From: Heterodontus francisci
Lineage: Eukaryota
Assembly: GCF_036365525.1 (NCBI RefSeq)
Contig: NC_090373.1
Location: 40,339,590-40,403,589, forward strand
Reading direction: 5' to 3'
DNA length: 64,000 nucleotides
The translations under genes were made by a program, and so were the position numbers. This document shows positions 1 through 64,000 of the stretch, piece by piece. The number at the start of each line of letters is the position of its first letter. Position 1 is the stretch's first letter. The notes beneath the pieces are model-generated. The model saw nothing but the letters and a program-made list of their open reading frames with translations. It ran no database searches and had not been told where the DNA came from.

Positions 1-700
1 TTGAAAAGAGATGGCTACAGGGATAATGGATGCATTGGTTTTGACATTCCAGAGATCCCTAGACTCTGGAATGGCCCCCAGATTGGAAGGGAGCAAATGT
101 ATCCCCGGCTGTTCAAAAAAGGAGGGAGAGAGAGAAAACAGGGAACTATAGGCCAATTAGCCTGATATTAATCGTAGGGAAAATGCTAGAATCTATTATT
201 AGAGACTTGGTAACCGGGCACTTAGAAAATCATCATATGTTTGGGCAGAGTCAACATGGATTTATGAAAGGAAAGTCATGCTTGACATATCTGTTCAAGT
301 TTTTTCAGGTTGTAACTAGCAGGGTAGATAAAGGGGAACCAGTGATGCACTGTATTTGAATTTCCAAAAAAGGCATTTGATATGGTTGCACACTCGAAGT
401 TATTAAACAAAATTAGGGTTTATGAGCTTGGGGGAAATATATTAGTATGAAACGAAGATTGGTTAATGGACAGAAAATAGAAGTAGGAATAAATGGATCA
501 TTTTTAGGTTGGCATTTTGTAACTAGTGGGGTACCGCAAGGATCAATGCTTGGGCCTCAGCTACTAACAATCTGTATCAATGACTTAGATGAGGGATTGA
601 GTGTAATGTATTCAAGTTTGCTGATGATACGAAGTTAGAAGAGAAAGTAAGTTGTGAGGAGGGCACTAAGAGGCTGCAAAGGGTTATAAACAGATTGGGT
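1..700 (+). mobile_element. CR1 LINE fragment (ORF2 RT region, degenerate); continues at 2260-2930 after a MITE insertion
   Basis: Encodes the CR1 motifs GNYRPISL, HGFMKGKSCLT and [15 protein letters not shown] (ORF 447..638). The reading resumes at 2260 (MEYNVEK, ORF 2284..2526). Confidence 0.9.
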
Positions 701-2259
701 GTCCGGGATTTTACTGAGCTCCCGATGTTGGGCTCCATGGTGGGGGCGGGGGTGTCGGAAGATCGGTCCAGCAGTGGCCCGCCAGGGAGCCTGACGCCGG
801 GAGTGCCGGGCCTGATCTTCCCGGCTGCAATGAGGCTCCGTGGCAGCACCCCCCGGCCAACACCGCTGGGCGACAGGACCCGTATTAACATATTTAAATT
901 AATGAAATGAATACATTTAAATAAAATCAACAGCAATCTTACCTTCAGGCTGCGATCTTCCAAGCAACGGCCGGCACTAACACACCTTCACTTTCCCGTC
1001 CAGGGAAAGCAGGTGCCACGATGGTGGGGAAGGAGGTTACTTAGAATTATTAGTGCAGTTATTATTAGTGGGGAGAGGGGAAAAAGGCTGTAATGCAAAT
1101 TACTACTGTAGGGGGAGTGAGAAGGAGACACATCCACACTTTGATTGGTTTTGGGGGGGGTTGGGGAAGGTCAAGTGTTGAAGGTAAGTGTTTTCTGGGG
1201 GGGGAGGGAGGGCAAATGTTGAATTTAATTGTTACTGTGGGGGCAAAGGGGTGATAGATTTATCGGCATTATGATCAGTGACATTCAATGGCATTACGAC
1301 CACTGAATCCCCCACTATCAACATCCTGGGGATTACCATTGACCAGAAACTGAACTGGAGTAGCCATATCAATACCGTGGCTACAAGAAGAGGTCAGAGG
1401 CTAGGAATCCTGCGACGAGTAACTCACCTTCTGACTCCCCAAAACATATCCACCATCTACAAGGCACAAGTCAGGAGCGTGATGGAATATTCTCCACTTT
1501 CCTGGATGGGTGCAGCTCCAACAACACTCAAGAAGCTTGACACCATCCAGAACAAAGCAGCCCGCTTGATTGGCACACCAATCACAAACATTCACTCCCT
1601 CCACCACTGACGCACAGTGGCAGCAGTCTGTACCATCTACAAGATGCATGCAGCAATGCACCAAGGCTCCTTAGACAGCACTTTCCAAACCCACGACCTC
1701 TACCACCTGGAAGAACAAGGGCAGCAGCTGCATGGAACACCTCCACCTGCAAGTTCCCCTCTAAGCCACATGCCTTCCTGACTTGGAACTATATTGCCAT
1801 TTCTTCACTGTTGCTGGGTCAAATTCCTGGAGCTCCCTCCCTAAAAGCACTGTGGGTGTACTTACCACATATGGACTGCAGCGGTTCAAGAAGTCAGCTC
1901 ACCACCACCTTCTCTTGGACAATTAGGGATGGGAAATAAATGCTATCTGAGTCAATGAAGCCTACATCCCATGAATGAATAAAAAAACTTATATCGTGGG
2001 GGGGTGGGGGGGGGGGGGGGTAGCCCTTTAAAAATTTAAATGACCTGGCAGCGCTGACTGCCCTTTAAAAATGGCGCCACGCCTGCGTACAGGCAGCTGC
2101 CACCATTGCTGGCGTCGGACAGCCTGCTCCCTCGACATGATTGACGGGCAGCTCTACCGGCTCATTATCCTGAGCATGGCAGCGCAAGGCTCGCAAGTGT
2201 GGGCCTCCATTTTTTTCGCCCGTTGACGCTCCTGGCTTGCGGAGTCAAAAATCCAGCCC
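701..2259. mobile_element. Non-autonomous Harbinger-type MITE (family A) containing a LINE insertion
   Basis: Ends GTCCGGGATTTT...AAAATCCAGCCC. 3-bp TSD GGT at 698-700 and 2260-2262. Colinear with the copy at 59028-59828. Confidence 0.8.
1278..1987 (+). mobile_element. 5'-truncated CR1/L2-group LINE, family B
   Basis: ORF 1278..1610 (INILGITIDQKLNWSSHI, YKAQVRSVMEYS). Tail CATCCCATGAATGAATAAAAAAA as in the copy at 33062-34241. Confidence 0.9.
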
Positions 2260-2930
2260 GGTGAATAGGCAAGAGTAAGGGAGATGGAATATAATGTAGA
2301 GAAATTAAAAATTACCAACTTTGATAGGAAATGTAGAAAAGCAGATTATTTTTTAAATGGAAAGAGACTGGGAAATTTTGGTATTCAGTGGGACCTGGGT
2401 GTCCTTGTACATGAACCACAGAGAGTTAACATGAAGATTCAGCAAGGAATTAGGAAAGCAATTTATATGTTAGCCTTTATTTCAAAGGGATTGGAGTACA
2501 AGAGGAAAGAAGTCTTATTGCAATAATATAGGACCTTAATAAAACTACAGCTGGAGGACTGTGCACAGTTTTGGTCTCCTTACCCAAGAAAGAATATTAC
2601 TTGCCTTAGAGGAATTGCAATGAAGGTTCACTGAGATGAGAGGGGAGATTGAACAGTCTAGCTCTATATTCCCTCGAGTTTAGAAGAAAGAGACATAAAA
2701 AGCGTCTTAAATGGTTTGACAAAATAGCTGCTGGGGAGATGTTTCCCCTGGCTGGGGAGTCTAGAACTAGGGGCCACAGTCTTAGAATAAGGGGGCAGTC
2801 ATTTCAGACTGAGATAAGAAGAATTTTTTTCACTCGGGGGATTGTGAACCTTTGGAATTCTCCACCCCAGAGAGCTGTCGATGCTCAGTCATTGAGTATA
2901 TTCAAGATAGATTGAGAGATTTTTTGGTTA
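2260..2930 (+). mobile_element. CR1 LINE 3' part (continuation of 1-700)
   Basis: DLGVLVHE, SRTRGHSLRIRG and FFTRGIVNLWNS motifs in ORFs 2284..2526 and 2649..2915. Confidence 0.9.
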
Positions 2931-4225
2931 TGTTACAATCAGGTGAGGAGGGATCACAAGGTTCCCTTCTTGTTCTTCCTCTTATTTGACTGCAACAGGG
3001 TTTATTCCTTTTTTAAACAGTGGTTGTGCTTACCACCTCACTGAGTGTTTTACATTTTACCTTTGTTGTGATCATAAAAGAACCAATCAGACAGGTTTTC
3101 TTGCATTTAAACAAGAAAGGGATAAGTTTATTGTACTTAAAAGTTTAAACCCGATCTAAATAAAAATAATAACATTACACTACACTTTCACGCACACACA
3201 TACATGTTATGACCAGGTGAGAAAGGTGTCTCGGGCTCCCTCCCAGCCTTCACCTGGTCTTACTGTAACAGGGTTTAATTTTAAATACACCATGTTTTTA
3301 GCTTCCCCTTGGTGAATCCTTGTTCACTGCTTTCCAATTATAAGGCAAAGAAACCAGCACAAACAGGCTTTCTTCGGTTTAAAGAAGAAAAGTTGAAATT
3401 TATTCAACTTAAACACTAATTCAGTTAATGCATATGGATACACGCCGCACCCCATGCTAGAATGCATACACAATGCACACATGCAGATAGAGTCAGAAAA
3501 GAGCAGAAGAAATAAAGTGATAATGTTTGAGGCAATATCTGAAGGGTTTTTGTTACAGTTCTTCAAGCTCAGTGTAGAGCCCTTGATTGTAGATAGATCT
3601 TGCTTTTCGTTGGGGCCCAGTATTCTTCTTAAACCTTGTTCGCTGTAGGAGACTTTTCACTCTTGGGGTTCATGTGTCTTCAGTGGATTCAGAGATTTGT
3701 CAGAAAGAGATGGGAGCAGGCTGCAAGGAAAGGCTGTGGCGAGCCAGCCAGTAGAGATCATCTCACTCCAGGAGCATTCTGCTTTCTGCCCAAACTGTTT
3801 GTACAAATTCAAAAAACTCAAGGTGCCCAGCAGGTTAGTCATGTGACTAGCTTGTTTGACCATGTCCGTTTGTGTATTCGGCCATCTTGGCAGTCAACCT
3901 GGAATGCGAGCTTCCCCCATCTTCAACATCTGGTGATCAAAAGTCTATTGTGGGTTGAATGTGTCAGGGAATGGCTGCTTTGTCCTTCCAAACACTGTCT
4001 GTTAATATGCAAATGTCTTTTCCAGCCATGGCTGATCAGTTTAACAAGTCCTTTCTTCACTCCAGTAACAATTTAAAATCAATGTTCATGACAAAATTAA
4101 TGTGCCTCATTCTTGGCAAGTGGGGGCCTAGCATGACACACACAAGAATCACGCACACATAAATAGATTTTAGATTGATGAGGAATAGATTTGTGTTGGA
4201 TTAGAGTCCAGAACAAATAGGGACT
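2931..4225 (-). mobile_element. LTR-like element (outer, truncated), interrupted by a related solo LTR
   Basis: Starts TGTTACAATCAGGTGAG, paralogous to the inner start TGTTATGACCAGGTGAG. The two share internal blocks such as ACAGGGTTTA and CAGGTTTTCTT...TTTAAA. Right end not defined. Confidence 0.55.
3205..4138 (-). mobile_element. Solo LTR (~930 bp), probably from a Gypsy-type or ERV-like LTR retroelement
   Basis: TGTTATG...CATGACA inverted termini, near-TSD TACA/CACA. Reverse complement matches both ends of 27081-28683. Confidence 0.75.
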
Positions 4226-4329
4226 TGAGGAGGCCCTTTGGCCTTTCAAGCCTGCTCCACCATGGCTTAAGAGATACACCATGACTTGTGAATCTCCAGA
4301 ATGAGCTGGTTGATTTATGTTGCTCCTCC

Positions 4330-4927
4330 ATTTGCTTTACCACAAATTGTGTTGTGTCTTTAGTCTCCCTGCTATTTGTAGGAACTTTCTGGATTTGCAC
4401 ATTAATTTCCCATTAAATTCACTGCAGAAAGTTAGGGCTGGTGATTAAGTACTCTTTTAATGATGTAATAATTGTTAATGTAATGCTAATCAACATCTCT
4501 GGCCTAGAAAGGAAACAATTTAAACTCTGAAGCTCATTCCTGAATGTAGTAAATTCTTTTTAGAGATTTTTAAAACTTAAATTTTAATTCTTTTTCATAC
4601 TTTTCCTTTCTGTCTCTTTTCTCTCTCAATTCAGTCTTTCTTTCCCCTCTTTATTTCTCTTTCTGTACCAAATTTGACTCCAATTCACTTTCTTTCCCTG
4701 TCATTCTCATGTTGTTTTCTCAATCCTTAAATTTTATTGGTTAAGAAGGTACACTGTTGATCTTGCTGTTCATTAAGCTCCCAGATGTCCCATTGCCCAC
4801 GCCATACTGTTATCAGCTTGTACTTCCAGCAAGTTAGGCACAAAAAAAGCTTGAGCTGAAGGATGCAGGAAAAAGGCTAACTAATGGCGTATGTCATGAG
4901 ATTCCCCATTGCAGCATAATTTGGGCC
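4330..4927. mobile_element. AT-rich MITE (family C), left end degraded
   Basis: Ends GCATAATTTGGGCC. Internal blocks (AATCAACATCTCTGGC, TTTCCTTTCTGTCTCTTTTCTCTCTC) recur at 37506-38157 and 56377-56930. Confidence 0.55.
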
Positions 4928-5794
4928 ATTGTTTTCATATCTTGATGCATTCTCATTCATACCTATACAAGTTAGGCAGGAAAACACTCCAAAAAGTTAG
5001 CGAAAATGGTGTAGTCTGATAACAAAGAGGGCACAATGAAGTATACTGAATAATCTTTGCACAAATTCAGTAGTAAACACTATTTAGTGCCTTGTGGGAT
5101 TCTATCTGATAGATCTGGTGGATCAGCTTCCTTATCCCAACAAAAGATGTTTGACCCAAACAACTTGTCTGGTTAATACTCTGGCAATGAAATAAAGACA
5201 GAACTGACTAGTTACCCTCTGCTGAAAAGTTTGCCAGTGATTCTGTCTAACATGACAGAATAATAACTCACATTTAATAGCACCTAAAAACCTACATCAT
5301 TCATACCTTTGAGTTTGACGCACATCATAACCTTTCACATATTTCAATTATTGTGCCATTCCCACAGTAAAATAAGTAGCTCCTGGCTTTAGTCCATACA
5401 ACATGCTAAATGTGTCTCCAGTTTGCAACATTCCTTTTCCCTCTGAAGAAGATTGGATCCATATACCCATTATATCAAATACTTTCACAAAAAATATAGA
5501 GATCACTACTATTAAATGAAAATATGAATGGAAGGAAGAAAAATACACCTGGTTCAATAAGAACCTGCAGTTGCAATTTCTCTGCTCAATAGAAAACTAA
5601 AATACAGCTTGGCAGTCCTATGTTTGTTAAACTTTAGTGAAAAAGTAGATGTGAGAAAAGATTTATTGGGAGAAAGTACGAATAGATTATTTAGTGTTTA
5701 GCCCCACTCTGAGCATTCCTACTCTTCACAAAAAGAACTACAAAAGGAAAGCAAGGAAAAAAATGCTACTTTAATAAAATGCCTTATTAGAGTT

Positions 5795-5855
5795 ACAACA
5801 ACTTGCATTTGTATGGTGCCTTTAACATAAAAGAAGTTCCAGTGCATTTCAGAAT
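5795..5855 (-). mobile_element. L2 / L2-dependent SINE 3' tail remnant
   Basis: Reverse complement reads AAAGGCACCATACAAATGCAAGTTGTTGT, like the tail of the DeuSINE at 23113-23140. Confidence 0.45.
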
Positions 5856-6240
5856 GATGAAAAGTAATAGGAGATTGTACAATCATCAGGAAAGGCAATA
5901 GATGAAGACACGGAAGAATCATTTGGTAAGCACTTCTGGTCCTCCCCAGAACAATGATCTGTTCAAGCTGTGTTCTGAACCATATTATACATATGAGTAT
6001 TGTTTAGCACTGTTGCTTATTGCCGTTCAACAATTGATCAAGGTGTCTAATTATCTTGATACCAGTTTCTGTGATTACTAATTCCAACCTTTATTGGAAA
6101 AAACAATGAGTTTTTTTTCCCTTAAACATAGGGACAAACAAAATTAATAATAATCTTACACAAGTCCATGAAATAGAAGGAGAAACGGTGTTGAGTGAAA
6201 GCAATATTGAAGAGCCGAGGTGTAGAACTTTCATAAGAAC

Positions 6241-6562
6241 AGTGGTGCAGTGGTTAGCACCGCAGCCTCACAGCTCCAGCGACCCGGGTTCAATTCTGGG
6301 TACTGCCTGTGTGGAGTTTGCAAGTTCTCCCTGTGTCTGTGTGGATTTCCTCCGGGTGTTCCGGTTTCCTCCCACATGCCAAAGACTTGCTAGTTGATAG
6401 GTTAATTGGTCACTATAAATTGCCCCTAGTATAGGTAGGCGGTAGGGAAATAAAGGGACAGATGGGCATGTGGTAGGAATGTAGGATTAGTATAAATGGG
6501 TGGTTGATGGTCGGCACAGATTCGGTGAGATGAAGGGCCTGTTTCAGTGCTGTATCTCTAAA
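6241..6562 (+). mobile_element. HE1-type V-SINE (tRNA-derived)
   Basis: A box TGGTGCAGTGGTTAGCAC, B box GGTTCAATTC, V-domain GTGTGGAGTTTGCAAGTTCTCCC...TTTCCTCCCAC, CR1-like tail GAAGGGCCTGTTTCAGTGCTGTAT. Confidence 0.9.
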
Positions 6563-6575
6563 CAAACACTTATTG

Positions 6576-7182
6576 TTTTATTGAGGAGAAGGAGGGGAGA
6601 GGTGTAATAAGGTGAAGAGCCATGGATAAAAAATTCCACAAGGTGGCCAAAATGTCTGAAGCCAAAATTGGAGCGGCGACATGGGAATGCAAAGGAGGTC
6701 ATAATTATCAGCGTGGAGGGTCATATAGGAGCAGAGAGTTGAATGAAGTCATAGAAAGGGCAAGGCCATGGAGACATTTTCAGATTAAGATGAGGATTTT
6801 GAAATTGTTGCATAGGTAGATGGGGAGTTAGTGAAGTTTGGTAAACAATGGAATAATATCAGAACAGGACATAATGCCACAAGAAAGCAGAGTTTTGGCC
6901 AAGCTACAATTTGTTAAACATATAGCTTGGGAGCTTGGCAAGGGGCATGCTGGAGTAATCAAATTTGGAAATGAGGAAAACATAGGCAAGTATTTAAGCA
7001 GAAGTGGGTGGTGGAAGGGAGGGAGCAGATGGGGCATGGGTACAGAAATGCAAGCAGAAATCCTTGGTGGCAGAGAAGATGGAAATATTTTAAGCTCAGC
7101 TCAATGTCAAACAAGACACCAGGGTTGTATAGCATTGGGTTTAATCTAAGGGTAATGCCAAGGATAGGAAAGGATTTGTGAA
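6576..7182 (-). mobile_element. Old L2 LINE fragment
   Basis: Minus-strand ORF 6959..7186 contains LRLNPMLYNPGVLFDIELSL, resembling the L2 motif LRLNQTVRNLGVxFDxxLS. Confidence 0.65.
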
Positions 7183-7229
7183 CCAAGGTGTAGAACTTTG
7201 GTAAGAATCAAACACTCATTGACAGACTT

Positions 7230-8060
7230 CCCTCCTTCTTGCAGGAGAAGTTGATGAATAACAGGAGGCAGCAGGAAAGAACTAGAGGAGGACAAGTGTG
7301 CCTGCATGTGGTGAGTCACTGGACACATGTGCATAAGAGCAAGGGCGGGGTGAAAGGATAGCACAGGTGCCTGCTCACGGAGGGCGAGATCGTACTCTCG
7401 TTCTGCTGCAGAGGACTCAGATGAGGACTTCAATGGGCCAGGCTACAGTGAAGGCTGATCGGCATGCGCACTCAAATGCTTGGTACACTGGAAAGCCTGC
7501 CAAAATGTCTGTGCACAAGGTCAGTGGCACCAACTTGGCACAGCACTTTGGACAGAGTTGGAGTCCATCCTTTCAAACATGGAATGGGCGTTCATCTCGA
7601 TTGGCGCAGTTGTGGAACCCTGATGATTGATAGGCAGATTCTATTGCAGCACAAACAACTTCCATCACGTGTTCGAGTGACTGCTTCCAAGGCATCAGAG
7701 AAGTGATCAATTTGTTGTCCAACTGATCATCAGGATTGAGGGTGGCAGTGGATCCATGGAGCAAGAGAGCCGGTGTTCTCACAGGCTGACACGTTTTTGC
7801 TTCCACCTCTGCCGCTCCTCCAATGCCCTTGCTATTGCCTGTCAGCCAGCCAGCCCAAGCCAAGATAGTGTAGTCTGAAGCCAGGCCTCTAGGCCCAGAG
7901 CTACTTCAGATCATCCTCTGAGGTCAGCTGCAGCCCCCTCAATTGAAGGACAGCAGCTTTCCACCATTCAGGCTGCAAGAATTGGGGAAACACCTTGTAG
8001 GTGCACGAGGAGAGGTAAAGGGTAATGAAAGGCAGGCTCTAAGGCAATGCACAAATGTCA
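7230..8060 (+). pseudogene. Remnant of a Harbinger Myb/SANT-like gene (exon 2 and downstream exon)
   Basis: TTGCAG|GAGAAGTTGATGAATAACAGG reads EKLMNNRRQQERTRGGQ, homologous to exon 2 (DKWAHNKRKTSQTGGG) at 34375. Confidence 0.55.
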
Positions 8061-9620
8061 TTAGTTTCATTTTGAGTGCATTATTTAATGTGAATTTTTA
8101 GGATTGGTTTTTAATGTGCATTTACTGTTGGTTATGATTTTTGTGATTGGAATTATGTTAGGCAGAGGTGAGGACCTGACCCTATACTTTATTCACAATC
8201 AACCAAGGTTTGTTACCCTGACAAAATAACTATGGAACATCTATTCTTAAATTATAATCAACCAGCTTTTAAAATGCAAATCTGAGAAACCGAACAACTA
8301 TTTCTTAATTTGTCTTCCCTATCCTTTTCAGTCTTGCTGTCGTCCGGCACTATGGATTTTTGCTCACCATTTTGTTTTCTCTGTAGATAAAATATACCAC
8401 CTATAGCCTTTACCATAGGCCTTATCATTCAAATGTCCTCTGATAGATTCCACTTTCCCCAATACACAAACATTCTCTGTCGGAAGGAAAAATCCAAGCG
8501 AAGAAGTTTTTAATCATAAATTAACCCTGCACATGTGGCATCACCTGAGGCCAACATTTTACCTGTCCCCAATCAGCTGTCACATTTGGGTAGGCTGCTG
8601 GAGGTGGTTGAGAATTCAAAATTCACTTGATTGGTGGTCGCTCGTTGTGGCACATTATAAGCATGAGAGAACCTTGCAAACTCAAAAGTGTAAAAACATA
8701 CATGTCCATAAAATCTCAGAAGATTCTAATAAACACAATGTTAGTTGGTTGCACTTGAACTTATTTACCTATGCTGCATCTCTGTTATCATTTCTTTATT
8801 AAGAGAGCACAGATTTGCATTTGATTTTTCCTCTTCTGTTTTCTACAACCTCAACTTTATTTATTTTTTCTCTCAACCACCCCCCCCGCGCCCCCTCCAA
8901 AGATCAGTCAGGAAGATATCAGGTGAGGTGGCACTGCCAGGAAGCGAAAGGCAAGGTTGAAGCAGTCACGGTGGAGCTGTGTATCTTTCCACTCTGAATT
9001 CTGCCTAGTTTTAAAGACCTTTTTAATATAGAACCATGGCTCTGGGGCGGCAGCTTGTCAACAATTATTTCCCACAAATACAATCCACAATTGATTGACA
9101 TTTGTTTGCTCTCAGGGTCCACAAACTGACGTATGCAGGCAAAATAACCTCCAGCTGCCCTGGACATATTCTTGGTGCTGTGGTGATATATCATGTGCTG
9201 TGTGGTCTTTTACAATGTGTTCACAATGTAGCCAAGTTAAGCCGTCAGATATTCACTTGACATTTGAAGAGTCCTTTGCCTTCAGACACGCGAGAGCTAA
9301 ATTAGTAGCAGGCTTTTGTTTATTATATGAATTTTCACAATAGTAAGACAAGTTCAAACTAGCAAAATATAGATCAACACATACAATGCAGTTTAGGGTA
9401 AAGTAGTGGAGGTGAAATGTCAGGAGTACTTAAAAATAGTACATCATGGTGGGGCATGGTAGTGTCTTTCTGGATCGATAAGCTCAGATAGATTGAATAG
9501 ATTTGCATCAGCCCATGGTGTAAAATACTTTTAGATTTGACTGGGCAGTTATGATGTGCTCTGAAAAAACAATAGGGTTGATTTTCCTCTGCACACAGAA
9601 AACCAGCTCCTGAGGGCAAA

Positions 9621-9794
9621 GGAGAGACGTTTAAGAGACATCTTGACAAATATATGAATAGGAAGGGAATAGAGGGATATGGGCCCCGGAGGTGCAGAAG
9701 GTGTTAGTTTAGGCAGGCATCAAGATCGGCGCAGGCTTGGAGGGCCGAATGGCCTGTTCCTGTGCTGTACTGTTCTTTGTTCTTTGTTCTTTGT
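9621..9794 (+). mobile_element. Short young CR1 3' end
   Basis: Near-identical to 53670-53840 (GGCATCAAGATCGGCGCAGGCTTGGAGGGCCGAATGG...), with a (GTTCTTT)n tail. Confidence 0.9.
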
Positions 9795-11759
9795 AATGCT
9801 GCACCTTCATCCCCTTGGTGTTGCCCTGGTGTTTCTGGGGTTTATTACAGGGGATGCAGTATGGGAATGAGGTGCAAGGGACATGATGGCCACTGCTGCC
9901 TCGTTTTGCTGTGTAATTGTTAGGTGGGTGCGCATTAAGAAGAACATCTTGAAGGAATCAGCATTAGGCCTTTTGGGCAGACTGCTCAGATTGCAGCAAA
10001 GCCATGGAGGACCATAAGTTAACAAGAGCAGAGGAAATTTTGAACCCGTTAAACCTTGACCAGGAAATACCTCAGAGCTTCTCCCAAACCTTGGCTGTAG
10101 CTTCACCGGATGTGCAGTAGAATGGGAGAAGCTCTGAGGGATTTGGGATTTAAATGTTATTTTTTGAAACAATTTGAATTTGCACACATTTTAAAGATTC
10201 ACCGGCTGCAGCCACTGAGAGAGTTGTGAGGCTGTTATATGTTTGGTTCTGTATGCTTGCTACTGTATTGAGTCTAGCCAGAGAGTTTCTTGGACTGTAT
10301 TGTTTATTGTACAGTAACTATATACACTCCACATTAGCCTGTGTGTCTCCTTCAAAAGGCACACTGTATCTGTTCTCGAGTCTCTTCCACACGATCTCTT
10401 ACATCATCCTGGTGAACGGTAATCTTTACATTCTCTCAAAATTAACACTTTGATACCCTTATACTACATTAACGTGCCTGTTGTTGAAGAGATTTCCACA
10501 AAAACTAGGATAATAAGCCATTTGTTATTTTGTCTCAAATGGCCCATCAAACATCAACACCAATTACAGTGAGAATTATTCTTTTCACTGTGGCTGAACA
10601 TGAAGTGTCTGCTGAGAATATACTCTGAGCAGAGGTGTCATTGGTTTAGTTTACAGCTTTCAATGGCAAATCCCAGAATGGGGAAGGATTCAGTGGCACT
10701 ATCCTTCCAGTTCCAGTGAATACAGTGATAGGTAAGCAGAGAAGAGACACAGGAATATATTTCCCCTGAGCGGTTTTTGGGTGACTCGCTAGGTGGTCGG
10801 CAAAGTGTGGCCATCAGCTGCCTGATAGTTCCAATGTCCGATGGCCGTGTCTCATTAACAAAGCATTGATGGACTGTGAGGGTAAAACGAGCACCGTGGG
10901 AAAGCTCAACAGTTCTAGGCTGCTGCAATATCAGGAGACCCAGCTGGGCCAGATGAAGGCAGGTATGGGGTTAGTGTTAAGAACACCGACATTGGAGGTT
11001 GTTTCCGTATAGCCCAGTGTAGTGCTGCTGCTCCTCCCAACCCCAGCAAAACAAATCAAAACTCCTGGGCTCCATTTCAGCTGGAACGCCAGCTCAAACT
11101 ATGCAGAGCGAGCATCGTACACTCTCCTCACAGTTCTGTCCTAAAATGACAATCAGGGTCTTATGTATGTTATAGGAACCAGATTTGTATATTCAAAGCA
11201 CATACCGTCTGACTCAGGCAGGTTGCCTAGCAGTGGGCCAGAAAGAAGACAGGGATGGCAACACCATTGGAGAAAGTGGATCAGTAAGTCATTCCTTACC
11301 ATTCTTGGGATTCTACTTCCTCGTTAACAGGTGGGCGGCCTCAAAATCTTCCCTATAAAGTCAAAGAACAAGGTAGCTCTGGCTGAAAGGAACTTCATTC
11401 ATCTCAAAGCCAGAGGTTAGGACCAGAAAGCTGACCAGCAAATGTTAGGTGGAGGTAATAGGAATAGGATGAACATTTAATATTTTCTCATTCTGAAGGA
11501 AGTTGGATTAAGGTGGAAATTGATTACAACTATTTAGCTGTGTGTTCACCTGCTAACTGTAAAATAAAACAACTTAGCAATTGTTAATAGGCCTTGTTTC
11601 ACGAAAACATTTTCAGTCTGCCTGCTGAAAAACTGGGTACTCCGCCAGACAGGAACACTCGCACAGAATTTTAGGGACCATTACTCCACATTGCAGCATA
11701 TTTCTAGGAAACACATCTACAGATCATTTCAACAATTCTAGCACTTAAAAATCTCTCTT

Positions 11760-12110
11760 CTTTCAGTCCCTGAAAGGCACTGACTGTTGCTGTAATAAAA
11801 TTCCACAGGCACCAGCTTCTCTGCAGTATATTGCCAAAGTGGTCATTCTTCAAATGTGAGCCCAGGAAATGAGTGTCAGCAGGCTATTTGAATGTAAAGA
11901 GCATAGCAGCTTGACCTTACCGTGTCCTTCCTTACTTGCTGTCATTGCACACATACATTTTCCATCAGGGCTCACTGGTTCGCAATCAGAAGCAAGATTG
12001 CTGCCTGATATTTTTCACTTCCTACCTCAAGGATAATTGTTGTACCTTCACCATTACCCTGAATGAGAGAAGCTAACTCACTGCAGACTAGGCGTTAAGC
12101 AGGGATATCA
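11760..12110 (-). mobile_element. Degenerate SINE-like interspersed repeat
   Basis: Resembles an old elasmobranch SINE-like sequence recalled from memory. No intact Pol III boxes are visible. Confidence 0.3.
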
Positions 12111-14260
12111 GTACTCCTCCATGTTGAACAGCACTCGGAGGAAGCGCTGAGCGTGGCAAGGGCGCAGAATGTACTCTGGATAGGGACTTCCATGTCCATC
12201 ACCAACTGGGTCGCACCACTACTGATCGAGCTGGCCGAGTCCTAAAGGACACCACAGCTGCTAGACTGGGTCTGTGGCAAGTGGTGAGGGAACAACAAGA
12301 GGGAAAAACATACTTGACCTCATCCTCCCTAATTTGCCTGCTGCAGATGCGTCTGTCTATGACAGTATTGGTAGATGTGACCACCTCACAGTTCATGTAG
12401 AGATGAAGTCCCGTCTTCACCTTGAGAATACCCTCCATCGTGTTGTGTGGCACTACCACTGTGCTAAATGGGATAGATTTCGAAGAGATAACCACATGGC
12501 CCAGCATATCCCCCACTCTACCTTTACCATCAAGCCGGGGATCAACCCCGATTCAATGAAGAGTGCAGGAGAGCATGCCAGGAGCAGCACCAGGTATACC
12601 TCAAAATGAGATGTCAACCTGGTGAAGCGACAACCCAGGACTACTTGCATGCCAAACAGTGTAAGCAACATGTGATAGACAGAGCCAAGCGTTCCCACAA
12701 CCAACGGATCAGATCTAAGCTCTCTAGTCCTGCCACATCCAGCCGTGAATGGGGGTGGACAATTAAACAACTAATGGGAGGAGGTGGGTCCACAAATATC
12801 CCCATTCTTAATGATGGGAGAGCCTAGAACATCAATGCAAAAGATAAGGCTGAAGCATTTGCAACAATCTCCAGTCAGAAGTATTGAGTGGATGATTCAT
12901 CTCGGCCTCCTCCTGAAGTCCCCACCATCACAGATGCCAGACTTCAGCCACTTCGATTCACTTCGTGTGATATCAAAGACGACTGAAGGCGCTGGATACT
13001 GCAAAGGCTATGGGCCCTGACAACATTCCGGCAATAGCACTGAACGCCTGTGCTCCCGAACTTGCCGCGCCCCTAGACAAGCTGTTCCAGTACACCTACA
13101 ACGCTGGTATCTACCCGGCAATGTGGAAAATTGCCCTGGTATGTCCTGTACACATAAAGCAGGACAAATCCAACCTAGACAATTACCGCCCCATCAGTCT
13201 ACTCTCGATCATCAGTAAATTGATGGAAGGTGTCATTCACAGTGTTATCAAGTGGCATTTGCTTAGCAATAACCTGCTCAGTGATGCTCAGTTTGGGTTC
13301 CGCCAGGACCACTGAGTTCCTGACCTCATTGCAGCCTTGGTTCAAACATGGACAAAAGAGCTGAACTCAACCATCTTCAGCTGCTTCATCAATGACCTTC
13401 CTTCAATCATAAAGTCAGAAGTGGGGCTGTTCACTGATGATTGCGCAATGTTCAGCACCATTCATGACATCTCAGTTACTGAATCAGTCCGTGTAGAAAT
13501 GCAGCAAGATATGGACAATCACAAGCTTGGGTTGATAAGTCGCAAGTAACATTTGAACCACACAAGTGCCAGACAATGACCATCTCCAACAAGAGAGAAT
13601 CTAACCATCTCCCCTTGACATTCAATGGCATTACCATTGCTGAATCCCGCACTATCAACATCCTGGGGATTACCATTGACCAGAAACTGAACTGGAGTAG
13701 CCATATCAATACTATGGCTGCAAGAGCAGGTCAGAGGCTAGGAATCCTGCGGCGAGTAACTCACCTCCTGACTCCCCAAAGTCTGTCCACCATCTACAAG
13801 GCACAAGTCAGGAGTGTGATGGAGTACTCTCCACTTGCCTGGATGGGTGCAGCACCAACAACACTCAAGAAGCTCAACACCATTCAGGAAAAAGCAACCC
13901 GCTTGATTGGCGCACTGTCCACAAACAATCACTCCCTCCACCACCGATGCACAGTGGCAGCAGTGTGTACTATCTACAGTGTGTACTATTGCACTGCAGC
14001 AATTCACTAAGGTTACTCAAGCAGCACCTTCCAAACCCGTGACCTCTACCACCTAGAAGGACAAAGGCAGCAGATGCGTGGGAATACCACCACCTGCAAG
14101 TTGCCCTCCAAGTCACACACCATCCTTACTTGGAACTATATCGCCACTTCTTCACTGTCGCTGGGTCAAAATCCTGGAACTCCTTCCGATCAGCACTGTG
14201 GGTGTACCTACCCCGCATGGACTGCAGCGGTTCAAGAAAGCAGCTCACCACCACCTTCTC
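12110..14260 (+). mobile_element. Family B CR1/L2-group LINE (endonuclease end to RT/C-terminus, internally deleted)
   Basis: TTRGKNILDLIL (endonuclease), GPDNIPAIAL and NYRPISLLSIISKLME (RT), MTISNKRESNHLPLTFNG (ORFs 12274, 13010, 13576). 3' tail missing. Confidence 0.9.
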
Positions 14261-15084
14261 AGTGTCAGGTGTCACTATGCAGGTGCCGATGGCATTTTTA
14301 AAGGGCTTCAAGCCCTGCATTACAATTTAAAGTTTTGAAGCGATAGTGCATTAGAATTTATTTTTTTTTAAAATACATATTTCCAGCCTCTCTCCCATCC
14401 CCACAATAACCATATTCCTTGCATCACCACCCCCCACCCCCCCACCCCAACCACAAAGTACTTACCTTGAGTATCTGGCCTTCCCCCACAAACTTCACAA
14501 ACCTTCACCACTTCCCGCCATCCCCAGCACCAATCAGATTAGTTTGACCCCGCTCCCCGCCTCCCACACTGAAATACTTACCTGCTCCCTCTCCCAAAGG
14601 GGACCGAAGGTATGGTTGCTAAATTTGCTGATGAAACAAAGATTGGTAGGAAAGTAAGTTGTGAAGAGGACATTACGAGGCTACAAAGGGATATAGATAG
14701 ATTAAGTGAGTGGGCAAAGAGCTGGCAAATGGACTATAATGTGGGAAAATGTGAAATTGTCCATTATAGCAGGAAGGATAAAAAAGAAGCATATTATCTA
14801 AATTGTGAGAGATTGCAGAGCTCTGAGATGCAGAAGGATCTGGGTGTCCTCATGCATGAATCGCAAAAGGTTAGGATGCTGGTACAGTAAGTAATTAGGA
14901 AAGCTAATCGGATGTTATCATTTCTTGTGAGGAGAATTGAATACAAAAGTAGGGATATTATGCTTCAGCTTTACAGGACATTGGTGAGACCACATCTGGA
15001 GTGCTGTGTGCTGTATTGGTCTCCTTATTTAAGGAAGGATGTAAATGTGTTGGAAGCAGTTCAGAGTCGGTTTACTAGACTAAT

Positions 15085-15238
15085 ACCTGGAATTGGAGGG
15101 TTGTCTTATGAGGAAAGGCTGGACAGGCTAGGCTTGTAGCTGCTGGAGTTTGGAAGAGTAAGAGGCAACTTGACTGAAACCTGTAAGATTCTGAGGGGTC
15201 TTGACAGGATGGATGTGGAAAGGATGTTTCCTCTTGTA
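15085..15238 (+). repeat. 154-bp direct repeat, copy 1 (copy 2 at 15839-15992), flanking the RTE
   Basis: ACCTGGAAT...TTTCCTCTTGTA is present on both sides. I count 9 mismatches and no indels. Confidence 0.9.
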
Positions 15239-15838
15239 TGTCAGCCAAGAGCGACGTCTCAATACATTCCATTTTCGCTGCCTTCGGAGAATCCTTGGCA
15301 TCAGGTGGCAAGACCGGATCTCCAACACTGAAATCCTCAAGGTGGCCAACATCCCCAGCATATACACCCTACTGAGCCAGCGGCGCTTGAGATGGCTTGG
15401 CCATGTGAGCTGCATGGCAAATGGCAGGATCCCCAAGGACACATTGTACAGCGAGCTCGTCACTGGTATCAGACCTACCGGCCATCCATGTCTCTGTTTT
15501 AAAGACATCTGCAAACGCGACATGAAGTCCATTTGACATTGATCACAAGTCGTGGGAGTCAGTTGCCAGTGATCGCCGGAGCTGGCGGACAGCCATAAAG
15601 GCAGGGCTAAAGTGTGGCGAGTCGAAGAGATTTAGCAGTTGGCAGGAAAAAAGACAGAAGCGCAAGGGGAGAGCCAACTGTGAAACAGCCCTGCCAACCA
15701 ATTTTATCTGCAGCACCTGTGAAAGAGTCTGTCACTCTAGAATTGGCCTTTATAGCCACTCCAGGCGCTGCTTCATAAACCACTGACCACCTCCAGGCAC
15801 TTACCCATTGTTTCTCGAGACAAGGAGGCCAAAGAAAG
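15239..15838 (+). mobile_element. 5'-truncated RTE-clade LINE
   Basis: ERRLNTFHFRCLRRILGIRWQDRISNTEIL...RRLRWLGHV...GRIPK (ORF 15201..15536). Tail GAGACAAGGAGGCCAAAGAAAG. Confidence 0.9.
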
Positions 15839-16595
15839 ACCTGGAATGGGAGGGTTGTCTTATGAGGAAAGGTTGGACAGGGTAGGCTTATACCTGCTGT
15901 AGTTTAGAAGAGTAAGAGGCAACTTGACTGAAACATGTAAGATTCTGAGGGGTCTTGACAGGCTGGATGTGGAAAGGATGTTTCCTCTTGTAGGAGAATC
16001 TAGAACTAGGCATCACTGTTTAAAAATCAGGAGTCGCCCATTTAAGACAGAGATGAGGGGAAGTTTTTTTCTCACAGAGGATCGTGAGTCTTTGAAACTC
16101 TCTTCCTCAAAAGGCAGTGGAAGCAGAGTCTTTTTAAAGCAGAGGTAGATAGATGCTTGATAAGTAAGAGAATGAAAGGTTATCAGGCATAGGCGGGAAT
16201 GTGGAGTTGAGGTCTCAATCAGATCAGCCATGATCTTATTGAATGGCAAAGCAGGCTCGAGGGGCTGAGTGGCCTACTCCTGCTCCTAATTCATATGTTG
16301 GTATGTCCCCACTAGTGTTACACCTTAGATCTCCGGACAGAGATCCGAAAGCGCGGGTGTGCTGGCCACTGGCTACAAAATCAGAGTGAAACAGATGACG
16401 GGAGCGCATAAGTCATTAATTCATTCATTTTAATAAATTTGCCTGTGTAAATTTTGGTCCCATTGCCGAGCAGCGGTGGGGGGCTGCCACGAGGCCTTGC
16501 CACTGCCGGCAATATCGGGCTGGGCCATCCCGGCGTTGAAGCCCATGACGGACCTCTCCTGGAGGCATTTTCTGACTGGCCGCACCACAGCCCCA

Positions 16596-16890
16596 GGCGG
16601 CACTGTGGTTAGCACTGCAGCCTCACAGCTCCAGCAACCTGGGTTCGATTCTGGGTACTGCCTGTGCGGAGTTTGCAAGTTCTCCCTGTGACTGCGTGGG
16701 TTTCCTCCCACACCCAAAGACTTGCAGGTTGATAGGTAAATTGGCCATTGTAAATTGCCCCTAGTGTAGGTAGGTGGTGGGGATGTGGTAGGGAATATGC
16801 GATTAATGTAGGATTAGTATAAATGGGTGGTTGCTGGTCAGCACAGACTCAGTGGGCTGAAGGGCCTGTTTCAGTGCTGTATGACTCTAT
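16596..16890 (+). mobile_element. HE1-type V-SINE
   Basis: GTGGTTAGCACTGCAGCCTCACAGCTCC, GGTTCGATTC, V-domain, tail GGGCCTGTTTCAGTGCTGTATGACTCTATGAC. Confidence 0.9.
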
Positions 16891-16984
16891 GACCCCTGCT
16901 GTCGGGGGTGGGGGGGCTGTAAAATCCAGGCCTAAGACTCTTCTTGGAGCAGTGAAGGTTAGAGAGGTAATAGAGGTTTTCAGG

Positions 16985-17285
16985 GGGCCAAGAAGTAAAG
17001 GCCAAAGTTTCAAATCATTGGCTAAAGTTCTATAGGGCGAATGAGGAGAATATTTTTTTACTCAGAGTCTTGTTGGGATCTGGAATGCTCTACCTGAAAA
17101 GGTAGCAGATGATGATTATTCTATAATTTTAAAAGGAAGTTTGACAGATTCATGAGAATGAAGAACTTAAGCATTACAGAAAAAAGCAGGGATGTGGGAC
17201 TAATCACAACTACCCTTTCAAAGAGGTAGCACAGGCACAATGGCCCGAATGGCCTCCTTCTGTGCTGTAAATTTCCATGATGCTT
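16985..17285 (+). mobile_element. Old CR1 3' end fragment
   Basis: TTTTTTACTCAGAG...GGATCTGGAATGCTCTACCTGA and tail GGCCCGAATGGCCTCCTTCTGTGCTGTAA. Confidence 0.7.
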
Positions 17286-18099
17286 CCGGATCAATATGAA
17301 AATAGGTTGAGCACGTTTCAAACATCAGTCACAGCACAAAGATCTGCTCAGCACATCTCTTTTATCTTCTAAAGTCATAGTAACTTTCCAGGATAGTGGT
17401 CATAAAAGGGAAGCTATTTCATTTAGTGTGGAAAGGCATTTGACAAGATAAAATCACACTATTTAGCCATGCCATAAACAACAGATTTTAGATCAAATCA
17501 ATTCACAGGAGTGTGCCTGAGATCTCCTGATATATACGGGTGGCAGTGATGAGAGGAGTGGTGAGGCACACTGTACCCCAAAAATAGCCCTCAGGTGTTG
17601 CGCAGAATTTTAGTCAGACCTTCCCTTTTACCTTGACGACCTTATTACTTTTACTGTACTGGGGAGTGCTGAATTTAAAAGAGGCAGAGGGTTCTTAGGA
17701 CAGAGAATGCCCTACCAGAAACATTGGTGGAAACAGAATCCATAATAGTTTTCAAAAGAGGAGTTTATAAATGTAAACGGGTATGGGGATAGACCAGTGG
17801 AATGGTACTAAGTACCATTTCAGAGAACTGGTATAGTTGTAATGGGTCAAATGGTCTCTTTCTGTGCCATAACATTTTACAGGCCTAAAATTCCAGTCCG
17901 GGCCAAGGTGTAACTGAGCAAATTTCTAGTCATGGGACTGGAAAATGGGGTAAAACCCGGCTGCACCTGGATTCTGAACAGTTTTTTTGGTCCAGACCTT
18001 TGGCTGGGGTGTGTGATTAAGTTTCCACCTGCATCTCCCCTGCACAATCCCCACCCACTCTCCAGCTCCCATGTTAAGACAGCATGTCACAAAATTTCT

Positions 18100-18620
18100 A
18101 CTGACCGAGCTGACCGAGGCCTGAAGGAAATATCTACCAAACAGGGCCTGAGGCAAGTGGTGAGAGAATTAACACGAGGGAAAAACCTACTTGACCTTGT
18201 CCACTTGCAATCTACATGTCACAGATGCACTTGGCCATGACAGTATTAGTAGGAGCGAGGAAGTCCTGTCTTCAACAGAGGACACCTACCATCACATTAT
18301 GTGGCATTACCACTGTGCTAAATGGGATAGATTCAGATCAAATCTAGCAGCTCAGAACTGGGCATCCATGAGGCGCAGTGGGCCATCAGCAGAAGCAGAA
18401 TTGTATTCTATCACAATCTATAAACTCATGGTTTGGTCCTGCATATTGCTCACTCTATGAGTGTACCTACACCCCAAGGTTGCTGGTGTACCTACACCCC
18501 AAGGACTGCAGCAGTTCAAGAAGGCAGCTCACCACCACCTTCTCAAGCACAATTAGGGATGGGCAATAAATGCTGGCCTAGCCAGCGATGCCCACATCCC
18601 ATGAACAAACTTTAAAAAAA
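18100..18620 (+). mobile_element. Family B LINE with large internal deletion (endonuclease segment fused to 3' tail)
   Basis: 18140-18430 matches ~12270-12500 (CACTGTGCTAAATGGGATAGATT). 18460-18620 is the 3' UTR and tail. Confidence 0.8.
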
Positions 18621-18916
18621 GAAAAAAATATTGGAATAGCTTCAATGAATAAGAATTGCCAACAATATTGGATATTGTAAAATGTGGTATGACATTAGTA
18701 CTTGTTGGAGCACTCATTACATTATTCAGTCAAAGAAGCATGAACTCTGAAAAAATATTTTGCAATTCTTTTAAGGATGTAAATAAACGTATGCACAACA
18801 CATTGAGTAAGTTGCATCAAAAGCGCATTGTGCTGCTTGTATGTTGGGTCAGTACAATAAAAATCACCCAAAGCCTTAAGAAAGGTTCTCAAAACACTTC
18901 TGTTCCACAAGTACGA

Positions 18917-20645
18917 TAGAGGTTAAATCAGTTAGCCGTCGAAAACAGGCATGGGGTTTGTGATGCATGATTAACATATGCCCATTCAGTGAAATGCAAG
19001 CAGCACACCAACCTTGTGCTGCATGCTCATTATAATGATCTTTGTGGGTTGTCCACACTCCCTCTGCTGTTCATTGGCTGCACGGATCAGCAGGGGGCCC
19101 AAAATCATTCGTGGCTAACACTATTTATGGCTAATCTGCACCTCTTAAAGGGGAGGTACATTCTGGCTGGAATTGTTACTGAGTGCATTCTGGAATTTGT
19201 GCAGTGGAAGAATCAACAATGGCTAACTAAGGAACAGAGTGTGCACCAAGGTTTTCGGATGCTGCACTGGTTGTCTTTGTAGAGGAGGTGGAAAGGAGGA
19301 GAGATGCTCTGTAGCCTCAGGTGGGGGGGGGGGTGTGGTTGAGGTGGGGGGAGCAGGAAGCAATCCAGACATATGCTCAGAGGGCAAGGCCAAGAGACAA
19401 CTGAGGAGGTTAATGCCAGGAGTCTAGTCCCAATGACCTCGATGCAGTGTCAGAAGGAGTTTAATGAACTCATACAAGTTGACAAGGTCAGTGAATGTAT
19501 CTTCAAATGACATAGGCTACCAATTGCATTACTAGCCTCATCCACTGTTCAGTTTGCTACAACCTATCACTCACCTAGCAACAACCTCTAACAATCAGGA
19601 CTTATAACTAGCATTCACATGCTTCACCTCACCCTTATACACTTAGAAGTGTTGTAAGCCTCACATTCACATCTCATAGCTTGCATACACTAGCAGCTAT
19701 TCAGCCATGACAGACAGATCACCCAAATATATTGTACAACAGATGAACAGGACTCACGTGAAGGTATTGATGGGCCAGGGTACAGAAGAAGGCTAATGGG
19801 TGTACAAATCTAAGTACTTGATGCACTGGCAAGCCTGTCAGAAAGCCTGTTCAATGTCAAGAAGCATGGAGGAGTCCAGCATCAACTTGGCACAGAGATT
19901 TGTGCAGAGCTTGGAGTCCATACTTTCCAACAATCTTCTGCCAGCTTTGATTTGGATACCAATGTGCAAAGGGGCTGCCAGAACGTCACAGCACTCCAAC
20001 AATCTGTTCTCGAATAGAAATGCTTCTTAAAGACCTTCTACAGATATGGCCTCCTGCTGAGGGCCCTTCCTCCCTCCTCCTCCTCTCTCTTCTAGCAGCT
20101 TGTCCTACTCTGTGTGGCCTCTACTCATTCTGCCAGTCATGCTCAACGTCAAGAGGAAGTCCTACTAGGTCATCCATGTCTGGAAGCAACTGGTTTGTAT
20201 ACAAGCTTTTAAGTCACCAGAACAGAACTTCAGCACCAGTCAGACCACTCCCTGTAGATTATTGAAAATTTTTAGAAGCATGGAAAAGCGTCCAAAATAC
20301 ATAGAATTGCAGCAGCAGCCAGAAGAAATAATCTAGCCGAGTCCTTCATACCATTGAATGCTTCTTCAGCTGTGGGAGGTTAGGAGAGGATGCAGGCTGG
20401 AGATGGAGCTCCAAAATGACAGCACTGGCATCAAGCAGCATTGCACACTGATTGGCATCATGATCTGTCTGCTTTGCATACTACCGGTGAACATTAGGTG
20501 TACAGGCACTAATCCCTTTACCAAAATGGTGTCTGGTGCACTTCCTGTCAGACGTGTGCACCTGTGCTGAGGATGCTATTTTGGAACCTTAAGGGGCCTG
20601 GCAGCACCCCAAAAATGTTCACTAACTAGCCCAATTTCCCGGTCC
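18917..20645. mobile_element. Internally deleted Harbinger: Myb/SANT gene remnant (+) and transposase N-terminus (-)
   Basis: 19240-19490 reads CAPRFSDAALVVFVEEVERRRDAL...MQCQKEFNELIQVDK|GTCAGT. The minus strand at 20010-20180 reads ...RALSRRPYL*KVFKKHF, like the Harbinger transposase N-terminus. TIRs degraded. Confidence 0.6.
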
Positions 20646-21573
20646 TCCATCCCCCACCATTGTCTCGTAAAAGATAATTACATGAAACAAGCATTACTAA
20701 TACTTGATACATCAATGGAAAAGTGAATGACTGTGTCAAGTGCTGGCTTTTTCATAGCTGAGGACAACTTATATTTTACAGCTTGGCAGAAGCATGAATA
20801 ATGGAATGTGAAAGTAAATTCTAAGGCAAATAATGAATTGATTTTTGAGTCTCCTGCAGGATGTATTATGGTTGGAGGTCAAGATCTATAATTTCCTGAG
20901 GAAGTACATAACCTTTATACAGCAGGATGAACAGTGAATTTGATATTGGCCTCTGGAGATTTCTGGATTGCCAATTGTAGTGTCATCGTTTGTTATAAAT
21001 TGCACAATTCGAAAAATGGTGAAATGCAAGACGATGAGAAGACTGAAATTTACCTTTCTAATATATTGAGGATTCATGAGAGAACAGACAATTACAAAAA
21101 GTAAATCATTAATGTCAGACGATATAACCTGTGAGCACTATGTGACCAAGTGAATTATAGGTACTGAGTCACACCTGATTTTAATGATTCAAATCCTGTA
21201 ACTGTATCTTTTAATGGTTGTTTTCAGCCATTTACTTTGACAGCATGAAATAAAAAGAGCAAAGAGAGAGAAACAGGGTCTGATCAACATTCTGGAACTA
21301 CACTGGTACTGGGAAAGAACATGGCCTAGCCAATCCACAATATTGAAAAAACAACTGTGGACTTGAAGAAAGCAGCAAGATAAAACTATTACAATGTACC
21401 TTTAGCTCAAAAGATAAGTGATCTCACCGCATGTATGATGAAATTTTTTTTTTGAAAATTAGTATATTATAGAAAACAAAATCGCAATTTTGGGCTCAGA
21501 TACAGTCTACTCATCAATGCATTAAAGTGGTAAATCAGGTCTTAAAAATTTGAAAGGCTTTATCAATAGGTAT

Positions 21574-22880
21574 TGGCCCTGATATTAACTGGGAGATGTG
21601 CTGGAAGTGGTAGTGCGGGGAGTGGTTCAACACTCTGCCTTCTCAAGCATACTCCATCTCATCATTCCTCACACCCACTAACCTTGCACATGCATTCACT
21701 GTCTATTAATTTCCTCACATACCTATCTATCCATCCATCACCTCCACTCACCCTATTCCTTATGGAATTTCAAGCCTCTCCCTGATACTCACCCTCACAA
21801 AATGAATTCCATCCATTGATTGAACACTTGCCATTGATCTCACTCATAGATCTGTTCTTTATCTCATTACAGAAGAAGAGAGCAGAGAACACGAGGAAGA
21901 TAAGTGAACTAAAGTGGCCAGCCAGCCATTTCACAACTAACTGCAAAGGGGTACGCACTGGAAATCAATGGAGTTTTGGCAAGTCTGGCTGTTGGAGGTT
22001 GGGAGTCATGTCATACGGCACTCAGTCATGTTGACTTGATTTCAATAGCAAGTGAAATATGACCATCTTCATAATGATAACTTGTAACATCCTTACCTTG
22101 CCAGGAATAACTCATGTCTTTTATCTCTGATAGGGCCTTCAAGCATGCAGCAGGAGTTGCTTGAGGTCACGGATGACGATTCCTCAGGGGAGCTGAGTCC
22201 TACTGAGGGTGTGCTGTCACAGGAATCATGCATGCCATGCACCAACTCAGATACTTACACTTCAATGGTATCTCATAGGCAGAATATTGGGTTTTCACCT
22301 GGTGACTCACACTTCATAAGTGAGCAAGAGCAGATGGTGAAATCAGTAACAACTTGGAGAGTCCACATCAGAGGACACCGCCATCTCCAAGCTCTGCTTA
22401 TTTAGGCATAGACACCGTACCCTTGGCACCATTGATAAAAAGGAGAGCAGCAGCCAATAATGTGCGACGCATTGACACACCTTCCAAATCCACTCACCAC
22501 CATTGCAGACTCGTCACGACTGCAGAGAGAATGGAGGAGTCCAGCTCACGCATGAGTGGGTTGATGTTATAGACTATCACGGTGATGTGCTCTTTCGTGG
22601 ATAGAGTGACCGGGGCTGTGGAACATCAAACACACCAATCAAATGAGTCCATGCTCACCTCGACTACAGTTGTGCAGACTCTGGATGCCAACATGTCTGC
22701 CACCTTAAATAGGGTGATGGGTATCTTAGCCTTGACCTTACAACACCCCACTGATCTGCAAGAAAGTGTTCATCAGCACAGTGCTAGCATTGAAATACGG
22801 CTGGGCCATGAGAGTGATGATGGTGAAAGGGGGCCTGGAATTGGGGACTCCACTCAAACCACTACCTGTCCTCTCCGGTG
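21574..22880 (+). pseudogene. Harbinger Myb/SANT-like gene remnant (exons 2-3)
   Basis: TTACAG|AAGAAGAGAGCAGAGAAC (KKRAENTRKI) sits at the exon-2 position. The downstream exon has SPTEGVLSQ..TNSDTYTS and MEES motifs like those in the other copies. Confidence 0.5.
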
Positions 22881-22884
22881 GACA

Positions 22885-23145
22885 AAAAAAGATCCCTGAT
22901 ACTATTTGAAGAACAGAACAGCAGTTCTCCCCAGTGTCCTAGCCAATCTTTAGCCCTCAACCAACATCACTACAAAAACAGACTACTTCACTGCTGTTGG
23001 TGGTACCTTGCTGTGTGCAAATTGGTTGTCATGTCTTCTATGTTACAACATTGACTGTAGGTCATAAGTGTTTCCTTGGCTGTAAAGCACTTTGGAATAT
23101 ACATGAGGTCATGAAAGGGGCTACATAAATGCAATTTCTTTTCTT
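22885..23145 (+). mobile_element. DeuSINE (SacSINE1/AmnSINE1-related), 3' part
   Basis: Deu-domain-like AAAGATCCC..ACTATTTGAAGAA..GTTCTCCCCAGTGTCCTAGCCAA..CCCTCAACCAACATCACT..CTTGCTGTGTGCAAATTGG, then L2-type tail GGCTGTAAAGCACTTTGG..GAAAGGGGCTACATAAATGCAA. Confidence 0.8.
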
Positions 23146-23185
23146 TCTATGGTCTCTAGATTACACTGATGCTTAGCCAGATATT

Positions 23186-23531
23186 TTAGTTTAGTTTAGA
23201 GATACAGCACACTGAAACAGGCCCTTCGGCCCACCGAGACTGTGCCGACCATCAACCACCCATTTATACTAATCCTACACCAATTCTATATTCCTACCAC
23301 ATCCCCACCTGTCCCTATATTTCCCTACCACCTACCTATACTCGAGGCAATTGCTAATGGCCAATTTATCTATCAACCTGCAAGTCTTTGGCATGTGGGA
23401 AGAAACCGGAGCACCCGGAGGAAACCCACGCAGACACAAGGAGAACTTGCAAACTCCACACAGGCAGTGCCCAGAATTGAACCCGGGTCGCTGGAGCTGT
23501 GAGGCTGCGTTGCTAACCACTGCGCCACTGT
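23186..23531 (-). mobile_element. HE1-type V-SINE, full length
   Basis: Reverse complement of the 6241-6562 family, with a (CTAAA)n tail at 23186-23198. Confidence 0.92.
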
Positions 23532-25559
23532 ACCGTATTAAGCAGTAAAAGTATACTTTGGATACACAGGTATATTTTAGTTCATAACTGCAATACTTGA
23601 AGGAAATCTATTTATTTATTTATTTACCTCATTTGCATTGAGTGAGGAAAATTATTGCATATTTCTTTATTTTCCAATAACCAGTTGGGTAACAGTGGCT
23701 GTGAAAATCTGTAGGGATTTCTTCCACCTAACTCTGGCAGGAGACTGATGGAAACCCATTGGAAAAGCAACAGCTCTGGAGGCTGTCCAGCATTTCAGCG
23801 ATTAGCTGACATGCTTAATCAGGGATGTGCTTAGCTCGATCAGGCCGTGCAACACTTAAGATAAGTCAGGCAAGGCATATCAGCCTCCAGATGGGTGAAA
23901 GTGGGCAGAAACAGGGACGGATGGGGGTGGGGGGTGGGGAGCGGTGGGGGTGAGGCGTGGGTACACGGTTGGGGCGTGGTGAAGTGTACTCAGTAACAGC
24001 CCCCACAATGGCAGAAAGGTGCTATATTTTCCAGCTGCACGGGACAGATAGGTGTGGATGGAGATGTATCTATCACTGGTGCATGCACCTGTCTGCCCTA
24101 TGCAAATTAGATAACCTCCCATTGACCTGGCAAACTCGAGCTGAGTCAGTGCTGGAGGCCACCGGTGGGCACACTGCTTGTTCAACTGGGTACATATCCT
24201 GAGGATTTTAAAGCAACTTATTTTGCCACTTCTGTGCACTTATCTCCCAAGCCTCTTTCTAAATCCCTTTGCATCCCTGCTCCAAGATCTGACCTCAACA
24301 TTCTCCCCCCTTTCAGCATTATAACATCAGGCTCACTGTGAACAATGCTAGGAATAAATGCCGGTATTGTATTAAAATTTTTTTTAATAAATACATGTTA
24401 TCAGAGTAAATTGTCTGGCTTTGAAAGCCAAATGTCATGAAGGTGCTGGAACAGTATTGCTGAGACATAATTGCATGCATTAAAGATATATTGCATATTA
24501 ACAAGGATGATTAATGCACATAATGTCGGTGGTGTTTATTCTAATTTTTTGCATAACTCCACAAGGACAACTAGATTATTTTCCACGCATTATGGCCAAT
24601 GAATAATTCATTATTAATTCTCTATCCACTTACATCAAATATTTGAACCATACCAGCTCTATCTTCTCGACTCAGAGGAACAATAGTTCAAGCTTTCCTG
24701 CTTTTCCTCAGAGGGTTTGGAACTTAGCTCAGAAATCACTGCAGTTACTCAGCTTTGCACATATGCTAAAGCTTCTATGCCCTACCTCAGTACTGAGATC
24801 AGATTACAATCATGTGGCATATCTATTCTAAATATACTAGAATCTATGTTCTACACAATAGACTGGTAATCATTCTAGTGTTTTATTTCTCTCATTGATT
24901 AAGATTTCTGTGAGGGAATTCACTCTCCTATGAGGATGCATGTCCGTTTCCACACACCCCACCCCCATCCTCATTTTCTCCTGTTGAGGTTTCCATCTCA
25001 GCCATGCATTGCTGAAGAAGGCAGTCTTCTTCTAGGTCAACATAATGTCAATTTCAGTCGACTGCCAGGCTGCATACAGGAATGGCCCTGTAGTGAATTT
25101 CCACAGTTTCCGCTGCCACCTTTCTCACCATCACTTCCTGAGGTCAATTTATAGCTTTACTACCAGGGTGCCGGCATCACTTGTATCGAGTGAGGAATGA
25201 AAAATCCAATGGGAGTATCACACAACCTGTACCAAACCCACTATAATTTCACAATAATGGTAATTCTGTCCAGTTGAGTGCTCCAAAAAGAAGCCAAGCA
25301 CAAACCTTTGGATGGGAAGGAAAATCTGTGGCTGTCATTTACTTATATGTATCTAACAACATGCAGCAGTGTGAGAAGAGGCCAAGCAGAAGGTTACTTG
25401 CCCAACCTCAGATAAGAATGATGTGTATCTCAGAGAGTCCTACTGAGAGGAAGATAAGAAAGTTAAAAATATATATTTAGTCTATGGTTTGGTGGATAAG
25501 TGAAAAGTGTGATGTGATGTGATGCCAGCCTGAAAAGTTCTAGGTTTGGTTTTGTAATG

Positions 25560-26900
25560 TTCTCGGATAGGGGTAACCTTGGCTTCTTTCCTCCACGACT
25601 AACCACCACCTGTAGCACTTTTCCTCCAGCCCCTTCGCCCTCACTTCAAAACAAAATGCAAAGAAGTATTGAGCGTCTTCCCTTCTAAGATTGAGACCTA
25701 CTAGATAGATAGCTGTCCCATTACCTCCTAATTCCTCTCCCCCTTCCTCCTAACTATCCTTCAGTCTCCTGATTATTCTAGCCCTGATTCCCTGCCACTA
25801 CAATGTCTCTCCTGTCTCTCCCCTGTCTACTCAGACACATCTCTTCCATGTGACCCATCTCCTGTGCTCTTGATACCCCTCCTTGCTTAACTCCTGATCA
25901 TTGAACCAGTACCCCCTCACCACTCCTTCCACTTCCAGGCCCCTCATGCTAGTTGGCATTGTTAATGGCTCCTTTGCTCAAGGCAACAACACTTCCTCCT
26001 CAAAAAAATCCGTGACCCATCCAGCCTCTCCAGTGACCACCCTATGTCTTACCTCCCTTTCATCTCTAATTGAATGGGTTGTCCCAGCTCCCTCTCATCT
26101 CTTCCAAAGCTTGTTCTTCAAATCTCTCACGTCCAATCTTTGCGTTTCACATAGCACCAAGACTGCCCTGGCCAAATTCATGAATAACATCTGCTGTGAC
26201 TGTGGCCATTTTCATTATATCTCCTCAGTGTCTCTACAGTCTTCATTATAATTAACCATAGCATCTCCTCTTCACCTCTCCTCAGTTCTTTTTCCACTTG
26301 TCCAATGTCAATGAGTCTTAAGCAGATGTCTTCTCTTATCATCCATTCACTTTAATCTCTGGAGCCATCAAGGATCCATTCTTGGCTCCTTCCACTCCCT
26401 CAATTACATGCTGTCCTCAGCAAAATCACCCACAGGCACAAAATCATTTTCCATAAGTACCTTCATGACATGCCCCTCTACACTGCTTCCGTTGACGCCA
26501 CTATCACTTTCAAGCTCCCCATGTGCTTATCTAACATGAGGCCATAGATGAGTCAAAATTTCCTCCAGTTGAACATTGGGAAGACTGAAGCTGTAATTTT
26601 TGTTAACTGCCACAAGCTCCACTTCCTCAGCATTGATTCCACCTCCACTTCCTGGTAATTCGCTTAGGCTGAGCCAAGTGAGGCACAACCTCAGGCTGAG
26701 ATTCAAACACCACATCCCTTTAATTACCAAGAGTGCCCAGCCCTATCTTCAATGTATTCCCATCTTCACTCCTATCTTAGCGACTCCACTTGGGAAACCA
26801 CATCTATGCTTTTGTCACCTTTAGATTTGATTTCTTCAATGTCTTCCTTGCTGGAGTTCCATTCTACACCCTCAATAATTTTTACCTTGTCCAAATTTCT
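25560..26900 (+). mobile_element. Old L2 LINE (RT region, highly degenerate)
   Basis: HSTKTALAKFMNNI (L2 HSTETAL motif, ORF 25901..26251), a QGSILG-like segment near 26370 and FLQLNIGKTEA near 26560. Confidence 0.75.
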
Positions 26901-27080
26901 TTCCTCAAAATGTCAAGATTCAAACCCATCCACATGAGTTATTAGTTTCAATTTGTTTGGCATCATTGGCTCAAAAACATTCTCCTAAAGACCCGAACTT
27001 TCACGACATATACTATTCCCAGCCAGGACTTACAGTTGACTTTAAGTTAACACAGGAGTGATGAAATATTTTTCATTTAT

Positions 27081-28683
27081 TGTCAGGCAAACCCCACCTG
27101 CCATGACTGAGGCACACATTATTTCACCACATGAACATTAAAACTTAAAATTGTAAGCCCTGACCGGAAGGACATTTCCATGGTAACAGACAATGTTGAA
27201 ACAATGGAGATCCAGCAGTTGCTTCTCCAATACACAGAAGTGGTCAGACCAGTTTTAGTCACATGACTGACTGGCTGTTGCAGAGTTTTTGAACTCCCAA
27301 CAAAGGTTTTGAAGAGAGTCAAAGTCGTGTGCTTATGGAGTAAACACCTCTCCTGGAACTGAAGCAAGAATTACAGCCTCTCTTGTCTGCCTGATTCATC
27401 TCTTACCATGGAACTGAATCTTGTGAAAACACATGAGACTGAAAGAGAGAAAGATTTCCTACATGAGCAAGGTTAAGAAGACGACTTGGCCCCAACAAAG
27501 CGCAAGAACATTTCTTAAATCAAGGACTACAGCGAGCTCAAGAACAGTAACAAGATATTGCCTCAAACATTTCTACTTATCTTTTTTTCTGCTCTTTTCT
27601 GTCCCTATTTTGCAAGTTTCCATCACGTGTGCATACTAGTTTGAGCGCGCCGTATATCCGTAGGCATGCATTGTATTAGAGTTTGAACATAGAACATAGA
27701 ACAGTACAGCACAGTACAGGCCCTTCGGCCCACGATGTTGTGCCGACCCTTTAACCTACTCTAAGATCAAACTACCTACATGCCCTTCATTCTACTACCA
27801 TCCATGTACCTATCCAAGAGTCGCTTAAATGTCCCTAATGTATCTGCTTCTACTACCACCGCTGGCAGTGCATTCCACGCACCCACCACTCTCTGTGTAA
27901 AGAACCTACCTCTGACATCTCCCCGAAACCTTCCTCCAATCACCTTAAAATTATGCCCCCTGGTGATAGCCCTTTCCGCCCTGGGAAAAAGTCTCTGGCT
28001 ATCTACTCTATCTATGCCTCTCATCATCTTGTACACCTCTATCAAGTCACCTCTCATCCTTCTTCGCTCCAATGAGAAAAGCCCTAGCTCCCTCAACCTT
28101 TCTTCATAAAACATGCCCTCCAGTCCAGGCAGCATCCTGGTAAATCTCCTCTGCACCCTCTCTAAAGCTTCCACATCCTTCCTATAATGAGGCGACCAGA
28201 ACTGAACACAATATTCCAAGTGTGGTCTAACCAGGGCTTTATAGAGCTGCAGCATAACCTCGCGGCTCTTCAACTCAATGCCCCTGTTAATGAAAGCCAA
28301 CACCCCATATGCCTTCTTAACAACCCTATCAACTTGGGTGGCAACTTTGAGGGATCTATGGACGTGGACCCCAAGATCCCTCTATTCCTCCACACTGCCA
28401 AGAATCCTGTCTTTAAGCCTGTATTCTGTATTCAAATTCGACTTTCCAAAATGAATCACTTCACAAGTTTGAGTTTAAGGTTTAATAAATTTCATTTTTC
28501 TGCTTTAAACCAAAGAAAGCCTGTTTGTTCTCAGTTCATTGCCTTATAATTGGAAACTGTGAACACGGATTCACACAAAGGGAGAGCTCAAAACACAATG
28601 TGTTTAAACTTAAACCCTGTTACAATAAAACCAGGTTAAAACAGCCAAAGACCCCTCGACACATTGCTCACCTGGTCATAACA
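27081..28683 (+). mobile_element. Solo LTR with CR1 insertion
   Basis: TGTCAGG...GTCATAACA termini. Perfect 4-bp TSD TTAT at 27077-27080 and 28684-28687. AATAAA near the 3' end. Homologous to 3205-4138. Confidence 0.85.
27687..28465 (-). mobile_element. Young 5'-truncated CR1
   Basis: Uninterrupted ORF2 C-terminus (27776..28303; LVRPHLEYCVQFWSP, TRGHNFKV), (TATGTTC)n tail, TSD AGTTTGA at 27680-27686 and 28466-28472. Confidence 0.93.
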
Positions 28684-30599
28684 TTATAAAAAGACACAAG
28701 GGACTCCATGAAATTCACAGCTTGCTTACAAACTATTATTTTTAAAACTTATATCTTGATATAAGGATACAGCTGTATAGGTCATAAAATTTGATGGTTA
28801 ATTAGGATACAGCAATTAATATTCTCCTCAAAATCAGTTTTCAATGATTGGTGTCTTCCAGTCAACAATACGCACCAGAAGAAATGCCAGTTTCTCATGG
28901 AAGTGTTAGCTGAATGAGCCCGCAATTGATTGCCGCTAACTGCATCCTGGTGAGTTTGCAGATACAGGATGATAGCTTTCTGTGGATCTGAGAAAATTAC
29001 ATTGAAATGTAAAGTGTTTCAATTTTCTGGGAAGTATATTCCAAATTAATTGAATAGGGAAGTGTTTTACACTGCAAATACTTTACCTTTCCACATACCT
29101 TCTCATTTAATCGTATCTTGCCTCAGGCTGTCAAAATAAAGAATTGACCTCCAGTTTTGAAAAAAAAAGCATGTGATGTGAATCCACTCAAGTGAGACGG
29201 CAGCTATTAACCACAGGTTACAAAATTATGTAAAAGGTATCAAAAATTAAACAACATGGACTAGGATTAGTCTGGGCCCATTTTAAGGCCATTTTTGGGC
29301 CCAGATCCAACGTGCAGGCCGTGTGCCCCACCAAAGTCTGACCATTGCCTTCAACAATCCGCCTGACCAGTGTGTGCGCAAACCAAGACATTGAAGTTTC
29401 AATGGAAATTGGTCCTCAGATCTCATCATCATACTTGGCACAAGGTGCCAGCATCTTGCCCAAGTGAAGACATCTATGCCAGGCCTCTTGCTTCATGTGC
29501 GGTCCTCAGGTAAGTCCTGGGAATGGGGATTAAAGCAGTCAACACGAGGTGGGTGGAAATCTTGACTCCTGTAGAATTGAAGAAGCAGTTCTGCTCCTGG
29601 TGGTCCAAGAGAATTTATTTTTAAGAAACAAAAATTTAAATCACTTCACTGGAGTTGACAGCTGCTGTGAATCCTGAGTGGGTTAGGTCCAACATCAGCT
29701 GCAATCATTGATGGTGAATTTGACAATCAGTTCTTCACAAGCCATTAGATTTTTAATTTACATGTTTAAGGGTCCTAAGGGCCTGTGGTATGCTCATGAT
29801 GCCTAAAAATAGGAACTCACAAATTTCGCAGAGGAACCAATGCCTGTGCAAATTGGGTGCAGGTAAACTGACTACTGGATTGGATCCTTTCGACCTGTTT
29901 TACATGCAAAGCATGAGGGGAAAGCATACCAATTTCTACCCCATTACTTCATTGCTTCAGTACATAACATTTTCAGCAGAACCGGTAAAAAAAAGTTGAG
30001 GCAAAATTTTAAATAATGGTCAAAAGGACTGCTGCTACAATAGCAACAAACTGTGAAAGACTACAAATTGACAAAACTTTGAAGCCATTCCATAGGTAAC
30101 ACCAGCCACAGGTCGCCACTTGTCACGAACAATAGCATGATTTTTCCAATCAGCAACTAAGAGCTGGATTTTTAGGTCCCAACAGGGGGCAGGTAATGAA
30201 AATGCCAGTGCCACCCGGCATACCAGTTTTCCTCATTGGGAACAGCGCCGGCGAGTTTCACCAGGTTGGGGGGAGGGTGGCCCTGAGAACCTGCCCAATC
30301 TGCTAATGAGTGTAATTGAGGTCATTAAAGAACTCATTGAGAGCTCGTTGAGGACTATGTTCAGATTTTGGTGGGGCTGCATGGGCTATACACTGCATCT
30401 GGGGCAGACCAGGTGCATAGAGGTGGAAAGCACATTGTGGCCAATTTAGGTGGGCACATAAAAGGGAGAAGGGCTCAGAGGGTGACTTAGCTATTGGCAC
30501 ACTGGTGCCATCAGGTCGGTGCAGATTTTGGCGAGAGTGGTCAGTAAGCGCTCGAGCAGAGCAGGGACATAAGAGGAGGGGGTAAGGCTGCTAAGTCCA

Positions 30600-31745
30600 A
30601 TAGGGAGGCCAGCTGAGCACAAGGAAGGCATATTTCGGGTCCAGTAGCAATGAGGAACAACATTCTCTGCAGAAAGGGCAGAGGAAAGGAATGAGGGGCA
30701 GGAACACAATGGAGGCCATACCGTCAGGAGGGCATCTACCGCCGAAGATGGAGGTACCTTAGGATGACTGAGAACAAGTGCCGCAGGAGACTGAGGCTCT
30801 CCAGGCAGAAGTTTGTGCCCTCATCAAGGAAGAACTCACACCTCACAGCACTGCTCTCCATGCCCTGCCAGTAGCCATCAAAGTCACTGTGACTCCTTCC
30901 ACAGATCAGCTATGGATCTTGGTGGTGTCTCGCATGCAGCAGCACACCATTGCATCTCGCTGGTCACTGATGCCCTATTTGCAAAAGCTGGGCAGTACAT
31001 TTCAGACAGATGAGACATTACACAGAGGGCAGTGGATTTCACATCCATTGGTGGATTCCCCCAGTTGTAGTGCATCATCAATTGCACCCGTGTGGTCCTC
31101 AAGGCTCCAACTGAGCGCCTGGTGAGATTCATCAACAGGAAGGGCTTCCACTCCTTCAATATTCAGCTGATCTGCGACCACATGTATGCACTCGCTTTCC
31201 TGGCAGCTGCCATGACTCCTTCATCCTTTACTAGTCCAGACTGCCACAGCTCTTCATTCCCCAACCTCCCGCTGTCCGCAAACTCCATGGATGAATCCTC
31301 GGAGACAAAGGCTATCTCTTGAAGAGGCGGCTACTCATCCCTTTATGAGAACTTGAGACAGAGCCACAGAGGCACTACAACCAAAGCCATCTGCTCACTT
31401 GGACAACCATTGAGCAGGTCATTGGGCGACTGGAGATGCAGTTCCGCTGCCTGGACCAGTCAGGTGGCACCCTGCAGTACACTCCTGCAAGGGTCTCATG
31501 CATTGTGGTGGTCTGTTGTGCTCTTCATTACATGGCCCTCACAGGACCTTGAAGAGGGTGAAGCTCTGGATGGACACAGCTCATTGGAGGAACAGGAGCA
31601 ACAAAGAGGAGGAGAAGGAGGAAAAGGAGGAGGAGGAAGATGCAGAACACAGTGGTGCTACTGCTGCACAGGGAAGTGAACGGGCTCACTCGTCAGAATG
31701 CCATTAATGTCAGGGATCATCTGATTCAGCCTCATTTCATCTGAG
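30600..31745 (+). pseudogene. HARBI1-like DDE transposase pseudogene
   Basis: Across frameshifts: YLRMTENKCRRRLRLSR, INRKGFHSFNIQLICDH, PGSCHDSFIL, LGDKGY, TTIEQVIGRLEMQFRCLD, IVVVCCALH, then an acidic tail. Confidence 0.88.
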
Positions 31746-32686
31746 CCCCTCTGATGCAGGGGGAATGGCATGGTCTGGAACTCACTCTGAGCTGCCCATG
31801 ACAACACTTCCATTGAAGACGCAGTCTGGAATAAATCAATTCTTACCACCACTGAAGGATGCACATCTGGCCAAGGTTTCACTATCACTGTTCATGGACC
31901 CTTGCTCCCTTCACTACTTTATCCCTCTTTCCTTGTTCCGCCATTAATAAAAGAAGGCTCACACCTCTGGCTTCATATGATTATAGTTACCTGGTGCTCA
32001 AAAAGAAAAAAATTGCACAGTTACAGGTGAAACAAACCCCAGTGACACACTCAGTACTCTGCCCAATGCGATGGGCTCCACTCTTGGCCATTTCTATGCA
32101 GTGCTCCCCTTCTAACCAAGGAGGAGGTGGAGGCAACCTGCTGACTGGTCTTTACCTGTGGCAGATGGTGGTCATTCTTGTCATGGAGATGCTCATGGGG
32201 GAACCTCCAGAGGCTGCTGCACCAGCATCTTTCCAGGGGCAGCCTCCGTCACTGGGTCCTGCTGGGCAGATGCTCCCTTTGTCAGAGGTGCCAGGGAAGC
32301 TGATGATAATGATGATGGTTCCCTCATCCTCCTCGATGACTGCCTCAGCCCTTGCCCAGTACTATGGAGGGCTGGAGAGGCTCACCAGTTGGAGCGCAAC
32401 TGGCATCCCCACCAAACATCTCTGTACCATCAACAACACTGACCGGTCAAGGTTACATAGGGCTGGATGTAGCGTTCCCATCATGGCTTCGGGCAGCAGG
32501 CGACCAATTATAATAATGGAGACATGGCGCCCGGCCAATCATGCGAGAGGGTGGGATTTGAGGCGTCGAACGAGCTGTCAGATGACTCCGGAGCAGGTGC
32601 TGCCTTTGAGTCATTTGCTGATAACTGCTGAAACTAATGTTAAAGAGACTCCTGGACTCCCAGCCCCCCTACAAGGATCCCGCAGT

Positions 32687-35370
32687 ATGGCAGAGGCAAG
32701 ACACCGGGTGGGCCCATGGCTTAGCAATGCCTCCCTTGAGATTATCCTCCAGGCTGCAAGGGAAAGGCGGGAGGTCCTCTTCCCCAGTGTTGGCAAGAAG
32801 AGGGCCTGTGGCCTGACCAAGCAAGCTTGGATGGAGATCACAGAGCAGGTCAGCAACTGTGGGGCCACCGCCATACCCCCCCGGAACTGGGTACAGTGCC
32901 GCAAGAGGGTCAAAGACCTCCTTCGTTCTGCCAAGGTGAGTGCATCATCGGGAGGAAGATACCACAAAGGCACTGGCCAAGGGGATTAGGCATCACCACA
33001 TGCTGACAGATGCATGATTGCATCTTGGCCACTGGCCACCTTCTTTCACAGCTTTTTTCATCAAAAGAGCTGAACTCAAGATGTGAGTTGAGAGTGACTG
33101 CCCTTGACATCAAGGCAGCATTTGACCGAGTATGGCATCACGGAGCCCTAGCAAAACTGGAGTCAATGGGAATCAGGGGGAAAACTCTCTGCTGGTTGGA
33201 GTCATACCTAGCACAAAGGAAGATGGTTGTGGTTGTTGGAGGTCAATCATCTGAGCTCCAGGACATCACTGCAGGAGTTCCTCAGGGTAGTGTCCTAGGC
33301 CCAACCATCTTCAGCTGCTTCATCAATGACCTTCCTTCAATCATAAGGTCAGAAGTGGGGATGTTCGCTGATGATTGCACAATGTTCCGCACCATTCGCA
33401 ACTCCTCAGATACTGAAGCAGTCCATGTAGAAATGCAGCAAGACATGGACAATATCCAGGCTTGGGCTGATAAGTGGCAAGTAACATTTGCGCCACACAA
33501 GTGCCAGGCAATGACCATCTCCAACAAGAGAGAATCTAACCATCTCCCCTTGACATTCAATGGCATTACGATCAGTGAATCCTCCACTATCAACATCCTG
33601 GGAGTTATCATTGACCAGAAACTGAACTGGAGTAGTCATATAAATACCGTGACTACAAGAGCAGGTCAGAGGCTAGGAATCCTGCGGCGAGTAGCTCACC
33701 TCCTGACTCCCCAAAGCCTATCTACCATCTACAATGCACAAGTCAGGAGTGTGATGGAATACTCTCCACTTGCCTGGATGGGTGCAGCTCCAACAACACT
33801 CAAGAAGCTCAACACCATCCAGAACAAAGCAGCCCGCTTGATTGGCACACCATCCACTGACGCACAGTGGCAGCAGTGTGTACCATCTACAAGATGCACT
33901 GCAGCAACGCACCAAGGCTCCTTCGACAGCACCTTCCAAACCCGTGACCTCTACCACCTCGAAGGACAAGAGTAGCAGATGCATGGGAACACCACCACCT
34001 GCAAGTTCCCGTCCAAGTCACACACCATCCTGACTTGGAACTATATCGCCGTCCCTTCACTGTCGCTGGGTCAAAATCCTGGAACTCCCTTCCTAACAGC
34101 ACTGTGGGTGTACCTACCTCACATGGACTGCTGCGGTTCAAGAAAGCATCTCACGACCACCTTCTCAAGGGCAATTAGGGATGGGCAATAAATGCTGGCA
34201 TAGCCAGTGATGTCCACATCCCATGAATGAATAAAAAAAAAGCTCACCTCCATTACCTCCCCTGAGAGCTGACATGTGGATGAGCCATATAGGAAACCCC
34301 AGCAGGGGACAAGGGGCTGCCTGTCCTTTTTGTCTTCCTCTGAAGTATTACTATCTCCCTCTTTCAACTTGCAGGACAAGTGGGCCCATAATAAGAGGAA
34401 GACCTCGCAGACCGGTGGAGGAATTGCAGACATACAGCCTTTCTCAGCAGCTGAGAATGAAGCACTGGAGTTAGTGGGGACCCAGGATGGCCACTCAATA
34501 GTGGATGGTTAGTCTGGAGTGTCCACGCAAAAGAGTGAGGATTGTCTTCCAGCGACATCCAACACACTTCTGGAGACCCACATCAAACATGGACATCATG
34601 AAAAGATCTGCAATGCCTAACCCACACCTTTGTGTTCTCTCATGCAGGTCGGCATCCACAGGAGACTCCATCAAAAGGAGGAGATCATTTAATCTCTGAG
34701 GAGGAGCAATCAGAGGCTGCAATGTCACATGATTGTCCTGCACCTTCCACTGATGCAGGTACTTTCACCTCAGTGGGTTTCTGCTCGGCTTTAGAATCAG
34801 GCTGGTGAGAACACTGCACATGCGCCCAAGCAGCTGGCTGAGGCTGAGACAGCCGCGGCCTCTGACAGTCGGAGGACTGTGGGTGGCCAGGCCCATGCTA
34901 AGCCCCAGGCTGATGACGAGCCTCTGGTGTTGCAGAGAGAGGGAAGGCAACATCTGTCGGAGCTGCCAGAGGCCATGCACAGCCATGAGCAAATGCTGGA
35001 GGAGTCTATCTATGCCATGAGTGCTGCCATGTCTCAGGTGTATGAGCGCATGGTCTCCTCCATCGAGATGTTGACAACTATCATGGAGAGTCAGATCCCA
35101 CAGATGTACACTGACCTGCACACCATCACCTTGGCCATGATATAGCAGTGGCAAGGCGAGAGATGGACAAGGCCCCTGGACTCTTCTCCATTCCTCGTCC
35201 TTCTCTGGTAAGTTGGGAGGTTCAACTGAACTTTGAAAGAGAGGAGGAGCCACTGTCCTTTATAGCTGCGGGTCTCCCCTCAGGGCACTCTGAGTGTGAA
35301 CAGTGGCTCCTCAGGCATCATGCCACAGGGGTCCACAAAGACAGGGTTTATGAGACCCATGCCAGGTGAT
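32687..35370 (+). pseudogene. Myb/SANT-like (NAIF1/MSANTD-type trihelix) gene with 3 exons
   Basis: Exon 1 (32687-32935) is open for 83 codons: MAEARHRVGPWLSNASLEIILQAARERREVLF..KQAWMEITEQV..RNWVQCRKRVKDL, donor AAG|GTGAGT. Exon 2 from 34375 reads DKWAHNKRKTSQTGGG, with a premature TAG at 34510. Exon 3 from ~34648 includes ORF 34879..35145. Confidence 0.82.
33062..34241 (+). mobile_element. Family B LINE (RT to 3' tail) inserted in intron 1 of the Myb gene
   Basis: ALDIKAAFDRVWH, GVPQGSVLGP, FADD and WQVTFAPHKC in ORF 33010..33975. Tail CCCATGAATGAATAAAAAAAAA. Confidence 0.93.
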
Positions 35371-37505
35371 CAGTAGGCCTCCAGAGCGCTGTCCTTGCAG
35401 TGACTAAGCTGCCTTGTCATCTTTGCCTTTGCTACTCCTCTCGGTTGATATCCAACTGTCTCGCCAAGCACTGTGGCCACCCGTGCCAATCCCACTCAGC
35501 ATCAAACCCACCCAAGCCTATCCGTGCAGAGCACACAATATTACAGGCCGAGAATGCCCTCCGCTCCTGCCCTTTCCCTATCCAGCAATGTTCATGGCTG
35601 CCTTCCTATCGCAGCATTGAGGCCAAGCCTCAGTGGTGCCAGCTTTTAACGGCCGTGGATTCGAAGGCACGTGAGGGCTGCCCACTGTCTACTTAATTTC
35701 AAACCCCCCCATTGAATCGCTTTCAATTACATGCAAATATATTAAAACTAACTGTTCTGCAATTCAAATGGCATTCCCTTCGCGTTGGGGCAACAGGCCA
35801 GCTTGGTGCTTTTTCGTCACTAAGTCCCAAACTGACCTCATGATGTCAGATTCTGGGCAGTCATGTCCCACACTATTCTTCGGCCTGCCAGGCCTCCAAT
35901 CTCATTCTAAATGGCCTCAGTAAATTCAGCCCATAGTGTGGCTGTCAGTGCGCAGTTCCTGCATGCACTTCAAGTGCTGCCACATATGGCTGTCCATGAG
36001 CTTGGCCACTCTCTCAATGGAGGAGCTCATGTGCTCAAAGCCCTGAACCATGGTGGAGCACACGAGCTAAATAGACTCTTCCTTTCTCAGCGCATAACCC
36101 TGCATTGCCTCAAGGAACTCTGACATGTGGGAGCACATCTGCTGCTGCTGGTCTAGGTAGAGTCTCCATTCCTGTGACTCCCAAGGCCCTGCAATTGCAC
36201 CCAGCTGAACATGGCTGTGGCTGTGCTCCATCCTCTGAGGGGAACTGCCCACAGCTTTCTCTGTCACCTTCCTGCTCACTCGTGATTTTCTCATCACCCA
36301 GGGCTACCCTATATATCCATGCATGAAGAGCCAACGAGGTGACTGAAAGTGCTGGTGGCACTTGTTAGGTGTGATGGTGCTTGTTCTGAGTTCAGCTCTG
36401 CCAGCACCTGGCCTGGAGATGGTACAGCAGTCAGCCTTTGTGGTTCCACATCAGAACCTGAGGAAGACACAAGAAGAGATCATGAGAAGTAGCCTTGGAG
36501 GGCAGAAGCCTCTGCCGTGCTGAGTCTTCCCAAAGCAACTGAGTCTTTGGCATGCTGTCGGATGGGATGGAGTACAATGCATCTCCTTAATCTATGCATT
36601 CTAGTTTCTATTTACCCTCTCCACCAGGGATGCCCGTCTCACCTTCCCCAACTTGCTCGAGGTCAGCGATCCTGATTATCTCCATGGCTCCCTCTTCCAT
36701 GCTGTGTAAGAAGGGAAACTCTCCTCCTGCTTCGGCCCTCTCATGGTCATTGTGAGCCCATTTCTCCTGCAAGGACAAACAAGAGAGCAATAAAGCTGGC
36801 CTCGATGGCTAACGCCAGCAGCTCATTTTCACAAGACAATGGATGTATCAGTGCTGGCAGACCATCAATAGCACTCTAGCATTGAGCCTTGTTGAGGTGT
36901 CAGTAAGTGCTCTGAGCTCACACTCCTCCCAAGTTCAGGAGCAGCACGTGCCCTCAAGCTCCTTAGATGGAGTGTCTGCTGGAGGGTGAATACCCAGAGG
37001 CATGTCCTGAGGGTGTGGTGTTGCATTCACCTTGTCAGAGCGAATAAGGTTATTGAACTTCTTCTGGCACTGGATCCAGTTCCTCCTGAACACACTCCAT
37101 CTGCTCACTGTCTCCGCCAGCTAAATCCAGCCCTGCTTGGTCTGGGAGGTTGGCCTCTTCTGGGAGAAGGACCTCTCCCTCACTGCCTCAAGGAGGATCT
37201 CAAGGTTGGTATCCACAAAGCAAAGGGCAGCCCTGCTTTCATGTTTATTCTAGCAAGCAAATCTCTAAAATTGCAGCCACAGTAACTGCTGCCACGGTAG
37301 GGTTAATTGGGCCCGCTCTCTTTCAGTCCCATCTTCGTTCTCAACTTCACGGCCACTAATTGGCTGCCCAGCATGCCCTCTAGCAAACTAACAGTCCATC
37401 CCCATGAAAATTGGGGTCTGTGACTCTTTCTCCCCAAAGCTGGATTGGGACCTGGAAACAGTCCCGGCATCCATTTCCCACCCCAGAAGGAAAATCCTGC
37501 CCTAA

Positions 37506-38157
37506 GGATCAGATATGCAGTTAAACATGGATATCCAAAAATTGCTGTCTATGTTGTGACGCTCCCCACTTAGCTTCACAAAAATATCATCTCACTGACT
37601 GCCTCACTATTGAAATGCATTGAACAGCATGAAATTGCTGTATTTGTGTAGTAGATATGTATTAAACTTGTCACAGAAATTTAAATCTTGTTATTTCAAA
37701 CCTAAGTGCTCTTGTCATGATGTGATGTGTTAATTAATGCCTATTAACCTCTCAGGCATAGAAAATAACTATTAAAAATATGGAGTTTCGTTCCATGAAG
37801 TATTGTTTGTTGTTGGAGAATTAGAAAATTTTCTTTTAGCATTTCCTTTCTGTCTCTTTTCTCTCTCTCTTTCAAAGTATTTTTTTTTCCTTTTCCTTAA
37901 TTCTCATGATGTACCTGATTTGACATTGCATTCATGCACTCTCATTTTACACTTCCTTCTTAGTCTTTGCGCAGCTTATTTATCAATCCTTCAGTTCGAT
38001 TGGTTAAGGAGATAGCCTGCTTACAAAAGCCGCAGGTGCCCTGTTTCTCTTGCTGCGCCATTATCAGCTCATACTTTCAGCAACTTGCCATGCAAAAATG
38101 TAAATACCTAAACGTGCAAGAGCAAGACTTATTCACAGCAGATGCAAAATCTGGGCT
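37506..38157. mobile_element. AT-rich MITE (family C), abutting Harbinger A
   Basis: GGATCAGATATGC...GCAAAATCTGGGCT ends. Internal similarity to 4330-4927 and 56377-56930. Confidence 0.6.
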
Positions 38158-38219
38158 AGTGTATCTTTTGTAAACACACTACTCACACACAATATACACA
38201 CTCTACTCATATCTCTAGC

Positions 38220-38418
38220 CACAGTCCCAAAGGACCATAGGCATCTGTCCCCATTAGAGAGAGACAGTTGGTGATGTATAGCTTGAGGGTCACCACTCCT
38301 CCAGCGTGAGGCAAGGCAAGGAGGCAGGCCTCCATGAACTATCACAGCTACGGGGATTGAACCTGTGCTGTTGGTGTCTTTCTACATTTCATGCTAGCTA
38401 ACTGAGCTAACCGACCCA
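38220..38418 (-). mobile_element. Short tRNA-derived SINE
   Basis: Minus strand begins GGTCGGTTAGCTCAGTTAG (A box) ... GGTTCAATCCCCG (B box), followed by a non-tRNA body. Confidence 0.65.
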
Positions 38419-38834
38419 CCACCCCCCCTGCCCCGGCCCACACTCATACATATTACAGGCATTGTAAACATTAAAGTGTCTTCTGGAATTGAGGAGCTGT
38501 CTGAATATGTAAATGGATGCCCGATAAGGAGTTTGCTCCCTAAAGCTGCATCAAACCCAAACTACAATGTGAAAAGTGCCTTAGATTGTTGTGCATATTA
38601 GCTTTCTAATTGGCTTTCACTATTCTGTCCTGAGGCCATCACTTTTGCTATATTTTAATTGCCTTCATCTATATTCCCACTGGGATTTTTTACTTCATTT
38701 CAACGTATATTATTTTCCACCAACACACCATTTTCCCATCGTATCTAGTTTACTTACCACTGATGATCTCTGCAATTTCTCATGTTCTTTGCCATTCTTC
38801 CAAATTATAGAAACTTGCACTGTTCAACAATGAA

Positions 38835-40110
38835 TAGATTATAGAATCATAGAATGGTTCCAGCACAGTAGAAGCCGGTTGTGTCCGTGCTGGCTCTCTG
38901 CAAGAGCATCTCAGCTTGTTCCATTCCCCTGCCCTTTCCCCATAGCCCTGCAAATTTTTTTTCTTCAGATTCATTTCTCTTCAGGTGCTTATCCAATTCC
39001 CTTTTGACAGCCAGGATTGAATCTACCTCCACCACACACTCAGGCAGTGCAGTCCAATTCCTAACCACTTACTGCATAAAAAAGTTCTTCCTCATGTCGC
39101 CGTTGTGTCTTTTACCAATCACCTTAAATTAGTGTCCTCTGGTCCTTGACCCTTCTTCCAATGGAAAGAACTTCTCTCTATCTACTCAGTCTAGACACCT
39201 CATGATTTTGAAGGCCTCTAGCAAATCTCCTCTCAACCATCTATTCTCTAAGAAGAACAACCCCAACTTCTCCAAGTAATCTACGTAAATGAAGACCCTA
39301 ATCCTTCATTCTCATGAATCTTTTCTGCGCCGTGTCTAAAGTTTTCACCTGCATTCTAAAGTACGATGCCGGAATTAGAAACAGTGCTCCCAGTTAAGGC
39401 CAAACCAGTGTTTTATAAATCTTCATCATAACTTCCTTGCTTTTGTACTCTATGCCTCTATGTTTAAAGCCCAAGATCCTGTATGTCTTTTTAACCACTT
39501 TCGCAACCTACCCTGCTACCTTCAACAATTTGTGCATGTGTACCTTCAGACCTCCCTGTTCCTGGGGCCCTTTTAGAATTATAATCTTTATTTTCTATTA
39601 CCTCTTTTCATTCTTCCAACCAAAATGTATCGCTTCACACTTCTCTGCATTAGATTATTCACCAGCCTGTCTATGTCCTCTTGAAGTCTGTCACTATCCT
39701 CCTCACTGTTCACAATACTTCTAAGTTTTGTGTCATCATCAAATTTTGAAATTGTGCCCTGTGCACCCAAGTCCAAGTCATTGATATAAATCAAGAAAAG
39801 TAGTGGTCTCAGTACCAATCCCTGGGAAACCCCACTGTATACCTCCCTCCGGTCTGAAAAACAATTATTCATCAGCACTCTCTATTTCCTGTCACTCAGC
39901 CAACTTCGTATCCATGCTGCCACTGTCCCTTTTATTCCATGGGCTTTAACATTGCTGACAAGCCTGTTATGTGGCACTTTATAAAACATCTTTAGGAAGT
40001 CCATGTGCACCACATCAACTGCTTTATCTTCATCAACCCTCTTTATTACCTTATCAAAAATTCAAGTAAGTTAATGAAATACCATTTGCCTTTAACAAAT
40101 CCATGCTAGC
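38835..40110 (-). mobile_element. CR1 LINE fragment (RT to tail), degenerate
   Basis: SGVSQGLVLRPLLFLIYINDLD...SKFDDDTKL (ORF 39588..39878). (ATTCTATG)-like tail at the left end. Confidence 0.88.
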
Positions 40111-40404
40111 TTAACACCAGTACAGATGTACAGTTTATTTATTCTGGGATACGTAATTGTGAAATAGCTAAAGAAATCCAACAGAGTGAATATTATGACA
40201 TGGCTGCAATGCACATCTCCCTTATTGCTTACCTGGTAAGTATGTTTAAAATCATTCAATCAAAACCTATTGCCAATTAAACCAGTTTAGGAGCACAGTT
40301 TGAGAGAAAGTATAATGTATTATAATGAAGCTATATCAGAGGCAAGTGATACAAGGTCTCGCTCACATTGGTACAGACTCTGTACAAATATCATTCACAG
40401 GAAC

Positions 40405-40806
40405 AATTTCTTGCCAAGTTGCCTGACTTAGGTCTCAGAATAAGGGGCAGGCCATTTTGGACTGAGGTGAGGAGGAATTTCTTTATTCAGAGGGTGGTGA
40501 ATCTTTGGAATTCTCTCTGAGGGCTGTGGAGGCTCATCCATTGAGTATGTTCAAAACAGAGATCGATAGATTTCTGGATATTTATGGCCTTTATAGCCAC
40601 TCCAAGCGCTGCTTCACAAACCACTGACCACCTCCAGGCGCTTACCCATTGTCTCTCGAGACAAGGAGGCCAAAGAAAGATATCAAGGGATATGGGGATA
40701 GTGCAGGAAAATGCCATTGAGGTAGAAGATCAGTCAGGATCTAGTTGAATGGAGGAGCAGGCTTGAAGGCCTGAATGGCCTGCTCATATTTCCAAGTTCC
40801 TATGTT
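40405..40806 (+). mobile_element. CR1 3' end interrupted by a ~95-bp RTE tail
   Basis: AGAATAAGGGGCAGGCCATTT..GAGGGTGGTGAATCTTTGGAATTC..GGCCTGAATGGCCTGCTC. Confidence 0.85.
40582..40678 (+). mobile_element. RTE 3' tail fragment
   Basis: GGCCTTTATAGCCACTCC..CCATTGTCTCTCGAGACAAGGAGGCCAAAGAAA is nearly identical to 15744-15838 and 62016-62112. Flanked by GATAT. Confidence 0.88.
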
Positions 40807-41379
40807 TCAAATAGAGCAGTTAAGCACACAGAAGCAATCTGGGCAACTGATACTGGGAAGACAGTATTAACTGTTACGAATAACACTAGCTGGCTTATTT
40901 TGAAAAAGGTTTATAATTTTGCTTTCAAGAAACAGGAGGTGGGATTCTCCTCTTCCTGTTTGGGAAGTGGCAGACTAGATTTTCCATTCACAGCTGTGAA
41001 CCCACTGGCCGGGATGTCATGAGTCCCACGGCATTCCCAATGGCAGAACCACAAGTTGGCATAACTTCCACTTCTGTCAGGTTTCCCATGCGATTTCATA
41101 TGTAAATTAAAAATGCAGCAATGGGCAAGCGGGGAGCACATGGGATTCAACGGTGGGGACGGCCTGTCATTGGTGGAATCTGCCGACATGGGGCCAAGCA
41201 CCAAGATTGTCATGGATATAAAGCATTCTGTGCTTGCCGCCTCAAGAAGCTTTCTTGTATGAATAGGAGCTTGAAACCAAGCATGAAATCAATCCAAAAT
41301 ACTTTTGTCTCCCTTAATTTTTGTAATCCAGCACCAACCTCCTGTCATGTACTTCATTTCTGCAACCACATAGAGGAAT

Positions 41380-42800
41380 ATGTCGGCCAGCCGGAGGTGT
41401 CCCGCCCCACGGTTCAGTGATACCTCCCGGCAGGTTCTCCTCTAAACCATCAGGGAAAGGCAAGAGGTCCTCTTCTCTGCAGATGGAGTGTTAAATCTCT
41501 CCTGCCTGACCAAGGTGACCTGGATAGAGGTAGCAGAGGAGGTCTCAAATTGTGTGGTGACGTGCAGAACATGGGTGCAGTGTCACAAGCGCATCAGTGA
41601 CTTGCCCAGACTGGCGAGGGCAAGTGGTCTTGGTGAAACCGCTCCATTTTTTTTTCTCCCTGGCTCCACCTCTTTAAGACAGAAGGCAAACAAGGCATAC
41701 ATTGGATTGCATGAGCAGCCTTGCTGACATATTCTGAATAATTGTATGCAAAGTTGACGATTTGTATTGTTGATGGGCTTGGACGTGTAGCGCGAAAGCG
41801 AGTTTTGAATGATTGCTGTCGATGAATGTTTATAATGGTTATGATTCTTTAAAAAAAAATTCTCATTCAATCTGTACTGTCTCCCGCAGGACAAACACAT
41901 CCACAACTAGTACGAGCAAGACAAGACAGGTGTCGCTGACATTAGAGTGTTGACACCGGCTGAAGAGGAGGCTGCACAAATAGTGAGAGAGGAGGGGGTC
42001 AGGGCAATAGCAGATAGCGAGGCAGGATCTTCAAGGCTTAAGGATGAAGTGTCATCTTCAGTCTTGCAGTCATGTGTGCATATCCACTGGAAGTGACTGA
42101 ACTAATGCGAAACTGATGCTTAATATGCCTCTGTTTGTGTCTCGACTGCAGGTGCCCACACTCGAGTGTCTGGAAGCCACGAGGCCCAAGACTCCTCCTC
42201 TTGGGAGGAAGATGAAGCAAGTGCCCCAGAGGGTGCACCATCACCTGCCTCTTCTTCCATATCCGCCAGTGAAGATACATCCATACAGTCCACGGGCGGG
42301 TTTAAGATTAGAATCTAGGTCACATTCTGGTGCACGACACAGGCACATCCCAGCAGCTGAGGGAGCATGTGCCAGCTGGGCCCCCTGACAATCGGAGGAC
42401 TTCTGGGGACCAGGCTCCTGATCAGCCCCACGCTCATGATGATTCTTTGTTTGTTGCTACGAGAAGTCTGTTGGATGTGCAGCAAAGCCATGTGGAAAAT
42501 ATGTTGGAGATACCTGAGGTCATGCATGGCTTTGTGCGTGCCATGGAGGAGTCCATGCAAGCCATGACGTCTGCCATGTTCCGTTTGATCATATGACTTC
42601 CTCAGTTGAGAGTCTGGCGAGCTCCGTGGCGAATCTGGTTGAGCACTCGAGCCATATGTGATCTGACCTGCACTCCATTGATGTTGCAGTGGGCTCCATG
42701 GAGCAGAGTCTAAGCGAGAGGGGGCATGGAATCTGGACCTCCCTCTGGGTGCTTCTTACCCTTAAGGAGAAAGGTAGGTGCAATCGTGCACACAGATGGA
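41380..42800 (+). pseudogene. Myb/SANT-like partner gene of Harbinger B
   Basis: Exon 1 has PRFSDTS..IRERQEVLF..TKVTWIEVAEEVS..RTWVQCHKRISDL. Exon 2 from 41890 reads DKHIHN*YEQDKTG..LTPAEEEA. Exon 3 from ~42152. Confidence 0.78.
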
Positions 42801-42994
42801 GGACGAGCGCGTGCCAACTGTCCTGGGGCATTCCTCTCAGGACACCCCCAGGGTAAGTGGCGTTTCGTCCTCCCTCCCAACATTGACCTCCAACCGGCGA
42901 ACACACGGGGGATATTCACATGCCAGTCCTGCAGACCCCCACTAGGATGGCGCCATCAAGACCCTGTTCCCCCATGGTCATCCACAGCAATGGG

Positions 42995-43708
42995 TCATCG
43001 CACTGAGAAGATGTGCATGATTCTTCTCCTGTAGTTGCAAACCAGTTGTATGTTTAAAGAGTGGAAGCCTTTGCAATTCAGAAATACAACAGATTGGTGC
43101 CAGGGAGCTCTAATGGCCACGTGAGTACAGTCCATCAGCCCTTGCACTCTAGGGAACCCAGTAATGGCATTGAAAGGCACAGACCTTTCTGCCTGGCTGT
43201 CCTTGTCTACAGGTAAGTAGATAGAATCATTGGCACATTGAAAAAAGGCGTTGGTCACCTCTTTGTTGCACCTGTGGGTTGCAGACTGCAAGATGCCACA
43301 TATGTCACCTGTGGATCCCTGGAAAGATCCACTAGTAAAATAATTGAGTGCAGCAGTCGCCTTGAGGGTAACTGGCATCGGATTCCCACTAAAGCCAAAT
43401 GGCTGCAGGTCATGCCGCAGAATCCCACAAATTTCTGTGACCATTTCACGTGACATCCTTAGGCGACTCTGGCATTTCCTCTCTGACATTTGTAGGTAAT
43501 TTGTCCTTGTCCTGAGGATGCGATGACATGCCAGTGCCCGTCTTTGATAATGCCGTTCCTGGATGTTATCATTCGGAGCATCCTCACCTTCCTGCTCTGC
43601 CTGTTGCTGGCATTCAGGCATCATGAGTTGAGGGAAAAGAGCCCTCCTTAGTCTCTCTCCTTGCTCTTCTTCCCATGGTATTAGACAAATTGGGTGTTTG
43701 AGACCCAT
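42995..43708 (-). pseudogene. HARBI1-like transposase, N-terminal 237 aa open, C-terminal catalytic half deleted
   Basis: YLQMSERKCQSRLRMSR, ALNYFTSGSFQ, GFPRVQGLMDCTHVAI, NCKGFHSLNIQLVCN. The GSxHD, GDxGY and RxxIE motifs are absent. Confidence 0.9.
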
Positions 43709-44479
43709 GTCGTTGTGGCTTTTATGAACAATGAAGAAGCAGAGCGTGGGATTTCAGCCTCTGATGCCAGTGAGCTGAAACACTGAGGCAATGAGCAGTT
43801 CACTTTTATATGCTTTCACATTGCAGCCAGGTAGAAGACACACCCACTATTGTTTGTCTCCTCCCACTCTCCTTGCTCTCCTTGAGTGTCCATGTGGTTT
43901 CCATTGTCATTGGAGAAAATGGTGTGTGTGGAATTCAGGGCAAGTCTCCGCCCTTTCCAACCTCCTCCTGCAGCCTTCCAGATTGAACCCATCACCCTTG
44001 ACCCACCCAGTGTTACCGTTACCCTTCCCTCCGTTACCATTGAACCTCCCCCCATTACCGTGCACAGCATAAACAACAATGCATTCAGGCGATCCCTCCC
44101 CATTATTCCTACTCCCATTGCTATTGACATGGAGCACACAGAGAGTGGACCTGCAAGAGAAGGGCAGTGGCGGCGAGAGATAAAAACTGGCAGCAGAGAG
44201 GGAGGCCCAGCATATGGAGACCGGACCTGCATGAGAAGGGCAGCGGTGGCGGGAGATAAAAACCAACGGTCAAGAGCCCCTTCTACCTGTCTCTACCTGT
44301 CAGAACCGAGGTGTGATGTCACAGGAAAACAGGTAGGTGATTGGTGGGTATCTCTTCCATGTCTCTTTTGATGGCCAAGTGGTTTCAATCAAGAGACGTT
44401 ATTACAGCTGAAGAGTACAGTTAAGAAATTCACTTTTAAAATATTTAACATCCAAATTATTTAATTAAATAGAATAGAG

Positions 44480-45422
44480 ATGGCTGGGCAGGCGATGTGT
44501 TGCAGCTGTAGTATGTGGGAGCTGGTGGACGTCGGTGCGATCCACAGTGACCACATCTGCAGCAAGTGTTGGCTGCTCGAGAACCTTCGGCTTAGAGTTG
44601 ATGAGCTGGAGACTGAGCTGCAGACACTGTGACACATCAGGGAGGGGGGGAGTTACCTGGACACTGTGTTTCAGGAGACAGTCACACCCCTTAGATTAAT
44701 TACATCCAATTTGGACCGTGGTCAGGGACAGGAGGGTGTGACTGCGAGTGAGGCAGGTATGGGCATCCAAAATTTAGCTTTGGAGGAGCCTCAGTCAGTG
44801 CCCTTATCCAATAGGTATGAGGTTCTTGCTCCCAGTGTGGACGAGAGCACAGACTTCAGGGAGGATGAGCGAACTGACCACAGCACCATGGTTCAGAGCG
44901 CCATTCAAGTGGGGGGAGAAAAGAGAAATGTAGTAGTAATAGGGGATAGCACAGTTAGGGGAATAGATACTGTTCTCTGCAGCAAAGATAGAGAGTCCCG
45001 AAGGCTGTGTTGCCTACCTGGTCCCAAGGTTAAGGACATCTCTTCTGCACTGGAGAGGAACTTGGAGTGGGAGGGGAAGGATCCAGTTGTCATGGTCCAC
45101 ATAGGTACCAACGACATAGGTAAGACTAGGAAAGACGTTCTGCTGAGGGACTATGAGCAGCTTGGGGCTAAATTAAATAGCAGAACCACCAAGGTAATAA
45201 TCTCTGGATTACTACCCGAGCCACATGCAAATTGGCATAGGGTAAATAAGATTAGAGAAGTAAACGTGTGGCTCAAAGATTGGTGTGGGAGAAATGGGGC
45301 ACTGGCACCAGTACTGGGGAAGGAGAGAACTGTTCCGTTGGGACAGGCTTCATTTGAACCATGCTGGGACTAGTGTCCTGGCGAATAGTCTTACTCAGGT
45401 TGTAGATAGAACATTAAACTAA
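44480..45422 (+). pseudogene. CR1 ORF1: zinc finger/leucine zipper plus SGNH esterase-like domain
   Basis: MAGQAMCCSCSMWE..HICSKCWLLENLRLRVDELETEL, then VVVIGDSTVRG, CLPG and HIGTND (ORF 44666..45373). One stop and a frameshift. Confidence 0.88.
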
Positions 45423-46080
45423 TTAGTGGGGGAGGAGGGTTCAATTGAAGGGAAATTTAAAAATTCAAAAAGAAACGAGAAAGCAAAGGTACAGGGTAGT
45501 GAAGAGGTGAATGGTAAACAAAGTGTGACAGGGAAGGGGCAGAAAGTATAAGCAGGAGATTGCAGCAGAAGTTAGAACCAGAATGAGTAATAATGGTAAA
45601 ATGTCAAAGCTGAAGACTCTTTATCTGAATGCATGCAGCATTTGTAACAAGATAGATGAGTTGACGACACAAATAAAAATGAATGAATATGACTTGATAG
45701 CTATTAGAAACGTGGTTGCAGGGTGACCAAGACTGGGACCTCAATATTTAAGGGTATTCGACATTCTGGAAAAATAGACAAAAAGGAAAAGGAGGTGGGG
45801 GTAGCTTTGTTAATAAAGGAAGGTATCAGTGCAGTGGTGAGTAGTGATATAGGTGCAATAGATTGTGATGTGGAATCCGTTTGGATGGAAATAACGAATA
45901 GCAAGGGGAAGAGGTCATGGGTGGGTGTCGTCTATAAGCCCCCGAAGAGTTGTCTCACTGTAGGACACAGTATAAATCGGGAAATAATGGTAGCATGTAA
46001 GAAGGGCGCTACAATTGCCATGGGTGATTTTAATCTGCATATTGACTGGACAAATCAGATTGGCAGAAGTAACATCGAAG

Positions 46081-49000
46081 AATCATAGAATTATACAGCA
46101 CAGAAACAGGCCCTTCAGCCCATCATGTCCATTCAGGCCATCAAGCACCTATCTATTCTAATCCCATTTTCCAGTACTTGGCCAATAGCCTTGTATTCCA
46201 TGGCGTTTCAAGTGCGCATCTAAATACTTCTTAAATGTTGTGAGGGTTCCTGCCTCTACCATCTCTTCAGGCAGTGCGTTCCAGATTCCAACCACCCTCT
46301 GGGTGAAAAAAACTTTCCTCAAATACACTCTAAACCTCCTGCCCCTTATCTTAAATCTTTGCCCCCTGGTTACTGACACCTCCGCTAAGGGAAAATGTTT
46401 CTTCCTTTCTACCCTATCTATGCCCCTCATAATCTTGTATACCTCAATCAGGTCCCCCCTCAGCCTTCTCTGCTGTAAGGAAAACAACCCTAGCCTATCC
46501 AGTCTCTCTTCATATCTGAAATGCTCCAGCCCTGGTGAATCTCCTCTGCACCCTCTCCAGTGCAATCACATCCTTCCTATAGTGTGGCGAACAGAACTGT
46601 ACACAGTACTCCAGCTGTGGCCGACCTAGCGTTTTATGCTGTTCCATCATAACCTCCCTACTCTTATATTCTATGCCTTGACTAATAAAGGCAAGTATCC
46701 CATATGCCTTCCTAACCACCTTATCTACCTGTGCTGCTGCCTTCAGTGATCTATGGACAAGAACATCAAGGTCCCTCTGACCCTCTATACTTCCTCGGGT
46801 CCTACCATCCATTGTATTCCCTTGCCTTTTTAGTCCTCCCACAATGCATCACCTCACACTTCTCAGGATTAAATTCCATTTGCCACTGCTCTCCCCATTT
46901 TACCAGCCCATCTATATTGTCCTGTAATCTAAGGCTTTCCTCCTCACTATCTACAACACCAAAAATTTTTGTGTCATCTGCGAACTTACTGATCATACCT
47001 CCCATATTCACATCTAAATCATTAATGTATACTACAAGCAGCAAGGGTCCCAGCACCGATCCCTGCAGTACACCACTGGTCACAGGCTTCCAATTGCAGA
47101 AACAGCCCTGGACCATCACCCTCTGCCTCCTGCCACGAAGCCAAATTGCCCTGGATCCCATGGGCTCTTGCCTTCTTAACCAATGTTCTATGCGGGACCT
47201 TATCAAAAGCCTTACTGAAGTCCATGTCGACTACATCAACTGCTTTACCCTCATTTGCACCACCTCGAAAAATTCAATCAAGTTTGTTTGACATGATCTC
47301 CCCCTGACAAAGCCCTGCTGACTATCCTTGAATAATCCCTGCCTCTCCAAGTGGAGACTAATCCTGTCCCTCAGACTTTTTCCCAATAGTTTCCCTACTA
47401 CTGATGTTAGGCTCACTGGCCTGTAATTACCTGGTTTATCCCTGCTACCCTTCTTGAATAATGGTACCACATTCGCTGTCCTCCAGTCCTTTGGCACCTC
47501 TCTTGTGGCCAGAGAGGATTTGAAAATTTGTGTCAGAGCACCTGCTATCTCCTCCCTTGCCTCACATAACAGCCTGGGATACATCTCATCTGGGCCTGGG
47601 GATTTATCCACTTTTAAGCCCACTAAAATCATTAATACCTCCTCCCTTTCAATGATAATTTGTTCGAGTATATCACAATTCCCCTCCCTGATCTCTACAC
47701 CTACATTGGCCTTCTCCATAGTGAACACAGATGAACATTAATCATTTAAAACCTTACCTACGTCCTCCGGCTCCACACATAGATTGCCACTTTGGTCCCT
47801 AATGGGCCCGACTCTTTGCCTGGTTATCCTCTTGCCCCTAATATGCTTATGAAATGCCTCGGGATTTTCCTTTTTCTTGCCCGCCAGTGTTTTTTCATGC
47901 CCCCTCTTCGCTCTCCCAATTACTTTTTTAAGTACCCCCCTACACTTTCTATACTCCTCTAGGGTCTCCGCTGTTTTCAGGCCCCGGAATCTCCCATAAG
48001 CCTCCTTTTTTTCCCTTATCCAATCCTCTATATCCCTTGACATCCAGGGTTCCCTGGACTTGTTGGTCCTACCCTTCACCTTAACGGGAACATGTTGGCC
48101 CTGAACTCTCACTGTTTCCTTTTTGAATGACTCCCATTGGTCTGATGTAGACTTTCCTACAAGTACCTGCCCCCAGTCCACTTTGGCCAGATCCTGTTTT
48201 ATCATATTGAAATCGGCCTCCCCCCAATTCAGTACCTCTATTTCTGGTCCATCTTTGTCCTGTTCCGTAACTACCTTAAATCTTGCAGAGTTATGGTCAC
48301 GATCCCTGAAATGCTCCCCCACTGACACCTCTACCACTTGTCTGGCTTCATTCCCTAGGATTAGATCCAGTAACGCCCCTTCTCTTGTAGGACTTTTACA
48401 TATTGGCTCAAAAAGCTCTCCTGTATACACTTTTAAGAATTCTGCCCCCTTTAAGCCTTGTGCACTAAGACTATCCCAGTTAATATTGGGGAAGTTTAAA
48501 TCCGTTACTATTATTACCCTATTATTTTTACACCTCTCTGAGATTTGCTGGAATATCTGCTCCTCTATCTGTCCCTAACTATTTGGAGGCCTGTAGTATA
48601 CTCCCAGCAAAGTGATTGCCCCCTATTTCTTTTTTGTTTGTAAATTCTACCCATATGGCCTCATTTGAGGAACCTTCTAAGATATCATCCCTCCTTACTG
48701 CAGTAATTGACCCCTTGATCAATAGTGCATGCCACCTCCTCTTTTACACCTCACCTCCCCCCCCCCCAACCGTCATGTCTGAAGATTCTATACCCTGGAA
48801 TATTGAGCTTCCAGTCCTGCCGTTCCCTCAACTATATTCCCAATTCATCTGCCTGACTTGTAAGACTCCTTGTGTTAAAATAGATGCAATCCAGCCTTGC
48901 ATTATTTGTTTGTGCCTTATTTGCTCTGCCTTCCAGATTGACTTAATTACTCTTCTATATTTGGCTGTGCATCACCCCCTACTGTATCTCCACTCTGTAT

Positions 49001-49327
49001 CCCATCCTCCTGCCAAATTAGTTTAAACGCACCCCCCACCCCACCAGCCCCAGCCAACAGCACTCGCAATCCTCCCAGCAAGGATGTTGGTCCCTTTCTG
49101 GTTCAGGTGCAATCCGTCCAATTTATGCAGGTCCCACCTTGGCCAGAAACAGACCCAGTGATCCAGGAAACTAAAGCCCTCCCTCCTGCACCATGTCTTC
49201 AGATGAGCATTCATCTGCTGTATCTCCCTATTCCTATACACACCAGCACGTGGCACCAGGAGTAATCCAGATATTACAACCTTTGAGGCCCTGCTTTTTA
49301 ATCTGCTACCTAGCTCCCTAAATTCTT
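46081..49327 (-). mobile_element. Long CR1 inserted antisense in the outer CR1 (ORF1 end to 3' tail)
   Basis: Minus-strand ORFs 49023..49256 (DGLHLN esterase end), 47738..48430 (PTREGALLDL), 47231..47728 (KSPGPD, NYRPVSL), 46802..47206 (FADD) and 46158..46565. Confidence 0.92.
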
Positions 49328-50207
49328 GTTGCAGGAACTTGTAGAGTGCATCAGGGATTGTTACTTAGAGCAATACATCACAGAACCTACCCAGGAACCG
49401 GCTATTTTAGATCTAGTAATGTGTAATGAGGTAGGATTAATAAGAGATATTGTAGTTAAGGATCCTCTCGGGGTTAGCGATTACAACATGATAGAATTTC
49501 AAAATCAGTTTGAGGGCGAGCAATTCGGGTCTCAAGCCAGTGTCCTCAATTTAAACAATTACAGAGGTACGAAAAAGAGTTGTCCAAAGTGGGCTGGGAA
49601 AATAGACTAAGGGAAATGTCAGTGGATGAACAGTGGCAGACATTTAAGCAGATATTTCATAACGCTTTAGCAAAAATTTATCCCGGTCAAAAAGAAGGAT
49701 TGGATGAGAAGGATGAACCATCCATGGTTAACAAAGGTAGTCAAGGAGAGTATCCAATCAAAAACTAAGGCATACAAAGCGGCGAAAAATAGTGGTAGGC
49801 CAGAGGATTGGGAATTTTTTTAGGAACCAGCAACAGATGACTAAAAAGCTAATAAAAAGGGAGAAAATTGATTATGAAAGTAAATTGGCAAGAAATATAA
49901 AAACAAATAGCAAGAGCTTCTACGGGTATGTAAAAAGAAAGAGTAGCTAAAGTGAGCGTGGGACCCTTGGAGGATGCGACTGGATAATTGATAACGGGGA
50001 ATTGGGAAACGGCAGATAATTTAAACCAATATTTTGCATCGGTCTTTATGGTGGAGGACACAGATATCAGATAAGCAAGGAACTAATGGGAGGAAAGATC
50101 TTGTAACCGTCTCTATCATGAGGGACAAAGTATTCGACAAACTAATGGGACTAAAGGCAGACAAGTTGCCAGGACCAGATGGCCTGCATCCAAGGGAGTT
50201 AAAGGAT

Positions 50208-53200
50208 ACCGTTTTGGATACTGTTGCTGGGGGATGGCCTATCAGGAGTAAACAACAGCAGCAGCCAGAGCAGTGGCACCACGGCTGTCAGGGGCACAGA
50301 TAGGCGCTTCTGTGGACGTGAAAGAGACTCCAGGATGGTATGTTGCCTCCCTGGTGCCAGGGTCAAGGATGTCTCTGAACGGACAGGGGGCATTCTGAAG
50401 GGGGAGGGCAAACAGCCAGAGATTGTGGTACACATCGGTACCAACGACATAGGCAGGAAGAGTGACGAGGTCCTGGAGGGGGAGTTTAGGGAGTTAGGTA
50501 GAAAGTTAAAAGACAGGAACTCTAGGGTTGTAATCTCGGGATTACTCCCTGTGCCACGTGCCAGTGAGGCTAGAAATAGGAAGATAATGCAGCGAAACAC
50601 GTGGCTGAACAGTTGGTGAAGGAGGGAGGGTTTCAGATATCTGGATGATTGGGATCTCTTCCAGGACAGGTGGGACCTGTACAAGAAGGACGGATTTCAT
50701 CTAAACTGGAGGGGCACAAATATTCTGGCTGCGAGCTTTGCTAGCGTCACTCGGGAGGGTTTAAACTAGTGTGGCAGGGAGTTGGGAACCAGAGCAGTAG
50801 GACGGCAGGTGAAATAAATGAGGGGGATCTAGTAAATAAGGCCAGTAAGACTAAGAGGAAGAGCAGGCAGGGAGATGTTGCTGAGCACAGTGGGACTGGT
50901 GGTCTGAAGTGCAATTGTTTCAATGCAAGAAGTATAACAGGTAAGGCAGATGAATTTAGAGCTTGGATTAGTACTTGGAACTATGATGTTGTTGCTATTA
51001 CAGAGACTTGGTTGAGGGAAGGACAGGATTGGCAGCTAAATGTTCCGGGATTTAGAAGCTTCAGGCGGGATAGAGGAGGATGTAAAAGGTGGGGGGGAGT
51101 TGCATTACTGGTTAAGGAGAATATCACAGCTGTACTGCGGGAGGACACCTCGGAGGGTCATGCAGCGAGGCTATATGGGTGGAGCTCAGGAATAGGAAGG
51201 GTGCAGTCGCGATGTTGGAGGTTTACTGCAGGCCTCCCAACAACCAGCGGGAGGTAGATGAACAGATATGTAGACAGATTTTGGAAAGATGTAAAGGCAA
51301 CAGGGTTGTAGTGGTGGGTGATTTTAACTACCCCTATATTGACTGGGACTCACTTAGTTCTAGGGGCTTAGATGGGGCAGAATTTGTAAGGAGCATCCAG
51401 GAGAGCTTCTTGAAACAATATGTAGATAGTCCAACTAGGGAGGGGGCCATACTGGACCTGGTATTGGGGAATGAGGCCGGCCAGATGGTCGAAGTTTCAG
51501 TACGGGAGCATTTCGGGAACAGTGACCATAATTCTGTAAGTTTTAAGGTACTTGTGGATAAGGATAAGAGTAGTCCTTGGGTGAAGGTCCTAAATTGGGA
51601 GAAGGCTAATTATAACAATATTAGTCAGGAACTGAAGAATTTAGATTGGATCACATTTTATTTCTACCAGTATTATAGAACTAATGATTCTAGAATTCTA
51701 ATGAGGATAACTCAACATCTGACATGTGGGAGTCTTTCAAACATCAGTTGATTAGAATCCAGGACCAGCATGTTCCTGTGAGGAAGAAGGATAAGTTAGG
51801 CAAGTTTCGGGAACCTTGGATAACGAGGGATATTGTGAGCCTAGTCAAAAAGAAAAAGGAAGCATTCGTAAGGGCTAGAAGGTGAGGAACAGACGAAGCC
51901 CTTGAGGAATATAAAGACAGTAGGAAGGAACTTAAGCAAGGAGTTAGGAGGGCGAAAAGGGGTCATGAAAAGTCATTGGCAAGCAGGATTAAGGAGAATC
52001 CCAAGGCTTTTTGTACATATATAAAGAGCAATAGGGTAACCAGGGAAAGGGTTGGCCCACTCAAGGACAGAGGAAGGAATCTATGTGTGGAGCCAGAGGA
52101 AATGGATGAGGTACTAAATGAGTACTTTGCATCAGTATTCACCAAAGAGAAGGACTTGGTAGATGATGAGTCTAGGGAAGGGAGTGTAGATAGTCTGGGT
52201 TATGTCGTTATCAAAAAGGAGGAGGTGTTGGGCGTCTTGCAAAGCATTAAAGTAGATAAGTCCCCAGGGCCTGATGGGATCTACCCCAGAATACTGAGGG
52301 AGGCAAGGGAGGAAATTGCTGGGGCCTTGACAGAAATCTTTGTATCCTCATTGGCTACAGGTGAGGTCCCAGAGGACTGGAGAATAGCCAATGTTGTTCC
52401 TTTGTTCAAGAAGGGTAGCAAGGATAATCCAGGAAATTATAGGCCGGTGAGCCTTAAGTCAGTGGTAGGGAAATTATTAGAGAGGATTCTTCGGGACAGG
52501 ATTTACTCCGATTTGGAAACAAATGAACTTATTAGCGAGAGGCAGCATAGTTTTGTGAAGGGGAGGTCGTGTCTCACTAACTTGATTGAGTTTTTTGAGG
52601 AAGTGATGGAGATGATTGATGAAGGAAGGGCAGTGGATGTTGTCCAGATGGACTTCAGTAAAGCCTTTGACAAGGTCCCTGATGGCAGACTGATACAAAA
52701 GGTGAAGTCACATGGGATCAGAGGTGAGCTGGCAAGATGGATACAGAACTGGCTCGATCATAGAAGACAGAGGGTAGCAGTAGAAGGGTGCTTTTCTGAA
52801 TGGAGGGCTGTGACTAGTGGTGTTCCGCAGGGATCAGTGCTGGGACCTTTGCTGTTTGTAGTATATATAAATGATTTGGAGGAAAATGTAGCTGGTTTGA
52901 TTAGTAAGTTTGCAGATGACACAAAGGTTGGTGGAGTTCCAGATAGTGATGAGGATTGTCCGAGGATACAGCAGGATATAGATCGGTTGGAGACTTGGGC
53001 GGAGAAATGGCAGATGGGGTTTAATCCGTACAAATGTGAGGTAATGCATTTTGGAAGATCTAATATAGGTGGGAAGTATATAGTAACTGGCAGAACCCTG
53101 AGGAGTATTGACAGGTAGAGAGATCTGGGCGTACAGGTCCACAGGTCACTGAAAGTGGCAACGCAGTTGGATAAGGTAATCAAGAAGGCATACGGCATGC

Positions 53201-53840
53201 TTGCCTTCATCGGTCGGGGCATATAGTATAAAAATTGGCATGTCATGCTGCAGCTGTGCAGAACTTTAGTTAGGCCACACTTGGAATATTGCGTGCAATT
53301 CTGGTCGCCACACTACCAGAAGGACGTGGAGACTTTGGAGAGGGTACAGAAGAGGTTTACCAGGATGTTGCCTGGTCTGGAGGGCATTAGCTATGAGGAG
53401 AGGTTGGAAAAACTCGGATTGTTTTCACTGGAACGACGGAGGTGGAGGGGCGACATGATAGAGGTTTACAAAGTTATGAGTGGCATAGACAGAGTGGATA
53501 GTCAGAAGCTTTTTCCCAGGGTGGAAGAGTCAGTTACTAGGGGACATAGGTTTAAGGTGAGAGGGGCAAAGTTTAGAGGGGATGTGCGAGGCAAGTTCTT
53601 GACACAGAGGGTGGTGAGTACCTGGAACCTGTTGCCGGGGGAGGTGGTGGAAGCAGGTACGATAGCGATGTTTAAGAGGCATCTTGACAAATACCTGAAT
53701 TGGATGGGAATAGAGGGATATGGTCCCCGGAAGTGCAGAAGGTTTTAGTTTAGACGGGCATCAAGATCGGCGCAGGCTTGGAGGGCCGAATGGCCTGTTC
53801 CTGTGCTGTACTGTTCTTTGTTCTTTGTTCTTTGTTCTTT
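50208..53840 (+). mobile_element. Long, relatively young CR1 inserted sense in the outer CR1 (mid-ORF1 to tail)
   Basis: ORF 50224..50619 (HIGTND), 50769..51257 (FNARSI, AITETWL), 51976..53118 (380 aa RT, FADD) and 53245..53748. (GTTCTTT)n tail. Confidence 0.93.
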
Positions 53841-56376
53841 GAAGTGACTGCAGAGTTGGTGGAGGCATTGGTCGAAATATTCCAGAATTCACTGGATTCC
53901 GGGAGGGTCTCCTTTGATTAGAAAACTGCTAATGTGACGCCCCTGCTCAAGAAGGGAGGGAGCCAAAAAGCAGGATATTATAGGCCAGTCAGTCTAACAT
54001 CGGTCGTTGAGAAAATGCTAGAGTCCATTCTGAAGGAAGAAATAGCAGGACATTTAGAAAAGTTTAATGCAATATGGTTTTATGAAAGGAAAATCATGTT
54101 TGACAAATTTGCTAGAATGCTTTGAGGACATAACAAGCAGAGTTGTTAAAGGGAAACTGGTAAATGTAGTGTATTTGGATATCCAGCAGGTATTCGATAA
54201 GGTGCTACATAAAAGATTATTGCACAAGATTGGAGCTCACAGTTTTGGGGTTAATGTATTAGCATGGATTGAGGATTGGTTAACTCACAGAAGACAGAGA
54301 GTTGGGATTAATGGGTCTTTTTCAGGTTGGAAAGACGTAACTAGTGGAGTGCCACAAGGATCAGTCGTAGGGCCTCAATTATTTACTATCTATATTAATG
54401 ACTTGCAGGAGGAAGCAAAGTGTAATATATCCAAATTTGCTGATGATACAAAAATAGGGTGTGAGGGCATGTTGTGATGAGGACATAAGGAATCTGCGAG
54501 GGGATAAAGATAGGTTGAGTGAGTGGGAAAAACCTTGACAGATGGAGTTTAATGTAGGAAAGTGTGAGGTCATGCATGATTATTTAAATGGAGTGAAAAT
54601 CCAAAAAAATGCAACATGGAGGGATCTGCGTGTCTTGTGCATGAAACACAAAAAGTTAGCATGCAGGTGCAGCAAGTAATTAAGAAGGCAAATGGAATTT
54701 TGGCCTTTATTGCTAGGTGGTTGGAGTTTAAAAATAGGGAATTCTTGCTACAACTGTACAGGGTGTTGGTGAGGCCGCACCTGGAGTACTGTGTACAGTT
54801 TTGGTCCCCGTATTTAAGAAAGGATATACTGGCATTGGAGGCAATTCAAAAGAGATTCACTGGGCTGATTCCTGGGATGAAGTTGTTGACTTATCAAGAA
54901 CGGGTAAACAGGTTAGGCCTCTATTTATTAGAGTTTAGAAGAATGAGGGTGATCTTACTGAAACATACAAGATTCTGAGGGGGCTTGACAGGGTAGATGT
55001 TGAGAAGATGTTTCCACTAGTGGGGGAATCTTGAACTAGGGGACATAGTTACAGAATAAGGGGACACTCATTTAAAACTGAGATACAAAGGAATTTCTTC
55101 TCTCAGAGGATAGTGAATGTCTGGAATTCTCTACCCCAGAGAGTTGTGGAGGCGAGATCACTGAAAGTATTTAAATAGGAGGTAGATATATTTTTGAAAT
55201 ATCGGTGAGTTGAGGGCTATGAGGAGCAGGCACGAAAGAAGAGTTGAAGTCTGGGGCAGGCTTGAGGGGCCGAGTGGCCTACTCCTGCTTCTATTTCTTA
55301 TGTTCTTATGTTCTTATGCTGACTCTTACCCTTAATCCTCCTCAAATCAACCTGACCATTGTTGCTGAGTCCTATTCCCTTCCCTAAGAAGTTGTTGAAT
55401 GCCCAACCATTAGTCTTGACCTTCCTCCCTACAGAATCCATTTGCCCCATTGACTGTGACTGTTCCCTCTATTAACCAGTACTCTCAATTTTCCCCACAG
55501 ATCCCTGACATTGACAGCACTCATCCCTCCCTTTCGGCCAGTACCGACTATCTTCAGACTGTAATAGTCTTATCAACCCACCACCCCCGCAGCTGTCAAT
55601 ATGCAGCTTCAGTATCAACAGTAACCATTCCATATCCTGAACACCCTGCTCAACCCTCCCCTGTTCCTGCATTCACCCAATCACCCCACCCTTCACTGCT
55701 CCTCCATGTAGACCTCCCCCACCACCACCCCACCATGTCTTTGTTGCCATCCTCTGAGAAGAATCACCCTTGCTGGTGATGAACCTGGAACCAAACATCC
55801 ATTCCAAAGCTGGCGTTAGTTTAGCAGATGAGTTAAAGAGAGAACAGCACAAACCTGAGACTCAGTTGCACAAATCTGACTGCTGTACACCACGGTGAAA
55901 CAAACGTGAACTGGGTGGCACAGGAATAGCGCTTGCCGTTCACTTGAACTGGCAGGTAGGACTGAATTGAAACTATGTGTAGGATAATGACTATTTGTGC
56001 CATGTAATTGAATGCAAATAAAGAACAAAGAACAAAGAATGTAAATGAATGCAAAGCTGTAATCCGCCACCATTCTGGATGAACCCCGAAATGCCGCAAA
56101 CACACTGCTGACTTAATCTTTCCAAAACATCCCGACATTGGGAATCCGAAAAAACACCTCCCGCCTAATTAAATCACCACACATGCCAACAAATCCAATT
56201 GTGGGGGGTGGGGGAAGTGGGGGGGGGGGGGGGGGTGGGCGTCCTGTTGATAGGCCTCATTGCTTGATATTGCCCCATTTTCTGTCACTTCTCTCTTCCA
56301 CCCCTTCCCCCCACCAAAATCAAAAGGAAAAAACAGCCTATCAGGTTCATCTAGAAAAATGATCTGATATACTGTA

Positions 56377-56930
56377 GGCCCAGACTTTGCATTAAGAATA
56401 ATGGTGAGGCCATCTGTACTCACTCCTATTATTGAATAAATTGGGCAATAATGTCCAAAGTATGCGAAAGCGCAGTTAAACTTGGTAATCAAGAAGTTAC
56501 TGTCCAATTTGCCTTACTTCTCCATAAGCTTAACTACACCAGAATTTCATCGATGTGTTCAGCATTAATATACATGAAGGGCATGAAATTGCGGTAGTTA
56601 TTCACTAGATACCCATTAAACTCACATGAACAAGTTAGGTCTGGTGCATTCAGATATTAGTGAATTTTTAACAGTGTGAATTATAATTTCTGCCAATCAA
56701 CCTCTCTGGCACTGAAACTTCAATTCTGTATGTGTGGAGTCTCACGCCTTCAGAATACAATTTTTCTTGGAGATTGTAATAAAGTTAAAATTACACCTTT
56801 TGTGCGTTCTGATTCTGTCCCTTATCTCTCTTAATTCCGTCTTTCTTTCCCTCTCTTTATTTCACTTTCTGTACATGGTTTTACTTTGAATAAAATATTC
56901 TAATTTCTACTTTCTGGTTTAGACTCTGCA
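56377..56930. mobile_element. AT-rich MITE (family C), right end uncertain
   Basis: Starts GGCCCAGACTTTGC, the inverted match to GCAAAATCTGGGC at ~38144. Shares GAAATTGC and CCAATCAACCTCTCTGGCACTGAAA blocks. Confidence 0.6.
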
Positions 56931-56959
56931 ACACCAATCTTGACAGGGCAGGCTACATA

Positions 56960-57551
56960 GACAGGGGGCAGAGTTTCTGTAAGAAAACCTCGAAGTACAG
57001 CTTTCCCCAAGCTGTGGTGTTTTGACTCCACAGTATGCATAGTTTTGCTTTGGTAGGTTCCCCATCTGGAAGTCAGGTTGATTGAAAGACTTGGCTTCCG
57101 GTTGAGTGGGGAACACTCCAGGAGAGGCTGCAGCCACAGGTAAACCATCTGCTGTTGCTGGTGGGAGTGTGACAGGGGGTGTCCGATCCCCAACCTGGGG
57201 TAGGGGTGGGGGGTTATATGGTCGGGTATCTGATGCTGGAGGAGCTCTTGGGAGGCCAGTAGGAAGCAAAGTTGTCCTCGCCTCCCTTCAGCTACCAGGT
57301 TTCCTAAGGCCTAGGAAACCCAGCTGCCCATTGTAAAACCTGCAGAGCAGGATAAATCAGCCTCAGCAACATATTTAAAATTCCACCTGGGAGCCTCCTG
57401 GGAACGGGTTGGTTGTCCATCTCTTGTCCCACTTTCGTTAAACCTGGAGGTGGGAGGGTGGAGACAGACTGGGTTCGGATTTGCAATTTTTAAAGTTGTA
57501 GCATCTCACCCAACACCAACGTAACCGTTTTTGAAGGTTAAAATTCAGACC
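56960..57551. mobile_element. MITE family B (inverted relative to 61190-62341)
   Basis: GGTTTCCTAAGGCCTAGGAAACCCAGCTGCCCATTGTAAAAC is the reverse complement of ~61398-61440. Ends AAAATTCAGACC. Confidence 0.65.
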
Positions 57552-58251
57552 TGCATGTCTCAGTGAAAATTCTTCAATGTAATTGGGTTGAAGAGCCAGG
57601 CTTTTGCCTGCCTTGCTTGCACATCCTCTGTAGAGGGTGCCACACTGGCAAGGATCTCTAATTACCAAAAGTTGTCACTTGAAATTGGCAGGCTGTCAGT
57701 GTGAGGAATAGTGAGCACTGATCCTTCACTGCTGACTGCAAAATCCAACCATTGTTTTAACTAGAACCATACAACTTCATTGTGCTAGCTTCAAAAGTTT
57801 TAATTTGCTAACAATAATACAGGTGATGAAAAGAACATACTGTGCCCTAAAAGAAATTTTTAAAAATTCAACGCATTTTTGTATTTTTGTCTATTGACAG
57901 TCATAATGGTCATGATGGTAAGAATGAATACATTTTATTGCTTAAACTAGCAAAAAACAGCAGACAAGGGTATTGTGAGCGAAGTGGGCCCAAGATATTT
58001 AGAACTGCCTTTCAATATGAATGTTAAGCATTTTCAGGGTTTTTTAAAAAATATATGCCTTGTGGCCACACTGGTTTGGAAAGCAGATTATTTTGAATTT
58101 CTTTTTGAGATCTACAAGATGCAGATTAATGGGATGACACTTTCCCTTCTTCTATAGGTGTTAATTGTTCTAAGTGAAATGCTTTACAGCAGTGGGAATA
58201 CATATGCAAGTGCACAACATAAAATTGCCCATAATTCTATGCTAATGTGTT

Positions 58252-60090
58252 TGTTACAAACAAGTGGGAAATGATAGGGGTGGATTTCCCCTTTTCACCT
58301 CTCAACTGACCAAAAACAGCTGTTAGAAATGTGTTTTAACCCCTAAGCGTTTTAATGGCAAACAAACAGACAAATTACAGATTTTCTCATTGACTACAAG
58401 AAAGATAATTGTTTATTAAAGAACACCCAAAAATATTCGCAACTTCACCCATGCTCACACGCACACAGAGACACACACACAAGAAGAGTAGAAGATAGCA
58501 TGTGTTTAGGTCTGATGCTTTTAAAGAATTCACTGAAAACCTGGCGATCTTCCCCAGGGAGGAGGAGGGATGAAGATTAAAATAAAACAATGCAGGCCTG
58601 TTTTTCTTTTTTCTTGGTTCACTGATGCAAAACTTGGAAAATTTCAGGAGGGCAATTATGCTGTTGCAGACTTTATTTTGTTGCATCTCAGTCACAGTTC
58701 AATGCCAAAAATGCTGGTACAATTTCTCAGGTAGGGAGTTCAAAGCCACTTCCAGTCACTGCCTACTTGTAGCTTAAAGATTGTATTCTGAGGCAGGGTC
58801 CTTCATCCACTGGAGCAGATGGAATTTCTCTCTTTCTATTTCTCTGTCATTGTCTGCCTAGCATATACTTTTATTAAGCTCCTTATCAGACCCATGGTTT
58901 CTGTCATGTGATCATGGTCCTCATAAAGAGAGTCTGATAATGGGGCCATTGTTAGGCAATGTGGTGTGGGTGTCACCCACCTTCATTCCATTTTGATTAA
59001 GTGGATCTTTTTGAATTTGGAGACGCAGGGCTGGATTTTAACAAGCCCTCAACTCGGGATCCGCGGAGGTGGGGTCTGAAGATGGCTCTGGATGAGGCCC
59101 GCCAGAAACCTCGACCCTGGCAGGGCCCAGCCCGCACCGCCCGGCGGTGGGAAGCTACTTGGCAGCCCTTCCACTACTGAGCAACGGGATCACAATTTAA
59201 ATATACAAATCAATTACATTAATAAATTTAAATACACTTACCTCCAATCCTGAGGGCCTGCCGCAATCTTCGGCACGTGGCCAGTACTCCCATCAGATCC
59301 CCGGGGAAATGCGGCACCACACTGGTGGGGAGGGGGGAAGAGGTTTGTCAGTGCAGGGCGGGGTGGGGGGACGGTGGGAATAAGGTCAACTGGATCAAAT
59401 GCACGTAATGGGTGTAGGGGATGGTGGGAAGGGTTGAACCTTAAACTTTGTGCAGTTTGTGGGGGGGGAGGGTCAGATGTAAATGGTAAGTGTTTTGGGG
59501 GAAGGGCAAATAGTTACTGTAATTGTTATGGGGCGGTGAGAAAGGGGCATAAGATTTATTTAGTTAATTTTGGGGGATCTTTCATTAAAAATTTAAATAT
59601 GCGGGCAGGGCTGGCTGCCCTTTAAAAACGGCGCCAGTGCCTGATGCCATTGCCAGAGACGGACAGCCTGCACTCCTCCACGTGATTGGCGGGGATGGGC
59701 CGCCCCGGCTATTTTAATGAGTCGCCACGCTTAAGATTGCGGCAGCCTTTGGCGTGCAGCCAGCATGGGTGGACAACCATTTTTTGAGCTTGCGCTGAGA
59801 TCGGCGGCAGTCCCTTAAAATCCAGCCCACAATGTCTGCCATGCCATTGTTAATCCAATGTGTTGAAGCAAGGTAGCCATTAACACAGAATGGGCTATTT
59901 ACATTTTAATACCTTTTCCAAGGCTGGTCCAGACATGAAGATTGACTCAGGGTTCTTGTAGTTTCCATGTGCATTGGCAATACAGGATGAGGTCTCAACT
60001 CCATCTTGTTTTTCAGGAAAAGTGCCCATTTTGGGTTTGTTTTATAAGTTCATTATATAGTTCATAATTTCTCAATGCGTGAGCGTGATA
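58252..60090 (-). mobile_element. Possible old solo LTR hosting a family-A MITE
   Basis: Starts TGTTACAAACAAGTGGG, like 2931. Candidate end GCGTGATA with flanks TGTT/AGTT. About 1 kb remains after removing the MITE. Confidence 0.35.
59028..59828. mobile_element. Complete MITE family A (~800 bp)
   Basis: Perfect 13-bp TIRs GGGCTGGATTTTA / TAAAATCCAGCCC. Flanks GCA/ACA. Confidence 0.88.
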
Positions 60091-60804
60091 AGTTAATCTT
60101 ATTCTGAAAGTCATCAGAATAATTGGTGGGACTGTAGCAGTGGAACAGAAGAGAGTCTCGTTTTGAGGATGGTTTTAAAAAACATTAGTAGGGCAGTGTA
60201 GAAGGAGGCTTTCAATGCACCCGCCCTGCAAATGGTCAGATAAAGCTGATCTTGAGTGAAAATGTGAAAAAAGTGTTCTGTTGCTCAGGATTGTCATGTC
60301 AACCTGATGAACCTCAATAATTGCGATAATAATGCATAGTATGTCTGTATACTAATGTAAGAAATTACTGTATAGAAATGCAAAGAGTAATGGAGGATAA
60401 ATATAATTGCAGTAAAATTATTTATTATTCAGTATTCTTTGACAGCATAATTTTGCATTCTATTCATTTGTGACATCAAGTAGAACAGTGGATTACTCAT
60501 TCTGTTTCATTACTGGAGAAAACAATTCTTAAGTGACACTCACAAGTGAAGGTCTTCTTCAGTAGTGGAATAAATTAGGCTTTCTATGAGGTCCGATGTC
60601 TGATCTACTTGTGGGACAAGTAAACTTTTTTGTCACAACATGTATTTTGCATTTTTTTAAAATTATACATGTTTTTCAGGACTGTTGCAATTATTACACA
60701 AATGAGCTCCACACAAAGGTTGGAAGCTAAGGAATTAATCCAAGTCCATGAGAAATGAAAGAAGAATGGGACACCCGGATAAGCTACTGGTCCATGGTGG
60801 CCTT

Positions 60805-61075
60805 CGCATATTTATGGTGAGGGAACTCAATGATGCTGATGGTGTTGAAGTCATGGGGTGCTGGTTAGAACTTTTCATATTGGAGATGGCCATTGCCAGC
60901 TACTTATGTAGTGTGAATTTTACTTATCATCTCAAAGCTGTAGTTTTCCATAGCTTACTGTATTATCATTGTGAATGCAATTCAGTCGTAAGAATTGTCA
61001 GTAAAGATCCCCAATCCTGATCTTATGATGGAAACAAAGTCATTGATGAAGTAGCTAAAGATAGTTGGGCCAACA
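60805..61075 (-). mobile_element. Old family B LINE fragment
   Basis: Reverse complement gives GGCCCAACTATCTTTAGCTACTTCATCAATGAC and ATGGCCATCTCCAA, matching ~33298-33530. Confidence 0.7.
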
Positions 61076-61189
61076 TTTGATAGAATGCTCTTTCATCAGA
61101 TGTATATAGGAATAAAACATCTCAAATATTCAAATCAACACGATTAGACAAATAAATTAAAAATATATATTTTAGTTCATTCTAGCTAT

Positions 61190-62341
61190 GGACTGAATTT
61201 TAGGACACAAAAACAGGTAGGTTGGTTTCAGGTCCGATGTTAGAGTTTTAAAAATCTGAACACTGACCCCAACCTGCCTCCTTTCCGGGTTTTACAGTGA
61301 CAAAACAAGGGGCAGGCAGCCAACCTGCTCCCAGGGGTGCGTTGGCAATTAAATATCTTAATGAGGTTGGCAGCCTCTGATTTTACATACTTTACATGTT
61401 TTACAGTGGGCGGCTGGGTTTCCCAGGCCTCAGGAAACCTAGCAGCTGAAGTGTGGTGAAGGCAGCTTCAGGGAGAAGAAGGAGCCCCAAGCTTTCCCCC
61501 AATAGACCAGCCCCCATACAAAGGTACCAAGAGCGACGTCTCAATTCATTCCATCCTTGCTGCCTCCGGAGAATCCATGGCATCAAGTGGCAGGACCGTA
61601 TCTCCAACGCAGAAGTCCTCGAGGCGGCCAACATCCCCAGCATATACACCCTACTGCGCCAGCGGCACTTGAGATGGCTTGGCCATGTGAGCCGCATGGA
61701 AGATGGGCAGGATCCCCAAGGCCATCGAACTCGTCACTGGCATTAGACCCACTGGCCGTCCATGTCTCCGCTTTAAAGACGTCTGCAAACGTGGCATGAA
61801 GTCCTGTGACATTGACCACAAGTCGTGGGAGTCATTTGCTAGTGATCGCCAGAGCTGGCGGACAGCCATAAAGGCGGGGCTAAAGGGTGGCGAGTCGAAG
61901 AGACTTAGCAGTTGGCAGGAAAAAAGACAAGTGCAAGGAGAGAGCCAACTGTGTAACAGCCCTGACAACCAATTTTATCTGCAGCATCTGTGGCAGAGTC
62001 TGTCACTCTCGAATTGGCCTTCATAGCCACTCCAGGCGCTGCTTCACAAACCACTGACCACCTCCAGGCGATTACCCATTGTCTCTCGAGACAAGGAGGC
62101 CAAAGAAGAAGAATACAAAGACACCAACCCCCAACCACCACCACCCTACCCCAAGCCCTGGTCGTGGATTGGACCTATCTGGGCCTGCAGCCTGCTCCAG
62201 TGTCCTCTCCACATGACTGGAAGCCAACCCCATCACGCTGGCTGACTTCCAAGTGAGGAATCTGTCAGGGCCAAAAGATAGACAGCATGTGGGGAAACTC
62301 CCTCCCTGCCTACATAACCCTCCTCAATTAATAACCAGGCC
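61190..62341. mobile_element. MITE family B with RTE insertion
   Basis: GGACTGAATTTT...AATAACCAGGCC ends. TSD TAT at 61187-61189 and 62342-62344. Confidence 0.7.
61524..62112 (+). mobile_element. 5'-truncated RTE LINE
   Basis: QERRLNSFHPCCLRRIHGIKWQDRISNAEVL..LRWLGHV. (AAG)n tail. TSD ATACAAAG at 61516-61523 and 62113-62120. Confidence 0.92.
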
Positions 62342-63631
62342 TATAAGGTTAGTCAGGGCTGTTTTTCTCTTTCAAGTTCTGTTTTGGATCCTCTCCCATT
62401 GTTTTATATTGTCCTTATTAGTCAGTTGTTTGTCAGTGCATGTTTCTTTTTGTTAGCAAGTTCTTTCCAACAATTATGTGAAGAGTTGCTTTCATTTACC
62501 TGTTGTGGTTTCTTGTTCTACCTTGTTCATACAGTTTACAGAAATGATGCTGTATGTCCAATTCCCTTTATATACCTTAGAAGCTGGAAAATTCACATCT
62601 GTGGCCATTAGAAGCATGTTGCTGAGTGAATTGTTGAAATTCTTTTTTTTATGTATTTTCAACTTGAGTTTGATGCTGAGCTTAAAAAATAGGGGCCTGA
62701 AAATTCCTGGGGTCTTGCACTGCCAGTGTGAGTGTAAGAGAGCTGTCCCTTACCAGACTCTTGCTACAGGATGAAGACTCTGCCCCAAATTCCAAGCAGG
62801 GGTTTCTTGGCGTAGCTGAATGGGCTAACAGTGCTCCTAAGGTTGCGCCAGTGGTAGACGCCTGGATTGAGCTGATCTGCACTTCTGTAGAGGAGTAGAG
62901 TAATCCAGAGGTCCAAATGTGTCAAAGGAAAAGCCTTGTTTTGAAAACTCTTTGGCTGCCACTGAAACACCTCCAACTACAGAAGGTAACCAATTCCCTT
63001 CAGGTTTGATTACCTTACTCTAGTGAAGGTTTAGGGCCTTGAGAAGGCCTCAAAGAGACTTCTATTCGGGTTCAATTAACACGGGTTTTCACTGAGGCCT
63101 TTCAAAGCCTTAAAGGGAGAAATTTCCCTGGGAAGCCCAGGACCAAACCCCCACCCCCCACTTCGCCATGCCTTGCTAACATATCAGTGCAAGAGGGCGA
63201 GCAGCTAAATGCTCGACTGACAAGAGTTGGAGCAATCAATTCAAATAGGGCACGATGCCAGAGGATCCATACTCAACCCATATTCTAGGTCCCCACCAAT
63301 TATAGATGCAACAGAACTCACATCTTTCTCTAGTTTCTCCCTGATCACCTCTCATGGCCTTCAAAATTCAAATTGTTTTATGAATTGAATACACTCCATA
63401 AATTCGCATGTGGAGCTCTATTCTGCATTCCGCCTCGGCACTGAGCCATTCGTGTAAATCTTAACACAATGACAAAATTGTCCCTTAATACAGCTGTATA
63501 ATATCTCATAATTAGTTGGGGTCAGGCCAGTTATTCTGAATATGGGACCTCAGCTGGTATGTGGTTAGGAAATCTCAAAGGATATAAGTAAAGGAACCAT
63601 CCCTGTTAAAAAGGTTTAATGTGCCAATTAC

Positions 63632-63898
63632 AATTTTTTTTATTAATTCATGGGATGTGGGCATTGCTGGCAAGGCCAGCATATGTTGCCCATCCCTAAT
63701 TGCCCTTGACAACTGAATGGCTTACTAGGCCATTTCAAAGGGCAATTAAGAGTCAACCAGATTCTGTGGCTCTGGAGTCACATGTAGGCCAGGCCAGATG
63801 AGGACAGCAGATTTCCTTCCCTAAAGGACATTCATGAACCAGGTGGGTTTTTATGACAATCGAAGTTAGTTTCATGGCACCATTACTGAGAGTAGCTT
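63632..63898 (-). mobile_element. SINE sharing its 3' tail with the family B LINE
   Basis: 63632-63710 is the reverse complement of the family B tail (CAAGGGCAATTAGGGATGGGCAA..CCCACATCCCATGAAT). The rest does not match the LINE and is non-coding. Confidence 0.75.
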
Positions 63899-64000
63899 TT
63901 AGATTAGATTAGATTAGAGATACAGCACTGAAACAGGCCCTTCGGCCCACCGAGTCTGTGCCGAACATCAACCACCCATTTATACTAATCCTACACTAAT
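63899..64000 (-). mobile_element. HE1-type V-SINE 3' end (runs off the window)
   Basis: (TTAGA)n then GAGATACAGCACTGAAACAGGCCCTTCGGCCCACCGAG, nearly identical to 23197-23280. Confidence 0.9.

What the first reader, a model, noticed from the sequence alone, without database searches (positions are those of the whole stretch)
30161..37502. Harbinger nested in Harbinger: a Myb-only element inserted into the Myb gene of a full two-gene element
Seen: the outer element has TIRs and a TAA TSD and carries a convergent transposase (+) and Myb/SANT gene (-). Inside its Myb last exon lies a second element (32460-35932) with its own TIRs and an ATA TSD. That element holds a 3-exon Myb/SANT gene but no transposase core, and has a LINE in its intron 1. 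Known: PIF/Harbinger needs two proteins, a DDE transposase and a Myb-like subterminal-binding protein, and makes 3-bp TSDs. Inference: the inner element may be a 'half-autonomous' class that supplies its own DNA-binding partner and borrows transposase in trans.
Basis: partly seen in the sequence, partly recalled or inferred. Interest (0 to 1): 0.7.

Follow-up and report, generated by a model that had tools for sequence, protein, structure and literature searches.

The report
Nested dead transposons; Myb-keeping shark lineage
One dead cut-and-paste transposon sits inside another; the inner copy is broken in its own way, but it likely came from a real lineage of 100 or more copies that lost the cutting enzyme, kept the DNA-binding gene and was likely moved by intact sisters, a kind already reported in a nematode and in sea snakes.

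Summary
The nesting is real: both elements have TIRs and 3-bp TSDs, and excising the inner one restores the sequence seen in 19 of 20 outer-family relatives. The inner copy is dead. Its deletion junction lies at 35314|35315, not 35370-35400, occurs once in the 6-Gb genome, and also removes the last ~78 Myb codons. A transposase-less lineage of the same family does exist: at least 100 dispersed copies share another junction, a 1,083-bp deletion between ~13-bp direct repeats, with different TSDs; 1,253 copies are intact there. The window copy probably derives from that lineage (about 75%). Whether its Myb gene worked is open. The reconstructed ORF stays open and exons 1-2 show few amino-acid changes (p about 0.03-0.07), but the strict whole-gene test is not significant, and the middle of exon 3 is shuffled with full-length sisters. 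Myb-only Harbingers are in print (PMC13668399, PMC8437027), and this scan noted them before in other genomes. New member of a known kind.

The parts
30158..30160 (.). outer TSD, left (TAA)
30161..30172 (+). outer left TIR
   Evidence: 10 of 12 bases match the right TIR
30734..31744 (+). outer HARBI1-type transposase pseudogene (aligned part to the stop; start not fixed)
   Evidence: tblastn pieces in three frames, 41-60% identity; weak DDE_Tnp_4 hit below cut-off
32051..32456 (-). outer Myb last exon, 3' part (stop read from the translation)
32457..32459 (.). inner TSD, left (ATA)
32460..32471 (+). inner left TIR
32687..32935 (+). inner Myb exon 1 (Myb/SANT domain; 9-bp in-frame insertion)
33054..34240 (+). 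5'-truncated LINE in intron 1, AGCT on both sides, 8-bp inverted tail-like piece at its 5' end
34375..34534 (+). inner Myb exon 2, stop codon at 34510
34648..35314 (+). inner Myb exon 3, frameshifted and cut off
35314..35315 (.). private deletion junction: 1,696 bp missing against the full family reference, about 610 bp against the transposase-less lineage
35315..35360 (-). remnant of the transposase 5' end (about 15 codons; start codon inferred)
35921..35932 (-). inner right TIR
35933..35935 (.). inner TSD, right (ATA)
35936..36457 (-). outer Myb last exon, 5' part (acceptor predicted from sequence)
36616..36766 (-). outer Myb exon 2 (splice sites predicted from sequence)
37031..37242 (-). 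outer Myb exon 1, with an internal stop
37491..37502 (-). outer right TIR
37503..37505 (.). outer TSD, right (TAA)

Best explanation
A Harbinger copy sits inside the Myb gene of a copy of another Harbinger family and both are dead; the inner copy likely belonged to a transposase-deleted, Myb-keeping lineage that was likely moved in trans by full-length sisters, and it later took a LINE and a private deletion. Shown: the nesting, the decay, the unique junction, and a lineage of at least 100 copies sharing a 1,083-bp deletion of the transposase between ~13-bp direct repeats, with TIRs and different TSDs. Inferred: the shared deletion arose by microhomology in a full-length parent subfamily; the deleted lineage then spread through successive master copies using sister transposase; the window copy inserted early in that spread and lost about 610 bp more in place. 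The lineage's Myb ORF stayed open at the master level, likely helped by sequence exchange with full-length sisters; selection on exons 1-2 is possible but not established.
For: Shared junction: 10 copies aligned, repeats at both breakpoints, 100 genome matches against 1,253 intact. TSDs: of 26 deleted copies with both ends, 12 perfect, 13 one mismatch, 1 none; after dropping one segmental duplicate 24 of 25 are within one mismatch, chance 0.17 each. The deleted part is DDE_Tnp_4 (E 1e-29). 142 sites separate 52 deleted from 37 full copies. Of 37 examined loci with both late-lineage alleles, 35 lack the core, 1 is interrupted and 1 is full. Window copy: inside a clade of 36 deleted copies plus one core-bearing copy; naive-Bayes score 16.0, while 16 parent-like full copies score at most 7.4 and 14 of 16 early deleted copies score above 0. 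Exon 3 middle is in near linkage equilibrium with everything (mean r2 0.03-0.04 against 0.05-0.20 elsewhere) and shares its polymorphisms with full copies. A 1.6-kb, 98%-identical tract joins a deleted and a full copy.
Against: The diagnostic junction is gone from the window copy, so membership is indirect. Of its 39 nearest exon-2 relatives 19 are deleted, 13 carry transposase core and 7 are unclassified. Support at the base of the clade is weak (SH-aLRT 89, UFBoot 36); the 100% support came from a sample that lacked the closest full copies. In one search three deleted copies (L078, L133, L147) fall among full ones and L123 pairs with full L146, so the microhomology deletion may have happened more than once. 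Fewer amino-acid changes than expected argue against a purely passive Myb gene.
Confidence: 0.68

Rival explanations
1. Half-autonomous lineage: the deleted masters made a working Myb protein that favoured their own mobilisation, so selection kept the gene.
For: Late master keeps a 446-codon ORF; no gap in the CDS reaches 15% of deleted copies, and the only frequent stops are at two CpG codons and one TGG codon. Lineage changes N:S 4:7 (parent to late) and 2:5 (early to late), p 0.013 and 0.019 at a neutral N share of 0.726. Alleles private to deleted copies: N 8 against 18 synonymous plus intron changes, p 0.007. Exons 1-2: N 2 against 15, p 0.028.
Against: Strict N:S is 8:6-7, p 0.09-0.16; exons 1-2 alone 2:4, p 0.066. 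Exon 3 middle is exchanged with full copies and cannot count. Exon 1 has few changes of either kind, as homogenisation would give. Several thresholds were tried. No sampled deleted copy with over 350 aligned codons has fewer than 5 lesions. Myb protein acts in trans in assays (PMC2836001, passages), so a cis advantage needs an extra mechanism.
Confidence: 0.35
2. The inner copy inserted as a full two-gene element of the parent subfamily and lost the transposase and the Myb 3' end in one private 1.7-kb deletion; it has nothing to do with the deleted lineage.
For: Junction unique. 13 of 39 nearest relatives carry transposase core. Basal, weakly supported position. Private deletions of many sizes are common in the family.
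Against: Score 16.0 exceeds every parent-like full copy. Closest to the early-deleted master (0.093) rather than the parent master (0.101). Full copies outnumber deleted ones 12 to 1, yet deleted ones are the larger group among its nearest relatives.
Confidence: 0.22
3. The shared junction comes from repeated, independent deletions between the same direct repeats after insertion, not from spread of a deleted master.
For: Breakpoints lie in ~13-bp repeats. A few deleted copies group with full ones. L123 (deleted) and L146 (full) are 98% alike up to the junction.
Against: Late alleles 36-47 bp from the junction occur almost only in deleted copies (35 of 36 informative loci). Derived alleles are linked across both arms and form a ladder. 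The L123/L146 likeness covers only 1.6 kb and no flanks, as conversion would give.
Confidence: 0.07

Closest known systems
Harbinger-1M_cIno of Caenorhabditis inopinata (PMC13668399; abstract, passages and Discussion read)
   Same: TIR-bounded, multi-copy PIF/Harbinger derivatives that keep the DNA-binding gene and lack the DDE gene; trans supply inferred, not shown.
   Different: There the family is active, 14 of 19 MADF loci are intact and one intact DDE locus remains. Here all sampled copies are dead (about 9% non-CpG divergence), full copies outnumber deleted ones 12 to 1, and one junction is shared. The word 'purifying' does not occur in its main text.
Harbinger-Snek solo-ORF variants of Laticauda sea kraits (PMC8437027; passages)
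   Same: [quoted passage not shown]
   Different: Young and partly intact; transposase-only variants are commoner. The passages seen give no junction or selection analysis ('purifying' 0 hits).
Harbinger3_DR and Ping/Pong two-protein system (PMC2836001, passages; PMC9179366, passages)
   Same: DDE transposase plus Myb-like protein, 3-bp TSD; both proteins needed, supplied in trans in assays.
   Different: TSDs here are AT-rich but varied (ATT, AAT, TAT, ACA, ATA), not only TAA/TTA.
Microhomology-born families Gnome, Elf, Goblin from Ozma (PMC3814204; abstract only)
   Same: Non-autonomous families founded by a deletion between short direct repeats.
   Different: Tc1/mariner MITEs without genes, 6-8-bp repeats; here ~13 bp and a whole second gene is kept.

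Membership tests
PIF/Harbinger | DDE_Tnp_4 (HARBI1-type) transposase | tested here: met
   Full sisters E 1e-29 to 5e-18; best relatives are named HARBI1 from sharks; outer copy decayed
PIF/Harbinger | second gene with Myb/SANT domain | tested here: met
   Myb_DNA-bind_5 above cut-off; convergent layout in sisters
PIF/Harbinger | short TIRs and 3-bp TSD | tested here: met
PIF/Harbinger | TAA/TTA target preference | tested here: inconclusive
   outer TAA; inner family TSDs AT-rich but varied, decayed
PIF/Harbinger | both proteins needed for transposition | not testable with these tools
   literature only
Myb/MADF-only (solo-ORF) Harbinger | many TIR-bounded copies with the DNA-binding gene and no DDE core, separate insertions | tested here: met
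Myb/MADF-only (solo-ORF) Harbinger | the window copy's own junction is shared | tested here: not met
   1 match genome-wide
Myb/MADF-only (solo-ORF) Harbinger | the window copy descends from the deleted lineage | tested here: inconclusive
   favoured; weak tree support
Myb/MADF-only (solo-ORF) Harbinger | intact DNA-binding ORF in present copies | tested here: not met
   window copy broken; fewest lesions 5 among sampled deleted copies
Myb/MADF-only (solo-ORF) Harbinger | purifying selection on the kept gene within the deleted lineage | tested here: inconclusive
Myb/MADF-only (solo-ORF) Harbinger | expression of the kept gene | not tested
   no RNA run of the best-holding organism was offered

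The most novel reading that the evidence does not exclude
A vertebrate cut-and-paste lineage evolved through successive masters without a transposase while selection kept its Myb DNA-binding exons, which would mean the helper protein favours the element that encodes it; meanwhile the middle of exon 3 acted as a recombination hot spot shared by deleted and full elements.
Probability: 0.35. Interest if true: 0.68.

Novelty: new member of a known kind. Interest (0 to 1): 0.36.

Why it matters
As found, this is a further vertebrate case of a recently described kind, with a mapped founding deletion. It would matter more if selection on the Myb gene inside the transposase-less lineage held up: DNA-transposon proteins are usually taken to act in trans (own knowledge), so a kept helper gene would point to a cis advantage and explain why Myb-only Harbingers recur. 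The 100-200 fossil copies and their ladder of masters make that testable by computation. The unlinked middle of exon 3 warns that such tests are confounded by exchange between copies.

Tried and rejected
Junction at 35370-35400: rejected, relatives break at 35314|35315. A family sharing the window's junction: rejected; at 55% power per copy, five more copies would all be missed about 2% of the time. The pattern was meant as a marker of deleted copies but lies in the transposase 3' end of both types (990 matches); not used. The first tree (UFBoot 100) was superseded once closer full copies were added. The p-values printed use singletons as the neutral standard, which overstates the N share (0.78); I use 0.726. 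The lack of fixed differences in exon 3 first looked like strong constraint; searches show shuffling instead. Selection in the window copy itself: N:S 56:26, p 0.22, neutral. Runs of other organisms mainly hold the LINE; no listed contig bridged 35314|35315, which proves nothing. The outer consensus stayed rough and its TSD table is out of register; not used. Paper searches that gave no report of selection on Myb-only Harbingers: (listings only); subscription papers, Repbase entries and supplements were not seen and may hold one.

Full report
Setting. The window lies in G000, a 6.0-Gb genome. The closest named relatives of the family's transposase are 'putative nuclease HARBI1' records from sharks, so I treat it as a shark genome. 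Both elements belong to large families: the DNA searches gave thousands of first-look candidates, of which only 40 were scored each time.

Nesting. The outer element runs 30161-37502 between TAA triplets and the inner 32460-35932 between ATA triplets; each TIR pair matches at 10 of 12 bases. With 32460-35935 left out, the outer sequence aligns through a single ATA with 19 of the 20 relatives fetched (the top 20 of 40 hits); the exception has a LINE tail there. The insertion lies in the predicted last Myb exon. The outer copy is dead, with stops and frameshifts in both genes. Nesting needs no special cause: Harbingers are dense here, and 10 of 95 loci of deleted copies hold another transposase-like stretch within the fetched DNA.

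The inner copy. Full sisters are about 4.3 kb, with a three-exon, 446-codon Myb gene and a convergent transposase. The window copy lacks 1,696 bp at 35314|35315, which removes the last ~78 Myb codons, the shared 3' region and all but about 15 codons of the transposase. It also has a stop at 34510 and three frameshifting indels, and a LINE at 33054-34240. Its private changes are neutral (56:26, p 0.22). A 24-base pattern across the junction matches once in the genome; the undeleted left side matches 3,578 times. 63 of 115 sampled copies covering both sides would pass such a pattern. So this junction marks no family.

A real transposase-less lineage. Ten right-end relatives had about 600 bp instead of about 1,650 bp at this place and shared one junction. 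The deletion is 1,083 bp, in frame, between ~13-bp direct repeats. Its junction matches 100 places on many contigs, the intact form 1,253. I fetched 40 of the 100 in list order, lowest mismatch first, and they showed the jump across the core. A hand comparison (34 of about 60 deleted hits in both) suggests roughly 175 copies. Of 26 deleted copies with both ends, 12 have a perfect 3-bp TSD and 13 one mismatch; flanks differ except for one segmental duplicate pair. A marker of late alleles beside the junction gave 66 matches; 46 were examined in sequence, 37 carry both alleles, and of these 35 lack the core, one is interrupted and one is full. The other 20 I matched by position to known deleted copies. 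Trees show a ladder from older full copies through a parent subfamily to early and late deleted copies. That the lineage used sister transposase in trans is inferred from the two-protein requirement (PMC2836001, passages).

Does the window copy belong to it? The private deletion took out the diagnostic junction. Among 39 nearest exon-2 relatives, 19 are deleted, 13 carry core and 7 are unclassified. In the tree of 67 copies without CpG sites, mid exon 3 or core (L123 and L146 left out as a conversion pair, poorly covered copies left out), it lies near the base of a clade of all 36 deleted copies plus L124, with weak support. A leave-one-out classifier scores it 16.0; 16 parent-like full copies range from -26.1 to 7.4 and 16 early deleted copies from -14.0 to 20.7. 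I put membership at about 75%.

Did the lineage use its Myb gene? For: the late master keeps the ORF, and lineage changes are 4 N to 7 S (parent to late) and 2 to 5 (early to late), p 0.013 and 0.019. Among 95 deleted copies (13 duplicates dropped) shared variants are 21 N to 21 S, omega 0.38, against 0.30 in 61 full copies. Against: many of those variants also segregate in full copies. Counting only alleles private to deleted copies (L146 and L182 left out of the full set) gives 8 N to 6-7 S, p 0.09-0.16, or p about 0.01 when introns join the neutral class; at frequency 25% or more it is 3 to 5, p 0.04. Most mid-exon-3 variants do not track the lineage ladder and show r2 of 0.03-0.04 with every region, while the two arms stay linked across them at 0.13. 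A 1.6-kb conversion-like tract between L123 and L146 shows such exchange directly. The linked exons 1-2 give 2 N against 4 S (p 0.066) or 15 S plus intron changes (p 0.028). This is suggestive and rests on few sites.

Comparison. Myb/MADF-only Harbingers are described in C. inopinata (PMC13668399; abstract, passages, Discussion), whose authors call trans supply hypothetical, and as solo-ORF variants in sea kraits (PMC8437027; passages). Microhomology-born non-autonomous families are known (PMC3814204; abstract). This scan noted such families in other genomes. I saw no report of a selection test on such a lineage, which cover only the held library; supplements were not read.

Verdict. Ordinary nesting of two dead copies. 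The inner one is probably a further-damaged member of a real Myb-keeping lineage of a known kind. The open and testable point is selection on its Myb exons. Interest 0.36.

Noticed in passing
window 41380-43606: A third, different Harbinger copy: Myb exons on + from 41380, transposase residues 18-216 on - (56% identical to the inner family), with the 3' parts of both genes apparently deleted near 43000; no TIRs found by my pattern.
   Followed up: partly
window 33050-33061 and 34241-34244: The LINE is flanked by AGCT and begins with 8 bases that read as an inverted copy of its 3' tail, as twin priming might leave (mechanism recalled).
   Followed up: no
inner family, Myb exon 3 middle (includes window about 34750-35314): About 800 bp in near linkage equilibrium with itself and both flanks, in deleted and full copies alike; cause unexplained.
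   Followed up: partly
L123:3015-4592 and L146:3012-4592 (oriented): 98%-identical 1.6-kb tract between a deleted and a full copy 1.8 Mb apart on one contig, ending at the deletion junction; looks like ectopic gene conversion.
   Followed up: partly
shared deletion of the transposase-less lineage: The deletion is in frame and joins the first ~24 transposase codons to the last ~13; in the late master the stop appears shifted. Probably a by-product of the repeat's phase.
   Followed up: no
L011 and L020: Each holds two copies of the inner family in opposite orientation, adjacent or nested.
   Followed up: no
L155:5456-6388 (-): A 311-codon stop-free stretch of the family transposase, the longest among 61 full copies.
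   Followed up: no
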